A stretch of DNA of 64,000 bases, taken from assembly GCA_963755715.1 (NCBI GenBank), contig CAVWLW010000002.1:1-64000 (forward strand), read 5' to 3'. The DNA is from an uncultured delta proteobacterium (lineage in GTDB: Bacteria; Desulfobacterota; Binatia; UBA9968). Both the position numbers and the translations under genes were made by a program. This document shows, piece by piece, positions 1-64,000 of the stretch. The notes beneath the pieces are model-generated. The model worked only from the letters and a program-made list of their open reading frames with translations. It had not been told where the DNA came from and ran no database searches. Position 1 is the first letter of the stretch. Each line of letters starts with the position of its first letter.

Positions 1-69
1 CACTGAACAATTCTCGGCTCCAAGCCGAGGGGTTCCGAATTTGTCGAGTGGAAGCCTACTCCGGTTCCC

Positions 70-188
70 GTCATTCCGGCGGAAGCCAGGCCTTATCGTC
101 ACCTGGATACCGTTTTTCAACGGTATGACGGACGCTGTCTGTCACCTGGATGCCGCGTAAGTTTAGTACGCCGAAGGACCGGCATGAC
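70..188. repeat. Degenerate REP-like palindromic units (GTCATTCCGGC...CTGGAT...ATGAC type)
   Basis: GTCATTCCGGCGGAAGCCAGG followed by two CTGGAT(A/G)CCG...CGG(T/C)ATGAC units in non-coding DNA. Confidence 0.5.
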
Positions 189-369
189 AAACTTTCACTT
201 CATCTGAAGGCGGGGGATTTTAACCATCCCCGAGAAAGAAATTAATCGGCGTGAGGCGCGGAATAATTGCGGAATAATTTAAGTTACGATTGAGTGACGA
301 TTCGAGTGAAATACGAACGGCAGTGCTACCCCGCGCAGCAAAGCCGCAACCATACGAAAAGGCGCAAGA

Positions 370-387
370 GGCGACCGGCCGGTCGCC
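370..387. repeat. Perfect 18-bp palindrome, REP-like
   Basis: GGCGACCGGCCGGTCGCC is its own reverse complement; lies downstream of the hydrolase gene. Confidence 0.55.
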
Positions 388-444
388 CTTTGCATTCGAT
401 TTGACGGACACCAGAAAAGGGGGCAAGAAACCCCAGGCGCCTCG

Positions 445-1308
445 CTAGCTCTTCAAAAACGGCACGCCCAGGCGCATCAGGTCGTCGAAGGCATCCCAAT
501 GCACCATGTGCTTGCAGCCATTCACAATGTGAAGGTTGATCTGCGGTTGCTGTTTCTTCAGCAGTTCGGCGCGTTCACCGGCGTGGGCGCGGTCTTCGCG
601 GCCAAAAATCATCAATAGCGGCATCTTCAGTTCGCTGAGCCTCTCCCATATCGGCTTGGACGGTTTCGCCGCTCCGCCTGCGGGAGCTTCCTGATTCTGG
701 CGTTCCTGGTGCGCTTTGAAATTGCGGCCGACCATGCGGCTGTGGCGGATGGCGACATCTTCGTCCGAGATCAAGCTATGATTGAACGTGTCCGCCTGCA
801 GGAGTTTGCGGGCATCTTCCAAGGTGGGTTCCTTTTCCGCCATCTCCTTGTCGACGCGCGCCTGTACCGCTTCGTACCTGCCGACCTGCGCTTCGGTCTG
901 CAGCGGCAGCAGCGAGCCGGTGCCAAGAATGATCACGTGCGAATACCGGCTGGGATCTTCCAGTGCGAGTTGAACCGCGAAGCCGCCCGAGCGCGAATGC
1001 GCGATCAGCGCGGTCTTGCCTAGGCTCGCGGCATCGATGAATTTCGGAATGGAATTGCGTTGCTGCGGTACGCTTTGCTTCGCGGGTATGTCGGAGAGAC
1101 CAAAACCGGGAAGGTCAAAGGCTACCGCGCGAAATCCGGCCTTGGCAAAAGGGCCGAGATTGCGCAAAAACACGTCCGCCGAGCTGCCGAGCGACGCACC
1201 GTGCAAAAACAGCACCGACGGCCCTGAACCTTCTTCGATATAACGAAGCTTCTGTCCATCGACATTAACGAATTTGTTTTCCGGTTTGATTCTTTCCTCG
1301 GTATCCAT
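445..1308 (-). CDS. Alpha/beta fold hydrolase (MhpC/BphD-like)
   Basis: VLFLHG, FDLPGFGLSD, nucleophile elbow AHSRSGG, GREDR, C-terminal catalytic His (CKHMVHWD); RBS GGAG. Confidence 0.9.
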   Translation of the reverse strand: MDTEERIKPENKFVNVDGQKLRYIEEGSGPSVLFLHGASLGSSADVFLRNLGPFAKAGFRAVAFDLPGFGLSDIPAKQSVPQQRNSIPKFIDAASLGKTALIAHSRSGGFAVQLALEDPSRYSHVIILGTGSLLPLQTEAQVGRYEAVQARVDKEMAEKEPTLEDARKLLQADTFNHSLISDEDVAIRHSRMVGRNFKAHQERQNQEAPAGGAAKPSKPIWERLSELKMPLLMIFGREDRAHAGERAELLKKQQPQINLHIVNGCKHMVHWDAFDDLMRLGVPFLKS

Positions 1309-1720
1309 GACATTGTCTCCTATTAAGTTAAAGCAGAATAAAATTCGAATCCGCCTGCGCGTTGCTTGTGGCGGGCGCTTGCCGCGCCACTCAAGTTTAT
1401 GGAAATCTTTATAGAAAATTTAACCAATCTTTGTTTCTGACGGAGCTATAACGCCGAACCGGCGAGGTGTCAATCGTGGTTTTGCTAAAGATTCAGCTCT
1501 ACCATCGTAATTGGCAGTTAGGTGTAGCGCTGAATTTCTGGGGCAAGATTAGGGGGCAGACTCTTGTATCCATCGCGTTTTACTTTGTGAATTTTATCGC
1601 AACTCACGGCGGGCGCGTGCAGATAAGTGTTCATCCCCGGTCGCCGCCGCGTTTTATTGTTTGCGCAATCGAAATTCATTCCGTAGGATATCAACTTATC
1701 TTTTGGATTCGTCTTTCGCT

Positions 1721-2524
1721 ATGTTTGGTTCTGCTCGAAGAGTTGTCGCACTATATTTTGGTTTTCTGCTGGTGCCGACCCTCGCGCCCTCGGCTGATCG
1801 AAATCCGGATAGTATGGTTCGTATCGCGGCAGGTGATTTTTTCATGGGGAGCGATAGCGGGCCGGAGGACGAGCGGCCGCGGCACAAAATTTATCTCGGA
1901 GAATTTTTTATCGATCGCAATCAGATAACCAATGGGCAATTCGCCGAATTTCTCAACGGCATTGGACCTCAAGGCCCGCGCGGGGAAAAATATTACGATG
2001 TAGAGGATGACGATGCTCGCGTGCATCGCCGTGACGGTAAGTGGCGCGCCGACACCGGTCACGAGAATCGCCCGGTCGTGGAAGCGTCGTGGTTCGGTGC
2101 GCTGGCATATTGCGCTCGGCTCGGAAAGCGCCTGCCGACCGAAGCGGAATGGGAGAAAGCCGCGCGCGGCGCCGATGCGCGCAAGTATCCCTGGGGTGAT
2201 GAGCCGCCGGACGGAACTCGCGCTCATTTCAACGCAGGCTGGAATGATTTTCGCGACGTCGGCATTTTTTCCCAAGGCGCGAGCCCGTACGGAGTCCTGG
2301 ACATGGCCGGCAACGGTTGGGAATGGGTGAGCAGCGCGTATCTGCCGTATCCGTACAGCGCGGCCGACGGCCGCGAAGACTTGACACGAGAGCAGGTGCG
2401 CGGCACAAGGGGAGGCGGCCAAGATTCGCGCGCGGAAGAATTGACGACGACGCATCGGGGCCGCCAGCTATCGCGCAACTTTCGCTCGGGGCATCATAAT
2501 ATCGGATTTCGTTGCGCCCGCTAG
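1721..2524 (+). CDS. Secreted formylglycine-generating enzyme (SUMF1/FGE-sulfatase) domain protein
   Basis: FFMGSD..EDERPRH, RLPTEAEWEKAARG, YPWG, SPYGVLDMAGNGWEW, IGFRCAR; N-terminal signal peptide; start placed at ATG 1721. Confidence 0.9.
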   Translation: MFGSARRVVALYFGFLLVPTLAPSADRNPDSMVRIAAGDFFMGSDSGPEDERPRHKIYLGEFFIDRNQITNGQFAEFLNGIGPQGPRGEKYYDVEDDDARVHRRDGKWRADTGHENRPVVEASWFGALAYCARLGKRLPTEAEWEKAARGADARKYPWGDEPPDGTRAHFNAGWNDFRDVGIFSQGASPYGVLDMAGNGWEWVSSAYLPYPYSAADGREDLTREQVRGTRGGGQDSRAEELTTTHRGRQLSRNFRSGHHNIGFRCAR

Positions 2525-2546
2525 AAATTTCTAACCGCTGCACTTA

Positions 2547-3191
2547 ATGACGATCTATCTCTTCATCGAGGGAATCTTAATCGGGCTGGTCGTTGCGGTG
2601 CCCGTCGGACCGCTCGGATTGTTGTGCATCAATCGCGCCTTGATGCTCGGACCGGTGTGTGGTTTTTTTTCCGGTTTGGGCGTAGCGACGGCCGACGCTC
2701 TGGCGGCGGGGATCGCCGCGCTCAGCATTTCTTTAATCTCGGGACTCTTCGTCGAGCATCAACTGGCGCTGCGCTTGGTCGGCGGTATATTTCTTTGTTT
2801 TCTGGGGTGCAAAATTTACCGTAGCGAACCGGCGTCGCAGGCGCCGGTGAATAACGTTAACGGGCTGCTGAGCGCTTACGTGACGACGTTTTTGCTGGCC
2901 TTCTCGAATCCCCTGACAATTCTCTCTTTCGTCGCGATTTACGCCGGGTGGCACGTGCCGAGCCTGGACGGGCGTTACGTCGCTGCGGCGATCCTTACCG
3001 GCGGTGTATTCACCGGTTCCGCTTTATGGTGGGTCGGATTGTTTATCGCGCTGACGACGTTTCACAATAAACTTAATCTGCGCTTTCTCCTCTGGGTGCA
3101 TCGCGTCTCCGGCGCCATCATCGCCGGCTTCGGCGTCGTGGTGCTCTTGAGCTTGACACCTTTAAGGCAAGCGCTGGGGGTGCAATTTTGA
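2547..3191 (+). CDS. LysE/RhtB family translocator
   Basis: VPVGPLGLLCINRAL, GLGVATADA, FSNPLTILSF; multiple hydrophobic helices. Confidence 0.9.
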   Translation: MTIYLFIEGILIGLVVAVPVGPLGLLCINRALMLGPVCGFFSGLGVATADALAAGIAALSISLISGLFVEHQLALRLVGGIFLCFLGCKIYRSEPASQAPVNNVNGLLSAYVTTFLLAFSNPLTILSFVAIYAGWHVPSLDGRYVAAAILTGGVFTGSALWWVGLFIALTTFHNKLNLRFLLWVHRVSGAIIAGFGVVVLLSLTPLRQALGVQF

Positions 3192-4165
3192 CCGCGCCGC
3201 CAACATCCATCGCCGATGTCAATCGCAGGGGCAGGATCCCCAGCGTAATCAACGTTGGTCTTGCGGGCTTTTACATGGCGTTGAATCTCTACCAATTTTT
3301 CATTCTGCCGTTCTGGTTGTTGCCGAAGAATCGCGCTTGGGCATGGACGCTTTTACCCGCGGCGCTTTTGACAAATCCGTTTTGGAGTCTGATTCACGAG
3401 GCCATTCACGATCTGTTTCATCCGCGCCGCCCAGTGAATGTTGTTTTCGGCCGTGTTCTCGCTATGCTGTTCGGCTCGCCGTTTCGCATTTTACGGATGA
3501 GCCATTTACTGCACCATAAACTGAACCGCTCGCCGGTCGAGGGCACGGAGTACTACGATCGCGCTAAGAGCACGCGTGGCGCCGCCGCGCCGGGTTATTA
3601 CTTCCAGATTTTTCTCGGGCTTTACCTGGTCGAGATTCTCAGTCCGATTTTTTTTCTGTTGCCGCGCCGCTTGCTCCGGGGATTTAAAAATCGCTATATC
3701 GCCGCCACTAGCGTGAGTGCGCTGCTGCTGGAAAATTGGCTCGGCCGAGAGGCGCTGCGCGAGATCCGGCTCGACGGCGCGGCAACGCTGGCGTTGCTCG
3801 CGCTGGCGTTTTACGGCTACGGCGCGCACTGGCCGCTGCTTTTCTTGGCATTGCTCGCGCGTGGTTTTCTGATCTCGTTTCTCGATAATGTTTATCATTA
3901 CGAAACCCCGGTGAGCGACGTTTTTTACGCCAAGAATCTACGGCTTGCGGCGCCGTTAGCTAAACTACTTTTGAATTTCAATTTTCACGGCATCCATCAC
4001 GTGAACCCGGCGATTCCGTGGCTCCATCTGCCGCGCGCGTTCGAGGCTCAGGCGGGCCGCTATTACGGCGGCTACTTTGCCGCCGCGCTGCGCCAACTGC
4101 GCGGCCCCATCGCCCTCCAGGATTTGCCCCACGGCGCGGCAGCGGCGCGGATTCGCCCTGCCTAA
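3188..4165 (+). CDS. Membrane fatty acid desaturase family protein
   Basis: Three His boxes HEAIH, HLLHH, HGIHH; transmembrane segments; overlaps the LysE stop codon. Confidence 0.85.
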   Translation: MTAPPTSIADVNRRGRIPSVINVGLAGFYMALNLYQFFILPFWLLPKNRAWAWTLLPAALLTNPFWSLIHEAIHDLFHPRRPVNVVFGRVLAMLFGSPFRILRMSHLLHHKLNRSPVEGTEYYDRAKSTRGAAAPGYYFQIFLGLYLVEILSPIFFLLPRRLLRGFKNRYIAATSVSALLLENWLGREALREIRLDGAATLALLALAFYGYGAHWPLLFLALLARGFLISFLDNVYHYETPVSDVFYAKNLRLAAPLAKLLLNFNFHGIHHVNPAIPWLHLPRAFEAQAGRYYGGYFAAALRQLRGPIALQDLPHGAAAARIRPA

Positions 4166-5190
4166 CTTTCTTTTTTGAACAGCAGGACGGAAAACCATTC
4201 GCGCGGGTCGGTGAAGTGCTCGACCGCGCCGAGGTCAAAGAAGCGGAGCTGCTCTTGCAGGCGGAGCGGATCGAATTTGCGGCTGATCTCGACGAGAATC
4301 TTTTCGTCTTTTTGCCATTGGAAAGCGGCGTCGATGTCGGCGAAGCGAATATCTTGCCGAGCGCGGGCGACGGCATACATTTCGATCCGTTGCCATTCGG
4401 GATTGTACCGGGAGTCGTAACGCATGTTGTCGCGCGCGAAATTGCCGTGCAGCAATCGATTGATATGATCGAACACATTGAGAATGAACTCAGCGGTAAC
4501 ACCGCGGCTGTCGTTGTAGGCATCTTCCAGGACTTTCACGTCCTTGACTCGATCGGCGCCGAGCAAGAGGAAATCGCCGGGTCCCATCGCCGCTGAAAGG
4601 GCCCGAAAGAAGCGCGGAAAGTCGCTGTGATTAAAGTTACCGATGGTGCTGCCCAAAAAGACGAACAGGGTCGGCAAGTTTTTATCGATGGCGCTGAAGC
4701 CTTCTTCGTAGCGCGCATGCAAACCATGAAATTGAATTTCCGGGAAGGCGGAGCGGACGGCAGCGCGCGACGCGCGCAAGCCGGCGGCGCTCACGTCGAT
4801 CGGCGCGAAGATACTCGAGCCGCGTTGGCGGAGTTGTTCGGTCAACAAATGGACGGTTTTCTTGCTGTAGCCGGCGCCCAGTTCGACGATGCAGCGCACG
4901 GGCGCGCGGGCGATGATGTCGCGCGCGTGCGTTTCGAGAATAGCGTTTTCCGTGCGCGTCAGATAATACTCGGGCAGATCGCAGATTTGCTCGAAAAGCT
5001 CGGAGCCGCGCTGATCGTAAAGGTGATAGGCTTCCAACCAGCGCGGTTGATCCCACAAGGTCGTCAAGATCGATTGGGTGGGGACTGCGTCCAAGTCGGC
5101 GCCTTGAATCGACCAGATCTCCGGCTCGAGCGCGCGCCAATGAGCGCGCTTTTCGGCGGCAAAGATGGTTGGTGTTTTTTCTTGTGTCAT
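4162..5190 (-). CDS. egtD: L-histidine N-alpha-methyltransferase-like protein (EgtD / Methyltransf_33)
   Basis: LYDQRGSELFEQICDLPEYYLTRTE, VELGAG..KKT, FLGSTIGN, AYND..GVTAEF, RIEM, EISRKF; start may extend to 5349. Confidence 0.85.
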   Translation of the reverse strand: MTQEKTPTIFAAEKRAHWRALEPEIWSIQGADLDAVPTQSILTTLWDQPRWLEAYHLYDQRGSELFEQICDLPEYYLTRTENAILETHARDIIARAPVRCIVELGAGYSKKTVHLLTEQLRQRGSSIFAPIDVSAAGLRASRAAVRSAFPEIQFHGLHARYEEGFSAIDKNLPTLFVFLGSTIGNFNHSDFPRFFRALSAAMGPGDFLLLGADRVKDVKVLEDAYNDSRGVTAEFILNVFDHINRLLHGNFARDNMRYDSRYNPEWQRIEMYAVARARQDIRFADIDAAFQWQKDEKILVEISRKFDPLRLQEQLRFFDLGAVEHFTDPREWFSVLLFKKES

Positions 5191-5411
5191 TGCTTGAGGA
5201 ACTATAAAAGAAAATCTTACCGGAATCGACCCGTTAGCCTCTTCGGGGATGATCGAACGCTCGCATTGTATCCAGTTCGGCTCGCCAGCAAAAATGGGAT
5301 AAAGATGAATCCCGCGAAGGCGGGCGGGAATGCGGGATTTTGACGGCATTAGGAATCACCGATATGCAATGAATCGTGCCCATGGGAAATTAGATCAAGA
5401 AAAAAACGACG

Positions 5412-6179
5412 ATGAGCGACCTTCAGAAAGCCATTGAATTTAGCGATGTCAGCTTTACCTTGCCGGACGGCAAGACGCTGCTGTCGGACTTAAATCTGAG
5501 CGTTGACCAGGGTGAGACGTTAGTGCTCCTTGGGCGCAGCGGCTCCGGCAAAACGACGACGATGAAGCTGATCAATCGGCTCATCGATCCGACCGCGGGC
5601 ACCGTGCAAGTGGAGGGAAAGCGGACGGTCGACTGGGACCCGATCCGGCTGCGCCGGCGCATCGGTTACGTGATCCAAGAGATCGGCTTGTTCCCGCACC
5701 TGACGGTGGAAGAAAATATCGGCGTCGTGCCGCGTTTGGAGAATTGGCCGGCTGAGCGAATTAAAGAGCGAGCCCGCGCGTTGTTGACCTTGGTGGGACT
5801 CGACGCCGATCGTTTCGCGGCGCGATTCCCGCGCGAACTATCCGGGGGGCAACGCCAGCGCATCGGCGTGGCGCGGGCGCTCGCCGCCGATCCACCGGTG
5901 ATCCTGCTCGACGAGCCTTTCGGCGCCCTCGATCCGATCACCCGGCGCGAGATTCAACGGGAGTTCAAGACGCTCCAGCAGGAATTAAAAAAGACGATGA
6001 TTTTCGTCACCCACGATATTGCCGAAGCCTTCGTGCTCGGCACGCGCATCGCTTTGCTCAAAGACGGCCAACTGATTCTATTGGATGAGCCGCAAGCCTT
6101 GCTTCATTCGCAACATCCCGAAGCGCGCGCTTTTGCCGAGTGTTTCAACGACGCGCAGGGCAGTGGGAGTCGCGCGTGA
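5412..6179 (+). CDS. ABC transporter ATPase, OpuCA/EgtV-like (quaternary amine uptake)
   Basis: Walker A GRSGSGKT, LRRRIGYVIQEIGLFPH, LSGGQRQR, LLDEPFGALDPI. Confidence 0.9.
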   Translation: MSDLQKAIEFSDVSFTLPDGKTLLSDLNLSVDQGETLVLLGRSGSGKTTTMKLINRLIDPTAGTVQVEGKRTVDWDPIRLRRRIGYVIQEIGLFPHLTVEENIGVVPRLENWPAERIKERARALLTLVGLDADRFAARFPRELSGGQRQRIGVARALAADPPVILLDEPFGALDPITRREIQREFKTLQQELKKTMIFVTHDIAEAFVLGTRIALLKDGQLILLDEPQALLHSQHPEARAFAECFNDAQGSGSRA

Positions 6180-7735
6180 GTTTAATCGAGTTCTTTTCGC
6201 ACAATACGCGCGAGCTGCTAGCGCTGACTTTTGAGCATTTATTTCTCGTCGCAGTTTCTACCGGCATCGCGATTCTGATCGGCGTGCCCCTCGGCATCCT
6301 TTTGACTCGCAAGCCGGGCCTCAGTAAGCCAGTGCTCGGTTTCGCCAACATCATGCAGACCGTGCCGAGCCTCGCGCTGTTCGGATTTTTGATTCCGCTC
6401 AATATTTATCTGTTTCACGTCAAGATCGTCGGCGGCATCGGCGCGCGGACGGCGATCGTGGCATTGGTGTTGTACGCGCTCTTGCCGATTATTCGCAATA
6501 CTTTTACCGGCATCAGCAACGTCGATCCGGCAATCCGCGACGCCGGCCGCGGCATGGGCATGACCGACCGACAGTTGTTGCTTCAAGTCGAGCTGCCGCT
6601 CGCCCTGGGTGTGATCATCGCCGGGGTGCGCGTCGCCACGGTGATTTGTGTCGGCACCGCGACGATTGCGGCGGCGATCGACGCCGGCGGGCTGGGACGC
6701 TATATCTTTCGCGGCTTGCGCGCCAACGACAATACACTGATCCTGGCCGGCGCGGTGCCGGCGGCGTTGATCGCCATGGGCGCGGATCTGGCGCTCGGCT
6801 ACATTGAGCGCACGATTCAATTCGGCAAAACGATCGGCGCAAAGTCGAAAAAATTTCTCTGGTCTGGCGTCATCGCCGTCCTAGGGGGCATCATCGTGGC
6901 GTATTTCATCGCCGGTAAGGGCGCCGGTGCAATCGCGGTGGGCTCGAAGGATTTTACCGAGCAGGTGATTCTCGGCGAGATTCTCGCGCAAGCGATCGAA
7001 GGAAAGACCAGTCTCCAGGTTGTGCGCCGCTTCGATTTGGGCGGCAACCTGGCGCACGAAGCGCTGGCCGCGGGGGAGATCGATGTTTACGTCGAATACA
7101 CCGGCACGGCGCTGTTAGCGATCTTAAAAAACCCGCCGGTCACCGACCCGCAGGAAGTCTTGCGTCGGGTTAAAGCCGAATACGCGCGCCGGTTCAAGCT
7201 GGAATGGACCGAGCCGCTCGGCTTCAATAATACGTTTGCGATTCTGGTGCGCGCCGACGACGCGCGGCGGTTGAACTTAAAAAGGATCACCGATGCGGCA
7301 AGAGTATCGGCTCAATGGCGCGCCGGTTTCGGCCAGGATTTCATGTCGCGGGCGGACGGTTATCCCGGCTTCGCGCAAACCTACGGTTTTCATTTCCAGG
7401 AAATCCGCGAGATGGATCTTTCGTTGACCTATCGCGCGCTGGCGGAGAAGCAGGTCGATCTGATCGCCGGTAATTCCACCGACGGTTTGATTTCGCGCTA
7501 TGGCTTGATGCAATTGGAAGATGATCGCCACTACTTTCCACCCTATGACGGGGTGCCGGTGGCGCGCCAAGATACACTGGAGAAGCATCCAGAGGTCCGG
7601 CGCGTGCTGCAACAGCTTAGCGGTATCCTGACGGTCGACGAGATGAGAAAACTCAATTACGCCGTCGACGGCGAAAAGCGCCAGCCGCGCGAGGTGGCGC
7701 GAGAATTCCTCAAACTAAAAAATATCATCCAGTGA
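6176..7735 (+). CDS. Fused ABC permease and substrate-binding protein, OpuCB/CC / EgtU-like
   Basis: N-terminal permease (QTVPSLALFG, DAGRGMGMT, GGLG); C-terminal OpuAC-type domain (GSKDFTEQ, EYTGT, GFNNTF, R.DG, FPPY); GTGA overlap with the ATPase. Confidence 0.9.
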   Translation: MSLIEFFSHNTRELLALTFEHLFLVAVSTGIAILIGVPLGILLTRKPGLSKPVLGFANIMQTVPSLALFGFLIPLNIYLFHVKIVGGIGARTAIVALVLYALLPIIRNTFTGISNVDPAIRDAGRGMGMTDRQLLLQVELPLALGVIIAGVRVATVICVGTATIAAAIDAGGLGRYIFRGLRANDNTLILAGAVPAALIAMGADLALGYIERTIQFGKTIGAKSKKFLWSGVIAVLGGIIVAYFIAGKGAGAIAVGSKDFTEQVILGEILAQAIEGKTSLQVVRRFDLGGNLAHEALAAGEIDVYVEYTGTALLAILKNPPVTDPQEVLRRVKAEYARRFKLEWTEPLGFNNTFAILVRADDARRLNLKRITDAARVSAQWRAGFGQDFMSRADGYPGFAQTYGFHFQEIREMDLSLTYRALAEKQVDLIAGNSTDGLISRYGLMQLEDDRHYFPPYDGVPVARQDTLEKHPEVRRVLQQLSGILTVDEMRKLNYAVDGEKRQPREVAREFLKLKNIIQ

Positions 7736-7772
7736 TGCAGGTGCCACGACGGACTTCCTGAGAAAGCAGAGA

Positions 7773-9026
7773 TTGAAGTTGAAAATCTTTCGCAGCGGCG
7801 GCGCGTTTCGCGCTTTGAGCTACCCTGATTATTTTTGGTTCTGGTCGAGCTATTTCGTTTCCAATGTTGGTTCGTGGATGCAGGGCATCGCGCAAGGCTG
7901 GCTGCTGTTCGAATTGACTTCTTCGCCGTTATACCTCGGCCTGTTCAGTTCACTGCGCATGGTGATGCTGGTAAGTTTCTTCATTCTCGGCGGCATCATG
8001 TCGGACCGTCTCGACCGACGCAAGGTCATCCTCTGGATTCAAGTCGTATCGGCGCTCACTGCGCTCGGTTTGGCGCTGTTGGTGACGACCCATACCATTC
8101 AAGTCTGGCACATCTTCGTGCTCGGCGCGATCACGTCGACCAGTTGGGCCTTCGAACAGCCGGTGCGCCAGTCGCTGCTTCCTCAGCTCGTTTCGCGCGC
8201 CGATCTGGTTAATGCGCTGGCCTTGAATGCCATCACCTGGAATGGCGCCGGATTGCTCGGCCCAAGCCTGGTGGGTCTGTCCGTTCCTTACATCGGTGTC
8301 GACGGTTGTTTCTACGTCAACGTGATCAGCTATCTGGCGGTCATCGGTGCCGTGTTGCGCATGAACGTGCCGCCGCTCGATCTTGGCAAGGGGCGCTCCA
8401 GCGTCATTCAAAGCCTGCGCGACGCCTTTAGCTATGTTCGGGGGGAAACGGTCATCATGACGTTTCTCATCGTTTCGGCGATCTTTAATATTTTCGGCCG
8501 CTCCTATGTGACGCTCTTGCCGGTGTTCGCCAAAGACGTCTTGCGGCTGGGCGCTTCGGGATTCGGATTTATTTCCGCCGGGCCTGGCCTTGGCACCATC
8601 ATCGGTTCTTTTACGTTGGCAAGCCTCGGCCGTGTTGAGGCGAAACCCAATCGCATGGTGGCAATCCTCTTCGCTTTCTGCGCCTGTCTTTTCGCGTTTG
8701 CCGTAAGCGTCGACGCGCGCTTGGCGTTCGGCTTTCTCGTGCTCGGCGGCGCCTTGAGCACGGTTTTCGAGACGCTGCTGAGTACTTCGATCCAACTGCG
8801 TGTCGAGGAAGCTTTTCGCGGCCGTGTCTCCGGCTTTTACGGTTTGACGGGCGGAGGTTTGCGCGAGTTCGGTGGCATGCAAGCGGGTTTTATTGCCGAA
8901 TGGACGAGTGCGCCTTTTGCGATCGCGGCCGGCACGGTAGTGCTGGTCATCGTCGGTTACCAATTTCTCGGTTCTCGGCTCAAAAAAGTCGGGCGTCTAG
9001 AGAGAAGTCTTTCCGCTGAAGAATAA
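7773..9026 (+). CDS. MFS transporter (MFS_3/DUF894-like)
   Basis: VSNVGSWMQGIAQGWL, GGIMSDRLDRR, RGRV; about 12 transmembrane helices. Confidence 0.9.
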   Translation: MKLKIFRSGGAFRALSYPDYFWFWSSYFVSNVGSWMQGIAQGWLLFELTSSPLYLGLFSSLRMVMLVSFFILGGIMSDRLDRRKVILWIQVVSALTALGLALLVTTHTIQVWHIFVLGAITSTSWAFEQPVRQSLLPQLVSRADLVNALALNAITWNGAGLLGPSLVGLSVPYIGVDGCFYVNVISYLAVIGAVLRMNVPPLDLGKGRSSVIQSLRDAFSYVRGETVIMTFLIVSAIFNIFGRSYVTLLPVFAKDVLRLGASGFGFISAGPGLGTIIGSFTLASLGRVEAKPNRMVAILFAFCACLFAFAVSVDARLAFGFLVLGGALSTVFETLLSTSIQLRVEEAFRGRVSGFYGLTGGGLREFGGMQAGFIAEWTSAPFAIAAGTVVLVIVGYQFLGSRLKKVGRLERSLSAEE

Positions 9027-9027
9027 C

Positions 9028-10489
9028 TCACAGCTGGCTATTGCGTATTAGTTGAGCGTAAAAGCTCACGCAGCGCTCATAATCCTCGATCGCTATCCGC
9101 TCGTCGATGCCGTGATATCTCTTGGTATCGTCGGGACCGAGGGTGATCGGTAAAAAGCGAAAAATATTTTTAGTCAGGGCTTGGTAGTGCCGCGAATCGG
9201 TCGCCGCCACCAACAGAGCCGGCGCGACGAGAGCTTGCGGCGCCGTTTGGCGGATGGTTCGGTGGAGCGATGCGAAGCTTGTCGATTGAATATCGGACAC
9301 GCTCGACGGTTCCAACTGCACGGGCAAGGGACGCACACTGATATTCGGGTCATCGATAGCGGCGCGCACGTGGGCGATCGCGCCGGCAACCGTTTCGCCC
9401 GGGGCGAGGCGCAAATTGATCACGGCGCTGGCTTTGGTCGGCAAAACATTTTCTTTCACCCCGGCGTTGATCATGGTCGGCGTCATGGTCGTGCGGACGA
9501 GCGCGTTGGTGAGCGGTGAACGGGTTAGCTGCTTTTTAAGCAGCGGATCGAAGAGCCAAAGATTGGCCAAAGCCAGTCTTTTCGTCCAGGACATTTCCGG
9601 GCCGAGGAATTCGAACATTTCGCGCGTCGGTTCGCTGAGTCGGGTTGGAAAAGGTCGCACTTCGAGTCTTTGGAGCGCGCGGCTCATCACGGTAATCGCT
9701 GTATGCGCGGGTGGCGCCGAGCTATGACCGCCCAGACTTTCCGCGGTCAGTTGCACGCTCAAGTAGCCTTTTTCGGCTATACCGATCAGCGCGACCGGCG
9801 CACTGACGCCGGCGATAATGCCGTTAAAAATATTCAGTCCTTCATCGAGAACGTATTCGAGCTCGACGCCGCGGGATTGTAAAAGACCGGCGATTTTTGC
9901 CGCGCCGTCGTTGCCGCCGATTTCTTCATCGTGTCCGAAAGCCAAATAGAGGGTTCTACTGGGCTCAAACCCACTCGCGAGCAAATATTCCACGGCTTCG
10001 AGTATGCCCAAAACGGCCGCCTTATCGTCCATGGCGCCGCGCCCCCAGATGAATCCGTCGGCGACTCGACCTGAAAAGGGCGGCTGATGCCAAGAAGATT
10101 CCGTCGCGGACTCTACCGGCACGACGTCCATGTGCGCCATCAACAGCAACGGTTTCAGTCGCTTGTCTTTCCCCGGCCAGGTGTAGAGCAGACTATAGCT
10201 GCCGACGGTTTCCTTGTTGAGGCTTTGGCGCAGCCGTGGAAACGATCTGTCGATAAACGCATGCAACTGGAGAAATTCGTCCAGGATTTGAATGCGCCGG
10301 TTCTTGGAGAGATAGGGTTTTGAACCGGATCGCTTCGGACAACCGCTTGACCAACGCGGCGCGATCGACGCCGATCGCTTGGAGCGGTTCACTCTGGATT
10401 TGACGCGAGTTGAAGCCCGCGGCGCGGATCAGGATAACCGTGGCGAGAATGCCGAAAAGGGCCAGGATGGTGATCGCAAATTTTTTCAT
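9028..10489 (-). CDS. M20 family peptidase (PM20D1/CPS-like); frameshift near 10285
   Basis: Signal anchor in ORF 10193..10489; MAHMDVVP, WGRGAMDDK, GHDEE, DEG, GGHSS, ATDSRHY, HGIDER in ORF 9028..10392. Confidence 0.85.
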
Positions 10490-10633
10490 TGCGGCCGGAT
10501 GGTTTGACCGAAACAGGTAGCAAGTTCGTTGGTGGACTGCAAATCGCCACGCTATTCGGCGCTCAATTTGACAAGCTGGAAGCGGTCGGATAATTTTTTA
10601 TGAAATTTACATATAGAAAAAACAGGAGGAAGA

Positions 10634-11569
10634 ATGAGCGATTTTTACAGTGCCTGGTTAGAACGGTCCAAGAGCAATCAAAAGAAAGTCGACGAAGCGC
10701 CGCGGGTCACGCGGTCCAAAGACTTAAAGTGGGAGCGCACGCCCCAGGATCACAAAGCCGCCTTGATGATCGCCCCCGAGCTCGGGTTTCCCACCGGCGG
10801 GAGCTGTCTGATGCGCGCCGAGATTCCCGTCGGCTGGCACACCGGCAAGCACTTTCACGGCGAAGAAGCCATTTATGTCGAGAGCGGCGAAGGCTTCCTG
10901 GTTCTGGACGACAAACGCTACGACTTTTTTCCTGGAACCATCTTTCACGTTCCCTATCGCTCCACGCATCAGCTCTTCAACACGGGAAAAGCGCCGGTGG
11001 GATACCTATCCGGCTTGGCCTGGCACCTCGAAGCCGACACCTACATGGGCAAGCTCGAACAGCTCGAAGAGTGCGGCGAGAACGATCCCAAGGTTTTAGC
11101 GTCATTTCCCAAAGAAGAGTCCCAGTACTGGCCCGAAGACGGCCGGCGCATCGCGCTGCACCAAAAGCAGCACGAGAAGTCCGACGAGTCCAAGCACGGC
11201 GCGACTTACTTCTTAATGGGCCGCAGCGGCAAGCAGAACGGTTTCAAGGCCACCGGGGTCGCGATCAGCTCGATCTTTGTGGACTTGCCGCACACCAAGA
11301 GCCACAGCCACGCCCATCCGGAAGCCTATCTGTATGCGCTCGAAGGGGACGGTTACTCGGAGATCGGCGGCAAACGCTACGATTGGAACCAAGGCGACGC
11401 GGTGCACGTGCCTCCGGGGATGCTGCACCACCAGCACTTCAATCCGTTTGACAGAGACATGAAGGAGCTGCGCTTCGAGTTTGGCGTGCGCTACTGGTTC
11501 GTCGATCAGTGGAAAGGTTACGTCACCATCGATAAGCACTTGAAGGCGACCACGCATATGGTCGATTGA
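10634..11569 (+). CDS. Bicupin domain protein
   Basis: Two cupin motifs: HFHGEEAIY..G.G...H and HSHAHPEAYLY..G.G...HQHFN; RBS AGGAGG. Confidence 0.85.
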   Translation: MSDFYSAWLERSKSNQKKVDEAPRVTRSKDLKWERTPQDHKAALMIAPELGFPTGGSCLMRAEIPVGWHTGKHFHGEEAIYVESGEGFLVLDDKRYDFFPGTIFHVPYRSTHQLFNTGKAPVGYLSGLAWHLEADTYMGKLEQLEECGENDPKVLASFPKEESQYWPEDGRRIALHQKQHEKSDESKHGATYFLMGRSGKQNGFKATGVAISSIFVDLPHTKSHSHAHPEAYLYALEGDGYSEIGGKRYDWNQGDAVHVPPGMLHHQHFNPFDRDMKELRFEFGVRYWFVDQWKGYVTIDKHLKATTHMVD

Positions 11570-11591
11570 AAATTCGCCCAAAGTGATCGGC

Positions 11592-11628
11592 AAAAAGCGA
11601 GCCCGCTGTAAAGTTGGCTCGCTTTTTT
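11592..11628. terminator. Intrinsic terminator, potentially bidirectional
   Basis: AAAAAGCGAGCC-loop-GGCTCGCTTTTTT after the bicupin stop. Confidence 0.8.
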
Positions 11629-11755
11629 CTAGGCCCCGCACTGCCTTTGCTTCAAGGGATAATTTTTGTTCAGTGAAGAAGCCAGGCTTAGTGGGGCGTT
11701 GGCGGATTCGCGGATTATTTGTTGCAACGGAAATGGATATCTTTTATAGAATCAG

Positions 11756-12028
11756 TTGATGGCCGAAGCGCGCAATCTCATTAATAGCGAAGCGAAGATG
11801 ATGCTCGGATTTATCGTGCGCCGATGCGCCGCCGACATCGGTCATCCGCCTTCACCCGCCGAGTTCGCCACCTGGGCCAACGGGCAAGCGCAAAATGGCA
11901 AGCATCTTTGCCTTTTCGGCAAAGAGATCTCGCCGGCGATTGCCAAAGTGATGTTCAGCCAGCCGGGCCGTCTGGTGACCGTGAGCGCGGAAGGTCTGGC
12001 GCGAATCTGGCGGGGCAACGGACGCTGA
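11756..12028 (+). CDS. Hypothetical protein
   Basis: 90-aa ORF filling an intergenic gap with plausible composition; no family recognised. Confidence 0.55.
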   Translation: MMAEARNLINSEAKMMLGFIVRRCAADIGHPPSPAEFATWANGQAQNGKHLCLFGKEISPAIAKVMFSQPGRLVTVSAEGLARIWRGNGR

Positions 12029-12056
12029 GCGGCGCTCGTCCTGATCTTAATTCTTG

Positions 12057-12470
12057 CTAGTACCCCAAGCGCGCGTCCGATGGCGAATCGATCGCAGGTT
12101 TGACCATCACAAAATACAGGATCAGGATCAGAGCAGTCACCCACAAGAAAAAAATGGCGCCGGCCGCCCGCCAATTGCGCGGCAGTTGAAAATCAGCCGT
12201 CGCCGCACGCTCCCGACAATCTTGCAAAATTTCCGGCGGTATCATCCGGATCGCTAGCCAAATGCCGATGGGCAGCAGCACCAGGTCGTCGAGGTAGCCG
12301 AAGATCGGAATAAAATCGGGAATCAAGTCAATCGGGCTAAGAGCGTAGGCGACCACGGCGGCGATCATGGTCTTGGCATACCACGGCGTGCGCGGGTCGC
12401 GGCTAGCGAGATAGAGCGCGACGAGCTCGCGCTTGAGTTGGGTTGCTTTTGCCTTAATTTTTTCCAGCAT
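12057..12470 (-). CDS. DUF1232/YkvA family membrane protein
   Basis: DPRTPWYAK..YALSPIDLIPDFIPIFGYLDD. Confidence 0.9.
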   Translation of the reverse strand: MLEKIKAKATQLKRELVALYLASRDPRTPWYAKTMIAAVVAYALSPIDLIPDFIPIFGYLDDLVLLPIGIWLAIRMIPPEILQDCRERAATADFQLPRNWRAAGAIFFLWVTALILILYFVMVKPAIDSPSDARLGY

Positions 12471-12603
12471 CGCAGAGCTTACCTTAGAGCTTAACTTGCT
12501 ACTTGCGCCGGCAGTTGTCGTTGCCCCGATCCGGTTGTCTTGTTATGCTTTCCCAGATTAGCACGATTTCGATTCCCAAAAGATTCTCAACGGAGGTTAG
12601 CAG

Positions 12604-13609
12604 GTGAAATCGGGTATTGCGTCGGTCGCCTTCGTCGCGCTGATTGTCACCGCTTGGCCCGTGAACACTGCGACGGCGCAAACCAAGCCGGATAAAATCC
12701 GCATCGGCTACGCGGCCCGCGCCGTCGCCCATTCGGTTCCGTTCGTCGCCAAGGAAGCGGGATTTTTCACAGAAGAAGGAATCGATGCGGAAATCGTCCG
12801 CACCGCCGGTCCGATTGCACCGATGGCGCTGGTCGCCAACGAAGTCGAGCTTGCCATCATGTCGGCGTACTTGATGATCCCGGTGGCGGTGCAAAACAAA
12901 GACGTGGTGATGCTCGGCGGCTTTTCGCGTTACGCTTCGATGGTGTTCGTCGCTCGGCCGGATGTGAAAGGCGCGCAGGACCTGAAAGGCAAGATCGTCG
13001 GCATCCAGCGTCCAGGCGACGCTTATGAAAAGAGCGCGCGCTTCGCTCTGCGGCATTTAGGGTTGGACGCGGACAGAGACGTGAAGATGCTGGCGCTTGG
13101 CACCAATGACGTCATGTGGAGCGCGCTGCAGACCGGACGGGTCACGGCGACGATCCTATCGCCGCCGGGAACTCTTTTCGCGCGCAAAGCGGGCATGAAT
13201 TTCATGGTTGACCTCACGGATCTTAAATTGGAATACCAAGGCTCGACGATCGCGACCCGGCGTTCTTTCGTGCAAAAAAATCCGCAACTGGCGACGCGGG
13301 CGCTGCGCGCGATCGTACGCGGCGTGAATCTCTTTCAAAACTCGTAAAGAAGAGACGATGCGGATTTTGGCAAAATTTTTGGGCACGAAAGACCGCGAGG
13401 CGCTGGAAGAATCGTGGGACTATGCCGCCAAGATGCCGGCGAAACCCTATGCGGTGGAGAGCGCGGTGCAGGCGGTCCTCGAACATTTGACCGAAAGCCA
13501 GCCGCGCTTCGCGCAGCACCGGCCGGGGGAGTTCATCGACGCGCGCTTGCTGAGCGAGATCGATAAGAGCGGCTACATCGATCGGCTTTACGGCGGCCCG
13601 ATAAAATAA
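12604..13609 (+). CDS. ABC-type substrate-binding protein (SsuA/THI5/NMT1-like); frameshift near 13333
   Basis: Signal peptide, VAKEAGFFTEEG, DLKGKIVG; C-terminal EFIDARLLSEIDKSGYIDRLY in the next frame. Confidence 0.85.
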
Positions 13610-13642
13610 GCGGGCGGAACCATTTCACGAAATCGTACTTGA

Positions 13643-15688
13643 ATGGAAAAACTGCGCGATCGAGATAACGGACAGTTCCGGCTGGTTGCCGAGTTCGAAC
13701 CCCAGGGAGATCAACCGAAGGCGATCGAGAAACTGGTCAGCGGCCTTGAGCAAAAGCGCCGCAATCAGGTGCTGCTCGGGGTGACCGGTTCCGGTAAAAC
13801 TTTCACGATGGCCAACGTGATCGCCCGGGTCAATAAGCCAACCTTGGTGATCGCGCCGAACAAAACACTCGCGGCGCAGTTATATAACGAATTTCGCGAG
13901 CTGTTTCCGGAAAACGCGGTGCGTTATTTTGTCAGCTACTACGATTACTATCAGCCGGAAGCTTACGTGCCGTCGACCGATACTTATATTGAAAAAGACG
14001 CGTCGATCAATGATGAAATCGACAAGCTGCGCCATGCCGCCACGAAAGCCTTGCTCGAACGGCGCGATACGCTGATCGTCGCCAGTGTATCGTGCATTTA
14101 CGGTCTCGGTTCGCCGGAAGCTTATTTTGAAATGATGGTCTATCTCGAAGAAGGAATGACGATCAATCGCGATCAGATGCTGCGCAAGCTGGTCGATATC
14201 CAGTACCAGCGTAGCGATTACGATTTTCATCGCGGCACTTTTCGCGTGCGCGGCGATATCGTGGAAATTTTTCCGGCCTATGAAGACCGCTCGGCGTTGC
14301 GGTTAGAGTTTTTCGACGAAACCATCGAATCGATCGGCGAGATCGATCCGATCCGCGGTAAGCTGCTGCGCCGCGTCGACAAAGCGACGATTTATCCGGC
14401 CAGCCACTATGTCACCGGCCAGGAGCGGATGAAGGAGGCGATCCGGGGCATTCGTCAGGAGCTCAAAGAGCGTCTCCCAGAACTGCGCAATCAACAGAAA
14501 CTACTCGAGGCCCAGCGCTTGGAACAGCGCACGCTTTACGATCTCGAGTTATTGGACGAGATGGGCTTTTGTCCCGGCATTGAAAACTATTCGCGCCATT
14601 TGACCGGGCGCCAAACGGGCGAGCCGCCGCCGACCCTGCTCAATTATTTTCCGGGGGATTTTTTGCTCTTCATCGATGAAAGCCACGTTACCGTGCCGCA
14701 GATCGGCGGCATGTACCGCGGCGACCGTTCGCGCAAGGAAACTTTGGTCGAATATGGCTTTCGTTTGCCCTCGGCGCTAGACAACCGGCCGCTCAATTTT
14801 ACCGAGTTCGAAGCGATGCTGAATCAAACTATCTACGTTTCGGCGACGCCGGCGGACTATGAGTTCGGCAAGAGTGAGGGCGCGGTGGTCGAGCAGTTGA
14901 TTCGTCCAACCGGATTGACGGACCCGGCGATCATCGTCCGCCCGGCGCGCAGCCAGGTCGACGATCTGTTGGAAGAGATTCGCAAACGGGTCGAGCGCAA
15001 AGAGCGGGTGTTGGTGACGACGCTGACCAAACGCATGGCGGAAGATCTGACCGAATATTATCAAGACTTGAACGTCAAGGTTCGCTACCTGCATTCCGAT
15101 ATCGAGACGATCGAGCGGGTGGAGATTATTCGTCAACTGCGCGGCGGTCAATTCGACGTCTTAGTCGGCATCAATCTGCTGCGCGAGGGGCTCGATTTGC
15201 CGGAAGTTTCTCTCGTGGCGATTCTCGATGCGGACAAGGAAGGCTTCTTGCGCTCCGAACGATCGTTGATCCAGACGATCGGCCGGGCGGCGCGCAATGT
15301 GTTTGGAACAGTGATTCTCTACGCCGACTCGATGACCGATTCGATGAAGCGAGCGATCGACGAAACCGAGCGGCGGCGCCGGTTGCAAGCGGCGTTCAAC
15401 AAAAAACACGGCATCACGCCGCAGTCGATCATCAAAGCTCTGGGCTCGCCGTTGATCAAAATCTACGAAGCGGATTATGTCGATATTCCCATCGCGGCGG
15501 AGAAGGCGGCCAAGTATGGCGCGGCGGAGTTGCCGCGCATGATCCGCAAGCTGCAAAAAGAAATGAAACAGGCGGCGGAACGGCTGGACTTTGAAGCCGC
15601 CGCGGAAATGCGCGATCGAATCCGCGAGCTGCAAAATCAAGAGCTGGCGTTGCGCGAAGCGGCGTTAGTGCCCAGCCCCGGCACGTAA
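13643..15688 (+). CDS. uvrB: Excinuclease ABC subunit B
   Basis: [37 protein letters not shown]-terminal UVR domain. Confidence 0.98.
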
Positions 15689-15711
15689 GCTGGCCGAACG
15701 TGCGCGGCCCT

Positions 15712-16125
15712 TCAACGGGGCTCGTTATTCGCCGCTTGCGCGACATTCACGGGGATTTCGATGGGGTCACGGAGCCGGGAATTCGTTGTGTCGCCGTCAG
15801 CTTCGGGCGCAGCATAACGCACCCAACGTACTTTGGCGCTTTCCGGCTTTTCGGTGAAGATCGTGGCGACGAAGAAAACCGCGATGGCAACGCCGCTCAG
15901 CGAGTAGAGCACGAAGGGCTGCATCGATCCGGTGGAAGCAATGTAGTCACCCCACTGGACCATGAAGCCCAAGTAATAGGTAAAAAGGTAAGTGATCAAC
16001 AGACAGATTTTCACTCGATTCAACAGCAGAAACGGCAGCAGGCTGGCAATGAAAAAGAAGATCTGCCAGATTGGAATCAGTTGGTTGAAAACCCCAAGCT
16101 TCATCAGATGATCGATATCAAACAT
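15712..16125 (-). CDS. Hypothetical membrane protein
   Basis: Three hydrophobic segments; RBS GGAG; sigma-54-like site upstream. Confidence 0.7.
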   Translation of the reverse strand: MFDIDHLMKLGVFNQLIPIWQIFFFIASLLPFLLLNRVKICLLITYLFTYYLGFMVQWGDYIASTGSMQPFVLYSLSGVAIAVFFVATIFTEKPESAKVRWVRYAAPEADGDTTNSRLRDPIEIPVNVAQAANNEPR

Positions 16126-16196
16126 TTCTTGTTCTCCAGTTTGGTTGGGCTGAGCGATATCTTACGAGTAGGATCGCGCGCTCAACGTTAAACCTC

Positions 16197-16211
16197 TCAA
16201 AACTCGTGCCA
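16197..16211 (-). promoter_or_regulatory. Sigma-54-like -24/-12 promoter
   Basis: TGGCACGAGTTTTGA: perfect -24 box, -12 variant TTGA. Confidence 0.5.
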
Positions 16212-16380
16212 CGGGCGAGCAGGTTGTTTGCGAGAATTTTGCGGAAAGATTTGCAGAATATTTAGCGCAAACTGCGAAAAATGTGCATTGAAGAGCAAAG
16301 ATGTACCGGAGAAGTCGGCTGTCTTAATCCTTGATGGTAAGGCGACAATCGATGCCTGCGGCATATCAAATTAAACTGAG

Positions 16381-18234
16381 TTGTCGATGAGTGTCATGAC
16401 GGAAAAATGGGTCAACCTGCCGTCGCGTCCCGGCGTCTACTTGATGCGCGACAAAGGCGGCAAAGTCATCTATGTCGGCAAAGCCAAAGACCTGCGCTCA
16501 CGGGTGCGCGCTTATTTCAACAGTGCCGACGAACGATCGCAAATTCAGTTCCTGGTGCGCCGCGTCGAAGACATCGAAACCCTGGTTACCGCCAGCGACA
16601 AGGAAGCGCTGATCCTCGAAAACAATCTGATCAAGCAGTACAAGCCGCGCTACAACATTCGCCTCAAAGACGACAAGAGTTATCTCAGCATCAAAGTGAC
16701 CACAGCGCATCCCTGGCCGCGCATTTTCACCACCCGCAAGATCGTCAAAGACGGCAGCCGCTACTTCGGACCCTTTTCGTCGGCGGTGGCGGCGCGCGAA
16801 ACCATCGACATCATCGAAAAGCATTTTTTGCTGCGCAACTGCACCGATCACAATTTCCGCAATCGCAGCCGGCCTTGCCTGCAGTATCAAATCAAACGCT
16901 GCATGGCCCCCTGCGTGCTGCCGGTGTCCGAGGAACTCTACCGCGAGCAGGTCCGCCAGGCGATGCTGTTCATCGACGGCAAACGCCAGGAGCTGTTGAG
17001 CGAGTTGAAACAACGAATGCGGGAAAAGTCGGATACCCTGGAGTTCGAAGCGGCGGCGCGTATTCGCGATCAGATCCAGGCAGTGGAAAAGACGCTGGAG
17101 AAGCAGCGGATGGTGTCGCACTGGGGCGCCGATCAGGATATCTTCGGTCTTTATCGCGAAGGGGGATTTATCGAAGTGCAGGTGTTGTTGGTGCGCCAGG
17201 GCAAGCTGACGGACAATCACTCCTATTCTCTGGAGGATCTCGAATTTCCCGACGAGGAAATCGTCGCTTCCGTCCTTACCCAGTTTTATCAGGGACACCG
17301 CTTTATTCCCGACGAGATTCTGTTGCCGGTCGAGCTCGAAGATCGCGCCGCACGCGAAGAGTATCTGAGCGAGCGCAAGGACAAGCGAGTCGAGATCCTT
17401 TGCCCGCAACGGGGTGACAGGCGCCATTTGGTTCAAATGGCGCAAGAGAACGCGGCGCAAAGTTTTGCCGAACGGCATGACCAGGAAAAAGCTCGGGAGA
17501 AAATGCTTCGCGAGCTGCAGCAGCATCTGCGCCTGAAGGGTTATCCGCAGCGGATCGAATGCTTCGATATCTCGACCATTCACGGCGCGCACGCGGTCGG
17601 TTCCATGGTGACGTTTATTAACGGCGAGCCGGATAAGAACCTTTATCGCCATTTTCGTATCAAGACCATCGACGCCTCTTCGGGCGGTGACGACTTCGGC
17701 ATGATGCTCGAGATGCTCAAGCGTCGCTTCGCGCGCGGCAAGGAGGAGGCCGATCTGCCGGATTTGATCGTTGTCGACGGCGGCAAGGGGCAGCTCGCGA
17801 TGGCGCTCACGGCGATGGCGGAGCTCGGCATCGAAAACGTGGAAGCCGTCGGTCTCGCTAAGATGCGCGTGCAAGCGGCGGCACGCAGCACGGAGATCGA
17901 GAGAACCGAAGAGCGGGTGTTTTTACCGGGACAAAGTAACCCCGTGATCCTCAGGCGCAACTCCAATGCGCTTTTTCTGCTCCAACGCGTGCGCGACGAA
18001 GCGCATCGCTTCGCGATCACGCATCATCGCAAACTGCGCTCGAAACAAACGCTTTACTCCGCCCTTGACCGGATTCCCGGCGTCGGTGGCACGCGCAAGC
18101 GCGCCCTGCTGCGCGCCTTCGGCAGCGTCAAGCGCATCGAGGAAGCGAGTCTCGAAGAATTACTGAAAGTACCGTCGATGAACGAGCGGGTGGCGCAGGA
18201 TATTCTGCAAGCCTTGCATGACGCGCCGCAGTGA
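16381..18234 (+). CDS. uvrC: Excinuclease ABC subunit C
   Basis: GIY-YIG (PGVYLM..YVGKAK.LR.RV), Cys cluster, RIECFDIS, VDGGKGQ, RDEAHRFA, HhH tail. Confidence 0.98.
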   Translation: MSMSVMTEKWVNLPSRPGVYLMRDKGGKVIYVGKAKDLRSRVRAYFNSADERSQIQFLVRRVEDIETLVTASDKEALILENNLIKQYKPRYNIRLKDDKSYLSIKVTTAHPWPRIFTTRKIVKDGSRYFGPFSSAVAARETIDIIEKHFLLRNCTDHNFRNRSRPCLQYQIKRCMAPCVLPVSEELYREQVRQAMLFIDGKRQELLSELKQRMREKSDTLEFEAAARIRDQIQAVEKTLEKQRMVSHWGADQDIFGLYREGGFIEVQVLLVRQGKLTDNHSYSLEDLEFPDEEIVASVLTQFYQGHRFIPDEILLPVELEDRAAREEYLSERKDKRVEILCPQRGDRRHLVQMAQENAAQSFAERHDQEKAREKMLRELQQHLRLKGYPQRIECFDISTIHGAHAVGSMVTFINGEPDKNLYRHFRIKTIDASSGGDDFGMMLEMLKRRFARGKEEADLPDLIVVDGGKGQLAMALTAMAELGIENVEAVGLAKMRVQAAARSTEIERTEERVFLPGQSNPVILRRNSNALFLLQRVRDEAHRFAITHHRKLRSKQTLYSALDRIPGVGGTRKRALLRAFGSVKRIEEASLEELLKVPSMNERVAQDILQALHDAPQ

Positions 18235-18237
18235 GAA

Positions 18238-20724
18238 TTGGCTATGCCTTCGGCCCAACCTCGATCGAGCGATGGAACAGATAGCGGTTTTCATCCCTCG
18301 GCTTGGTTGATCGTTCCGACGGTTTCTTTGCTTGCGGGTCAGGCGCTTGCCGCTGCGCCGTGGGCGATCTCGCCGTTCGCCGGCGCCGCATCATTATTGC
18401 CGCTGAGCTTTGTCATCTCGCCGCGTTGGCGCCGCTGGGCATTGCTCGTCTTCTTTGCCGCGCTGACCTTTGCCTTCGGCTACGTGCGCCATCGTCAACT
18501 GCTCTATCCGGAGTTTTCAGAAGATCATTTGCGTTCGGTGATGGCGCAGGAAGCGCGGCTTTATCTGGAGGGCACGCTGCGCCATGAACCGGAAAAACTC
18601 ACAAGCCGCAGCCGTTGGCAGGTTCGCGCCGAGCGGATTTGGCAACCGACCGGGGCGCAAGAAATCACCGGGGACATTTTGCTCGGCGTGCGTGCCGTGC
18701 GCCGCGAGTGGCGTTACGGCGACCGGGTGCGGTTTTGGATTCGTCCTTCGATCCCGCAAGACAGCGGTAATCCGGGCGGCTTTAACTATGCGACTTACCT
18801 GGCGCAGCGGGATATTTACGTCACCGGCTTTCTCGACAGCGACGAAGAAGTTGAACTATTGGCGCGCCAACCGGGCGCGGCGCGGGATCTTATCGAAAGA
18901 CTCCGGCGCCAAATCCGCCTTTTCATCGATCGCAGTTTTTCGCAAACCAACGGTGGGTTGCTCAAGGCGTTGGTCGTCGGCGATATGGGCGGCATCACCA
19001 AAGAGACGCGCGCCGCTTTTACCGCCGCGGGGGTCAACCACGTGCTGTCGATTTCCGGCCTGCATGTCGCCATGCTCGGTTTGGTGGTGTTTGGGCTGAT
19101 TCGTCACATCGGTTCGCTGAGCGCCTTTTTATTGCTCCGCTGCAACTTGCTCAAGCTTGCCACTTTTGGCTCTTTTGTCGCCGTCGTGTTTTACACAGCC
19201 TTGGCCGGCGCGATGGTGCCGACGGTGCGCTCGGCGATCATGATCGGCGTTTATGAATTAGCCGTGCTGCTCGATCGTGAAGAAGAGGTCTTCGCGAGCC
19301 TGACGTTGGCAGCGCTGCTGATCGCTTTGATTTGGCCCGCAGTGATCGCCGACATTTCCTTTCAGCTCTCCTTTCTCGCGGTGCTCTTTATCGTCTGGGG
19401 GATGCGTAAAATCCATGAATGGTTTCCGATCAAGAAAAGCGACGAGTTGCCGCAGGAAAAAAGCTGGCTTTGGCCGCGCCTTAGACAAGGCGGCATGCAC
19501 CTCGCGGTGCCGGTTTTGGCGACCCTCGGCACGGGGCCGTTGATCGCGCACTATTTCGGTCATCTATCGCTCGCCGGCTTTGTCGCCAACCCGTTGATCG
19601 TGCCGCTGGTCGGTTTTGTCGTCGTGCCGTTGGGTCTCGGCATCGGCTTCTTGTCGGTCATTGCGCCCGAACTTGGCCTATTTGTCGTTGGTGTTGCGGA
19701 GAAACTGTTGTCCCTCACCGGCTGGATGGTCGATATCTTCGCGCGCTTACCGCTGGCTAATTTTGCCGTGCCATCGCCGAATGCTTGGGAAGTCGCGCTT
19801 CTCTACGGACTTCTTCTCGGCACCCTCGCGCTCAGGAAAAGGATTCATTTAGGCGCGCTGCTTGCGCTCGCGCTGATCGCGCTCGGAACGAGCGGCGCCT
19901 ATTGGTGGGGCGAGCGCCAGCAACGCCAAGAATTACGCGTGACCCATCTCAACGTCGGCCAAGGGGCCGCGGCGGTGATTGAGTTGCCCGGCTCGAAAGT
20001 ATTCTTGATCGACGCCGGCGGCACCGCGACGTCGGATTTCGATACGGGGGAAGGAATCATTGCGCCGTTTCTGCGTTCGCGAAAGATTCTCAAGGTCGAT
20101 TATCTTGTGGTGACGCACCCGCGAATCGACCACTACGGCGGCATGCGTACGATCGTCAACGAATTCGCGCCGAAAGAATTCTGGTCCGGCGCGGCCAAAG
20201 GCCAAACCCGCCGCTTCGAGGATCTGGAGGAGACGCTGGAAAAATCGCAAATCACGCGCGTTGCTTTGCACGACGGCGAAGCATGCCGAGTTGTCGAGCA
20301 GGTCAGGTTTTGCTCTCTTTATCCGCCGCGTGAGCGAGCCGCGGAAGGTTCGGTGGTGATCCGGATCGAGTACGGCAAGTTTAGCCACTTATTTTCCAGC
20401 GATATCGATAAGCGCGATGAAGCCCTATTGGCGGAAAATACTGGCGAGCTTCGCAGTGCGGTGACGACCGTACCGCGCCACGGTAGCGCGACGGCGAGCA
20501 CCGAACAGTTCTTGACAGCGGTGCAGCCGAAACTTGCGATCCTATCCGCTGGCGCGCGCAACCGCTCTGAAGCGCAGCGCGAAGAAGTCGTCGAGCGCTA
20601 TCAGAAAGCAGGCGCCGAGGTGCTGCGCACCTACGAAGACGGCGCAATTATCTTGGAGACGGACGGTAAGCAACTGCGGTATACGGGATTTAAAAGCGGT
20701 AAAAACGGCGAGGTAACTTTTTAG
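18238..20724 (+). CDS. comEC: DNA internalization competence protein ComEC/Rec2
   Basis: NPGGFNY, HVLSISGLH, RSAIM, SFQLSF, C-terminal MBL-like domain (NVGQG, IDAGG, RTYEDGAI). Confidence 0.93.
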   Translation: MAMPSAQPRSSDGTDSGFHPSAWLIVPTVSLLAGQALAAAPWAISPFAGAASLLPLSFVISPRWRRWALLVFFAALTFAFGYVRHRQLLYPEFSEDHLRSVMAQEARLYLEGTLRHEPEKLTSRSRWQVRAERIWQPTGAQEITGDILLGVRAVRREWRYGDRVRFWIRPSIPQDSGNPGGFNYATYLAQRDIYVTGFLDSDEEVELLARQPGAARDLIERLRRQIRLFIDRSFSQTNGGLLKALVVGDMGGITKETRAAFTAAGVNHVLSISGLHVAMLGLVVFGLIRHIGSLSAFLLLRCNLLKLATFGSFVAVVFYTALAGAMVPTVRSAIMIGVYELAVLLDREEEVFASLTLAALLIALIWPAVIADISFQLSFLAVLFIVWGMRKIHEWFPIKKSDELPQEKSWLWPRLRQGGMHLAVPVLATLGTGPLIAHYFGHLSLAGFVANPLIVPLVGFVVVPLGLGIGFLSVIAPELGLFVVGVAEKLLSLTGWMVDIFARLPLANFAVPSPNAWEVALLYGLLLGTLALRKRIHLGALLALALIALGTSGAYWWGERQQRQELRVTHLNVGQGAAAVIELPGSKVFLIDAGGTATSDFDTGEGIIAPFLRSRKILKVDYLVVTHPRIDHYGGMRTIVNEFAPKEFWSGAAKGQTRRFEDLEETLEKSQITRVALHDGEACRVVEQVRFCSLYPPRERAAEGSVVIRIEYGKFSHLFSSDIDKRDEALLAENTGELRSAVTTVPRHGSATASTEQFLTAVQPKLAILSAGARNRSEAQREEVVERYQKAGAEVLRTYEDGAIILETDGKQLRYTGFKSGKNGEVTF

Positions 20725-20739
20725 TCGACGGGAATTCTT

Positions 20740-20816
20740 ACCACGAAGGCACGAAGCACACGAAGGTATTGGATATCAAGACTCTTAAACTTCGTGCTCT
20801 TTATGACCTTCGTGGT
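20740..20816. repeat. Palindromic element built from CACGAAG repeats
   Basis: ACCACGAAGGCACGAAGCACACGAAG ... CTTCGTGCTCTTTATGACCTTCGTGGT between convergent genes. Confidence 0.7.
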
Positions 20817-20868
20817 GAGGCCGTAGTTTCTTGGCATGCGCTGCTTCTCTGCGGTGAATCTTCCTTAA

Positions 20869-21810
20869 TCATCCCAGCGCTTTGAGCTCTTCGATGTAAT
20901 CTTTGAAGCCGGCTTCGATATCGAATTCGGGGCTCCAGCCGAGCACCTGCTTGGCCTTCTCGATCACCATCGGTTGTTTGGCTGAGCGCGGACGTTGGCC
21001 CGGAATGATTTCGACCTGGAGCTTCGGCAGTAGTTTTTCTGCCGTGGCGACGAGGTCGTCGAACTTGATCACCACGCCGGTGCCGATGTTGAGTGTTACC
21101 GGTTCTTTCAATGGCGTCGTGACCGCTTTATCGAGAGCGCGGCCCAAGTCTTTGTAGTAAACGTACTCGAAGTCGCGCGCGACTTCCTGGGCGATTTTCA
21201 CCACACCGCCTTTGATACCGGTTTGCAGCATGTTCTGCACCATCTCGCCGCCGCCTGAGCCGCCGGCGAAGTGACCGACGCCATAGACGTTGGCGAGACG
21301 CAGCACGATCAATTCGAAGCCGAACATGCGTTGGTACGCCTCGACCATCAATTCTTTGGCGACTTTGGAGTTGCCGTAAGCCTCGCCGGGGCCGCGGCGA
21401 AAATTTTCGTCGATCGGGGTCGGCTCGCCCTGGCGCCGGTCGTAAATGCCGAAGGTGCTGATCTGGACGAGACGCTTCACGCCGGTCAGGCGCACCGCCT
21501 CGGCGACGTTGATTGTACCCATGACGTTGATCTGCAAGCCGGAATAGATCGGATTGGCGACTTTGCCGCCGATCAGCCCGGCGGTGTGAAGGACCGTGTC
21601 GCATTTGTATTTTTGCATCGTTTCGATCAGCGACGGCAAATCACGCACGTCGCGTTGCACGACGGTAATGTTGGCGCTGCCGAGCTTGTGCGCGAGAAAA
21701 TCTTTGCGCGGCGCAAAATCATAAAACACCACGTTCTCGCCCCGTTTGAGCGCATGCTGCGCGTAGGAAGTGCCGACCAGTCCCAAGCCGGTTATTAATG
21801 TGGTTCCCAT
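20869..21810 (-). CDS. NAD-dependent epimerase/dehydratase (extended SDR)
   Basis: LITGLGLVG, HTAG, NVMGT.N, YGNSK (YxxxK), NVYG. Confidence 0.9.
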   Translation of the reverse strand: MGTTLITGLGLVGTSYAQHALKRGENVVFYDFAPRKDFLAHKLGSANITVVQRDVRDLPSLIETMQKYKCDTVLHTAGLIGGKVANPIYSGLQINVMGTINVAEAVRLTGVKRLVQISTFGIYDRRQGEPTPIDENFRRGPGEAYGNSKVAKELMVEAYQRMFGFELIVLRLANVYGVGHFAGGSGGGEMVQNMLQTGIKGGVVKIAQEVARDFEYVYYKDLGRALDKAVTTPLKEPVTLNIGTGVVIKFDDLVATAEKLLPKLQVEIIPGQRPRSAKQPMVIEKAKQVLGWSPEFDIEAGFKDYIEELKALG

Positions 21811-22018
21811 ATGTGCCCCTTCCAATTGGAGTTAGCTCCCACTTACTTCAAGGTCGGCGAAATGTCCAGGCTGCCTTGGCAAGACTGTGGATCGAGGATA
21901 ATGGATTTAAGATCGCGCGCAACACTCGCGCCTGAGCGACGGGCAGACTTGATTGCAAAGCGCGAATGCGGCGTTGTATACCGTGAAGAAATATCGTGCG
22001 CAGAAGAAGGAGAGGAAC

Positions 22019-23117
22019 ATGCAAGGTGTAGTCGATGCCGACACGCATATCGCTGAGCCGGAGGCGATGTGGAAATTGATCGATGAAAAGATGGCGCCGC
22101 GCCGGCCGGTTTTGGTCGGGTTGCCGGATGATACTTGGTTCGGCGATCGCAACGCTCTGTGGCTGATCGACGGCAATATTTTTCCCAAGCCGGCGGGGAA
22201 GGGGAGTTATCGACTGGTCACGCCGTCGGCGCAAAAGGCGGAGAAAGTGCGCGGCGACATCGCGATTGCCAGCCGCGAAGTTGCCGACGTTGGCGCGCGG
22301 GTTAAGGATATGGACCGGCTCGGCGTCGATGTCCAGGTGATCTACCCGACGCTATTTTTGGTTTACATCACCGACGATCCGGAATTGGATACGGCGTTTC
22401 AGCAAAGCCTACAACTCTTGGCTCGGCGACGGCTTGCGCAGAAATCGAATGGGCGATTGAAGTTCGTGGCGGTGTTGCCGCTGCGTTCGATCCCGGAGTC
22501 GCTCAAAGAGATGGAAGCGAGCGAAAGAACTCGGCGCTGTGGGCGTTTTCTTCCGCGGCATCGAAGGCGACAAGACCCTCGATCATCCCTATTTTCATCC
22601 GGTTTACGAGCAGGCCGTCAAGCTCGACATGGCGATCTGCATTCACACCGGATCGGGCGCGCCGTGGATGCTGCCGTACTTCGAGCACGCGCGCAACCAC
22701 ACTTTCGCCCATGGGCGCGCGCTGCCGATCTTCGCCTTCCGCGATCTCATCGCGAATCGGATTCCCGAAAAGTTTCCCGGTTTGCGCATCGGCTTCATCG
22801 AAGCCTCCGCCGGCTGGGCGCCGTTCATGATCCACATCCTGCGCCGGCTATTTAAAGACCGGCCCAAGTTCAAAAACAGCGCCGAGCTGTTCCGAGATTA
22901 CAATCTGTTCATCGCTTGCGAGGCCGACGAAGACATCCCATACCTCGCCAAATGCATCGGCGAGGACAACATCGTCATCGGCTCCGACTACGGCCACAAC
23001 GATCCGTCGGCCGAGGAGAAGCTTGTCGAGGCGTTGCAAAAACGCGAAGACATCCCCGAGCCATTCGCGAAAAAGATCCTTGTCCACAACCCGCGCAGGC
23101 TGTACGGGCTGCAGTAA
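22019..23117 (+). CDS. Amidohydrolase_2 family protein; frameshift(s) near 22400-22540
   Basis: VDADTH, DMDRLGVDVQVIYPT; second half IHTG, FIEASAGW, GSDYGHND, NPRRLY. Confidence 0.85.
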
Positions 23118-23199
23118 CGGTGATTGCCTATTATTGAACTTCGACGCGCCCAAGGGTTACGAAGTTGGGCGATAATAGCACGCGCTGATTTTTCGTTCT

Positions 23200-23227
23200 T
23201 TGTCATCTCGACCAGACGGAGAAATCT
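23200..23227. repeat. REP-like half element TGTCATCTCGACCAGACGGAGAAATCT
   Basis: Resembles GTCATCTCGACC...GGAGAGATCT intergenic repeats; single copy in this window. Confidence 0.35.
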
Positions 23228-23368
23228 TCTTTCCCGAACGAAATTCATCCGCCGTGTTGGTGAAGCACGTGATATCGAACAACATAGAGAACTTCGTGGC
23301 GCCGACACGGAAGCGCAATTATCTAAATTCTGGCAGCGTCGTTGGAATAGGTTTGCTCTAGGACGGAA

Positions 23369-23761
23369 CTAGGCGGCCAGCAAATGGGTCCGCAGGACAT
23401 CACGTAGCATGGGCAATTGAAACGGCTTGTACAAAATCTCCGCGGCTCCGGCATTAAGCGCACGGTTTGCCCGCTCTTCAACGTTGCAGTCGGTGGTCCA
23501 CCCGCTATTTAAGACCACCGGGATATTGCGGGTGGACGTATTTCTCTTTAATTGCACGGTTACTTCATCTCCATTTATTCCGGGCAAGCGTATGTCCATC
23601 ATGATCAGATCAGGATGGATGCTGGAAGCCTTATCGAGGCCCTCTGGACCCGTGGCCGCTTCGAAGACTTCATGGCCCAAACCACTGAAAAATTCTCGAA
23701 GCGATTCCCGAAACTTTTCGTTGCTATCGACGATCAATATTTTCTTAGCCGTGTTCCGCAT
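23369..23761 (-). CDS. Single-domain response regulator (receiver)
   Basis: KILIVD, PDLIMMDIRLPGING, IPVV, KPF. Confidence 0.9.
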   Translation of the reverse strand: MRNTAKKILIVDSNEKFRESLREFFSGLGHEVFEAATGPEGLDKASSIHPDLIMMDIRLPGINGDEVTVQLKRNTSTRNIPVVLNSGWTTDCNVEERANRALNAGAAEILYKPFQLPMLRDVLRTHLLAA

Positions 23762-23775
23762 GGAAGGGAGTATGA

Positions 23776-23790
23776 GCACAAGCGATGCCA
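23776..23790 (-). promoter_or_regulatory. Sigma-54-type promoter
   Basis: TGGCATCGCTTGTGC (GG-N10-GC) immediately upstream of the response regulator. Confidence 0.5.
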
Positions 23791-24225
23791 AGCCCTGCAA
23801 ACGTCAGTATGCTGGAATTTTCTCGCCGATAGAGAACATCCTGAGATATTTCTCGGAACGAAAGATGACTGTCATTTTGTCATGATTCGCATTGACAGTC
23901 ACCAAAGCCAAAGTAATGGCAAAGTTACAAAATTCTCTTGTGCTCTTAGGTAGGTGGTTACAGAAGCATCTAATATCCTCTTGTCGTTTGGGTCGTTTAA
24001 GCACCCTGCGAAGACAGTCCATCACTGACTAAGCAGCGAAAACAGTGACAAGACGGTCAAAACAGTGTCACCATCGGTTGGCAGACTGGCGTGCGTAGAA
24101 TGCGATAGACCTGTAGACGTTCCTCGCGCCGACCGAACGGACTAGCTGAACTTGTAAGACATTTTTCACTAGGATCGCGATTTCTCGGCCCTTCAGGCAC
24201 TTCCACAAGGTACGGTTTTTAAGAG

Positions 24226-24240
24226 TGGCATCTTTTATGC
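24226..24240 (+). promoter_or_regulatory. Sigma-54-type promoter
   Basis: TGGCATCTTTTATGC, 73 nt upstream of ORF 24314. Confidence 0.6.
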
Positions 24241-24313
24241 TTTGGGTTTGGCTTGGAGCATCCATGAACGTACTGCCCATCGCCGTAACGCCTAGCTAAA
24301 GGAACTTGATTAG

Positions 24314-24826
24314 ATGTCCGTCAGTTTTTGTCCAGAAGCCTTACGCACAATCGGCCACGATCTAGACTGGCGCGGTATTAAAACCTTTCTCATACGATGC
24401 GAAGGTAACCTTTTCGTTGTCGATGCTGGTTATCAATCGCCTCCGGCTGTTACTCCGGTCACTTTGCATTATACATTGAGTGACATCCAGCGCTTGGATC
24501 GCGAGGCACAAGAAAGAAATGATCACGTCTCGCCGGTCAAGGACTTTCTAAGCTTGTCCCAAATCTTCTGGGCGATCGGTACCTATGTGAGCGGTAAGCA
24601 GGCTCGCTTACTGCATGTTTCCAATACAGCCTCGACTGGGACAAGGCCCGTCCTAAAGATTGAATATGAGACGGTCCAGGGCGACCGAGTCGTCGACGAC
24701 CTAACCGGCTCGGCCATTTACGAGCTGTGTATCAGCATGTACAAACTGAGAGGAACATCAAGCATTACTAGTAGCCGGTACACTCGTTTCAGCGGCTTAG
24801 GCGAAAGTAATCAGGCCCGGCATTGA
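24314..24826 (+). CDS. Hypothetical protein with possible internal duplication
   Basis: 170-aa ORF; RBS AAGGA; LRTIGHDL and FWAIGTYV segments look related. Confidence 0.7.
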   Translation: MSVSFCPEALRTIGHDLDWRGIKTFLIRCEGNLFVVDAGYQSPPAVTPVTLHYTLSDIQRLDREAQERNDHVSPVKDFLSLSQIFWAIGTYVSGKQARLLHVSNTASTGTRPVLKIEYETVQGDRVVDDLTGSAIYELCISMYKLRGTSSITSSRYTRFSGLGESNQARH

Positions 24827-25022
24827 GTGGCGGCTGTATGGGCAGTGGGGCTTGCCAGTCCATTTCCGTTACCGCCGAAATCATTTCTTCGTGGTTTCGG
24901 TTTAAGCGTCTGCGGTAATAAATTAATGAATATAGCCGCCGCCCGGCAACTTTTCGACGAATTGCAGGGCTATCAACTGGGCGGGATCGCCTGTCTTTGG
25001 AGCGCTGCGTGGAGGCTATGCT

Positions 25023-25379
25023 TCATCGCGAGCGGCATTTAAAGTTGGCGATTAATTGACCAGGACGACCTTTGCGCCGTGCTGTCTTCCAACGCAGGAG
25101 CCCTTGGCGCAGATAGTTGGAGTTTATCTGTAAATATTCACAGATATTCTCGAACGAAAATAGCGAGTCATTGTCTGCAGCCAAAAACCACTCTTCGGCT
25201 TCTTGGAACAATTCTTTTCCCGCCTTATCGTTGGCGAGCGCATACTTCTGAAAGTCTTCAATGGCATTTTCCAGGAGCGCGAGCATCAGTCTTTTCTCTC
25301 CCTCGCGGATGTTCGTCTTCAATAAGTCCTCGATAATTCCATCGTCCGTGGGTTCTGCTATAAGCGATACTAAATCCAT
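25023..25379 (-). CDS. Hypothetical protein, paralog of 27649..28005
   Basis: EKRLMLALLENAIEDFQKY..AEEWF..LFSFENICEYL..YLRQGL; RBS GAGGAG. Confidence 0.85.
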   Translation of the reverse strand: MDLVSLIAEPTDDGIIEDLLKTNIREGEKRLMLALLENAIEDFQKYALANDKAGKELFQEAEEWFLAADNDSLFSFENICEYLQINSNYLRQGLLRWKTARRKGRPGQLIANFKCRSR

Positions 25380-25447
25380 AATCGTCGCTCCTCAGTGCTG
25401 GTACGCAGTTTGCCGGGCCAGGGTGGTACACTGACTCCTCTGAAAAC

Positions 25448-25462
25448 GCAAAGGACAAGCCA
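25448..25462 (-). promoter_or_regulatory. Sigma-54-type promoter
   Basis: TGGCTTGTCCTTTGC; conserved upstream of the paralog. Confidence 0.6.
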
Positions 25463-25617
25463 TCGGAGATGAGACGAAAAAACCGTAGTCGAGGGAAGTA
25501 GCGGGAAGGGTTAATGACAAAGAGTGGGGGCTATAGATGCCAATTGAGGTATCGCGTTTGGCTCGCCGACCCGATCTGCTCGTCCAGTCAATATCGATTC
25601 ATGGCAGTACCGTTTTT

Positions 25618-26496
25618 ATGAACCAAGTTTCGGAAATTCTCTTGCGCGTGACCACCGATCACAATTTGGTGCGGGAGTGGGAGCTTGTGCTTCTCGCTCA
25701 GGGTCTATCGCCGAGCGTGCGTCCGAACGCTGGCGGTGTTGTTCTTAGCGTACCGGAAGCAGAAGCAGACAGGGCACGTGCAGCTCTTTTGGCTTATGAC
25801 AATGAGAACGCAGTTAAAGGCGCCGACCGGCATGAGCCGGCAAGTTCTGCGAGTCTGCTGGCGGGAGGTATGGTTTCGGGAATATTTATTCTGGTCATGT
25901 TTTGTGTCACTACGGTCTGGTTCCCGACCGTCTCTTGGTTCGAGCGCGGCGGCGCGGACGCTGATCGGATACTTCACGGGGAGCTTTGGCGTACGATGAC
26001 CGCTCTCACTCTGCATGCAGATTTTGGCCATGCTGTGAGCAATGCGGTGGCCGCCGCCATATTCCTGGGTATGGTATGTAGCCTTTTAGGGTTGGGCTTA
26101 GGTTGCGCTCTGGTGCTGCTCGCTGGAGCGGGCGGGAATCTTGCCAACGCGTTTTTACACGGCTCTCCGCATGTTGCGGTAGGAGCATCGACGGCGGTTT
26201 TTGGTGCGGTCGGAGTGATCGGAGGTTTAAGCATGGCTAAGCACCGGCGCAGCGCGTCGAGCAGACGCCGCGCCTGGCTATCCTTTGCCGCGGCTCTCGC
26301 CCTGCTTGCGATGCTAGGAACCGGCGGAGCGCGCGTCGATGTCTGGGCTCATCTCTGTGGTCTTTTGGTTGGCGGGGTTCTAGGAATCGCCGCCGCGTAC
26401 ATCACGCCGCGTCCACCGGGTTTACGCGTCCAGTGGGCCTGCGGTAGTGTTGCGGTTGGCGTGCTGATCTACAGCTGGACGCTTGCGCTTCGTTGA
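25618..26496 (+). CDS. Rhomboid family intramembrane serine protease
   Basis: WR..TALTLHAD..H..SN, GASTAVFG, AHLCG. Confidence 0.9.
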   Translation: MNQVSEILLRVTTDHNLVREWELVLLAQGLSPSVRPNAGGVVLSVPEAEADRARAALLAYDNENAVKGADRHEPASSASLLAGGMVSGIFILVMFCVTTVWFPTVSWFERGGADADRILHGELWRTMTALTLHADFGHAVSNAVAAAIFLGMVCSLLGLGLGCALVLLAGAGGNLANAFLHGSPHVAVGASTAVFGAVGVIGGLSMAKHRRSASSRRRAWLSFAAALALLAMLGTGGARVDVWAHLCGLLVGGVLGIAAAYITPRPPGLRVQWACGSVAVGVLIYSWTLALR

Positions 26497-26568
26497 AGCG
26501 ATCGGCGAAACCGCGGACAGTTAGGTAAGGGCGCACACCACCGCGGATCTAAACGAGGAGGGGGATCA

Positions 26569-26760
26569 ATGAAGATCAGAATATCGATTCTTGGGTTGAT
26601 TGTTAGTCAGAAGCTTACTGGTAAAAAAATTGGTTTGTTTGTTGTGTTGCTGCTTATTACTTTTGCCTCCGGTTGTTCGTCGGTCTGCAGTAACAGCGAA
26701 GGCTTTTATAAGGATATCCCGCGCCGGCCGATGAATTATCGCGAGTATATGTCAGATTGA
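26569..26760 (+). CDS. Small putative lipoprotein
   Basis: RBS GAGGAGG; hydrophobic stretch ending FASGC. Confidence 0.5.
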   Translation: MKIRISILGLIVSQKLTGKKIGLFVVLLLITFASGCSSVCSNSEGFYKDIPRRPMNYREYMSD

Positions 26761-26795
26761 ATTATCGCCGCGTATGAACGGAATTCAGCAGGAGA

Positions 26796-27566
26796 TCACT
26801 CTTTTCGTGTTGCCGCGCGCTTTTGATAGTTCCAGGTGCCGTCGCGTTGGGGTTCGCGGCCTTTGAGAACATCCTTGAAGTGCGGCTGCTCAGACAGCGG
26901 TGTGCGATTTAACATCTCATCCAGTACGTCGTCCTTCAGATACGTGTAGTCCTTGCCCTGGGCGCAGTAGGCGAGATAGTTCATCTGCGCCTGCTCCTCT
27001 AGATGGGCCATGCTCATGACCGCTTCTGAGAGGGTTTTTCCAGTGGTCACGGCGCCGTGGCCGCGCAGCAGCATTGCTTGGCTCTCGCCCAACAGATTTG
27101 CGACCTCCATGCCTTCGGCGTTGCTCTGGATAGTTTTTACATGCGGATATACGGGAAGTGGATGGCGCAGGAGCTGTGCGCCTTCTTGACGCATCGGTTT
27201 CAAGGAGCCAGTGAGCACGCTCATGAGGATAGTGTAGCGCGGATGGACGTGCACAATGGCCTGGATCTGCGGGTGAGTTTTGTAAATGCAGGCGTGTATC
27301 TTCACTTCGGAGCACTGGGTCAGTCCCGTTCGTCCCGCGATGAGAAATCCCTCGGTGTCGCACATCACCATATCGTCCGGCTCCATGATCGCCAAGGCGT
27401 CGAACTCATACTCTCGGCCCTTGACGAAAAAATGGTCAGGCTCTGAGGGGACGCGCATGCTGGCGTGGCCGAGGGCGGCGGTCAGCCCGGTCGCCAGGCC
27501 GAGATTGGCGAGCACGCGGTTCGCAGCCGCCACGTCGCGCTTTACATCTTCGAGATCTGAGTTCAT
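26796..27566 (-). CDS. Class II aldolase/adducin family protein (possible decarboxylase)
   Basis: GHASMR, SEVKIHACIY, VHVH, LLRGHG. Confidence 0.9.
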   Translation of the reverse strand: MNSDLEDVKRDVAAANRVLANLGLATGLTAALGHASMRVPSEPDHFFVKGREYEFDALAIMEPDDMVMCDTEGFLIAGRTGLTQCSEVKIHACIYKTHPQIQAIVHVHPRYTILMSVLTGSLKPMRQEGAQLLRHPLPVYPHVKTIQSNAEGMEVANLLGESQAMLLRGHGAVTTGKTLSEAVMSMAHLEEQAQMNYLAYCAQGKDYTYLKDDVLDEMLNRTPLSEQPHFKDVLKGREPQRDGTWNYQKRAATRKE

Positions 27567-27648
27567 GTCTGGATACTCCTTGCGAGGCAGAAAGTATCCG
27601 ATAACGAAGGTTTACTCAATGCTTTTGGCTTTTCTCAAACAAAAAAGC

Positions 27649-28005
27649 TCATGACACGCGCCGGCTCGCGCTTTTGAAGCACTGCTGAGATTGGCCGTTC
27701 TGTCTGGCGGCCTTCCAATGCATCAACCCGTGGCGCATGTAGGCGGGGTCTAGCTCCAAGTGCTCACAGATAGTGTCGAATGAAAATAACGAGGAGGTGT
27801 CGGTATCTAAAATCCATTCCTCGGCGTCCTGAAACAATTGTTTTCCGCGTTGATCGGTCGCCAGGACGTATTTCTGAAAATCTTCGGTGGCGTTTTCCAG
27901 TACAGCCAGCATCAGTCTTTTCTCGCCGTCGCGTGTAATCTTCTTAAACAGATCTTCCAAAATTCCGCTGTCCGTCGGCTCGACTAGTCCCAATGCCCTG
28001 TTCAT
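27649..28005 (-). CDS. Hypothetical protein, paralog of 25023..25379
   Basis: EKRLMLAVLENATEDFQKY..AEEWI..LFSFDTICEHL..YMRHGL; RBS AGGAG. Confidence 0.85.
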   Translation of the reverse strand: MNRALGLVEPTDSGILEDLFKKITRDGEKRLMLAVLENATEDFQKYVLATDQRGKQLFQDAEEWILDTDTSSLFSFDTICEHLELDPAYMRHGLMHWKAARQNGQSQQCFKSASRRVS

Positions 28006-28064
28006 AATGGTTTCTCCTGAGTTTTGATGGTGATCTCCGTGCGCTGCGCCGGCTCCTCTGAAAC

Positions 28065-28079
28065 GCAAAGTGCAAGCCA
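28065..28079 (-). promoter_or_regulatory. Sigma-54-type promoter
   Basis: TGGCTTGCACTTTGC. Confidence 0.6.
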
Positions 28080-28356
28080 TTGGAGATGAAACGAAGGGAC
28101 AGCACTCTGGGGAATTAGCAAGGAAGGGTTACGTCAAATGAAGAGGGTGAAGATGCCCGTTGATCGACCGATGCTTAGCGCGCCGGGCCGCTCCACTTGT
28201 CCGTGCTCGCCACATTCTATTTCATCGTATTGAAACGGGCCGTAAGGAAGTGCGGCGGCCGCGTGCCGAACGTTCGCGAAGCTTAAAGCGGCAACGATCG
28301 TATCAAAGCCGAAATTATTGGCAATAATGTTATGACCTGTCTATAATCCGACTCGC

Positions 28357-28575
28357 ATGGCTAACCTCTATCATAACGATCGCCTGATCATCGCCTTTGC
28401 GTCGCTCAACCAAAGCGACAAGCAGTGGAGCGCGGGCGCAGAAATCACTTGGAAGGTCGATGGCCAGCGGCGCTCGCACAGCATCAGCGGCTTATCGGAC
28501 CGATTCAAGACCAGCACGGATGCGGAGAAGTTTGTCATCAATCTCGCCAAGGCCTGGATCGATGCGAATCCGTGA
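28357..28575 (+). CDS. Small hypothetical protein
   Basis: 72-aa globular-looking ORF ending F.T..DAEK...LAKAWID; TATAAT just upstream. Confidence 0.7.
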   Translation: MANLYHNDRLIIAFASLNQSDKQWSAGAEITWKVDGQRRSHSISGLSDRFKTSTDAEKFVINLAKAWIDANP

Positions 28576-28643
28576 TTTTCAAAGCGCGAGGTAAGAGGCA
28601 TGAGGCGTGAAAGAGTGAAGGGTGCCTTTATTTTTGCAGGACC

Positions 28644-28669
28644 GTAGGGGCAGACCTATGTGTCTGCCC
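28644..28669. repeat. GTAG-type REP palindrome
   Basis: GTAG GGGCAGAC CTATGT GTCTGCCC: GTAG foot plus 8-bp stem. Confidence 0.6.
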
Positions 28670-28788
28670 TTTCGGATCACGTGCGCTGGAAATATTCGCC
28701 GAAGCAGGCACAATAGAAAGCCATGGCAGAGCAGGTTTGGGAGAGCAGAGGTTGATATATTTCGCATGTTCGGGGAAGGTATTTTTCC

Positions 28789-30135
28789 ATGAGCTATAAT
28801 GCCTGGTTTCAGTGCATCAACGGTTGCCCGGGGCAGTACAGTCTTTTAGAGATCATTTATCGCTGCCCGACGTGCAGCGACTTACTCGAAGTGCGCCACG
28901 ACATGGAGGCCTTGAAAGCTCGGGCGGCGGGAGCCTGGATCAAACTCTTCGACGATCGCGTTGGACAAAATGTTTACCCCTACGGCTCCGGAGTATGGGC
29001 GAAAAAAGAGTGGGTCGTGCCGTTTATCGATAACGAGAACGTGGTTTCGACCTGTGAAGGCCACACCAATCTCTTCTGGGCGAATCGCTACGGCAAGCAG
29101 CTTCACGTCGAGGATCTTTGGGTCAAGCAATGCGGCAACTCGCACACCGGTTCTTTCAAAGACCTCGGCATGACCGTCTTGGTCTCTGTGGTGAATCAGA
29201 TGATCGCCAACGGCGAGCCCATCGACGCGGTGGCGTGTGCATCGACGGGCGATACATCGGCGGCATTGGCGGCCTACGGCGCGGCGGCGGGAATTCCAAC
29301 CGTAGTGTTTTTGCCGCGCGATAAAGTGTCGCCGGCGCAGTTGGTCCAACCGCTAGCCAACGGCGCGCTGGTATTATCGCTCGACACCGATTTCGATGGT
29401 TGTATGGCGGCGGTCCAGGAAGTGACCAAGCACAAGCATATTTATTTGGCCAACTCGATGAACAGCCTGCGTATCGAAGGCCAGAAGACAATCTCAATCG
29501 AGATCGTCCAACAATTCGATTGGGAAGTGCCGGATTGGGTGATCTTGCCGGGCGGCAACCTCGGCAACGTCAGCGCCTTCGGCAAGGGCTTTTTGATGAT
29601 GTACGATCTCGGCTTGATCTCGAAATTGCCGCGCATCTGCGTCGCGCAAGCGGAAAACGCCAATCCGCTTTATCTTTCTTATCTGACAAACTTCGAGCAT
29701 TTCGAAGCCATGACGGCGCGCAAGACTCTGGCGAGCGCCATTCAGATCGGCAATCCGGTGAGTGTCCGCAAAGCGATCGCGACGCTGCAGCGCTTCAACG
29801 GCGTCGTCGAGCAAGCCTCGGAGTCGGAGCTGGCAGAGGAGGTCGCGCGCGCCGACCGCACCGGTATGTTCAATTGCCCGCATACGGGAGTTGCGCTGGC
29901 AGCGCTCAGAAAACTGGTGGAGAAAAAAGTGATTCGCGGCCACGAGCGAGTGGTCGTGATCTCGACTGCCAACGGCCTTAAATTCGCCGATCAGAAGATC
30001 GCGTACCACGCCAGCGCGCTCCCCGGTATCCAGGGAACTTTACAAAACCGGCCCGTTGAAGTTGTCGCCGACCCCAAGCATATCAACGACGCGATTGCAC
30101 GTTACGTCGAGCGCGTGCGCTTGCTAGACGGCTGA
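28789..30135 (+). CDS. thrC: Threonine synthase (plant-like subfamily)
   Basis: [11 protein letters not shown] (PLP Lys), [40 protein letters not shown]. Confidence 0.95.
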
Positions 30136-31391
30136 TGAGCGACCGACAGAGCAAGAGCACCGGTACGGCATCAGAGAAGCCGGAGGATGCGGCCAGGCGC
30201 TTGTCCGGTCCTGACGGCAAAGGCCCGGGATTCAGCACTCTAGCCGTGCATGGCGGTGAGCCCCGGCCGAAGCTCGGCAATTCTCTCGCCACACCGATCG
30301 TTCAAACGGCTACATACACCTTTGCGGATACCCAGGAACTGCACGATCACTTTCAACACCGCATCGAGCGCGAAGAGTATGGACGCTATGGTAATCCGAC
30401 CCAGCGCGTCGCGGAGCAGAAACTCGCGGCCCTCGAAGGCGCTGAAGATTGCTTGCTGTTTTCGAGCGGCATGGCGGCGGTGACCACGGCGATGTATGCG
30501 GTTCTTTCGCATAACGCTCATGTGGTCGTGACCGACGATTCGTACCGGCGCACCCGCCAGTTCCTGACGCAAACTCTGCATCGGTACGGTATCGAAGTTT
30601 CGGTGGTTCCCGCGGGCGATTACCAGGCGATCACGGAGGCGATCCGGCCGACGACCCGTCTGCTCGTCAGCGAATCACCGACCAATCCTTACAACCGCAT
30701 CGTCGACATGGAACGCTTCGCCGGCATCGGCCGGCGCCATCGAGTGAAGACTCTTATCGACGCGACTTTTGCAACGCCCTACAATCAGCGTCCGCTGGAG
30801 TTCGGCATCGATCTCGTGCTCCACTCGGCGACGAAATATCTGGGTGGACACAACGACCTTCTCGCCGGTGCGGTGTTGGGCTGCGCCGAGCTCGTCGATG
30901 GGATTCGCTCTCTGCAGCATGTCACCGGCGCGATCATCGATCCGCTGGCTGCTTATCTGTTGGTGCGTGGATTAAAAACATTCGCGCTGCGTATCGAACG
31001 GCAGAATGCCAACGCGCAAGCGCTAGCGGAGTTTTTAGCGGCCCATCCGAAGGTCAACGCGGTGCATTACGCCGGCCTGCCGAGCCATCCACAACATGAA
31101 GTGGCGTGCCGTCAAATGCGCGGTTTCGGCGGCGTCGTGTCGTTTGAAATCGCCGGCGACTTGGAAGCGACTTCGCGAGTCGTCGATGCCTGCCGCATCC
31201 CGCAGATCGCGCCGTCGCTTGGCGGGGTCGAGAGCTTGATCGAGCAACCGGCGCTGATGAGCTTCTATGAGCTAACTACCGAAGAACGCTTGATGGTCGG
31301 GATCAAAGACAATCTCATCCGCTACTCTGTCGGCATCGAAGACGCCGACGATCTCATTGCCGATCTTGCCACTGCCCTGGAGAAGATCTAG
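30135..31391 (+). CDS. metB: Cystathionine gamma-synthase (plant CGS-like)
   Basis: YGRYGNPT, FSSGMAA, ESPTNP, DATFATP, HSATKYLGGHND, SLGGVESL, RYSVGIED; TGATG overlap with thrC. Confidence 0.85.
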   Translation: MSDRQSKSTGTASEKPEDAARRLSGPDGKGPGFSTLAVHGGEPRPKLGNSLATPIVQTATYTFADTQELHDHFQHRIEREEYGRYGNPTQRVAEQKLAALEGAEDCLLFSSGMAAVTTAMYAVLSHNAHVVVTDDSYRRTRQFLTQTLHRYGIEVSVVPAGDYQAITEAIRPTTRLLVSESPTNPYNRIVDMERFAGIGRRHRVKTLIDATFATPYNQRPLEFGIDLVLHSATKYLGGHNDLLAGAVLGCAELVDGIRSLQHVTGAIIDPLAAYLLVRGLKTFALRIERQNANAQALAEFLAAHPKVNAVHYAGLPSHPQHEVACRQMRGFGGVVSFEIAGDLEATSRVVDACRIPQIAPSLGGVESLIEQPALMSFYELTTEERLMVGIKDNLIRYSVGIEDADDLIADLATALEKI

Positions 31392-31420
31392 ACGGACCTT
31401 TCGTTTGGCATGACGGGAAG

Positions 31421-31466
31421 TATTTACACGAAGCGACACGAAGGATTTGGATCCTTCGTGGTGAAT
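31421..31466. repeat. CACGAAG-type palindromic element (short copy)
   Basis: ACACGAAGCGACACGAAGGAT-TTGG-ATCCTTCGTGGTG between convergent genes. Confidence 0.6.
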
Positions 31467-31488
31467 AACAAGACTCGCTGAAATAGGT

Positions 31489-32080
31489 TTAACCCATGAT
31501 GCTGTACGGGATGTTTGTCGGCCCTTCGATCTGCCGATAAAGATTACCTTCCATGCTGTAGCTGCCCTGCGGCACTTTGCCGGCGACTCGTTCGGAACGG
31601 AGGATAATCGCAACCGATCGCGTCGGGCCGCCTTGCTCGGCATGGATATCGAAGGGCGGAACTAGATCCACTTTGCCCGGAGTGCCTTGTGTGACGCTTT
31701 CCAATTCCAGCTCGGCGTGGCCTTCTTGGCTGCGGTCATCGATGCGGCGAAAGCGCTCTAAGCTCTCCGTGCCGTCGAGTAGGCCGTAAGCCGTCCAGGC
31801 GTGGGCGTGATCATGAATGCTGCCTTTGCGGCCGGGAATTCGTACGACGCCGTTGACCGCAAAGCCGTAATCCGGGTCTTCGTAGAAAAGTAGATTCTTA
31901 CGCCCTTCGGTGGACGGCCAGGACTTCGACGCTTGGCGCAAGCCTTCGTCTTTTACCAGTGCTTCGAGCAGCTGCTGGCCTTTCTTCATGCGCGCTTCCA
32001 TGTCGGGGAGCTTCCGACCATGCGGCGCGCAGATCCTGAATAAATTTTTCGAAGACGGGAAGTTGTTTGGTGTCTGACAT
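31489..32080 (-). CDS. Cupin / cysteine-dioxygenase-like protein; frameshift near 32005
   Basis: IHDHAHAWTAYGLLDGTE, PPFDIH; N-terminus MSDTKQLPVFEKF in another frame with RBS GGAGG. Confidence 0.75.
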
Positions 32081-32102
32081 CGGTTCCTCCGTTGAACTTT
32101 TC

Positions 32103-33057
32103 TTATTTAAGCATCTCTCGCCTGATTTCTTCAAGCAATCTGAAGTCGACAACTTTGTTTAGCGGAATATCGCCGACGCCCTTATCCAGCTTTTGAATTT
32201 GTTGCAGGTGAAATTTGATTCCAGCGTCGCTTGCCGTTCCGTCGCGGCTAAACGACTTGGCCAGTGATGCATAAGATTCGCGGGCCGCGGCGTTGTCAAC
32301 TTTCCATTCGCGCTCGATGATCTTGTATCGAATCGTCAGGACGCTCCCGAGCGAAGGTGAGGCCTCGATAGAGCGCGCGCAGGGTTCGCTTGGTCAAGTC
32401 TCGTTTTTCGCCTAATTGGCGGTCGGTCGTGGCGAAGCCGTTGCTCGGAAATTCCACCGCGTCGCCCAAGAATAGCAATTCGCGAAAACCTTTCTGCCGC
32501 AGCAAGACATTGTCCGGCGGCACGGCGATGGTGGCGTCGATGGAACCCGCGGCAAGGGCGGCGATTCGGGTCGTCGGCAGGCCGATCATGATTGGGATCA
32601 CGTCTTTTTGCGGATCGAGGCCTTCGCGGCTGAGGGCGATGCGAGTGGCTAGTTCGACGGTGTCACCGAAGCGAACCATGCCGATCAATTTGCCGCGTAG
32701 CTCGGCGACGGATTTCACTTGAGGTTTGGCCATCAAAAAATAGTTGGGCCGCATGGCGCCGAAAAAGATCGCCTTGAGCGGCGCCCCTTTAGCGGCCAAG
32801 CGTAAAGCCGAGTCCGCGACGCCGTGATAATCGACCTCGCCGGACATCAGCGCATTATGCGCGAGCTGGGGCAACATCATCGGAATTTCAATGTCGATGC
32901 CTTCGTCTTTGAAAAAGCCGCGGTGCAGGGCGATAAAGAGCGGCAAGTAGCCCATCGACTTGGCGGGCAGCGCTAACTTGACGCGGTCGGCTGCCATCGC
33001 CACGGGCAGCGAGCCGGTGGCGAATATAAATCCGATCAGAAAAACTAAATTGAGCAT
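32103..33057 (-). CDS. SsuA/THI5-like substrate-binding protein; frameshift near 32325
   Basis: Signal peptide, RGFFKDEG, ELRGKLIG; C-terminus SFSRDG..VVDFRLLEEIRREMLK read by hand in the shifted frame. Confidence 0.85.
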
Positions 33058-33073
33058 CTCAACGATGCCGCGG

Positions 33074-33511
33074 TTAAGATTCAGCCCGGGCTCTGGCTTT
33101 CTTGTCTTCCGGCGCTTTGATCTTGTCCAGATTCTTTTTGGCAAAATCGCCGTGGCCGACTTCTCTATCCGTCGCGCTGAATCTTGGATTGCCGGCCGGT
33201 TCGGCGCGTGCGCCGAGCAGAATCATGTATTCGCTGCCGGTGTTGTCGAGCTGGTAAAGTTGCCCCGCGGGTATTGTTACCAGCATGCCAGGATTGAGCG
33301 CGCGCGCCGGCGCGTCGGGAAAGTGAAACGTGCACTGCCCTTGGACACAATAAAACTGCTGGTCAGCGGTGTGCTTGTGCATGGGCCCCTTGGTGCCCGG
33401 ATAATCGCCGTGCACCCAGGTGTGAAAGTGATCCGAGGTGAATAGAACTTTCTTACTGTGGCCGATGTCGAGTTCCGGCTCTTTTAGAATGTCGATAAAT
33501 TCTGCCGCCAT
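33074..33511 (-). CDS. Cupin domain protein
   Basis: MHKHTADQQFYCVQG, IPAG..Y..NTG; RBS GAGGAGG. Confidence 0.85.
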   Translation of the reverse strand: MAAEFIDILKEPELDIGHSKKVLFTSDHFHTWVHGDYPGTKGPMHKHTADQQFYCVQGQCTFHFPDAPARALNPGMLVTIPAGQLYQLDNTGSEYMILLGARAEPAGNPRFSATDREVGHGDFAKKNLDKIKAPEDKKARARAES

Positions 33512-33570
33512 ATGTTGTCCTCCTCGTGATAATTTAGATCCCTTTCAGAGTATGTGCACATCGAAAAGTC

Positions 33571-34150
33571 TCAGCGTTTGCTCTGGCGATATTTTTCCCA
33601 GGCGGCAATGCCGGCTTGCACCGCGCGCACGTCGCCGTCGCCGCGGTGGCCGGCGCTGCCGACCGCGCCAACGATAACATTGTCGACGATCAGCGGGAAG
33701 CCGCCGGGTATCAGAATGATCTGGCCTTCCATCAAGCTCAGCGCGCTGTGAAAGCGCTGGGGATTGGTTTTCAACTGGTCGCCAGATTCAGCGGTGCTCT
33801 GTTGCAGCGTTACCGCGCCCATCGCCTTGCCAATGGCGAACTTTACCCAGAAGCCCGAGGTGCCGTCCATGGAGTCCAGACGATATCAGATTGCCGTTGA
33901 AGTCGACCACAGCGATGGCGGCGCGGCCGTTTTCAGCTTTGACCACGGCTTTCGCCGCCTCAACGATGACCCGCGCTTCTTCAAGTGTGAGCGCTGTCGG
34001 TACGCGGATCACCGGGCGCGCGGCGCGGTCCGCAGGCGCGGGCTTGTCTTGTGCTATGGCGACGCCAACATGACCGCCACTATTGGTAAGCAATTGGATA
34101 ACGATCAATGTCGCGATCACGCTTGGGAGAGTAAGTGTTTGGTCTCGCAT
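33571..34150 (-). CDS. GlcG/HbpS heme-binding family protein with N-terminal signal or anchor; frameshift near 33880
   Basis: LTLEEA..AIAVVD..GNL, MDG, A.GKA, GGFPL..VGAVG.AG..D. Confidence 0.8.
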
Positions 34151-34199
34151 AGATTCATTCCTTCCTTGACTGGATTCAACTCGAGCGACGACGATGGCC

Positions 34200-35756
34200 C
34201 TAGCGCGCTCCGCCTTGGGCAGCGGCGCGCGCCGCTTGGATGGGCGCGCTGTCGCCGTGTATGCCGACAATCGTGGCGACATCGAGATTCAGTTGGTCGA
34301 GGCCGGCGACCAATTCCTTTACTGCGGGCGCAGCCCGGACTTGGCCGTTGCGCGGGCTGATATGATCCGCTTCGATGACGATCTTTTCGGCCGGAAGATA
34401 AACGACGACCAGATCCTCGGCGTGAGAGGTCGGCAGGGGATAGATCTCGACTCGCCGGGTGCCGTCCGTCAGCACGCGCGGACCGCCGCCGAAGGATTCA
34501 ATTACGACCGGCGTTCGAGCTTTTTCCAGGCTGTCGGGCTGGCGCGTGTGCGGCGCCTTGGCCACGCGAGCGTAAAAATCTCGCGCGGAGAACGGGCTGA
34601 CAACGATGGCGCCTTCGGCCATGAAGGCGCGAATGCCGCCAGCGTGATCGAGGTGATGGTGCGTTGGAATCACGTAGCGGATCGGTTTACCGGGAAACCG
34701 CTCTTTGATCGCCTTCACGACCGGCGCGGTGCGCGCTTCGTACAAAGGGCCTTCGACGGCGATCAAATGATCGCGCATTTCGACGACGATCGTCGCGTGA
34801 GAGCTGCCGCCGATCTTGTGCACGCCATTGGCGAGTTGAGTCCATTCGATCGACGGCGGACGGCCGAGATCCTGGTAGCTGACGTTGCCTGCCACCCGGC
34901 GCAGTATCCACTGCGAAGCGATCGGGGTGACGTCGGTCTTTCCAGTTCGAATCTCCTGCGGGACATTAAACGGATCGGTGACGAACGCAACATTGTTCTG
35001 CACGGATTTGATCTGCTCTTCTTGCAACGCGCGACCGTTGAGCTCGTAGCGCAGACTAAAAGGCATCACGATTTGGTCGACTTTGCGCCAGTCGGCGTAG
35101 CGGAGAAGATAGCTGCTGTCGCCTTCCAAAGGATCGTCTTCCAGGATGTCGGTCTGAGCGGGCAAATGAGATTTCGGATCGAGATAGACACGGAACTCAT
35201 CGCCGCCGTCCTTGAAAGAGACGACTTGATATTTGACTCCATCCAACTCGGCGTCGGCCAGGCGCCGCAAAGTTTTGTTCGCCTTCGCTGCTAGAATCAA
35301 ATTAACCGGCGCGCGTTTCTCTTCGCGCAGACGCGTCGCGAGCCGTCCAGGATGCAAGCGGGTCTGCTTGGCGGTCTTGGCTTCGCCTTCTTGCAGCAGG
35401 CCGGCGGACCCATCGATGACCTCGACAAAGCGAATAGTCTCGCCGCGCGCCGAATTGCGGCTCTCCCATTCGAGTCTCAGCCGAGGCTGGGTCAGATCCC
35501 GCGTCAGCGAGGAGCGAAAGGTGCTGATTTGCCGCGTCGGACCGAGCGGGCGCGGCGTCGATGACGAATCGAACTGTTTGCCCTCGCTTTCGACGACTTG
35601 ATTCTTGATCGCGCGAAGCGCGGCGATGCCGCCCATGGCTTTGGCGGTCTCGGCGATCAGCGCCTGGGCGGATTGGGCGCGCGCAGCGGTCGCTGACAGT
35701 AAAGAAAACAAAAACAGGATTGAACCAAAGATCGTGTAACGATGCTGTTTGCTCAT
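34200..35756 (-). CDS. Secreted MBL-fold metallo-hydrolase
   Basis: Signal peptide (ARA-Q), THHHLDHAGG, HAED, EADH, GIHG. Confidence 0.85.
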   Translation of the reverse strand: MSKQHRYTIFGSILFLFSLLSATAARAQSAQALIAETAKAMGGIAALRAIKNQVVESEGKQFDSSSTPRPLGPTRQISTFRSSLTRDLTQPRLRLEWESRNSARGETIRFVEVIDGSAGLLQEGEAKTAKQTRLHPGRLATRLREEKRAPVNLILAAKANKTLRRLADAELDGVKYQVVSFKDGGDEFRVYLDPKSHLPAQTDILEDDPLEGDSSYLLRYADWRKVDQIVMPFSLRYELNGRALQEEQIKSVQNNVAFVTDPFNVPQEIRTGKTDVTPIASQWILRRVAGNVSYQDLGRPPSIEWTQLANGVHKIGGSSHATIVVEMRDHLIAVEGPLYEARTAPVVKAIKERFPGKPIRYVIPTHHHLDHAGGIRAFMAEGAIVVSPFSARDFYARVAKAPHTRQPDSLEKARTPVVIESFGGGPRVLTDGTRRVEIYPLPTSHAEDLVVVYLPAEKIVIEADHISPRNGQVRAAPAVKELVAGLDQLNLDVATIVGIHGDSAPIQAARAAAQGGAR

Positions 35757-35860
35757 GACGAGCCTCCATTTCGGTTTCGGATAGGAGCCGGTCAGTCCGG
35801 GAAATATCTAAAAAGAGGTACGCGTTGCGCAAGAGTCGAAATGCTCCGCGAATCGATCGG

Positions 35861-36939
35861 TCAACTTTCACAGTAGGAGTCGGAACGCAGTTCCAATCGG
35901 GGATGATTTCCTGGCAGATTAGATCAATTGCTTCGTTCCAGTCGGGTCCAAGGGGCGAGGCGATATCGATGATATCGAAGCCATACGGTTTGGCTGCGCG
36001 CAGCATTTCATCGATTCCGACAATACATTCGGTCGGAGTGCCCGCTATGACTGTGCCGACCTGCGTCAGCAGATCGTCACTGATCAGTTCGACCATATCA
36101 TCGACGCTCTTGCCATGGCGCTGGGCTGCCAAGATCGCATTTTCGGTATCCGGCGGGACCGGGAGCTTGAGCATTCTTTGTTTCAATAAATGTCCTTGAA
36201 TCAGCGCGCCGGCGCCCATTCGCTTGGCGCAGCGTTTCGCTGCCGCACCATCGCGCGATACCGACACGTGCAGGTGCAAAACTTTGGTGAAACGGCGGTC
36301 GTCGTTGCGTGCATGGCGCGCTTGCGCGAGTTTCGTCATGGCGAGATCGAGCGCGCCTTGGCGCACCAAGGCGGTGGGAAAGGACAAGTTGCTGACGATC
36401 AAGCCATCGCCGATGTTCCAGGCCAGCTCGAGCATTTTCGGTCCGGCGGCGGCGACGAAAATATCCGGCGATTTTGCCGGCGGCAGGCGCAGGAAGGCTT
36501 GCGCCAATGGATCGAGGTGAAAAAATTCCGCGAGCGTCGGAAATTGCCCGAGGGCGATTTTCCGTCCCGCGAACATTTCACGCAAAAACAAGATCATCTC
36601 GCGAGTCATACCGACGCGGTTGTGCTTGCGGATCATATTCGAAGACGGTGACCCGGCGCCGATGCCGACGGTGACGCCGCGCTCGCCGGCTAGATGCGCG
36701 AGCGCGGCGAAGCTCGATGCCAGGTCGACCGGCGTCCGGCTGAAGGGCTGCACCACCGAGGTGCCAACGTGGGCGTTGGTTTGGCCGATGATCGCGGCCA
36801 AGATCACGAAGACATTTTCATAGGTCAGATGATCGGGCACCCAAACTTTGTCGAAAGCGTATTGCGCCATCGCTCGCTTCGCATAAGCGGCCATTTCGGG
36901 CGCGGTGCAAGGCGGGAAAAGTTGAATGCCGAAACGCAT
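35861..36939 (-). CDS. LLM class flavin/F420-dependent oxidoreductase (Mer-like); probable frameshift near 35895
   Basis: MRFGI, VWVPDH, GIGAG, VAAAGPKMLELA..DG, IAGTP; the ORF-track extension over the next gene is implausible. Confidence 0.8.
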
Positions 36940-36973
36940 GTGGAATTCCAGGCCTTCGGATTGATTATCCCGA

Positions 36974-37480
36974 CTACGGTGCGCTCAACGTTGTTTCGAA
37001 TTTGCGTTTTTGATTGGACAAGGTCGGGAACCCGGCGCCCTGATCGATCTTGAGGACTTTGTAATCTGTGGCCGCGGTGCCTTCGAGCGTCACGCGGTAG
37101 TTGACTTGTTCGTCGCCATTCTGTGCCCTGAGGAAAATATAGATCGCTTTTTCGCCTGCCATCGGTTCGTACTCTGTCGCGGTAACTCTGCTCGGGTAGC
37201 CGCGCGCATTCATCGACAGGATGGTTTGTTTGAACTTGTCGAGGGGGACATGCCTTTTGCCGCCATCGGAGAGAAGTTCGTAACCTCTCTCAAGGTTCTT
37301 GTCGATCAACACGACTCTAGCGAATTCGACAGCGCGCTTGGCCGCCATGTTTTCGTCGTGTTGGATCGGCTTGGCGCAGCCAATCGCCCAAACCGCTAAA
37401 AAAGAAAGCCAACCGTAACGCGCCAACAGTGGGCAAAGATTTATAGTTCTACGGTTTTTTCCGGTTGTCTGTGGGTACAT
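36974..37480 (-). CDS. Hypothetical lipoprotein
   Basis: Hydrophobic stretch ending AIGC; start uncertain (37480 or 37426). Confidence 0.65.
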   Translation of the reverse strand: MYPQTTGKNRRTINLCPLLARYGWLSFLAVWAIGCAKPIQHDENMAAKRAVEFARVVLIDKNLERGYELLSDGGKRHVPLDKFKQTILSMNARGYPSRVTATEYEPMAGEKAIYIFLRAQNGDEQVNYRVTLEGTAATDYKVLKIDQGAGFPTLSNQKRKFETTLSAP

Positions 37481-37763
37481 CCCTAGTGCCTTTTCAGTTT
37501 CCGGTCTTCTAATATGTTTTGGCGCCGATCCGCCGCTTTGCTGCCTTATAGAGAGTTCGTGCACACATTGCGTATCGCACCCGGCGCGTGTTCGATTAAG
37601 CGGCGGATTTGACCCGAGGCGTCATAGCAACATCACAAGGTGTACATCAATAGCCAAATGATTCCTAGTTTTGCCGAACAAACTCTGCACCTGGTGCCGG
37701 CTGATGCTTAAGCCGGCACGATGCGATTGGATATATTTGAGCGGATCTAGTCCATCTGGAGAA

Positions 37764-37778
37764 CGGCACCGGGCTTGC
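37764..37778 (+). promoter_or_regulatory. Sigma-54-type promoter
   Basis: CGGCACCGGGCTTGC upstream of the peptidoglycan-binding gene. Confidence 0.6.
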
Positions 37779-37816
37779 TAATCAGAATGCGGTTTGTGAA
37801 AGAGAGGAGACGGCTC

Positions 37817-38653
37817 GTGAACAAGTTCAATTTACTGATCGCCGGATGGCTTTTTGTCGCTTCGGGTTGCGCGCTCTTGGAGAGTCCACCCAACGAAACA
37901 GAAACCAGCGCGGTTGCGCCGACAGCAGAAGCGCAAAATTTATCCGTGCCCGCATCCATAGAAGCACCAAAAATAGCAACAGCGCCGGCCCGCAGTTTGA
38001 CCGCGGATGACGTACGCCGCATACAGATGCGCTTGAAAGAAGCCGGCTTCGATCCGGGCCCTGCTGACGGGGTTGCTGGCGCGCGAACGAAAATCACTTT
38101 TAACCGTTACCAAGCCGGCTGTGCCAAGACGAAGACGTTGATCGACGATTTCGACGATGCTGGCGCGCCGAGCAAGAACACGCTGAGCCGACAGGATAAC
38201 CAGATGATACAGGTTCAGTTGCGCCGCGCCGGATTCGATCCCGGACCGGCCGACGGAATTTTTGGCGCTAAAACACGCAAGATAATTGTCCATCTCAAAA
38301 CCAATTGTCCGGTATTCAATGAATTCGCGGCGCTTCTGAGTGATCAGTCGCTAGCCATCGAGCAAAAGCGCGCCAGCGACCAGGCCTCGGCGCCCGCGGC
38401 TGCTTCGATTAAGGCTCGTGCGGTTTCTGCACCCGCTACGGGTGAGATTCTCAATCAACCGGTCGCGGCGCGGGGACAAGAAGAGATTCGAGTCCTGCAG
38501 CTCAGGTTGCGCGACGCGGGCTTCGACCCCGGTCCCTTCGACGGCGTGATGGGTCCGAAAACTATCACGGCGCTACAGCAGTACGAAGCCAGCGATCGCG
38601 GCAAGAAGAGTAGAGTAAGCTTGAAGACGACGAGTATCAGAGGCCAATATTGA
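37817..38653 (+). CDS. Lipoprotein with three peptidoglycan-binding (PG_binding_1) domains
   Basis: Lipobox ASGC; three L..AGFDPGP.DG..G..T repeats; RBS GAGGAG. Confidence 0.85.
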   Translation: MNKFNLLIAGWLFVASGCALLESPPNETETSAVAPTAEAQNLSVPASIEAPKIATAPARSLTADDVRRIQMRLKEAGFDPGPADGVAGARTKITFNRYQAGCAKTKTLIDDFDDAGAPSKNTLSRQDNQMIQVQLRRAGFDPGPADGIFGAKTRKIIVHLKTNCPVFNEFAALLSDQSLAIEQKRASDQASAPAAASIKARAVSAPATGEILNQPVAARGQEEIRVLQLRLRDAGFDPGPFDGVMGPKTITALQQYEASDRGKKSRVSLKTTSIRGQY

Positions 38654-38672
38654 GTTGAAACGCCAGAAATAG

Positions 38673-38710
38673 AAAAGAGGATTCAGAGTCGGTCTGAGTC
38701 CTCTTTTTTT
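38673..38710. terminator. Bidirectional intrinsic terminator
   Basis: AAAAGAGGATTCAGA-GTCGG-TCTGAGTCCTCTTTTTTT between convergent genes. Confidence 0.85.
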
Positions 38711-38730
38711 GGATACAGCGGAGGGGCCGT

Positions 38731-39072
38731 TCAGTATTCGGTTTGGCGGCGCTGAATTTGTTGATTGTTACGGTCGATGGTGCGTTGATTCTGCTGAATC
38801 TGTTGTTGATTGGACTGATACTGCTGCTGTTCCTGACCTTGCATGTAGTCGCCGACCAGCGCGCCGGCTCCTAGACCGGCGGCTCCGCCGATAGCTGCGC
38901 CAGCGCCGGGGTGCCCGACTGTGGCGCCGATGATGCCGCCAGCAGCGGCGCCGCCGAGTGCGCCAATGCCCGCGCCTTTCTCTCGGGTCGTCATCGGCCC
39001 ACCGGAACAACCCGCAAAGAGTGCGCCGACAAGCGCGACCCTGGCTAACTGTAATGAAATACTCTTGGTCAT
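38731..39072 (-). CDS. Glycine-zipper lipoprotein with Gln-rich tail
   Basis: FAGC lipobox, TREKGAGIGA..GA..GA repeats; RBS GGAGG. Confidence 0.85.
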   Translation of the reverse strand: MTKSISLQLARVALVGALFAGCSGGPMTTREKGAGIGALGGAAAGGIIGATVGHPGAGAAIGGAAGLGAGALVGDYMQGQEQQQYQSNQQQIQQNQRTIDRNNQQIQRRQTEY

Positions 39073-39137
39073 TTTCTGCCTCCTAAATTAATTTGCTCGC
39101 CGTCGCGGGTTGTTGATTCAATAGGAGCAATGGAGGA

Positions 39138-39152
39138 GCAATGGCGATGCCA
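39138..39152 (-). promoter_or_regulatory. Sigma-54-type promoter
   Basis: TGGCATCGCCATTGC, near consensus. Confidence 0.7.
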
Positions 39153-39275
39153 GTTGGCACAAGGTTCCACAGCACGCCGATATTCTCCGGTTTACCAAGA
39201 AATACGCTCGTGGGACTCGAAGAGATCTTGTGCCGGCTAATCATACAGTGAGTCAAGAACACAAATGTCAGCGCT

Positions 39276-39596
39276 TTACTTAGGCTCCGCCATCTTTTCC
39301 ACATCGGCGATGGTCGGGCCGTCCAGACCAAAGGCGCGATGAGCGCGCCATTCCAAAACCTCCATTTGACGGATGCCACGGGCATGGTGCGGATCGCGCG
39401 CCGCGAGCGCTTTAGCTTCATCTAGACTCGTTGCTAACATGACGTAGATGCCGTAAGCGCCGTCGGTGGTCGGTCCCGAGAAGAGCAGGCGGCCGGCCCG
39501 ATGCTGATCATCGAGCCATTGCCGGTGCGCTTCATAATTGCTCTGTTTGTCCGCTTCCTTTTCCGCCAATGAACGTGACATGACGAGGTACCACAT
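39276..39596 (-). CDS. YciI family protein
   Basis: EAHRQWL, LLFSGP, DP; RBS AAGGAG. Confidence 0.85.
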   Translation of the reverse strand: MWYLVMSRSLAEKEADKQSNYEAHRQWLDDQHRAGRLLFSGPTTDGAYGIYVMLATSLDEAKALAARDPHHARGIRQMEVLEWRAHRAFGLDGPTIADVEKMAEPK

Positions 39597-39755
39597 GGTT
39601 TATCTCCTTGTTGAATTTACCGCCGCTAAATTTATGCGCCCATCGTATCGGGTGCGGCACAAATTTGCCACTTGCGCAGCGGCTTGGCCGGCGATACAAG
39701 CTTGGGCAAATGGCGTCCACTTCGTCCCTGACAAACGATAAAAGATCGATCATAG

Positions 39756-41003
39756 ATGCTTAGTCGCGCAGAGAACGAGCTCTTGACCCAAGTTGGATCG
39801 GGCACGCCGATGGGCGCGCTGATGCGCTATTATTGGCTTCCCGCGCTTTTGTCAGAGGAAATCGCGACGCCCGATTGTCCGCCTGTTCGGGTGCGTCTTT
39901 TGGGCGAAGATCTAATTGCCTTTCGAGATTCCCAGGGCCGGGTGGGTTTGCTCGGCGAACACTGCGCCCATCGCGGCACGTCGTTGTTTTACGGCCGTAA
40001 CGAAGAGTGCGGCTTAACTTGCATTTATCACGGTTGGAAATATGACGTGGACGGCAACGTCTTGGAGACGCCCGCCGAGCCGCGCGATCGCGATTTCAAG
40101 AAAAAGCTCCGTCATACCGCCTACCCATGCAAAGAAATCGCCGGCATCGTTTTCACTTACATGGGGCCGGCGGAAAAGCTGCCGTTGTTGCCACGCTACG
40201 AGTGGGTCGGTCTGGCACCCGAACAGGTTTGCCCGGTCAAATCCTATCTCGAGTGCAATTATCTCCAGGGCATCGAGGGTGACTTCGATTCATCGCACAC
40301 GTCATTTCTGCACAAAAATGATTTGCAAAATGCCGCGCGCTTGAAGCGCGACGGCGCGCCGATGTTGGATGCAGAGGAGACCCCTTACGGTATGCGCGCG
40401 ATCTCGATTCGAAAAGTTGGCACAGAGCAGATTTATATTCGTACCAGCCCTTACATTCTGCCGTGTTTCAGCATCGTGCCCGGACCGCCGACGGCGAAAT
40501 TCGAAGACGATGATATTCGCGGCTTCAGATTCTGGGTGCCGATCGACGACCGGACGACTTGGCTTTATATCTTGAACATGCGCAATAAGGCGTTTACAGC
40601 GGAGGAGCGAAAAAGCCTGCGCAGTTGGATTGGCGCCGACTACCGAAGAATTCGCAACGCGGCAAACAATTATCTGCGGAACCCCGAACTGCAAAGAACG
40701 ACGAGTTATACCGGTATCGAGGCGGTCAACCCGGCGGAGCAGGACGGTTGCGCAACGGAGAGCATGGGCGTGATTTGCGATCGCAGCAAAGAACACCTCG
40801 GTTACAGCGACAAGACAATCATCGCGCTGCGTAAGATGCTTTTGGCTGCGGTAAACGATTTGCAGCAGGGGAAGGAGCCGCGGCACATCGTGCGCGATCC
40901 GGCGATGAATGATTTTTCCCGCTTGCGCTCGATCAAGGGCGTCTTGCCGGCGGAGACGGACTGGCGGAAGCTCATGGAAGGGTTGGGGCCGAACGAGGGG
41001 TAA
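39756..41003 (+). CDS. Rieske non-heme iron oxygenase alpha subunit (phthalate 4,5-dioxygenase/LigXa-like)
   Basis: CAHRG...CIYHGWKY Rieske motif; EGDFDSSHTSFLH and EQD mononuclear iron ligands. Confidence 0.92.
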   Translation: MLSRAENELLTQVGSGTPMGALMRYYWLPALLSEEIATPDCPPVRVRLLGEDLIAFRDSQGRVGLLGEHCAHRGTSLFYGRNEECGLTCIYHGWKYDVDGNVLETPAEPRDRDFKKKLRHTAYPCKEIAGIVFTYMGPAEKLPLLPRYEWVGLAPEQVCPVKSYLECNYLQGIEGDFDSSHTSFLHKNDLQNAARLKRDGAPMLDAEETPYGMRAISIRKVGTEQIYIRTSPYILPCFSIVPGPPTAKFEDDDIRGFRFWVPIDDRTTWLYILNMRNKAFTAEERKSLRSWIGADYRRIRNAANNYLRNPELQRTTSYTGIEAVNPAEQDGCATESMGVICDRSKEHLGYSDKTIIALRKMLLAAVNDLQQGKEPRHIVRDPAMNDFSRLRSIKGVLPAETDWRKLMEGLGPNEG

Positions 41004-41017
41004 TAAATCATATCCGG

Positions 41018-41056
41018 GTTCCAGCCGTTCAAAATGTTCAAATAGTTCAAATCGTT
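41018..41056. repeat. 9-mer tandem repeat GTTC(A/C)ANNN x4
   Basis: GTTCCAGCC GTTCAAAAT GTTCAAATA GTTCAAATC GTT directly after the Rieske gene. Confidence 0.6.
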
Positions 41057-41103
41057 GTACGGAAGTATTACCGATTGATGGAAAGAAGAAGTTTAGTGAC
41101 ACC

Positions 41104-42159
41104 GTGAAACAGGGGAAAACTAAGATTCGTCGTGCGATCGTCATTGTGGCTTTTGTGGCGCTGTTCGGTAGCGGTGCGCCTTCGGTGACCGCCCAGCCGC
41201 TGCACAAAACGGTGGCGATGATCGGGGCGCGAAGCGGCGCTTCGTGGCCGTTGTGGATCGCCAAGGAATCGCGTCTCTACGCCAAGTACGGTCTTGACGT
41301 CGAGCTAGTTTACGCGGTTCATCCGGCGCCGATCGCGGCTGTTATTACCGGCCAGGCGGCGATGACTTCTTCGGGCAGCGATCCAGCCTTGCTCGCAGTC
41401 GCGAAAGATCCTTCTCTCGTCGTGCTCGGCGGATTTATGAACAAAGGCTCCTTCGCGCTGATCGGGTCAAAGAGCGCCACTGATATGAAACAGCTGGCGG
41501 GGAAGAAGATCGGCATCGGCCGGGTCGGCGATCCGCCGTACCACATGGCGGTGAGTTTGCTGCGAAAGCACGGCTATACGGCGCGCGACGTGCAGTGGGT
41601 TTCCGTGGGTGTCGATGCCGCGACACGCGCGGCTGCGCTGCAAAGCGGCCAGATCGACGCGGCTTTGATCACCGCGCCGGCCTATTTTCGGCTCCAGGCC
41701 GCCGGCTTGCCGGTGTTGGCCACGTTGATGGATTACGACGACATCTACGTCTCGACGTATTATCTGTTCCGGCGCGATGCCCTGACCAAAGAGCGCCCGA
41801 CCGCGATCGCGTTTATCAAGGCTCACGCCGAAGCGATCAAAAGATTCTACGACGACAGAGCTTTTGCGACCGAGACCATGATCAAATACGGCGGTACTCG
41901 CAATATCGACGATGCCAATCGAGTATACGAACTCTTTCGCAAGGCGCGCGTGCTGGAGCCGATCCCGTTTGCGCTCAAAGGTTCGGTGGACGCCGTTGTC
42001 GAGCGGCAGGGCCAAGAGCTCAAAGGGGTCGATTTCAGTAAAATGATCGACAACAGTTTGGTCGACCAGTTGGTCAAAGAAAAATATTTCGAAACTGTTT
42101 TCGGACCGCCGATACGCGACGAGCAGCTGCGCAAACAGGCTCAGGCGTTCGGCAAGTAA
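41104..42159 (+). CDS. SsuA/THI5-like substrate-binding protein
   Basis: Signal peptide, LWIAKE..LYAKYGLDVEL, LAGKKIG, ALQSGQIDA; start approximate. Confidence 0.85.
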   Translation: MKQGKTKIRRAIVIVAFVALFGSGAPSVTAQPLHKTVAMIGARSGASWPLWIAKESRLYAKYGLDVELVYAVHPAPIAAVITGQAAMTSSGSDPALLAVAKDPSLVVLGGFMNKGSFALIGSKSATDMKQLAGKKIGIGRVGDPPYHMAVSLLRKHGYTARDVQWVSVGVDAATRAAALQSGQIDAALITAPAYFRLQAAGLPVLATLMDYDDIYVSTYYLFRRDALTKERPTAIAFIKAHAEAIKRFYDDRAFATETMIKYGGTRNIDDANRVYELFRKARVLEPIPFALKGSVDAVVERQGQELKGVDFSKMIDNSLVDQLVKEKYFETVFGPPIRDEQLRKQAQAFGK

Positions 42160-42217
42160 TCGTGAATTGTCGACGTCCGACAACGCGGCGGCTCGGCGAA
42201 TTCCTTGATTCTACCCT

Positions 42218-43216
42218 TTACTTTTTCTGCAGCGACTTGAAGAATCCCTGCTTATCCAGCTCGCGCAAGATATCTTCATTGACGAACTCCTGCGCCTTTT
42301 TTCCTTTCGCGTCGGCGCGACTGTTCGCCAGGTCGTCGACGGCGACTTGGACGCCGGACAGTTCGGTATAGGGCGGAAAGGAAATCCGCGGCGCGTAACT
42401 CCGGTAAGCGCTTTCGAGCAGACCTTTGTCCTGCGTGCGCATCCACTTCGACAGGCTCTTTTGTCCGAGCACGGGATCGCTTTTGAAAATATAAATCGCC
42501 TCGCTGATCCCCTGGAGAAAACCGCGCACAACACTGCGCTTGGTGTTTTGCAAGGTCCTGGACGTCAGCAAGCTTACCGTCGCAAACGAATCCTCCAGAT
42601 CGCCAAGGTCGAGCAAGACCGGCATGCCCGCCGCTTTCGCCCGGTCGACGAAAGCGCCGGTAAGCACCGTCGCGTCGATCAGGCCGTTTTGCAGCGCGGT
42701 GAAGCGATCGCGGCTGCCGCCGCTGCGCACCAGCATGATACTTTTCTCGTCGATGCCCCAGTGCCTGAGCGCGGTGGCAACGACGATCTGATTCAATCCG
42801 ATGACGGACAGGACGCCGATCTTTTTGCCGCGCAATTCCTGTGGCGAGCGGATGCCTGGCCGAGCGACGACGCTGTAAGTGTGTTTGTTGAAATAAGTGC
42901 CGATAATGATGATATCGGCGCCGGAAAGATCCGCGGCGATATGCGGCTGCGGCGCGACGACGTCGAACTGTATCTCGCCGCCGGTCAGCGCGTTGGCCGA
43001 TTCCGCGCCACCGCGGAAAAGAATCGGCTCTAGATTCACACCGTATTTCTTGAATAGACCGAGATCGACGCCGAGCCAGAGGGGCACTTGGTAGCCGGAA
43101 ATGCCGCTGTAACCGGCGCGCACTCGCTCCTGTGCATGGGTCGGTGCAGCGCTGTAGAACGCGGCGACTAGCAGCAAACTTGGCAATAGAAATCTAGTAG
43201 TTAGTAATCGACTCAT
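42218..43216 (-). CDS. SsuA/THI5-like substrate-binding protein
   Basis: Signal peptide, GLFKKYG, ELRGKKIG, ALQNGLIDA, LRELDKQGFF. Confidence 0.88.
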   Translation of the reverse strand: MSRLLTTRFLLPSLLLVAAFYSAAPTHAQERVRAGYSGISGYQVPLWLGVDLGLFKKYGVNLEPILFRGGAESANALTGGEIQFDVVAPQPHIAADLSGADIIIIGTYFNKHTYSVVARPGIRSPQELRGKKIGVLSVIGLNQIVVATALRHWGIDEKSIMLVRSGGSRDRFTALQNGLIDATVLTGAFVDRAKAAGMPVLLDLGDLEDSFATVSLLTSRTLQNTKRSVVRGFLQGISEAIYIFKSDPVLGQKSLSKWMRTQDKGLLESAYRSYAPRISFPPYTELSGVQVAVDDLANSRADAKGKKAQEFVNEDILRELDKQGFFKSLQKK

Positions 43217-43250
43217 CTGCGCTCGCGGATCTGAGCCCAATCCCTCCAGC

Positions 43251-44091
43251 TTATTCAGCCAGCGGCCAGCGCAGCCAGTTCGCGAGAGCTCGGCCCATGA
43301 TCCACTCTTTGTCTTGCGCGGAAAGAAAATCCAGCTCTTCGGTGAACAATGTGACGGCTTGACGGTAGCTGCAGGGCATCTGCGACAGGTCGGTGCCCCA
43401 GAAAATTCTTTGCGGACCGAACGCGTCGACAACGCGACGGATCTGCGGATGCAGTGTTGGAAACGGATAGGGCTCGGCGACATAGCAGGGTAGGCAGGAA
43501 GCTTTGACTCCGACATTTTTCATGCGCGCGAAATTGAGCAAGACATCGATGCCGGGCCCTAAGTCTTTGCCCTTCCACTGAACGTTCAGTCCCATGTGGT
43601 CGACGATCACGCGCAGGCCGGGATGGCGCTCCGCGATCGCGCCGATCTTGGCTACCGCGAAAGGCGCGAAGATCATGACCGGGATATCGTAACGCTCGCA
43701 GTCGGCCCAGAACCAATCCGCCGTGCCATCGTCGAGAAACGAGTGCGTGCCGCTGTGGCGAAAGCTGATGCGGAAGCCGAGCATGCCCGGCTGCTGGAGC
43801 CATGACGCGATTCGATCCTTGCTCGCTGGATCGTTGAGCGGCACTTTCCCCATGACCGCGAAGCGGTCGGGATATTTCTGCGCTGCTTCGAGCGCGTAAT
43901 CGTTGCGGTAACCTTCCCATGACGGAGGTACGAGGATCACGCGATCGACGCCGGCGATTTTCATTTCTTCCAACAAACGATCGTAGGTCAGTGGGATCGG
44001 ATCGGTGCGGTTTGGAAGCGTCTTCTTTGATGTAAGGTCGTTCCGCTGTCTCCGGCGGCCAGATGTGGACTTGGGCGTCAATGATGGTCAT
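43251..44091 (-). CDS. Amidohydrolase_2 (LigI/lactonase-like); frameshift near 44005
   Basis: IIDAQVHIW in one frame; VDHMG, K.S, FGPQRIFWGTD in the other. Confidence 0.85.
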
Positions 44092-44158
44092 GAGAAGGCA
44101 TTAGTCAATAGGCATCAGGCAATAGTCAATCCGGGATTTCGAAACAAGGATCGGCTTG

Positions 44159-45163
44159 TTATTTGCCGCTGTTGACCTGGCGCACAAAACGGTCGTCGAA
44201 AAATTGCGCGGGTTTGGCGGTTTTCGCTTCCGGTATCGATTCGGAGAGAAAATCCAAGATTCCTTGAAGACCCGGTTCAGACGTCACGAGCTCGCGGCGG
44301 AAGCCGGCTTTCTTATAAAACTCATAACTGCGGTCGAGCACATCGTGATCGGTCTCTTTAGCGTATTTGCCGATCACTTTCATGGCAAAAGCTTTGTCGG
44401 CGTAGTAGCGCTCGACACCCGCGCGGACTGCGCGCAGCAGCGGGACGAGGCGAGATCCGAGCTCGTCCATGCGACCTCGCCGGACGACAAGGCCGACGTT
44501 TTGATAGGGCACATCCAGCAGGCTCACAAGTGAATGAAATCCATCACGCTCCAATTTAAAGCTGGCGGGCGGCGAGCCGACGCCGCCGGCGATTTGACCG
44601 GCGTAAAACGCCGCGACGATTTGCGGACTGCTGCCGAGCGGGCGCAGTTGAACGTCCTTGGGGGTGAGGCCCATTTTCTTCAGTGCGACAAGCGTTCCGT
44701 AGGCGACCGGGGTTGCCGGGCGATCGGTGCCGATGATTTTGCCTTTGAGCTGCTCGACGTTCTTGATTTCCGGGCGCGCGTAAAAATCCCAGATCATCGT
44801 GTTCAACAGACCGGCGACGAACACGACGTCGATGCCGCGTAGAGATGCGGTGAGCACCGGTGCCGCGGAGACCTCGACGACGTCAATTTCGTTGGCAATC
44901 AGTGCAGGGATGGCACTGCTGGAAGACATGGAAAGAACTTCCGTGTCCAGCGCTTCTCTTGCGAACCCGCCGCTATCCTTGGCCATCCAAACCGGCGCCA
45001 TGGTTGCCGAAGTGCTCAGATAAGCGACGCGCAGAGGCCGGGCGCCACGCGTGGTCGCTTGCGCCTGGCTTGCGCTTGGCGCGATTAAGAACATAACCGT
45101 AAACAGGAGGCCTGCGTGAAGCCAGGCCGCGCCGAGGTAATCGGTGGAGACGTTAAACCGCAT
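44159..45163 (-). CDS. SsuA/THI5-like substrate-binding protein
   Basis: Signal peptide, VWMAKDSG, QLKGKIIG, FFDDRFV. Confidence 0.88.
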   Translation of the reverse strand: MRFNVSTDYLGAAWLHAGLLFTVMFLIAPSASQAQATTRGARPLRVAYLSTSATMAPVWMAKDSGGFAREALDTEVLSMSSSSAIPALIANEIDVVEVSAAPVLTASLRGIDVVFVAGLLNTMIWDFYARPEIKNVEQLKGKIIGTDRPATPVAYGTLVALKKMGLTPKDVQLRPLGSSPQIVAAFYAGQIAGGVGSPPASFKLERDGFHSLVSLLDVPYQNVGLVVRRGRMDELGSRLVPLLRAVRAGVERYYADKAFAMKVIGKYAKETDHDVLDRSYEFYKKAGFRRELVTSEPGLQGILDFLSESIPEAKTAKPAQFFDDRFVRQVNSGK

Positions 45164-45521
45164 TGGAGCACCTCGCGATAGACAGACCCGATCTCAATCA
45201 ATTCAATTGCGGGTAAAATAGGCAGATCATTCGGTAGCGTCAAGGCAAAATCCACTGTCAAGGCGAATGAACCGCCCTCTTGATAGGACGCTCAAAGTGC
45301 ACAGGGGACAATAATGTGCGGATTTTTGGTCAGAATAACGGTGAAAACGCCCCCAGCGATCGAGTTTTTCGCTGCGGGCGCGGCGGTTCGGACCTTGCTG
45401 TTCTATCGAGAAGAAAATGATTGGATCGATCCGAGGAAAAACATTAGTAAACGAATCTGCACTTCATACGTCTACTCATCATGTCTGCCGCGGCGTTTAA
45501 AATTTAGTTAGGAGGCAGCTT

Positions 45522-45683
45522 ATGAAGGGGTTACCGGCTACATTATTGGCATTGGTTTTCGCGTTCTTCTCGTTACTCTCGCTGCTCATGACGCCACAAG
45601 ATTCGGACAGGAGGATAGCGCTCTCGCCGGACAGCTCCGCGAGGGTTTCTGAGATCGGTCTTCGCGTCACGTTTCAGCGATAA
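45522..45683 (+). CDS. Small 53-aa membrane or secreted protein (below ORF-track cutoff)
   Basis: GGAGG RBS; MKGLPATLLALVFAFFSLLSLLMTPQ...FQR. Confidence 0.5.
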   Translation: MKGLPATLLALVFAFFSLLSLLMTPQDSDRRIALSPDSSARVSEIGLRVTFQR

Positions 45684-45760
45684 TTCTTGAACTCGCGGTT
45701 TGACACCAGGCTCTGGTTCGATCTCCGGCCCATCAACAACACTGGCCGCGAACACTTTTC

Positions 45761-46321
45761 TTACGGCGTCGCTCGCACGGCCGGGCGGTCGAGCAGACGT
45801 TGCATCCAGGCTTTCACGTGCGGCAGATCGCTGCCGATCGTCGTTTGGTAGCGCTGCAAGCGGCAGAAGAACGGGATGTAAGTAATATCCGCTAAAGAAT
45901 ACTCGCCGGCGAGGTATTCCCTCTCGCGCATTTCTTGATTCAAGGTCGTGAGATAACCGCGCACCTTTTCTTTCGACTTCTCCACCTCATGATCGTGAGC
46001 AATATATCCGCCGGCTTGCTGTAAGCGCGTATTGCAGTAATCGATCCAGATGCGCGCTCGCGCCCGTTGCAGAGGGTCGCGTGGCAAGAGCGGAACCTGC
46101 GGATATTTTTCTTCCAGATATTCGTCGATGATCGCCGATTCGTAGATGACGCCGTCGCCATCGACCAGCACCGGCACTTTAGCGTATGGATTCAGTCTCA
46201 GGAGGTCTTCCGGTTTGTTGCTGAGGTCGCACTCGATGAGTTCGTAGGAGAGTTTTTTCTCGGCCAGGACAAGCCTTGTCCTGTGGGCGTAGGGTCAAGG
46301 CTGGTAGGAATAAAGTTTCAT
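45761..46321 (-). CDS. Selenocysteine-containing glutathione S-transferase (omega-like, UPYA motif)
   Basis: RBS AAGGAG, then MKLYSYQP-TGA-PYAHRTRLVLAEK, in frame with NPYAKVPVL..YESAII.EYLEE; TGA at 46295-46297 occupies the CPY catalytic Cys position. Confidence 0.85.
46265..46283 (-). promoter_or_regulatory. Putative bacterial SECIS hairpin
   Basis: CAGGACAA-GGC-UUGUCCUG; loop starts with G about 20 nt after the UGA. Confidence 0.7.
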
Positions 46322-46339
46322 GGCTTGCTCCTTTTCATT

Positions 46340-46714
46340 TTACTTGTCGTTGGCGAAACGTTTGGTGTTAATGACCGCACGTCTATGATTACCGGCGCCG
46401 ATCTTGATCCCCTGGTCGTTAATCGCTGAGACGGAGTAGCGTATTTTGTTGTCCTTGACTTCAGTCAACTCGGCCGTGATTGTAACGCTCTGGCCAATTC
46501 TTGTCGGCGCCAAATGGTAGACGTCCACGTGGATGCCGACAGTTTGCTCGTTTTCATCGAGATGCGGTTCCGTGAGATCGACGCAGGTCCGCTCCATGAG
46601 TCCGATCATCGCCGGTGTCGAGAAGACGTCGTTCTCGAGCTGGCTCGCGCGCATCGCCATAGTCGTGACGTAAGTCGCGGTTCGAGTGAGGCCGGATGCC
46701 AGACTGCTTTTCAT
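46340..46714 (-). CDS. Hotdog-fold thioesterase (fluoroacetyl-CoA thioesterase FlK-like)
   Basis: VFSTPAMIGLME, TVG.HV.V.HLAPT, G.HRRA. Confidence 0.88.
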   Translation of the reverse strand: MKSSLASGLTRTATYVTTMAMRASQLENDVFSTPAMIGLMERTCVDLTEPHLDENEQTVGIHVDVYHLAPTRIGQSVTITAELTEVKDNKIRYSVSAINDQGIKIGAGNHRRAVINTKRFANDK

Positions 46715-46857
46715 GAAAAGAATATACGGGAGAGCGGAGGCCTGGCGCAACTCCGAGCAATGCACGGGGTCTGTTACGTGGGGTCTGGCGCTTGATTTTC
46801 ACCTCTTGCTTCTGCCTTTTGAATTCCTGGCTAGGATTATATTAGCGCCGAGTCAAA

Positions 46858-47493
46858 TCAGTACAAACCGGGAATCAATCGATAACGTACCGCAGCCATG
46901 TAGTTACGATAGATCTCATCCTGAGCGAGTAATCGCTCTTCGAATCTGATGCGCCACATCATCAAAACGACGCCGGCGAGAACCACGCTGCTATTGTAAA
47001 GGCTCGGATGGCGCATGAGGGTGCCAAGCGCCGCGACTATGTAGGAAAGATAAATAGGATGACGCACGAAGCGATACACGCCGGAGGTTCGGATATCTCG
47101 AAGAGAGGGCAGCACAGCGAAGCTGCGGCCCAAGCACTGGATGGAAATGATCGTTGTTATTGAGCCGATGGCAGTGACCACGCCACCCACGAAACCAAGC
47201 ACGGCCGAAGACGTCGGCTTGACATCGAAGGCGAGAAAGTAAATCAGCGATAACAACGTGACCAGGATTTCCAGCGGGCGTTTGGTTGAGTACCGCGCCG
47301 GTTGACGGATGGCGAAGATGTAAGCGCATTGGATGTGAAGAGCCACGAACAACCATATCGGGGTATACGCATCGGGTATGGCATAGCGCCAGGTAAAGAC
47401 GGCCAATACCAGCGATAGGGCGACCCAGAGCAAATCGAGCTTGCGATGCTTAATTTCAAGCGATCTCGACATTGTCAATGATTGTGTAGGCAT
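46858..47493 (-). CDS. Isoprenylcysteine carboxylmethyltransferase/PEMT family membrane protein
   Basis: LGRSF, GVYRFVRHPIY, EERLL, Y..Y...V.YRLIP. Confidence 0.88.
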   Translation of the reverse strand: MPTQSLTMSRSLEIKHRKLDLLWVALSLVLAVFTWRYAIPDAYTPIWLFVALHIQCAYIFAIRQPARYSTKRPLEILVTLLSLIYFLAFDVKPTSSAVLGFVGGVVTAIGSITTIISIQCLGRSFAVLPSLRDIRTSGVYRFVRHPIYLSYIVAALGTLMRHPSLYNSSVVLAGVVLMMWRIRFEERLLAQDEIYRNYMAAVRYRLIPGLY

Positions 47494-47741
47494 GGCGGTC
47501 CCAATCCCGGATCTGAAACAATTTTACACTGTCACCCGGTTAGGGAGAAGAATAAAGTAGTCAAGCGAAATCGGCAGGCTTGAATCGCCATCGTTCGTTC
47601 AAGCCCTCAGCCTCGTTGAAGTTTAAGCATTGGATTCGGGGCGAGGAATCTAGCAATCGGATCTGGTCTCTTTAAACTCCGCGCTAGCTCACTATGACCC
47701 GGAAATCAATTCATGTTATGACATGAGAAAAATCCTTAGGA

Positions 47742-48791
47742 GTGAGCGAAATGTTATTACCCTTTCGTGAACATCTCGATTTCGGTCCGACGCCGTACGA
47801 CCAATTGCAGGCAAAAGAAGGAATTCCGATCATCAAGGGCAACGTCGTCGCCGATGTGACGGCCTTGGAGCTCGGCAGATGGGAGCGCACGGGCGCGATG
47901 GGTTGCTATCTCAATCTTTCCAATCAGCAACTGACAGACGCCTATGTGTGCGAGATTGCTCCCGGCGGCCAGACGTTGCCGCAGCGGCATCTGTTCGAGG
48001 AAATCATTTATGTCGCCAAGGGGCGCGGCGCGACTTCGGTTTGGCAGGAAGGCGCCGGCAAAGTCACCTTTGAATGGGCGCAGGGCGCGATCTTCGCGAT
48101 TCCGCTGAACGCCTCGTACATTCACTACAACGGTTCGCGCGACGAACCAGTCCGCCTGTTTGCCGGCACGACTTGCCCGCGCATGATCAATATTTTTCAC
48201 AACGAGGATTTCATCTTTCGCAATCCATTTAATTTTCGCGATCGCTTCCACGAAGGCGACGAGTTTTTGCGCTACAACAAGCACATGGCAGAGCGCTACT
48301 GGGAAACCAATTTGGTGCCGGACGTCAATCAATTCGCCCTCGACGATTTTCCCATGAAAGGCAAAGGCGTTAAGCACATGCGCTTTACGCTCGCCGACAC
48401 CACCTACGGCTGTCACGTCTCGGAGTTTCCGCCGGGCTGCCGCAGCACTTTTCATCGCCACGGCCCGGGCGCGGTGATCATCATTACGCAAGGCGAAGGT
48501 TACGTCGTGCTGTGGAAAGACGGCGAAGAACGGCAGCTCCATCAGTTTAAAGTCGGCACCGTCTATTCGCCAGACGATCTCATGTGGCACGGCCACTTCA
48601 ATACCGGCAGCGGTGCCATGCGCCACTTTGCCATGCGCGGCGACAGCCCGAAGTACAGCCATGACCGCTTTCGCAATCCGTTGTGGACGATGATCCCGAT
48701 GGATGAAGAGCCGCCCGATATTCACCGCGAGTACGTCGATGTGCTCAAGGAAAAAGGCGTAAAAGCCGCGGTGTCGGTGGTGGAAGATTAA
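47742..48791 (+). CDS. Bicupin domain protein
   Basis: QRHLFEEIIYV..G.G...HYN and HRHGPGA...G.G...WHGHFN. Confidence 0.85.
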   Translation: MSEMLLPFREHLDFGPTPYDQLQAKEGIPIIKGNVVADVTALELGRWERTGAMGCYLNLSNQQLTDAYVCEIAPGGQTLPQRHLFEEIIYVAKGRGATSVWQEGAGKVTFEWAQGAIFAIPLNASYIHYNGSRDEPVRLFAGTTCPRMINIFHNEDFIFRNPFNFRDRFHEGDEFLRYNKHMAERYWETNLVPDVNQFALDDFPMKGKGVKHMRFTLADTTYGCHVSEFPPGCRSTFHRHGPGAVIIITQGEGYVVLWKDGEERQLHQFKVGTVYSPDDLMWHGHFNTGSGAMRHFAMRGDSPKYSHDRFRNPLWTMIPMDEEPPDIHREYVDVLKEKGVKAAVSVVED

Positions 48792-48882
48792 GCAGGCAAT
48801 AGGACAATAGCCAATAGGCAACAGGGAAGAGGCAATACAAGAAAAATCATCGCCATAGACCAAGAGCGACGTAATTCTATGG

Positions 48883-49869
48883 TCAACGCAGCTTCAGCTC
48901 CTTTTGCACTTCGCGCAGGGGCGCAAAGTCGCGTAGTTGATCGAGTGACGCCGGCTTTGGCAAACCGAGGGTCTGCACGCGCAAGTCAACGATGGCCTGC
49001 ATCGTGGCGTCGCTGATACCGCCGTCGCTACTGAAACCCGGCAGGACCAGGTCGTAGGACTTGGAAGCGACGTCAGGTTTTTGACCGAGCCACTGCGCCA
49101 TAATCGCGACAGTGTCATCGCGCCGATCGCGCACAAAACGCAACCCGCGCACCAGCGCGCGAATCACTCTTTTGACTTCAGACCGCCTTTCCGCGAGCCT
49201 CTGGTTCGAAGCGCTCAAACCCATCGTCGGGCTGCCGACTTTAACATCATTGGGCCCGGCGATGATCCGGTAGCCGTCGCGTTCGAGCAGGACGGGGCCC
49301 GGCGGCAGCAGGCAAACCGCATCGGCAAGGCCGCTGGTCAGCACGCTCATGCGCACCGGCAGGTCGCCGCTGATCGTGACAAACTGAACGTCCTTGAGGT
49401 CGACGCCTTTGGATTCGAGAATCGCTTCAGCGGCAATGCGGTCCGATAAGCCGCGCGGCTGGGCGGCGAGTTTTTTGCCGCGCAGCTCGGCGACGCTTTT
49501 TATGCCGGGACGCGCAACGATATAGTAAGGCGGCTTTTCGGTGATCACCGCCAGCAGCTTAGCGGGCACGCCTTGCATGATCGCGTTTAAAATACTGCCG
49601 AAGGTTGTCGTGTATTGGATCTCATTGTTGATCAGCGCCGGCGCGGCCACGGGCGGCCGCATTTGAACCATTACCGGCTCGAAGCCTTCGTCGCGAAAAA
49701 ATCCTTTGGTCGCCGCCACGTGGGCCGGAAGAAATGCGAAGTCTCTGCTGGAGTAGGAAATAATTATTTTTTCTTCTTGGGCGGCATGAGTCGTGGTTGG
49801 TCCCAGAGCCAGAGCCACACTGATAAGAAGCGAACCGACAATTGGGCAATCCAGACTGCGCTTGAACAT
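48883..49869 (-). CDS. SsuA/THI5-like substrate-binding protein
   Basis: Signal peptide, KGFFRDEG, ELRGKKLA, FSSDG, DF..LREVQKEL. Confidence 0.88.
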   Translation of the reverse strand: MFKRSLDCPIVGSLLISVALALGPTTTHAAQEEKIIISYSSRDFAFLPAHVAATKGFFRDEGFEPVMVQMRPPVAAPALINNEIQYTTTFGSILNAIMQGVPAKLLAVITEKPPYYIVARPGIKSVAELRGKKLAAQPRGLSDRIAAEAILESKGVDLKDVQFVTISGDLPVRMSVLTSGLADAVCLLPPGPVLLERDGYRIIAGPNDVKVGSPTMGLSASNQRLAERRSEVKRVIRALVRGLRFVRDRRDDTVAIMAQWLGQKPDVASKSYDLVLPGFSSDGGISDATMQAIVDLRVQTLGLPKPASLDQLRDFAPLREVQKELKLR

Positions 49870-50049
49870 TGTTTTCTCCTTGGTGATTAGCGACGTGATC
49901 GACTCGAACATAAGTGAAGCGACACAAATCTGTCAACGTGAAAGGGGTTTTTGGCTTCCGCTTGGTTTTTCACGCGGCCTGGTAGGCATTGTTCCTTGAC
50001 AGCGGTCGAATGCTGTAACTATATCGTAAGTACCAGCAAGGAGGTCGTC

Positions 50050-51093
50050 ATGATGAATGGTCCGGTGATCGACGCCGATGGGCATGTTTTGGAAAAAGAA
50101 CGTTACATCCGCAAGTATCTCGAAGCGCCCTGGGACAAGCGGTCGACGTCGCTGCGCACGCGGGATCAGCCCTGGGACGCGAATCTGTTCGATAGCTTCG
50201 AAATGGCGGTGCGCTGGGAAGATCTCAGTCCCAAGGAACAGATCGACGAATGGCATGCGGTGATGGAGCGCGAGGGGATGGTTCATGCGATTTGTTTTCC
50301 CACCGGCTCGGGCAATGTCTCGAAAATCCAAGAGTTGGATTTCGCTCTTGCGGTGGCGCGCGCGTGCAACACCCACTTTGCCAAAGAATTTAACGCCCTG
50401 TCCAATCGCGTGAGCTGTGTCGGCGTGCTGCCGTTGCGTGATCCGAAGGCCGCCGCTGAAGAGCTGCGGCGTGGCGTGACGGAGTTGGGCTTGAAGGGGT
50501 TCGAGATCTTGCCAATGGGCTTGCCCATGGCGCTGGGCAGCACATTTTACGATCCGGTCTACGCCGAAGCGGAAAAGTTGGGCGCGGTGATCGGTATCCA
50601 CGGCTCGCGCAGTAATTCCCATGAGATCGGCGCGGCGAATCTGTCGACTTTCGCAGAGGTGCATTCGTACGCCTTTACTGTCGGCTTGTTGTTGCAGTTT
50701 ACGCATGTCGTTTGCCAGGGTTTGCCGGTGCGTTTTCCAAACTTGAAATTAGCTTTCTTGGAGATCGGCGCAACTTGGCTGCCGTATTATTTGGACCGGC
50801 TGGACGAGCACTGGGAGAAGCGCGCCAAGCATGAAATGCCGCTGCTCAAGGACAAGCCGAGCGATTTGGTGCGAAAGTCGAAAATGTATTTCAGCCTCGA
50901 GTCGGGCGAGTCGTTGCTGCCCGAGTCGATCCATTACCTCGGCGCGGAGCATTTTCTTTATGCGTCGGATATTCCGCACTGGGACAATGAATTTCCCGGC
51001 AATCTTCACGCGCTGCGCAATCATCCGCGCATCTCGGATGCCGACAAGGAGAAAATTCTGTACAGCAACGCCAAGCGGCTTTTTAACCTGTAG
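50050..51093 (+). CDS. Amidohydrolase_2 family protein
   Basis: IDADGH, FPT, GIHG, FLEIGATW, YASDIPHWD, NAKRLF. Confidence 0.9.
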   Translation: MMNGPVIDADGHVLEKERYIRKYLEAPWDKRSTSLRTRDQPWDANLFDSFEMAVRWEDLSPKEQIDEWHAVMEREGMVHAICFPTGSGNVSKIQELDFALAVARACNTHFAKEFNALSNRVSCVGVLPLRDPKAAAEELRRGVTELGLKGFEILPMGLPMALGSTFYDPVYAEAEKLGAVIGIHGSRSNSHEIGAANLSTFAEVHSYAFTVGLLLQFTHVVCQGLPVRFPNLKLAFLEIGATWLPYYLDRLDEHWEKRAKHEMPLLKDKPSDLVRKSKMYFSLESGESLLPESIHYLGAEHFLYASDIPHWDNEFPGNLHALRNHPRISDADKEKILYSNAKRLFNL

Positions 51094-51120
51094 CTTTTAT
51101 GCTCCTCCGTGAGGTCTTCC

Positions 51121-52125
51121 ATGTTTAGTCGCAGACTAAATATCGTTCGCTTTTTGCTTTTTGTCATCCTCTGCGCGCCGTCTCCGCTCGCACAGGCGGC
51201 CGACAAAATTGTCGCGCTTTATTCTTCGCATGCGGTCCCCTATGTGATGCCGTGGGTCGCTGAGGAGCTGGGAGCGCTCAAAAAATACGATATAGAGCTG
51301 GAGTTCGTCTACATACCGTCATCGTCAGCGGCGACGGCGGCGATCCTCGGCGGCAATGTCGAAATTGGTTTGCTCGGGGGCGTCGGTATCGTCAATGCTT
51401 ACTCCAGCGGCGCCACGGACGTAGTCTTTATCGGCAGTATCAAGAACATCATGACGCAAAGCATTCTCGCCAAGCCGGAAATCACCCGGCTGGAGCAGCT
51501 TCGCGGTAAACGGATCGGCGTGACGCGCATCGGCAGCAACACGCATTTTTTCACGGTACAGGCGTTTCGCCGGGCCGGCATGAACCCGGACAAGGATTTT
51601 ATTTTTATTCAGACCGGGGGTGACAACGAAACCTTGGGTGCGCTCGCATCGGGTCGGATCGACGCCGCGACGATGCTGCCTCCCACCGACGGCCGGGCGA
51701 TTGCGCTGGGGTTTCGTTACGTAGTCTTCGGACCGGACATCGCAATTCCCTATGCCGCTTCGACCATCACCTCACGGCGGTCGGTCATCGCGCGGCGCGG
51801 GCCGGTGATCGGCCGCTTCATGCGCGCCATGGCCGAAGCCTCAAAGGCGATGCACCGTGACCGAGAGCTGGTTTATCGCGTGATGGAAAAGAAACTGCGC
51901 ATTAAAGATCGCTCGATCCTCGAGGCCAGCTACAACATCGAGATGAAAGTGATGGAGCCGCGCCTGGAGCTCAAAGCGCCGGCGATCCAACCGATGATCG
52001 AGGAAGTCGCCAAAACCAATCCGCGCGCCAACGACGTCAAGCCGCAGGATCTGATGGATCGGCGCTATTTAGCGGAAATGGAAAGCAGCGGCTTCTTTAG
52101 TCAACTGTGGGGTGAAAAGCGTTAA
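51121..52125 (+). CDS. SsuA/THI5-like substrate-binding protein
   Basis: Signal peptide, QLRGKRIGVTRIGS, ALASGRIDA, EMESSGFF. Confidence 0.88.
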   Translation: MFSRRLNIVRFLLFVILCAPSPLAQAADKIVALYSSHAVPYVMPWVAEELGALKKYDIELEFVYIPSSSAATAAILGGNVEIGLLGGVGIVNAYSSGATDVVFIGSIKNIMTQSILAKPEITRLEQLRGKRIGVTRIGSNTHFFTVQAFRRAGMNPDKDFIFIQTGGDNETLGALASGRIDAATMLPPTDGRAIALGFRYVVFGPDIAIPYAASTITSRRSVIARRGPVIGRFMRAMAEASKAMHRDRELVYRVMEKKLRIKDRSILEASYNIEMKVMEPRLELKAPAIQPMIEEVAKTNPRANDVKPQDLMDRRYLAEMESSGFFSQLWGEKR

Positions 52126-52212
52126 CATCTTCGAGGATGGAGAATGGGGAGGATCGAAGATAGAGCACACAGTCCTCCTCTATGCTCGGTTTCTCTGTCG
52201 CCGTGCTTCTGT

Positions 52213-53354
52213 TTATCTCGCGGGCAAATCTTCGTTTTCAGATTGAACCAATTGCGTGCATTCTCGCCGAGGACGTGACGGAGCTTGTCTTCGGTCATGC
52301 CGGGAATTTTCTTCACTTCTTTAACCGAGTCGGGAAACTCCGAGTCCCAGTGGCGATAATCGGAGGCATACATCACTTGCGTGATGCCGATATCGTCGAG
52401 CACATAAGGCAAAATAGTTTCTTCCGGCTCGCAGGTGAAAGCGACTTGGGAACTCTTGATGATTTCCGACGGTTTCCGTTTCAGCAACGGCCACTGCGGC
52501 CGCAGCTTGTGAAAGTGTTCGTCCATGCGTTCCGACCAGAAGGGCAGCCAGCCGCAGGCGCCTTCCATGAAGCCGACTTTGAGCTTGGGATAGCGGTCGA
52601 AGACGCCTTCGCCGATCATGTGCATGAGCGCGATCATCAGCTCGAAGGGAAACGACGTCATATGCACATAGCTGTATTTTTCCATGCGCTCGCTGCCGGC
52701 GCCCATGACGCCCCACACGCCATACTGGCCGTCATGTTCGGTTTGCGGATGAACCGAGAGCGCCATGCCGATTTCCTGCGCCGCGGCGTAAACCGGGTCG
52801 AACATGCGATGTCCGAGATTGATGCCATAAACATTGGTCGGCAGCATGGCGCTGACGATGGCGCGATGCTGCGCGAGGTATGCCAATTCTTTAACGGCGG
52901 CCTGCGGATCTTGCACGGGAAGCAGCCCGACGCCTTTCAAACGTTTCGGATCGGGCGCGAGATATTCTTCGACGAGCCAGCGGTTGACCGCATGGCAGAT
53001 CGCCGCGGCCAACGGTTTGTCGGCCATGCCGTTGACCGACAACGCGATGGAAGTGCCGAAGATGATCGCGACGTCGATGCCTTCTTCGTCCATGTCGGGC
53101 AGCCGCTTGAGCGGATCAGTCATGCCGGGTCGGGCGCGCTCGATGTGCGGCGCGAAAACCTCGGCACGGTCCGGTCCACCCCCCCAGCGCCGGCGGCTGG
53201 AGAGCCTGCCTTCGATCATCAAGTGCGAATAACCGGAGCTGTCGGTGACTCGATTGGGCGCTCGTTTGGCAAACTCCGCGGGCATCCACTTCGCCAGATC
53301 GTTGTCCGGTTCGTAACAATGGCCGTCGGCATCAATCACTAGATGGGTCGCCAT
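52213..53354 (-). CDS. Amidohydrolase_2 family protein; probable frameshift in the last codons
   Basis: IDADGH, DMDEEGID, VHP, FMEGACGW, YASDYRHWD, NAR.WF; RBS GGAGG. Confidence 0.9.
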
Positions 53355-53380
53355 AACACCTCCAAGAGCGTTTGATAGGG

Positions 53381-53628
53381 ATGGATTTTTACCTATTCGG
53401 GTTGGCGGTGAATTGCAAACGGGCAACGAAACTCCCGGCTTTCACCCGTTGCCCGAGTCGATATCATTGCACGCCCTCGTGCGCGTCGATTTCCGCCGGC
53501 GCGAAAAAGGCGGCAGAGCCTCGGGCAAAATCATGCAGCTTTACTTCGAGTATACGTTCTGGTGTCTGCCGGCCGGGGTCGATCCCGAAGTGGCCGCGGC
53601 CTTAAATTGGCAAGAAATAATTTTCTAA
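53381..53628 (+). CDS. Possible small hypothetical protein (frameshifted or fragment)
   Basis: The 53413..53628 frame has protein-like composition, but there is little promoter room. Confidence 0.3.
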
Positions 53629-53632
53629 GTGG

Positions 53633-54664
53633 CTAACCGGCGGCAATTTCGGCGACTATTTCAGGGAGGGAAAAGCCGCAGCGGGCGATGAGTAAGCGCT
53701 CGAAGTCGGCGTCGGTAGAAAACTTAAAGCGGACCGCGCCGGTCTGGTCCCAAAGCTCCTTAGACGGTATCTGACACTGATTGCAGGAAGCTCCCTTGTC
53801 GCAACTCGACAGTTTAGCGCCGCTCGTGACGGTGGCGGTTGTGCCGATGCGCGGGTCCACGCCGCGCGAGTTTACGCGCACGACGACGCCGCTGCCGCGG
53901 TAATCGATCCCAGGGAATTGACGCGCTTGGCGGTTCGGATTGAGATCCACCGGGGTTTCCGAAAGCACGCCGCGGCGGATCTCGTGGGTCTCGGCGTCGA
54001 ATTCGACTTCTTCTCCGGTCGGCAACGTAACGATGTTTCGGCCGCCTGAGTTGACGATGGCGGGCAGAAATTTGCGCGGAAAAAATAACATGAGGGTGTT
54101 CATGATTTCGCTCAAACGAAAGACCCGGTCGCGCGCAGGGGCCCAGTCCGAGACCATCAGATAGATGTCTTGGCGGGCGCGCTCATCGAAGCGGAATTGA
54201 AAATCACGGGTGAACAACTGATTTTTTACCGCGTCGTGGCGGGGCGCGAGGATCGGGTTGCCGCCCTGATTGGAAAATTCAAAGCCGACGATCTCGCCGC
54301 GCCGATTCATGCGATACTGCCAAGCGACCTTGCGTGAAGGTTCGCTTGACCGGCTGTTGATCGTCGTATTGTACTCGACTCGGCGCGACACCGTCTCTTT
54401 TGTCGGCGCGCCGATGAGCGATTCCGGCAGCAGTCTGGGGATGATTTCCTTGTTTTGTTTGAGTGCCGTATCGACGCCGCTTTCCGGCAGCTTGGCGCTT
54501 TCGAGCGGGACGTCGGTTTTCGTTGGCTCGACTTCCTGGACGCCAGTAGTCGGCGGCGTCGAAATCGGCGTCGATCGGCAGGCGCCTAAGAAAAACGGCG
54601 TGAAGACGCAAAGCAGCAGGGCCATAGTTTTGCGCCGCATCGGATTTCCTAGAACTGGCTTCAT
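53633..54664 (-). CDS. Hypothetical lipoprotein
   Basis: Lipobox LGAC, low-complexity linker, beta-rich domain, Cys-rich C-terminus. Confidence 0.75.
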   Translation of the reverse strand: MKPVLGNPMRRKTMALLLCVFTPFFLGACRSTPISTPPTTGVQEVEPTKTDVPLESAKLPESGVDTALKQNKEIIPRLLPESLIGAPTKETVSRRVEYNTTINSRSSEPSRKVAWQYRMNRRGEIVGFEFSNQGGNPILAPRHDAVKNQLFTRDFQFRFDERARQDIYLMVSDWAPARDRVFRLSEIMNTLMLFFPRKFLPAIVNSGGRNIVTLPTGEEVEFDAETHEIRRGVLSETPVDLNPNRQARQFPGIDYRGSGVVVRVNSRGVDPRIGTTATVTSGAKLSSCDKGASCNQCQIPSKELWDQTGAVRFKFSTDADFERLLIARCGFSLPEIVAEIAAG

Positions 54665-54712
54665 CGGTCGCTAAGCTTCTCCATAATAGCTAACAATTGA
54701 ACGTTGTTCTGC

Positions 54713-54727
54713 GCAACGTTTGTGCCT
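54713..54727 (-). promoter_or_regulatory. Sigma-54-type promoter
   Basis: AGGCACAAACGTTGC upstream of the lipoprotein. Confidence 0.6.
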
Positions 54728-54849
54728 TGCCCGCCGTCCGAACGGAATGTGAATCGCGCGCAAGGCTTAACCGTAAAACGCATTTGCCGGCGCCGACTGC
54801 GCGGGGAGCACGCCATTTTTGCTCATGACTTTGGACAAAATAGACGACC

Positions 54850-55490
54850 TTATCGTGGCTGGTTAAGCTTGCCGATCTGTTCGGCGAGCTGACCCGCTGT
54901 GATCACATAACTGGGCGCGATCGGCAGGCCCGCTGACTCGAGCGCTTCGGCAACCCAGCCGTTGCAGGTCCTCAGAAGGCTGAACCTGCGCGTGGCGGGA
55001 TAGAAATAGCTGTGGACAAAAAGGCCAGGGTAGGATTGAGCGCGATACCCCGGCGCCGGGCGTGAAAAAGTTTTTGAGACAAAATCCAGCAAACGTCCAT
55101 AAGCGGCGGGCATTAAACGCAGCTCGATGATTGCCGCGCCAGCATAGAAAGCTTGCCAGTCGCCGCTCAACCCGACAACGTGGACTACGCTGCCGCTCGA
55201 CCAAAATGCCGCCTTGAGCCCCGCAAATACGCCGGCGTCCGGGTTGGGAAAATAATCCTTGTCGCCCCAGCTGAATTCGACGAATTGCGCGCTCGGGAAA
55301 ATCAACGAGCTCCGGCACACCTCGGAAGCGATATCGCCCTTGCGCAGAACGATCGCGGCATGCCAAGCGCTATGCACGATGAAGACGGACCGGCAACTTG
55401 GTGGCGGCGCCGTGCACTCCCATTCCATGCGCTTGCGTGCGCCGGCGGGGCGAGCAGCAACAGGCAAAGCAGAACAGCTCGGCAGACCAT
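54850..55490 (-). CDS. DUF2459 domain protein; frameshifted
   Basis: WHAAIVL, EFSWGD..YF, SVVHV, FYPA, TCN.WVA..L; signal peptide in a different frame. Confidence 0.75.
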
Positions 55491-55592
55491 AGACGTAAGA
55501 AAGTGCGAAAGCGCGACGTCGTTTCCAGCCGAACATAGCAAATGGGATCGTTACAATTTTAGCGATCCGACCAGTGGGGCTTACGGCACCGA

Positions 55593-57110
55593 TCAGTGTC
55601 GTTCCATGCGCAAGACGAAGCCGTTGCGTTTGATAGAAACTCGTACAGGGGCTTTGCGTTTGCTGATTTGTTCGATCAGAGTAACCAGCGGCGTCGACGC
55701 GGTCGGATAATCTTTCGGTGCGCCGGCGGCTTTCATCGCGGCGACGGCCTCCTCGCCGGCAAAATAGTGGAGCAGCTTATCATCATCGCTCACCGATGCG
55801 CCGCCGAATTTGCGGCGAAATTCTTTGAGCGACATTTCCGGCGCTTTTAGTTTGGCCAACTCCCGGCCGCGCGGACTATAGAGAAGGCGGTCTTTCAAAT
55901 CGGCGTCGATGGCCTGCGCTTCTTCTTCGCCCCAAAATCCCAGCGCATAAAGCAGCACTTCGTCGGTGACTTCCTTGTAACGCGCGCCGACCATGACGTT
56001 GATCGCGGCTTGAACGCCGAAGAATTGCGAATAGGGTGTCACCATAATCGGATAACCGAACTCGGCACGGACGCGCGAAACTTCTTCCAGCACCGCGGGC
56101 AACTGGTCGAGCTTGCCTAGATTGGCAAGCTGAAAACGGAAGTTGGAAATCATGCCGCCCGGCACTTGATGCAGCGGGTGATAGGCGTCGTATTCGAGCG
56201 GCTTGCCCACGGGCAGATTTTCTTGTTTGGCAATGGCGGTGAAATAATCGCGCACCGGCTTGAGCGATTCTTCGTCGACGTGGGTCTTGTAGCCGAGCGC
56301 CCGTGCGTTCATGGCGACGTTGAAGATCGACGGGTTGGACGAGCCATCGGCGAGCGGCGGAATCGCCGTATTGATCGAGGTGATGCCGAGCTTGATCGCT
56401 TCGAGACAACACAGCGCGCCGAGTCCGGTGTTGCAGTGGGTATGAAATTCGACCGGTTTGTCCTTCGCTTCGCGCCGGATCAACGGCACCAACCGGCGCG
56501 TGGTTTCAGGGGTGAGCAATCCGCCCGGGTCTTTGAAGCAGATACGCTCGACGTCGAGCTTGGCGGCCGCGCGCGCTCGCTCGATGAAATACTCGTCGGT
56601 ATGCTTCGGCGAAATCGAATAGATGATGTTCAAAATAGTTTTGAGACCGGCCCGTTTGGCGGCCTCGACCGCTTGCCGCCAATAGGCCGGCGTGTTCGAA
56701 GGGTCCGAAGTGCGCAGCTCGTCGATGCCGTTGGCGGCGAGCCGTTCGAGCCAGAGATCGGCTACGGCCGGCGGCGTGATCTGAAACGCCAACATCGAGC
56801 GGCTGCGGATCGAACGCAGCGGTGTTTTTCTCAAGCGTTGCTTGAGCAAGCGAACGCGCTCCCAAGGATCTTCCTTGAGATCGCGCACGCATTTTTTATA
56901 AAACGCGGAGGACATGACCTCGACGGCCTCGAAGCCGGCGCGATCGAGCCGCTCAGCGACCGGCAGCATCATTCCCGTGCGCATATTGGACGCCCACAAG
57001 CTCAAGTGGCCATCGCGCAGGGTGGTGTCGACGAAGAAGATCGTACCGGAGTTTACTTGATCGCTCACGTTAGAGCGTCCGACGGATTTGCCATTTGGCA
57101 AGGAACTCAT
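55593..57110 (-). CDS. Pyruvate carboxylase subunit B / OadA-like carboxyltransferase lacking a biotinyl domain
   Basis: DTTLRDGH.SL, EDPWER, KD.GGLL, HTHC, HQVPGGM, GYPIMVTPYSQ; no AMKM domain. Confidence 0.85.
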   Translation of the reverse strand: MSSLPNGKSVGRSNVSDQVNSGTIFFVDTTLRDGHLSLWASNMRTGMMLPVAERLDRAGFEAVEVMSSAFYKKCVRDLKEDPWERVRLLKQRLRKTPLRSIRSRSMLAFQITPPAVADLWLERLAANGIDELRTSDPSNTPAYWRQAVEAAKRAGLKTILNIIYSISPKHTDEYFIERARAAAKLDVERICFKDPGGLLTPETTRRLVPLIRREAKDKPVEFHTHCNTGLGALCCLEAIKLGITSINTAIPPLADGSSNPSIFNVAMNARALGYKTHVDEESLKPVRDYFTAIAKQENLPVGKPLEYDAYHPLHQVPGGMISNFRFQLANLGKLDQLPAVLEEVSRVRAEFGYPIMVTPYSQFFGVQAAINVMVGARYKEVTDEVLLYALGFWGEEEAQAIDADLKDRLLYSPRGRELAKLKAPEMSLKEFRRKFGGASVSDDDKLLHYFAGEEAVAAMKAAGAPKDYPTASTPLVTLIEQISKRKAPVRVSIKRNGFVLRMERH

Positions 57111-57170
57111 TGGGGGTGGCGTGAGGAAGTACGGCTGAATCGGGACGCAAACTCCAATACTTCATCTCTC

Positions 57171-58139
57171 TCAGTATCCTTGTTTGCGCAGTTTGTCGAG
57201 AATACTGCTATCGAAGAAATCGTCTTTCTTGATCTTGGCGCTTGCTGCATTGGCCTTGCGTTCCTGTTCGAGAAATATTTCGACGCCGTTATCGTCGGGG
57301 TATAAGTCGCGATCGATCTGGCCCAATAATACTTTCTGATAATAATGTTTCAGAAAAGCGTCATCTTTCAGCTTGAGTTGGCTGGCAAGAAAGTTGATGG
57401 TGCCGTGGGCATTGGAAAACACGTATCGAGTGGCGTCGAGGAGCGCTCTGACGGTATTTTCCATGATCCGCGGATTGTCTCGGATATACTCGCGGCGGGT
57501 GAAGTAGCCGGAAGAGAAGTAATGAGGAATCACGGAGGCGTATTCCAGCACGGGGCGGAAGCCTAAACGCTCCGCTTCCATGGTATAGGGAGGGGCCAGA
57601 ACGACGGCGTCGACATTTCCCGATTGCAGCATGGCAAGACGGGTTGGTTGTCCCCCCACGGTCTGAACAAACACGACGTCCGTGCCGACACGCATGCCTA
57701 GTTTTTCAAACACAACCCGGCCCCGGTAGTCCGGACCGGCGCCCGCCGTGCCGACGGCGATTTTCTTGCCGCGAAGTTGCTGTACTGATTTGATGCTCTT
57801 ATCGGCGAACACGACGAGATCCATACGGTTGCTGATAGCCCCGAAATAGATGAAATCTGTGCCGCGCAGATTGGATTGGAGCACCGCGCCCGGCGCCGAG
57901 ATGGCCATTTGCAAGCGGCCGGTTAACATTTCCTGGATAACGCTATGTCCGCCGGGCATGTACACGACATTGGCATCGATCTTATGTTTCTTAAAAAACC
58001 CCGCATCTCTGGCGATCCACAAGGGCGATTGAATGCCGATGAGCGAGCTGTAGGAAAAGGTGATGCTTTGACAGAAGCCTTCACCGTAAAGCGAGATGAA
58101 ACTCAAAATCGCCAAGATCGCGATAAAAAGTCGGCCCAT
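57171..58139 (-). CDS. SsuA/THI5-like substrate-binding protein
   Basis: LWIARDAGFFKKH, QLRGKKIA, LQSGNVDA, FFDSSIL. Confidence 0.88.
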   Translation of the reverse strand: MGRLFIAILAILSFISLYGEGFCQSITFSYSSLIGIQSPLWIARDAGFFKKHKIDANVVYMPGGHSVIQEMLTGRLQMAISAPGAVLQSNLRGTDFIYFGAISNRMDLVVFADKSIKSVQQLRGKKIAVGTAGAGPDYRGRVVFEKLGMRVGTDVVFVQTVGGQPTRLAMLQSGNVDAVVLAPPYTMEAERLGFRPVLEYASVIPHYFSSGYFTRREYIRDNPRIMENTVRALLDATRYVFSNAHGTINFLASQLKLKDDAFLKHYYQKVLLGQIDRDLYPDDNGVEIFLEQERKANAASAKIKKDDFFDSSILDKLRKQGY

Positions 58140-58209
58140 TGCTATCGCTCCGTTGCGTTATAAATCGCAGATGAGAAATCTCGAAAGGAAATGTCTCCAA
58201 CGAATGATG

Positions 58210-58545
58210 TCAATCAAGATTCACATAGGCTCGCACCCATTCGTGCGGCGTCGCGGTGTGTCCTTGACCGCTGGTATCCTCGGCGAGGAAGACGTCGCCG
58301 GGATAAAAGCTCGTGACTGTGCCGTCGCCGAGTCCGATATCGACGTGGCCGGAAAGCGTAATTACCCAGCGCCGGCGCGGCGCCCTGTGAAAATTGACAA
58401 TATGCGGCGCAAAATCGTTGCGCAACAGCAATCCGGTTGCCGGTCGTGTCGCGTTGAAAAACTCGGACTGAGCGCCCGCGTCCAACGGCTCGAAATGCGA
58501 TTGCTCGTCGGGTCCGGTGAATAAGCGATAAAACTTCATGCCCAA
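58210..58545 (-). CDS. Small cupin-like protein
   Basis: TGPDEQSHF, HRAPRR, LSG, GDVFLAEDTSGQGH. Confidence 0.85.
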   Translation of the reverse strand: MGMKFYRLFTGPDEQSHFEPLDAGAQSEFFNATRPATGLLLRNDFAPHIVNFHRAPRRRWVITLSGHVDIGLGDGTVTSFYPGDVFLAEDTSGQGHTATPHEWVRAYVNLD

Positions 58546-58695
58546 TTCGTTCGCAGGTCAATCTAGAGCTTTCGATCGACTCTTCACGGCTTTGTCTGCC
58601 ACGACTATTTCTCTGCCGGATAATATAGCAAACTTATCGGCTTTGAGGCGAGGAAAAATTGGCGAAAATCGTGGCCGTTATGAATATGAGGCGGC

Positions 58696-58732
58696 GCCAG
58701 GAGGATCGCATGCCGTTGCGAATCCTCCTGGC
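58696..58732. other. Strong hairpin downstream of a small membrane ORF
   Basis: GCCAGGAGGATCGCA...TGCGAATCCTCCTGGC. Confidence 0.55.
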
Positions 58733-58743
58733 CAAAAGCGAGC

Positions 58744-58848
58744 TTAGGACTGGAGATATGAATGAAGCATACCCCAGATTGAATAAATCACGGTCAGGCC
58801 GATGGTTCCCCAGATGATAAGCTTTAGCCAAATAGGAAAATCTTCCAT
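58744..58848 (-). CDS. 34-aa single-TM small protein (not in ORF track)
   Basis: GAGGAG RBS; MEDFPIWLKLIIWGTIGLTVIYSIWGMLHSYLQS. Confidence 0.6.
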   Translation of the reverse strand: MEDFPIWLKLIIWGTIGLTVIYSIWGMLHSYLQS

Positions 58849-58981
58849 TTTATTCTCTCCTCAGAAGCGCCGAATGCTGTCGGGCTTCGCTCGATCGTTT
58901 GCCCTGTTTTCCGGCGACAAGGCAACGTAATCCTTGTGCGCTTGCCGGATGCGGATCAGCGGCGTGGATGGCAGCGATGAT

Positions 58982-59284
58982 TTAAATGAGGAAGACAGAC
59001 TTTCTTTTATAGAGGGGGCGCGCAGCCGGAGCGGGCGGCGCTTTATCGATGGCGTTGTCTGTTCGGCTTGGCGACGCTAACGACGAGGAAATTTCGATAC
59101 AAAAGCATGTCGATGCCGGGGCATGACGGTGCTCGTCGTCGATGTCGATCGGTGCGATGAGCGAAGCAGCGGTATTTGGAACGGCAATTGAAAGTTCGCT
59201 TCGGTCCGTCGCAAGATTGAAAGACCAGCTCTGACTGAGCAGCGGCGGGATCAGGACCAGTATGAGAAGAATTCTTGCGATCAC
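58982..59284 (-). CDS. Small secreted His/Cys-containing protein, leader-peptide-like
   Basis: Signal peptide, DDEHRH..CFC, Pro-rich tail KAPPAPAARPLYKRKSVFLI. Confidence 0.5.
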   Translation of the reverse strand: MIARILLILVLIPPLLSQSWSFNLATDRSELSIAVPNTAASLIAPIDIDDEHRHAPASTCFCIEISSSLASPSRTDNAIDKAPPAPAARPLYKRKSVFLI

Positions 59285-59344
59285 ATGCGCTCACCGAGAG
59301 ACGATATCAGACCTCGCGCGAAAATCGCTGCATCGCGCGGTCGC

Positions 59345-60829
59345 TCAAAGCGGCGTTACGCTCGCAGGTGGTTTGCGATGCCGCGTTGCTTGTTCGTAGC
59401 CATAAGCATACTGAATCATCTTACCGTCATCGTAGGGTCTTCCCAGGAACGTAATCCCGGCCGGTAACTGATCCCGGGTAAATCCTGCGGGCACGACGAT
59501 CGACGGCACGTAGACCAAAAATGTGTTGATGTGCGGCGCGCCTTTTTGATCGACATAGGGCGGGTTGACGCCGTCCTTGATCAGAGTCGGTTGGTGTTCG
59601 ACCGCCTTATGAACGATGGCGTCGAGGCGCCGATCGGCCATTACTTTCAATAAATTATTCATCAACTGCTCGCGCGCTTTCAGATATTCATAATGGGCTT
59701 CTTCGCTGGCTCGCCGCATCCAGCGTTCACGCGCGCGCTTGACGACCTTTTCGAACACAGGCGCGTTCATCGCCTCCGCCCGCGATTTGTAGGGCGCCTG
59801 CTTGCTACGGCTCATGTAGGTCTTAAATGATTCCTCTTCATCGGTGAAGCTGCCGGCTCGTTTGGCCAAGAGCACTTTAAGGTCCGGAATCTCGACCGGG
59901 TCGACAATTTCCGCGCCGGCGGCTCTTAAATCTGCCACTGCTTTATCGAAGACTTCTGAGATTTTGTTGAAGTCCTCCGACCCTGGCTCGGCGTCATAGC
60001 CCATCGACTCGCGCAGTATTCCAAAGCGCGCGCCGTGCAGGCCTTGCTTATCAAGGAACGCGGTGAAGCTTTGGCGAATCCGGCCGACGCCGTGTGCGGT
60101 GACAGGATCGTCAGGATCGTAGCCGGCCATCACGTCCAACAGTTTCGTCAAGTCGGTAACCGTGCGCGCCATCGGGCCGAGCGAGCCGTTAACCGAGGGC
60201 CAGCCGGCGAACACACCGGAGCGACTCACCAGGCCCGCGGTGGGGCGCATGCCGACGACACAGTTCCAGGTCGAAGGACGACGGATCGAAGCGAACCCTT
60301 CCTGACCGACCGCGACGGTGCAGAAGTTGGCGGACACGCTCGCGCCTGACCCGCCGGAAGAGCCGCCCGCCGTGCGCGCCAGATCGTAAGGATTTTTCGT
60401 CGAGCCGAACAGCGAGCCGTGCGTATCACCGCCGCCAAGCTCGCCAAGCGTCGCTTTGGCGAGAATGATCGCGCCGGCTTTTTTGAGCTTATCGACGACA
60501 AAGGCGTCGCGGTCGGGATAATAGTCTTTGAACAGCACGGAGCCGAGCGTGGTCGGCATGCCCACCGCATCGCCTTGGTCTTTCATGATGATCGGAACGC
60601 CGTGCAAGGGCCCGACGAATGCACCGGCTTTGAATGCCGCATCTAGGCGGTCCGCTTCTTTTAGCGCTGCGGGATTGATGGTAATGATCGCATTAATTGC
60701 CGGGCCTTGACGATCGTAATTTTCGATGCGGTCGAGATAGCTCTGCACGAGTTGCCGGCAAGTCAATTGGCCGGACCGATACGCGGCATGCACGTCAGCG
60801 ATGGTGGTTTCCAGGACGTCAAAGCTCAT
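59345..60829 (-). CDS. Amidase signature family protein
   Basis: GPLHGVPIIMKD, NPYD, GGSSGGS, SIRRP, GPMARTV, AY.YEQAT..R.PP. Confidence 0.92.
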   Translation of the reverse strand: MSFDVLETTIADVHAAYRSGQLTCRQLVQSYLDRIENYDRQGPAINAIITINPAALKEADRLDAAFKAGAFVGPLHGVPIIMKDQGDAVGMPTTLGSVLFKDYYPDRDAFVVDKLKKAGAIILAKATLGELGGGDTHGSLFGSTKNPYDLARTAGGSSGGSGASVSANFCTVAVGQEGFASIRRPSTWNCVVGMRPTAGLVSRSGVFAGWPSVNGSLGPMARTVTDLTKLLDVMAGYDPDDPVTAHGVGRIRQSFTAFLDKQGLHGARFGILRESMGYDAEPGSEDFNKISEVFDKAVADLRAAGAEIVDPVEIPDLKVLLAKRAGSFTDEEESFKTYMSRSKQAPYKSRAEAMNAPVFEKVVKRARERWMRRASEEAHYEYLKAREQLMNNLLKVMADRRLDAIVHKAVEHQPTLIKDGVNPPYVDQKGAPHINTFLVYVPSIVVPAGFTRDQLPAGITFLGRPYDDGKMIQYAYGYEQATRHRKPPASVTPL

Positions 60830-61313
60830 GGGGCGATCCTTCCCTGTGTCGATAATGTCTAACTACTGCACCGGTTTAAAAATGTCTAGCGACGGCACTG
60901 ACGGAGAGTCCCAGTTTTAACTTCCACGGATGCCGCCGAGTTTCGGCGCGCTCTCGCTGGCGCGCCGGCAGCCGTGTCCTCATGGGTAGTCTTATCTCTA
61001 TCTGATGGACTTGATAACGACGAAAGATGTCGGCCAACCGCGCAGTGGACCGCGCCGCTTGGCTGGCCATTCACGAGACCTGTTGCCGCACCGGCGACAA
61101 CGGCCGGCCGATGCGCAGCGTTCTACAATACGACCCCGCCCACGAGGGCGCCAAAAGAAATATCGAGCAAGCCGAGCGGATGCTCAAAGGTTTGCAGGTG
61201 CGCCAACAAAAGCAGGGACGCTAAAGTCCCGGCCCTCGCCGCCGCTATTCAGAAATGTCAATTGGGTTTGAACTTGCCCGCGACAACATCGTTGTGCGCA
61301 TCATCCGAATTAG

Positions 61314-62196
61314 CTAGACCTTGTCTGTTTGGACGGCCATAAATTGCCGTTCGATCTTTTGCCAGTCATCCAGGGCGACGACGCGGTCGCGCTCTTTGAA
61401 AGTCGTGAGCATTGCATCGATCGATTCGGTCGTGCCTTCGCGTTTGAGCGTGGCAAGCGTTGTGCGCATGGCGTGAATCGCCGCGCGTTGCGTCTCCGAA
61501 GGATAGATTGCGATCCGGTAGCCCATTTGTTCGAGGCGCTGCATGGGCAGCATCGGCGTCTTGCCGCCTTTGAAGACGTTTACGAGCAGCGGGACATCGG
61601 GAATCCGGCGCGGAATTTCGGCCAGCTCTTCTTCCGATTGCGGCGCTTCGACAAAGATCGCGTCGACGCCGAGCTTGGCGAAGGCTCGCGCTCTTTGGAT
61701 CGCGTCGTCGAAGCCGTTGACGCCGCGCGCGTCGGTGCGAGCGATGATGCAGAAATCCGGATCGGTACGGGTCTTCAGCGCGGCTGCTAATTTCATTTCC
61801 ATCTCGCTAAGAGGAATCACTTCTTTGCCGTCCAAGTGGCCGCAGCGCTTGGGCGTGATCTGGTCTTCGATATGGATCGCCGCCACGCCGGCCCGCTCAA
61901 ATTCTCGCACGCTACGCACGAGATTCACCGCGTTGCCATAACCGGTGTCGGCATCGGCGATGATCGGAATCTTTATCGCCGAGACTACCTGTACGGCTCG
62001 CTCGATCGATTCCGACATGGTGACGAGGCCGATGTCAGGGATGCCCATGCTGCGCGCGACCGCGCCGCCGCTCAGATAGGCGGCTTCAAAACCGGCTTCC
62101 TCGACGAGTCGGGCCGAAAGACCGTTGAAACAGCCGGGCGCGACCAATAATGTTGTTGCGTTGCAGCAGTTGCTTGAGTACTTGCCGTGGGTTCAT
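61314..62196 (-). CDS. prpB: Methylisocitrate lyase / ICL-PEP mutase family; frameshift near 62150
   Basis: YLSG, DADTGYG, IEDQ..PKRCGH, IARTD; lies downstream of prpC and prpD. Confidence 0.75.
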
Positions 62197-62284
62197 GTAT
62201 CACCTCAGAATAGTTAAAGCTGTTTCGAGTCTATGGTCTAGAGTCTCGTGTCTCGATTTTCGACTCAATGCTAGCCACGAGACT

Positions 62285-63722
62285 CTAGACAGCTTTCACG
62301 AACATGTCAGTAAACTCATCGACGGGCGTTGCGTCGAGCGTCTTGGCATCCTTACAAACGCGCATAATCGCGTCGCATTGCTCCGGCGCGAAGCGCGACG
62401 CCAGATTGGCTGCGAATTTTTTCACCAGCAGCGGCATGCCTTCGGCGCGGCGGCGGCGGTGGCCGATCGGATATTCGACGGCAACTTTCTCGGTGCTCGA
62501 CCCATCTTTGAAAAAAACTTGAACGGCGTTGGCGATGGAGCGCTTCTCGGGGTCGAGATAGTCTTTCGAATACTGGGGATCTTCGACGCAGATCATTTTG
62601 TCGCGCAAGGCATCGATGCGCGGATCACGCGCAATCGTATCTTCGTAATGATCGGCGGTGAGTTCGCCGAAGATCAAACCAACGGCGGTCATATACTGAA
62701 TGCAATGGTCGCGGTCGGCGGGATTGTGCAACGGTCCGGACTTATCGATGATGCGGATCGCCGATTCCTGGGTGGTGATAATGACCCTTTCGATTTGCTC
62801 AAGCCGATCCTTCACCCTGTCGTGCAAGTTGAAGCGCGCACTCCACCGCGGTCTGCGCATGAAACTCGGCAGGAAAGGAGATTTTGAACAGCACATTTTC
62901 CATCACGTACGATCCGAGCGGCCGGCCGAGGATGAACGGCTTTCCTTTGAAAAGCACGTCGTAAAATCCCCATTGCTTGGCCGTAAGCGCCGACGGATAA
63001 CCCATCTCGCCTTGCATGGCCATGAGGGCCAAACGCACACCGCGGCTGGTGGCGTCGCCCGCCGCCCATGATTTGCGCGGGCCGGTGTTGGGCGTGTGGC
63101 GGTAAAGGCGCAACGCGCCGCCGTCGGTCCAGGCGTTGGAGAGAGCGCTGATGATCTGATTTTTGTTGCCACCGAGCATCGCTGTCGCGACGGCGGCGGT
63201 GGCGACTCGGACGAGCAGCACATGATCGAGCCCGACTCGGTTGTAACTATTCTCCAGTGCCAGGATTCCCTGGATCTCGTGCGCTTTGATCATCGCTGCC
63301 AGGACGTCAGCCACGGTAAAGGTTTTCTGCTTGACGCGGCTGAGGTAGTCGGCGAGGGCAAGAATGCCGCCGAGATTGTCCGATGGATGGCCCCATTCGG
63401 CGGCGAGCCAGGTGTCGTTGAAATCGAGCCAGCGGATCATCGCGCCGATGTTGAACGCCGCCTGCACCGGATCGAGCTGCCACGCGGTGCCCGGGACGCG
63501 CGCGCCGTCGATTAAAGTCGCGCCGGGCACAACCGGTCCTAAATGTTTCACGCATTCGGGATAGCGCAGCGCGAGCAAGCCGCAGCCGAGCGTGTCGATG
63601 AGATTGTAGCGGGCGGTGTCGATCGCTTCGCGGCTGTCGACAACGTAGTTCGCGGCGTATTCTGCGAGCTCGACGATCAGCTCATCCGGCGCAGGACGAA
63701 TATTTGAAACCGTGTCGCTCAT
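62285..63722 (-). CDS. prpD: 2-methylcitrate dehydratase; frameshift near 62826
   Basis: [58 protein letters not shown]. Confidence 0.93.
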
Positions 63723-64000
63723 TATCGCTTACCAATCGGCACAAAAACGCGCGGGTCGGGACCGATGTAATCGGCATTGGGTCGAATGAGCCGATTGTCC
63801 GCGCGCTGCTCGATGATATGCGCCGCCCAGCCGGTGATGCGGGAAATGACAAACAGCGGCGTAAACATGGCGGTCGGGATGCCGCAGAAGTGATAGGCGC
63901 TGGCGCTGTAAAAATCCAAGTTCGGAAACATCTTCTTTTCGCGCCGCATGACTTGTTCGAGCCGCTCGGAAACCGGAAAGAGGCGGTGATCACCATTGGC
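63722..64000 (-). CDS. prpC: 2-methylcitrate synthase, C-terminal part (runs off the window)
   Basis: [30 protein letters not shown]. Confidence 0.85.

What the first reader, a model, noticed from the sequence alone, without database searches (positions are those of the whole stretch)
45761..46321. Hidden selenoprotein: GST with UGA at the catalytic Cys and a SECIS-like hairpin
Seen: the ORF track starts this GST at 46177, but the frame continues 48 codons upstream to an ATG with an AAGGAG RBS, reading MKLYSYQP*PYAHRTRLVLAEKK. The only stop is TGA (46295-46297), exactly where omega/Cys-type GSTs have the C of CPYA. An 8-bp stem CAGGACAA/UUGUCCUG with a G-first loop follows about 20 nt downstream. 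Established: this geometry fits the bacterial SECIS model, and Sec-containing GST-like proteins have been reported from environmental sequences. Inference: a Sec-dependent deglutathionylase or thiol transferase that annotation pipelines would truncate. The other apparent errors in this window are indels rather than substitutions.
Basis: partly seen in the sequence, partly recalled or inferred. Interest (0 to 1): 0.85.

Follow-up and report, generated by a model that had tools for sequence, protein, structure and literature searches.

The report
Selenocysteine GST gene, truncated by annotation
This is a real glutathione-transferase gene whose in-frame UGA at the catalytic position is almost certainly read as selenocysteine with the help of a conserved RNA hairpin; the kind has been predicted since 2005, so it is a sound but not surprising find.

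Summary
On the minus strand an ATG (46321) with an AAGGAG ribosome site opens a 186-codon GST frame. Its only internal stop is TGA at codon 9 (46297-46295). An 8-bp hairpin with loop GGC starts 11 nt after it.

The TGA is not an error. Contigs of 4 runs from 4 studies keep it. In a protein-based search of 40 relatives, 57 of the 58 best hits carry one TGA, in 37 of 40 genomes. It sits at codon 9 in all 40 loci I extracted.

Homologues have Cys at that column in 102 of 128 representatives, as CP[FY]A. The genome has tRNA-Sec, selA, selB and selD.

Codon usage inside the hairpin is frozen: Arg is AGG in 76 of 78 cases against 10 of 226 elsewhere. A Cys homologue encodes the same peptide without a hairpin.

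The family (GST-like selenoprotein) was predicted in 2005 and is still uncharacterised. This is its soil Binatia branch, truncated in every public protein record I saw. This scan reached the same verdict on another genome.

The thiol-transferase chemistry is inferred, not shown.

The parts
45761..46321 (-). Full coding sequence of the Sec-containing GST-like protein (186 residues plus TAA stop)
   Evidence: Translated with TGA=U. Pfam GST_N_3 7e-21, GST_N 5e-19 and GST_C 6e-12 are all above their cut-offs. The AlphaFold model has pLDDT 96.1.
46328..46333 (-). Shine-Dalgarno AAGGAG, 6 nt upstream of the ATG
   Evidence: Read directly. GGAG-like sites stand at the same place in the orthologue loci.
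46319..46321 (-). Start codon ATG
   Evidence: The N-terminus M-[KR]-L-[YFL] is conserved in the orthologues.
46295..46297 (-). Sec codon UGA (codon 9), motif U-P-Y-A
   Evidence: TGA at this codon in 40 of 40 loci. Kept in contigs of 4 of 4 runs. Aligned to Cys in 102 of 128 representatives.
46263..46288 (-). bSECIS hairpin: lower GCC/GGC, internal CAC, upper stem (C)AGGACAA/TTGTCCT(G), loop GGC
   Evidence: loop of 3 nt starting GG, 7-8 bp stem, 19 nt from the UGA, -11.8 kcal/mol. Codon freezing is shown.
45761..46177 (-). The truncated ORF (GTG start, 138 aa) that ORF finders and public gene calls report
   Evidence: Public homologues are 136-177 aa.
46340..46765 (-). Upstream gene, FlK-type (hot-dog fold) thioesterase, ending 18 nt before the GST start; probable operon partner
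   Evidence: Pfam PF22636 4.6e-32. A homologue is present in 13 of the 19 other 3.5-kb orthologue loci. RNA-library contigs bridge the junction (records 14 and 18), which does not prove a single transcript.

Best explanation
The region is one intact gene for a cytosolic-type glutathione transferase whose catalytic residue is selenocysteine. The mRNA carries UGA at codon 9. Eleven nucleotides later a 7-8 bp hairpin with a GG-first triloop acts as a bacterial SECIS. By the established bacterial mechanism, SelB with GTP and Sec-tRNA(Sec) binds that hairpin and delivers Sec to the UGA, so translation continues to the TAA at 45761. In the folded protein Sec9 sits at the N-terminal cap of helix alpha-1 of the thioredoxin-like domain, where Cys-type GSTs have the Cys of CP[FY]A. 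The inferred chemistry is that the selenolate attacks glutathionylated or disulfide substrates, forms a selenenyl-sulfide with glutathione, and is regenerated by a second GSH. That would make it a thiol-transferase, deglutathionylase or reductase rather than a conjugating enzyme. Shown here: the gene structure, conservation of the UGA, the Cys/Sec pairing, RNA-level constraint on the hairpin, presence of the Sec machinery, and the GST fold. Inferred: actual Se insertion, SelB binding, and the reaction catalysed.
For: 1. The sequence elements are present.
2. Conservation of the UGA. In a protein-based search of 40 relatives in 3 families of one order, 57 of the 58 best hits (E <= 1.6e-56, identity 88 to 49%) contain exactly one TGA, in 37 of 40 relatives. 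The one exception does not cover the N-terminus. The TGA is at codon 9 in 40 of 40 extracted loci.
3. Not an assembly error. Contigs from 4 of 4 runs (4 studies; 2 DNA and 2 RNA libraries) cover 46295-46297 with no difference there, while showing neighbouring synonymous differences.
4. Cys/Sec pair. Among 150 representatives, 128 cover the column: 102 Cys, 22 Ser, 2 Asp, 1 Asn, 1 Trp. The nearest full-length relatives read CPFAHRTR and CPYALRTR. The best PDB relatives align CPFS to the site.
5. The hairpin meets all four bSECIS criteria quoted. By strict MFE reading 32 of 40 loci pass. In an independent metagenome set 24 of 29 TGA forms pass, against 3 of 31 Cys forms and 0 of 18 Ser forms.
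6. RNA-level selection. Arg codons in the stem are AGG in 76 of 78 cases, against 10 of 226 in other conserved Arg columns. All 5 stem columns have lower codon entropy than all 38 other conserved columns (Mann-Whitney p = 1.7e-4). Nucleotide identity is 0.906 over UGA to +36 and 0.727 over codons 23-70. A Cys homologue (L230) encodes the identical peptide PYAHRTRLVLAEK with other codons and no hairpin. One locus (L039) has a compensatory A-U to G-C change. Two other Sec-GST lineages (L062, L234) have different hairpin sequences at the same offset.
7. Sec machinery. tRNA-Sec scores 76.7 bits and ARAGORN calls it SeC(tca). selB scores 416 bits, selA 617 bits, and selD 213 plus 155 bits with its own in-frame TGA.
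8. Fold. pLDDT is 96.1, with strand 2-5 and then helix 10-21. Foldseek TM is 0.87-0.88 to glutathione-bound GST homologues 4qq7 and 4hoj. P50, E61 and S62 are invariant or nearly so; that these are the GSH-site cis-Pro and Glu-Ser is recalled.
9. gshB is present at 394 bits, above its cut-off.
Against: There is no direct evidence of selenium in the protein, and no raw reads, only contigs. The hairpin's stability taken alone is unremarkable (z = -2.0). Classical covariation is almost absent because the stem hardly varies: one compensatory pair within the clade. Eight of 40 loci fail the strict criteria. Six of these carry a U-U mismatch that widens the predicted loop. One, the genome's own second copy, reaches only -7.2 kcal/mol. 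One folds differently by MFE. Rfam has no matching family. Three of 40 relatives, at 65, 92 and 93% completeness, showed no orthologue. The closest solved relatives are annotated as SspA, a protein that I recall is not a transferase, so enzymatic activity cannot be assumed. The best glutathione-reductase-like hit is below that family's cut-off.
Confidence: 0.88

Rival explanations
1. The UGA is read through or recoded as a standard amino acid (Trp, Cys, Arg or Gly), either by near-cognate tRNA or because the organism uses an alternative code. The hairpin merely slows the ribosome.
For: One public gene call (P0006) writes W at the position. No proteomic evidence distinguishes Sec from other residues.
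Against: Other genes of the genome have no in-frame TGA: selA, selB and the other GST paralogues are listed with no stops inside. That excludes a genome-wide TGA sense code. Homologues have Cys, not Trp or Gly, at the column (102 of 128; Trp 1). The complete Sec machinery is present. The hairpin has the G-first small loop and the spacing of bSECIS elements.
Confidence: 0.05
2. The UGA is a true stop. The functional product is the 138-aa protein from GTG 46177 (or the gene is decaying), and the upstream frame is a relic or a 8-residue leader peptide.
For: This is what ORF finders and all public protein records give.
Against: The 138-aa product would lack strand 1, helix 1 and most of the thioredoxin-like domain. 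Codons 1-48 are conserved as protein down to 49% identity, with an RBS before the ATG, across 40 of 40 loci. Pfam N-terminal GST domains match residues 1-75. A relic would not keep one TGA, and no other stop or indel, in 57 hits.
Confidence: 0.03
3. TGA is a sequencing or assembly substitution error for TGC or TGT in an indel-prone assembly.
For: The assembly does contain at least one apparent frameshift, in selD.
Against: Four independent runs' contigs agree on TGA. The same codon is found in 37 of 40 related genomes, in at least 118 stretches of public genomes, and in 29 metagenome contigs.
Confidence: 0.01

Closest known systems
GST-like selenoprotein family of prokaryotes (Zhang, Fomenko & Gladyshev 2005, Sargasso Sea, PMC1088965; GOS 2008, PMC2398784; reviews PMC9312934 and PMC13188914)
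   Same: It has a GST domain (COG0625 / PF13409) with one in-frame UGA, a downstream hairpin with a small G-containing loop, and widespread Cys homologues. It was predicted by bioinformatics only. I saw passages and tables.
   Different: The published counts are marine: 4 sequences in the Sargasso Sea and 12 in GOS. This branch is from soil, sediment and groundwater Binatia-type MAGs. It is order-wide, is present as two paralogues, and has a nearly invariant SECIS.
Cys-type GSTs: bacterial SspA-like/RegF proteins with CPFS (PDB 6v91, 4qq7, 4hoj) and omega-class GSTO1 (PDB 1eem)
   Same: It has the same fold (TM 0.87-0.88). Sequence E-values are 2e-35 to 1e-33 for the SspA-like proteins and 1e-26 for GSTO1. 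Cys aligns to the Sec in the three printed alignments.
   Different: It has Sec instead of Cys and is shorter (186 aa against 197-241). It is not an SspA by NCBIfam: 115 bits against a cut-off of 314. The residue-level alignment to GSTO1 was not printed, so the match to its catalytic Cys is inferred from the CP[FY]A motif in representatives.
Bacterial SECIS consensus model (bSECISearch; as summarised in PMC13188914, Fig. 2 legend)
   Same: It has a 3-nt loop beginning GG, a 7-8 bp upper stem, 19 nt between UGA and loop, and an MFE of -11.8 kcal/mol. All four constraints are met.
   Different: The sequence is unrelated to any Rfam model. No bulged U is predicted. Binding by this organism's SelB is untested.
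Other selenoproteins predicted in the same genome by this scan (Prx-like UxxC; deiodinase-like) and Sec-containing SelD
   Same: They have in-frame UGA at a redox-active site in a thioredoxin-fold or related protein, in a genome that decodes Sec.
   Different: They belong to different protein families. I did not re-test those two earlier notes.

Membership tests
Bacterial selenoprotein gene (SelB/SECIS-dependent UGA decoding) | In-frame UGA conserved at the same codon in orthologues | tested here: met
   57 of the 58 best hits in 40 relatives carry one TGA. It is at codon 9 in 40 of 40 loci.
Bacterial selenoprotein gene (SelB/SECIS-dependent UGA decoding) | Cys/Sec pair: homologues carry Cys at the aligned position | tested here: met
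   102 of 128 representatives have Cys. 31 metagenome homologues have TGC or TGT. PDB relatives have CPFS.
Bacterial selenoprotein gene (SelB/SECIS-dependent UGA decoding) | [quoted passage not shown] | tested here: met
   The window has GGC, 7-8 bp, 19 nt and -11.8 kcal/mol. 32 of 40 loci pass. In the control set, TGA forms pass in 24 of 29 cases, Cys forms in 3 of 31 and Ser forms in 0 of 18. The criteria are quoted.
Bacterial selenoprotein gene (SelB/SECIS-dependent UGA decoding) | Genome encodes tRNA-Sec, SelA, SelB and SelD | tested here: met
   All are above their curated cut-offs. selD is split by an apparent frameshift.
Bacterial selenoprotein gene (SelB/SECIS-dependent UGA decoding) | Selenium demonstrably incorporated at the UGA | not testable with these tools
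   This needs 75Se labelling or mass spectrometry.
GST superfamily (cytosolic GST fold) | N-terminal thioredoxin-like domain plus C-terminal helical domain | tested here: met
   Pfam GST_N, GST_N_3 and GST_C are above their cut-offs. The model has pLDDT 96.1. TM is 0.87-0.93 to solved GSTs.
GST superfamily (cytosolic GST fold) | Glutathione-site residues (cis-Pro of the V-P motif and the E-S pair; roles recalled) | tested here: met
   P50 and E61 are invariant and S62 is at least 90% conserved in alignment A1. GSH binding itself was not tested.
GST-like selenoprotein family (Zhang et al. 2005) | GST domain with a Sec-UGA and bSECIS, and Cys homologues widespread | tested here: met
   The family is defined in tables seen.
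GST-like selenoprotein family (Zhang et al. 2005) | Sequence relatedness to, and the same Sec position as, the published representatives | not testable with these tools
   The representative accessions are named but could not be fetched. The papers' supplements were closed.
Stringent starvation protein A (SspA) | Score above the NCBIfam equivalog cut-off (314 bits) | tested here: not met
   115.4 bits. It resembles SspA-like structures but is not filed as SspA.
Omega-class GST | Catalytic Cys in C-P-F/Y-A plus the class-specific N-terminal extension (extension recalled) | tested here: inconclusive
   The motif analogue U-P-Y-A is present. E = 1e-26 to 1eem, aligned from chain residue 25. This protein has only 8 residues before the Sec, so it has no extension.

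The most novel reading that the evidence does not exclude
The Binatia branch may be an obligately selenium-dependent pair of GST paralogues. No Cys reversion was seen among 57 TGA-bearing orthologue and paralogue hits. The SECIS has been frozen at the nucleotide level since before the duplication. The gene usually follows a FlK-type thioesterase. That pattern would point to a specific reaction that cysteine cannot support, for example selenenyl-sulfide chemistry on a thioester- or acyl-derived substrate, rather than generic redox housekeeping. A side possibility is that the separate conserved hairpin in the Ser-type S-P-N-C paralogues is a functional or fossil recoding element.
Probability: 0.15. 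Interest if true: 0.5.

Novelty: new member of a known kind. Interest (0 to 1): 0.3.

Why it matters
First, it is an annotation fix with reach. Every close public protein record I saw for this gene is N-terminally truncated to 136-177 aa, or carries W at the site, and so lacks the catalytic residue. At least 118 stretches of public genomes carry the same element.

Second, it shows that soil Binatia, an uncultured lineage, run a Sec-decoding system with at least two GST selenoproteins per genome. I found no paper holding both 'Binatia' and 'selenocysteine' (0 papers). Two papers hold 'Binatota' and a 'seleno' word once each; I saw them in the listing only.

Third, GST-like selenoproteins remain biochemically uncharacterised (review passage). 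A well-conserved, short (186 aa), confidently modelled member with a simple SECIS is a convenient candidate for expression and Sec-versus-Cys enzymology.

Tried and rejected
- Rfam scan of 46150-46400 at E <= 10 gave only two chance-level hits (msr at 16.5 bits, SNORA30 at 11.4 bits) and no SECIS family.
- Single-sequence folding statistics are weak (z = -2.0), so I did not rely on them.
- Classical covariation analysis was not pursued with the count of structure pairs or a covariance model. The stem is almost invariant within the clade: one compensatory pair in L039, plus mismatching ACU and CGG variants. I used codon-usage freezing and Cys/Ser-form controls instead.
- The exact-pattern scan of 301 genomes of the phylum found the pattern in 2. 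These were the own genome and one of the same family. It was not found in the 8 genomes of other orders of the class, nor in the 291 of the rest of the phylum. Because the pattern is exact, diverged SECIS forms would be missed. This shows restriction of this sequence variant only.
- NCBIfam has no specific model for this family. The best hit is SspA, below its cut-off.
- The literature search 'Binat' plus 'selenoprotein' returned only irrelevant papers.
- Depth and gaps in the RNA-library contigs were not used as evidence of expression level.
- Complex prediction, the viral collections and the phage and plasmid collections were not used; they did not bear on the question.
- Supplementary alignments of the 2005 and 2008 papers were closed. 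They may show exactly where Sec lies in the marine GSTs.

Full report
**What is in the sequence**

On the minus strand an ATG at 46321-46319 is preceded by AAGGAG (46333-46328, 6-nt spacer). It lies 18 nt after the stop of the upstream gene. The frame runs 186 codons to TAA at 45763-45761. Eleven nucleotides after the TGA comes CAGGACAA (46283-46276), then loop GGC (46275-46273), then TTGTCCTG (46272-46265). The minimum-energy fold also adds a lower GCC/GGC helix across a 3-nt internal bulge. On its own the fold is only mildly unusual: z = -2.0, with 7 of 200 shuffles as stable.

**The TGA is real**

Logan contigs from four runs of four studies were laid on the stretch: two DNA and two RNA libraries, from soil and mine metagenomes. 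All cover 46295-46297 and none differs there. They do differ at neighbouring synonymous sites, for example 46298 in one RNA-library contig, and 46265 and 46273 within or beside the hairpin. These are contigs, not raw reads. They cannot prove transcription, but two RNA-library contigs span the start codon, the TGA and the hairpin.

**The TGA is conserved**

A protein-based search of 40 related genomes (one order, three families) gave 58 hits at E <= 1.6e-56. Of these, 57 contain exactly one TGA. The remaining hit starts at query residue 15, so it does not cover the site. Thirty-seven of the 40 relatives have at least one such gene. The three without are 65, 92 and 93% complete. I extracted 40 loci, 39 at 88 down to 48% identity plus one outlier near 30% (L062), and found the TGA at codon 9 in all 40. 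The window's own genome has a second copy at C43:138076-138633, 59% identical, with the same TGA and hairpin. Two of the 40 loci (L028, L054) come from a genome flagged unpublished. Nothing here depends on them.

**Cysteine stands at the same column in homologues**

A profile-free HMMER search of 1.84 billion representatives returned 150 best hits, of which 128 cover column 9. They read 102 Cys, 22 Ser, 2 Asp, 1 Asn and 1 Trp. The closest full-length relatives (47-48% identity) read C-P-F-A-H-R-T-R and C-P-Y-A-L-R-T-R. The best solved structures are betaproteobacterial SspA-like or RegF proteins (6v91, 4qq7, 4hoj). They align C-P-F-S to the site. This is the classical Cys/Sec pair signature described in the review passage seen.

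**The hairpin behaves as a SECIS**

The 2026 review gives four constraints in its Fig. 2 legend, read:
- an apical loop of 3-9 nt and an upper stem of 4-16 bp;
- a G in the first two loop positions;
- 16-37 nt between the UGA and the loop;
- an MFE of -7.5 kcal/mol or lower.

The window's element has a GGC loop, 7-8 bp, 19 nt and -11.8 kcal/mol. By a strict reading of the MFE structure, 32 of 40 loci pass. The eight failures break down as follows:
- six are a variant (ACU for ACA) that puts a U-U mismatch under the loop;
- one is the genome's own second copy, at -7.2 kcal/mol;
- one has a competing MFE fold.

**The hairpin is not forced by the protein sequence**

- The two conserved Arg codons inside the stem are AGG in 76 of 78 cases. 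In the other conserved Arg columns of the same genes AGG is 10 of 226.
- Val18 is GTC in 39 of 39 sequences.
- All five multi-codon stem columns have lower codon entropy (0-0.79 bits) than every one of 38 other conserved columns (minimum 0.95; Mann-Whitney p = 1.7e-4).
- Mean pairwise nucleotide identity is 0.906 from the TGA to +36, against 0.727 for codons 23-70.
- In 80 metagenome loci found by protein patterns, the codon at the site is TGA in 29, TGC or TGT in 31 and a Ser codon in 18; 2 loci do not cover it.
- In that set the bSECIS criteria are met by 24 of 29 TGA forms, 3 of 31 Cys forms and 0 of 18 Ser forms.
- One Cys form (L230) encodes the identical peptide P-Y-A-H-R-T-R-L-V-L-A-E-K with different codons and has no hairpin.
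- Within the clade there is one compensatory change, A-U to G-C in L039.
- Two other Sec-GST lineages carry unrelated hairpin sequences at the same offset. L062 has motif U-P-W-C, a 7-bp stem and loop GAU. L234 is 41% identical with loop CGUGCU.

**The organism can decode Sec**

The 7.4-Mb assembly holds a tRNA-Sec: Rfam 76.7 bits against a cut-off of 47, and ARAGORN calls it SeC with anticodon tca. It also holds selB (416 bits), selA (617 bits) and selD, clustered on contig C3. SelD itself has an in-frame TGA in the G-[TGA]-A-A-K-L-G context. It is split by an apparent single-base frameshift in an A-rich run. Other genes (selA, selB, and the other 17 GST-like hits in this genome, whether or not they were printed's list) show no in-frame TGA. 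TGA is therefore not a general sense codon here.

**The protein**

Pfam places GST_N, GST_N_2 or GST_N_3 on residues 1-75 and GST_C on 111-180, all above their cut-offs. An AlphaFold2 model built on a 30-row alignment has mean pLDDT 96.1. It runs strand 2-5, loop 6-9, helix 10-21, so residue 9 caps helix alpha-1 of the thioredoxin-like domain. Foldseek's best matches are glutathione-bound GST homologues 4qq7 and 4hoj and tau-class GSTs, at TM 0.87-0.93. P50, E61 and S62 are invariant or nearly so. I recall these as the cis-Pro and Glu-Ser of the glutathione site. gshB is present above its cut-off. The best glutathione-reductase-like gene is below that family's cut-off. The protein is not an SspA by NCBIfam: 115 bits against 314.

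**Mechanism proposed**

The RNA part is well supported: UGA plus SECIS, then SelB-delivered Sec. The chemistry is inferred by analogy with Cys-type GSTs (omega, lambda, DHAR and Grx2-like; roles recalled). The selenolate at the alpha-1 cap would attack a glutathionylated or disulfide substrate and form a Se-S adduct with glutathione. A second GSH would then release it.

**Context and taxon**

The gene follows a FlK-type hot-dog thioesterase (46340-46765; Pfam 4.6e-32). A homologue lies in 13 of the 19 other 3.5-kb orthologue loci. An NMT1-like binding protein lies downstream.

Their titles are mostly 'Candidatus Binatia bacterium', 'Deltaproteobacteria bacterium' or Syntrophobacter-type MAG labels. 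Two are labelled Verrucomicrobiia, one Alphaproteobacteria and one Chloroflexota. The hits split 59 to 59 between the two paralogue types, and 108 of 118 are open for more than 150 aa after the TGA.

In an even sample of 301 genomes of the phylum the exact pattern occurs in 2: the own genome and one of the same family. It was not found in 8 genomes of other orders of the class or in 291 of the rest of the phylum. An exact pattern misses diverged forms. Runs that hold the stretch are soil, rhizosphere, sediment and mine metagenomes.

**What is known**

'Glutathione S-transferase' is listed among the 15 new selenoprotein families of the Sargasso Sea, with 4 sequences and widespread Cys homologues (tables seen). 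It appears with 12 sequences in GOS (table seen). It is listed as 'GST-like' in the 2022 and 2026 reviews. The 2026 review also states that nearly all such families are known only from bioinformatics (passages seen). So the kind is known.

New here is the soil Binatia branch:
- it is order-wide and duplicated;
- no Cys reversion was seen;
- its SECIS is nearly frozen;
- it is truncated in every close public protein record I saw, at 136-177 aa. One 211-aa record writes W at the site.

No paper in the library holds both 'Binatia' and 'selenocysteine'. Two hold 'Binatota' and a 'seleno' word, once each, seen in the listing only.

An earlier agent of this scan reached the same conclusion for the orthologue in another genome. 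Two earlier notes report other selenoprotein families in this genome. I did not re-test those two.

**Verdict**

This is a genuine Sec-GST gene (confidence about 0.88) and a new member of a known, uncharacterised selenoprotein family. Interest is modest.

Noticed in passing
G000:C43:138076-138633 (locus L044): A second Sec-GST paralogue in the same genome. It is 59% identical, with the same TGA at codon 9 and the same hairpin. Its hairpin alone reaches only -7.2 kcal/mol.
   Followed up: partly
G000:C3:71086-72013 (loci L018, L019): selD carries its own in-frame TGA (G-U-A-A-K-L-G context). It is split into two frames by an apparent single-base indel in an A-rich run. This is either an assembly error or a broken selD.
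   Followed up: partly
L062 (G033:C221:3221-3799): A different GST-like gene, about 30% identical, with TGA in a U-P-W-C (UxxC) motif. It has its own 7-bp hairpin with loop GAU, 13 nt after the TGA. It looks like a separate Sec-GST/Grx2-like lineage.
   Followed up: partly
L234 (metagenome contig, match 601-1188): A third Sec-GST lineage, 41% identical, with motif U-P-Y-A-Q-R-T-R-I. Its hairpin is unrelated in sequence (7 bp, loop CGUGCU, 23 nt from the TGA).
   Followed up: partly
L246, L268, L264, L243, L251, L225 (metagenome loci); compare G000:C43:154242-154832: Ser-type paralogues (motif S-P-N-C-Q-R-V-K) show a strong hairpin of their own (-10 to -18 kcal/mol). It pairs the Cys-Gln codons with the Leu-Ala codons, at about the place where the Sec forms have their SECIS. 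This is unexplained.
   Followed up: no
window 46340-46765 (-): A FlK-type thioesterase lies 18 nt upstream of the GST. A homologue is present in 13 of the 19 other orthologue loci, which suggests a conserved gene pair.
   Followed up: partly
P0006 (public JGI protein, 211 aa): This is the only full-length public record of the family in the top 120 hits. It writes W at the TGA position and adds an upstream extension, so it was probably called under a TGA=Trp code.
   Followed up: partly
L066, L079, L073, L132 (genome contigs): The exact TGA-plus-hairpin pattern also occurs in MAGs labelled Verrucomicrobiia (2), Alphaproteobacteria (1) and Chloroflexota (1). This could be mis-binning, mislabelling or gene transfer.
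   Followed up: no
window 42218-43516 (-) and 43255-44091 (-): Two long minus-strand ORFs overlap by about 260 nt. One is NMT1-like and the other has no Pfam hit. This could be another frameshift in the assembly.
   Followed up: no
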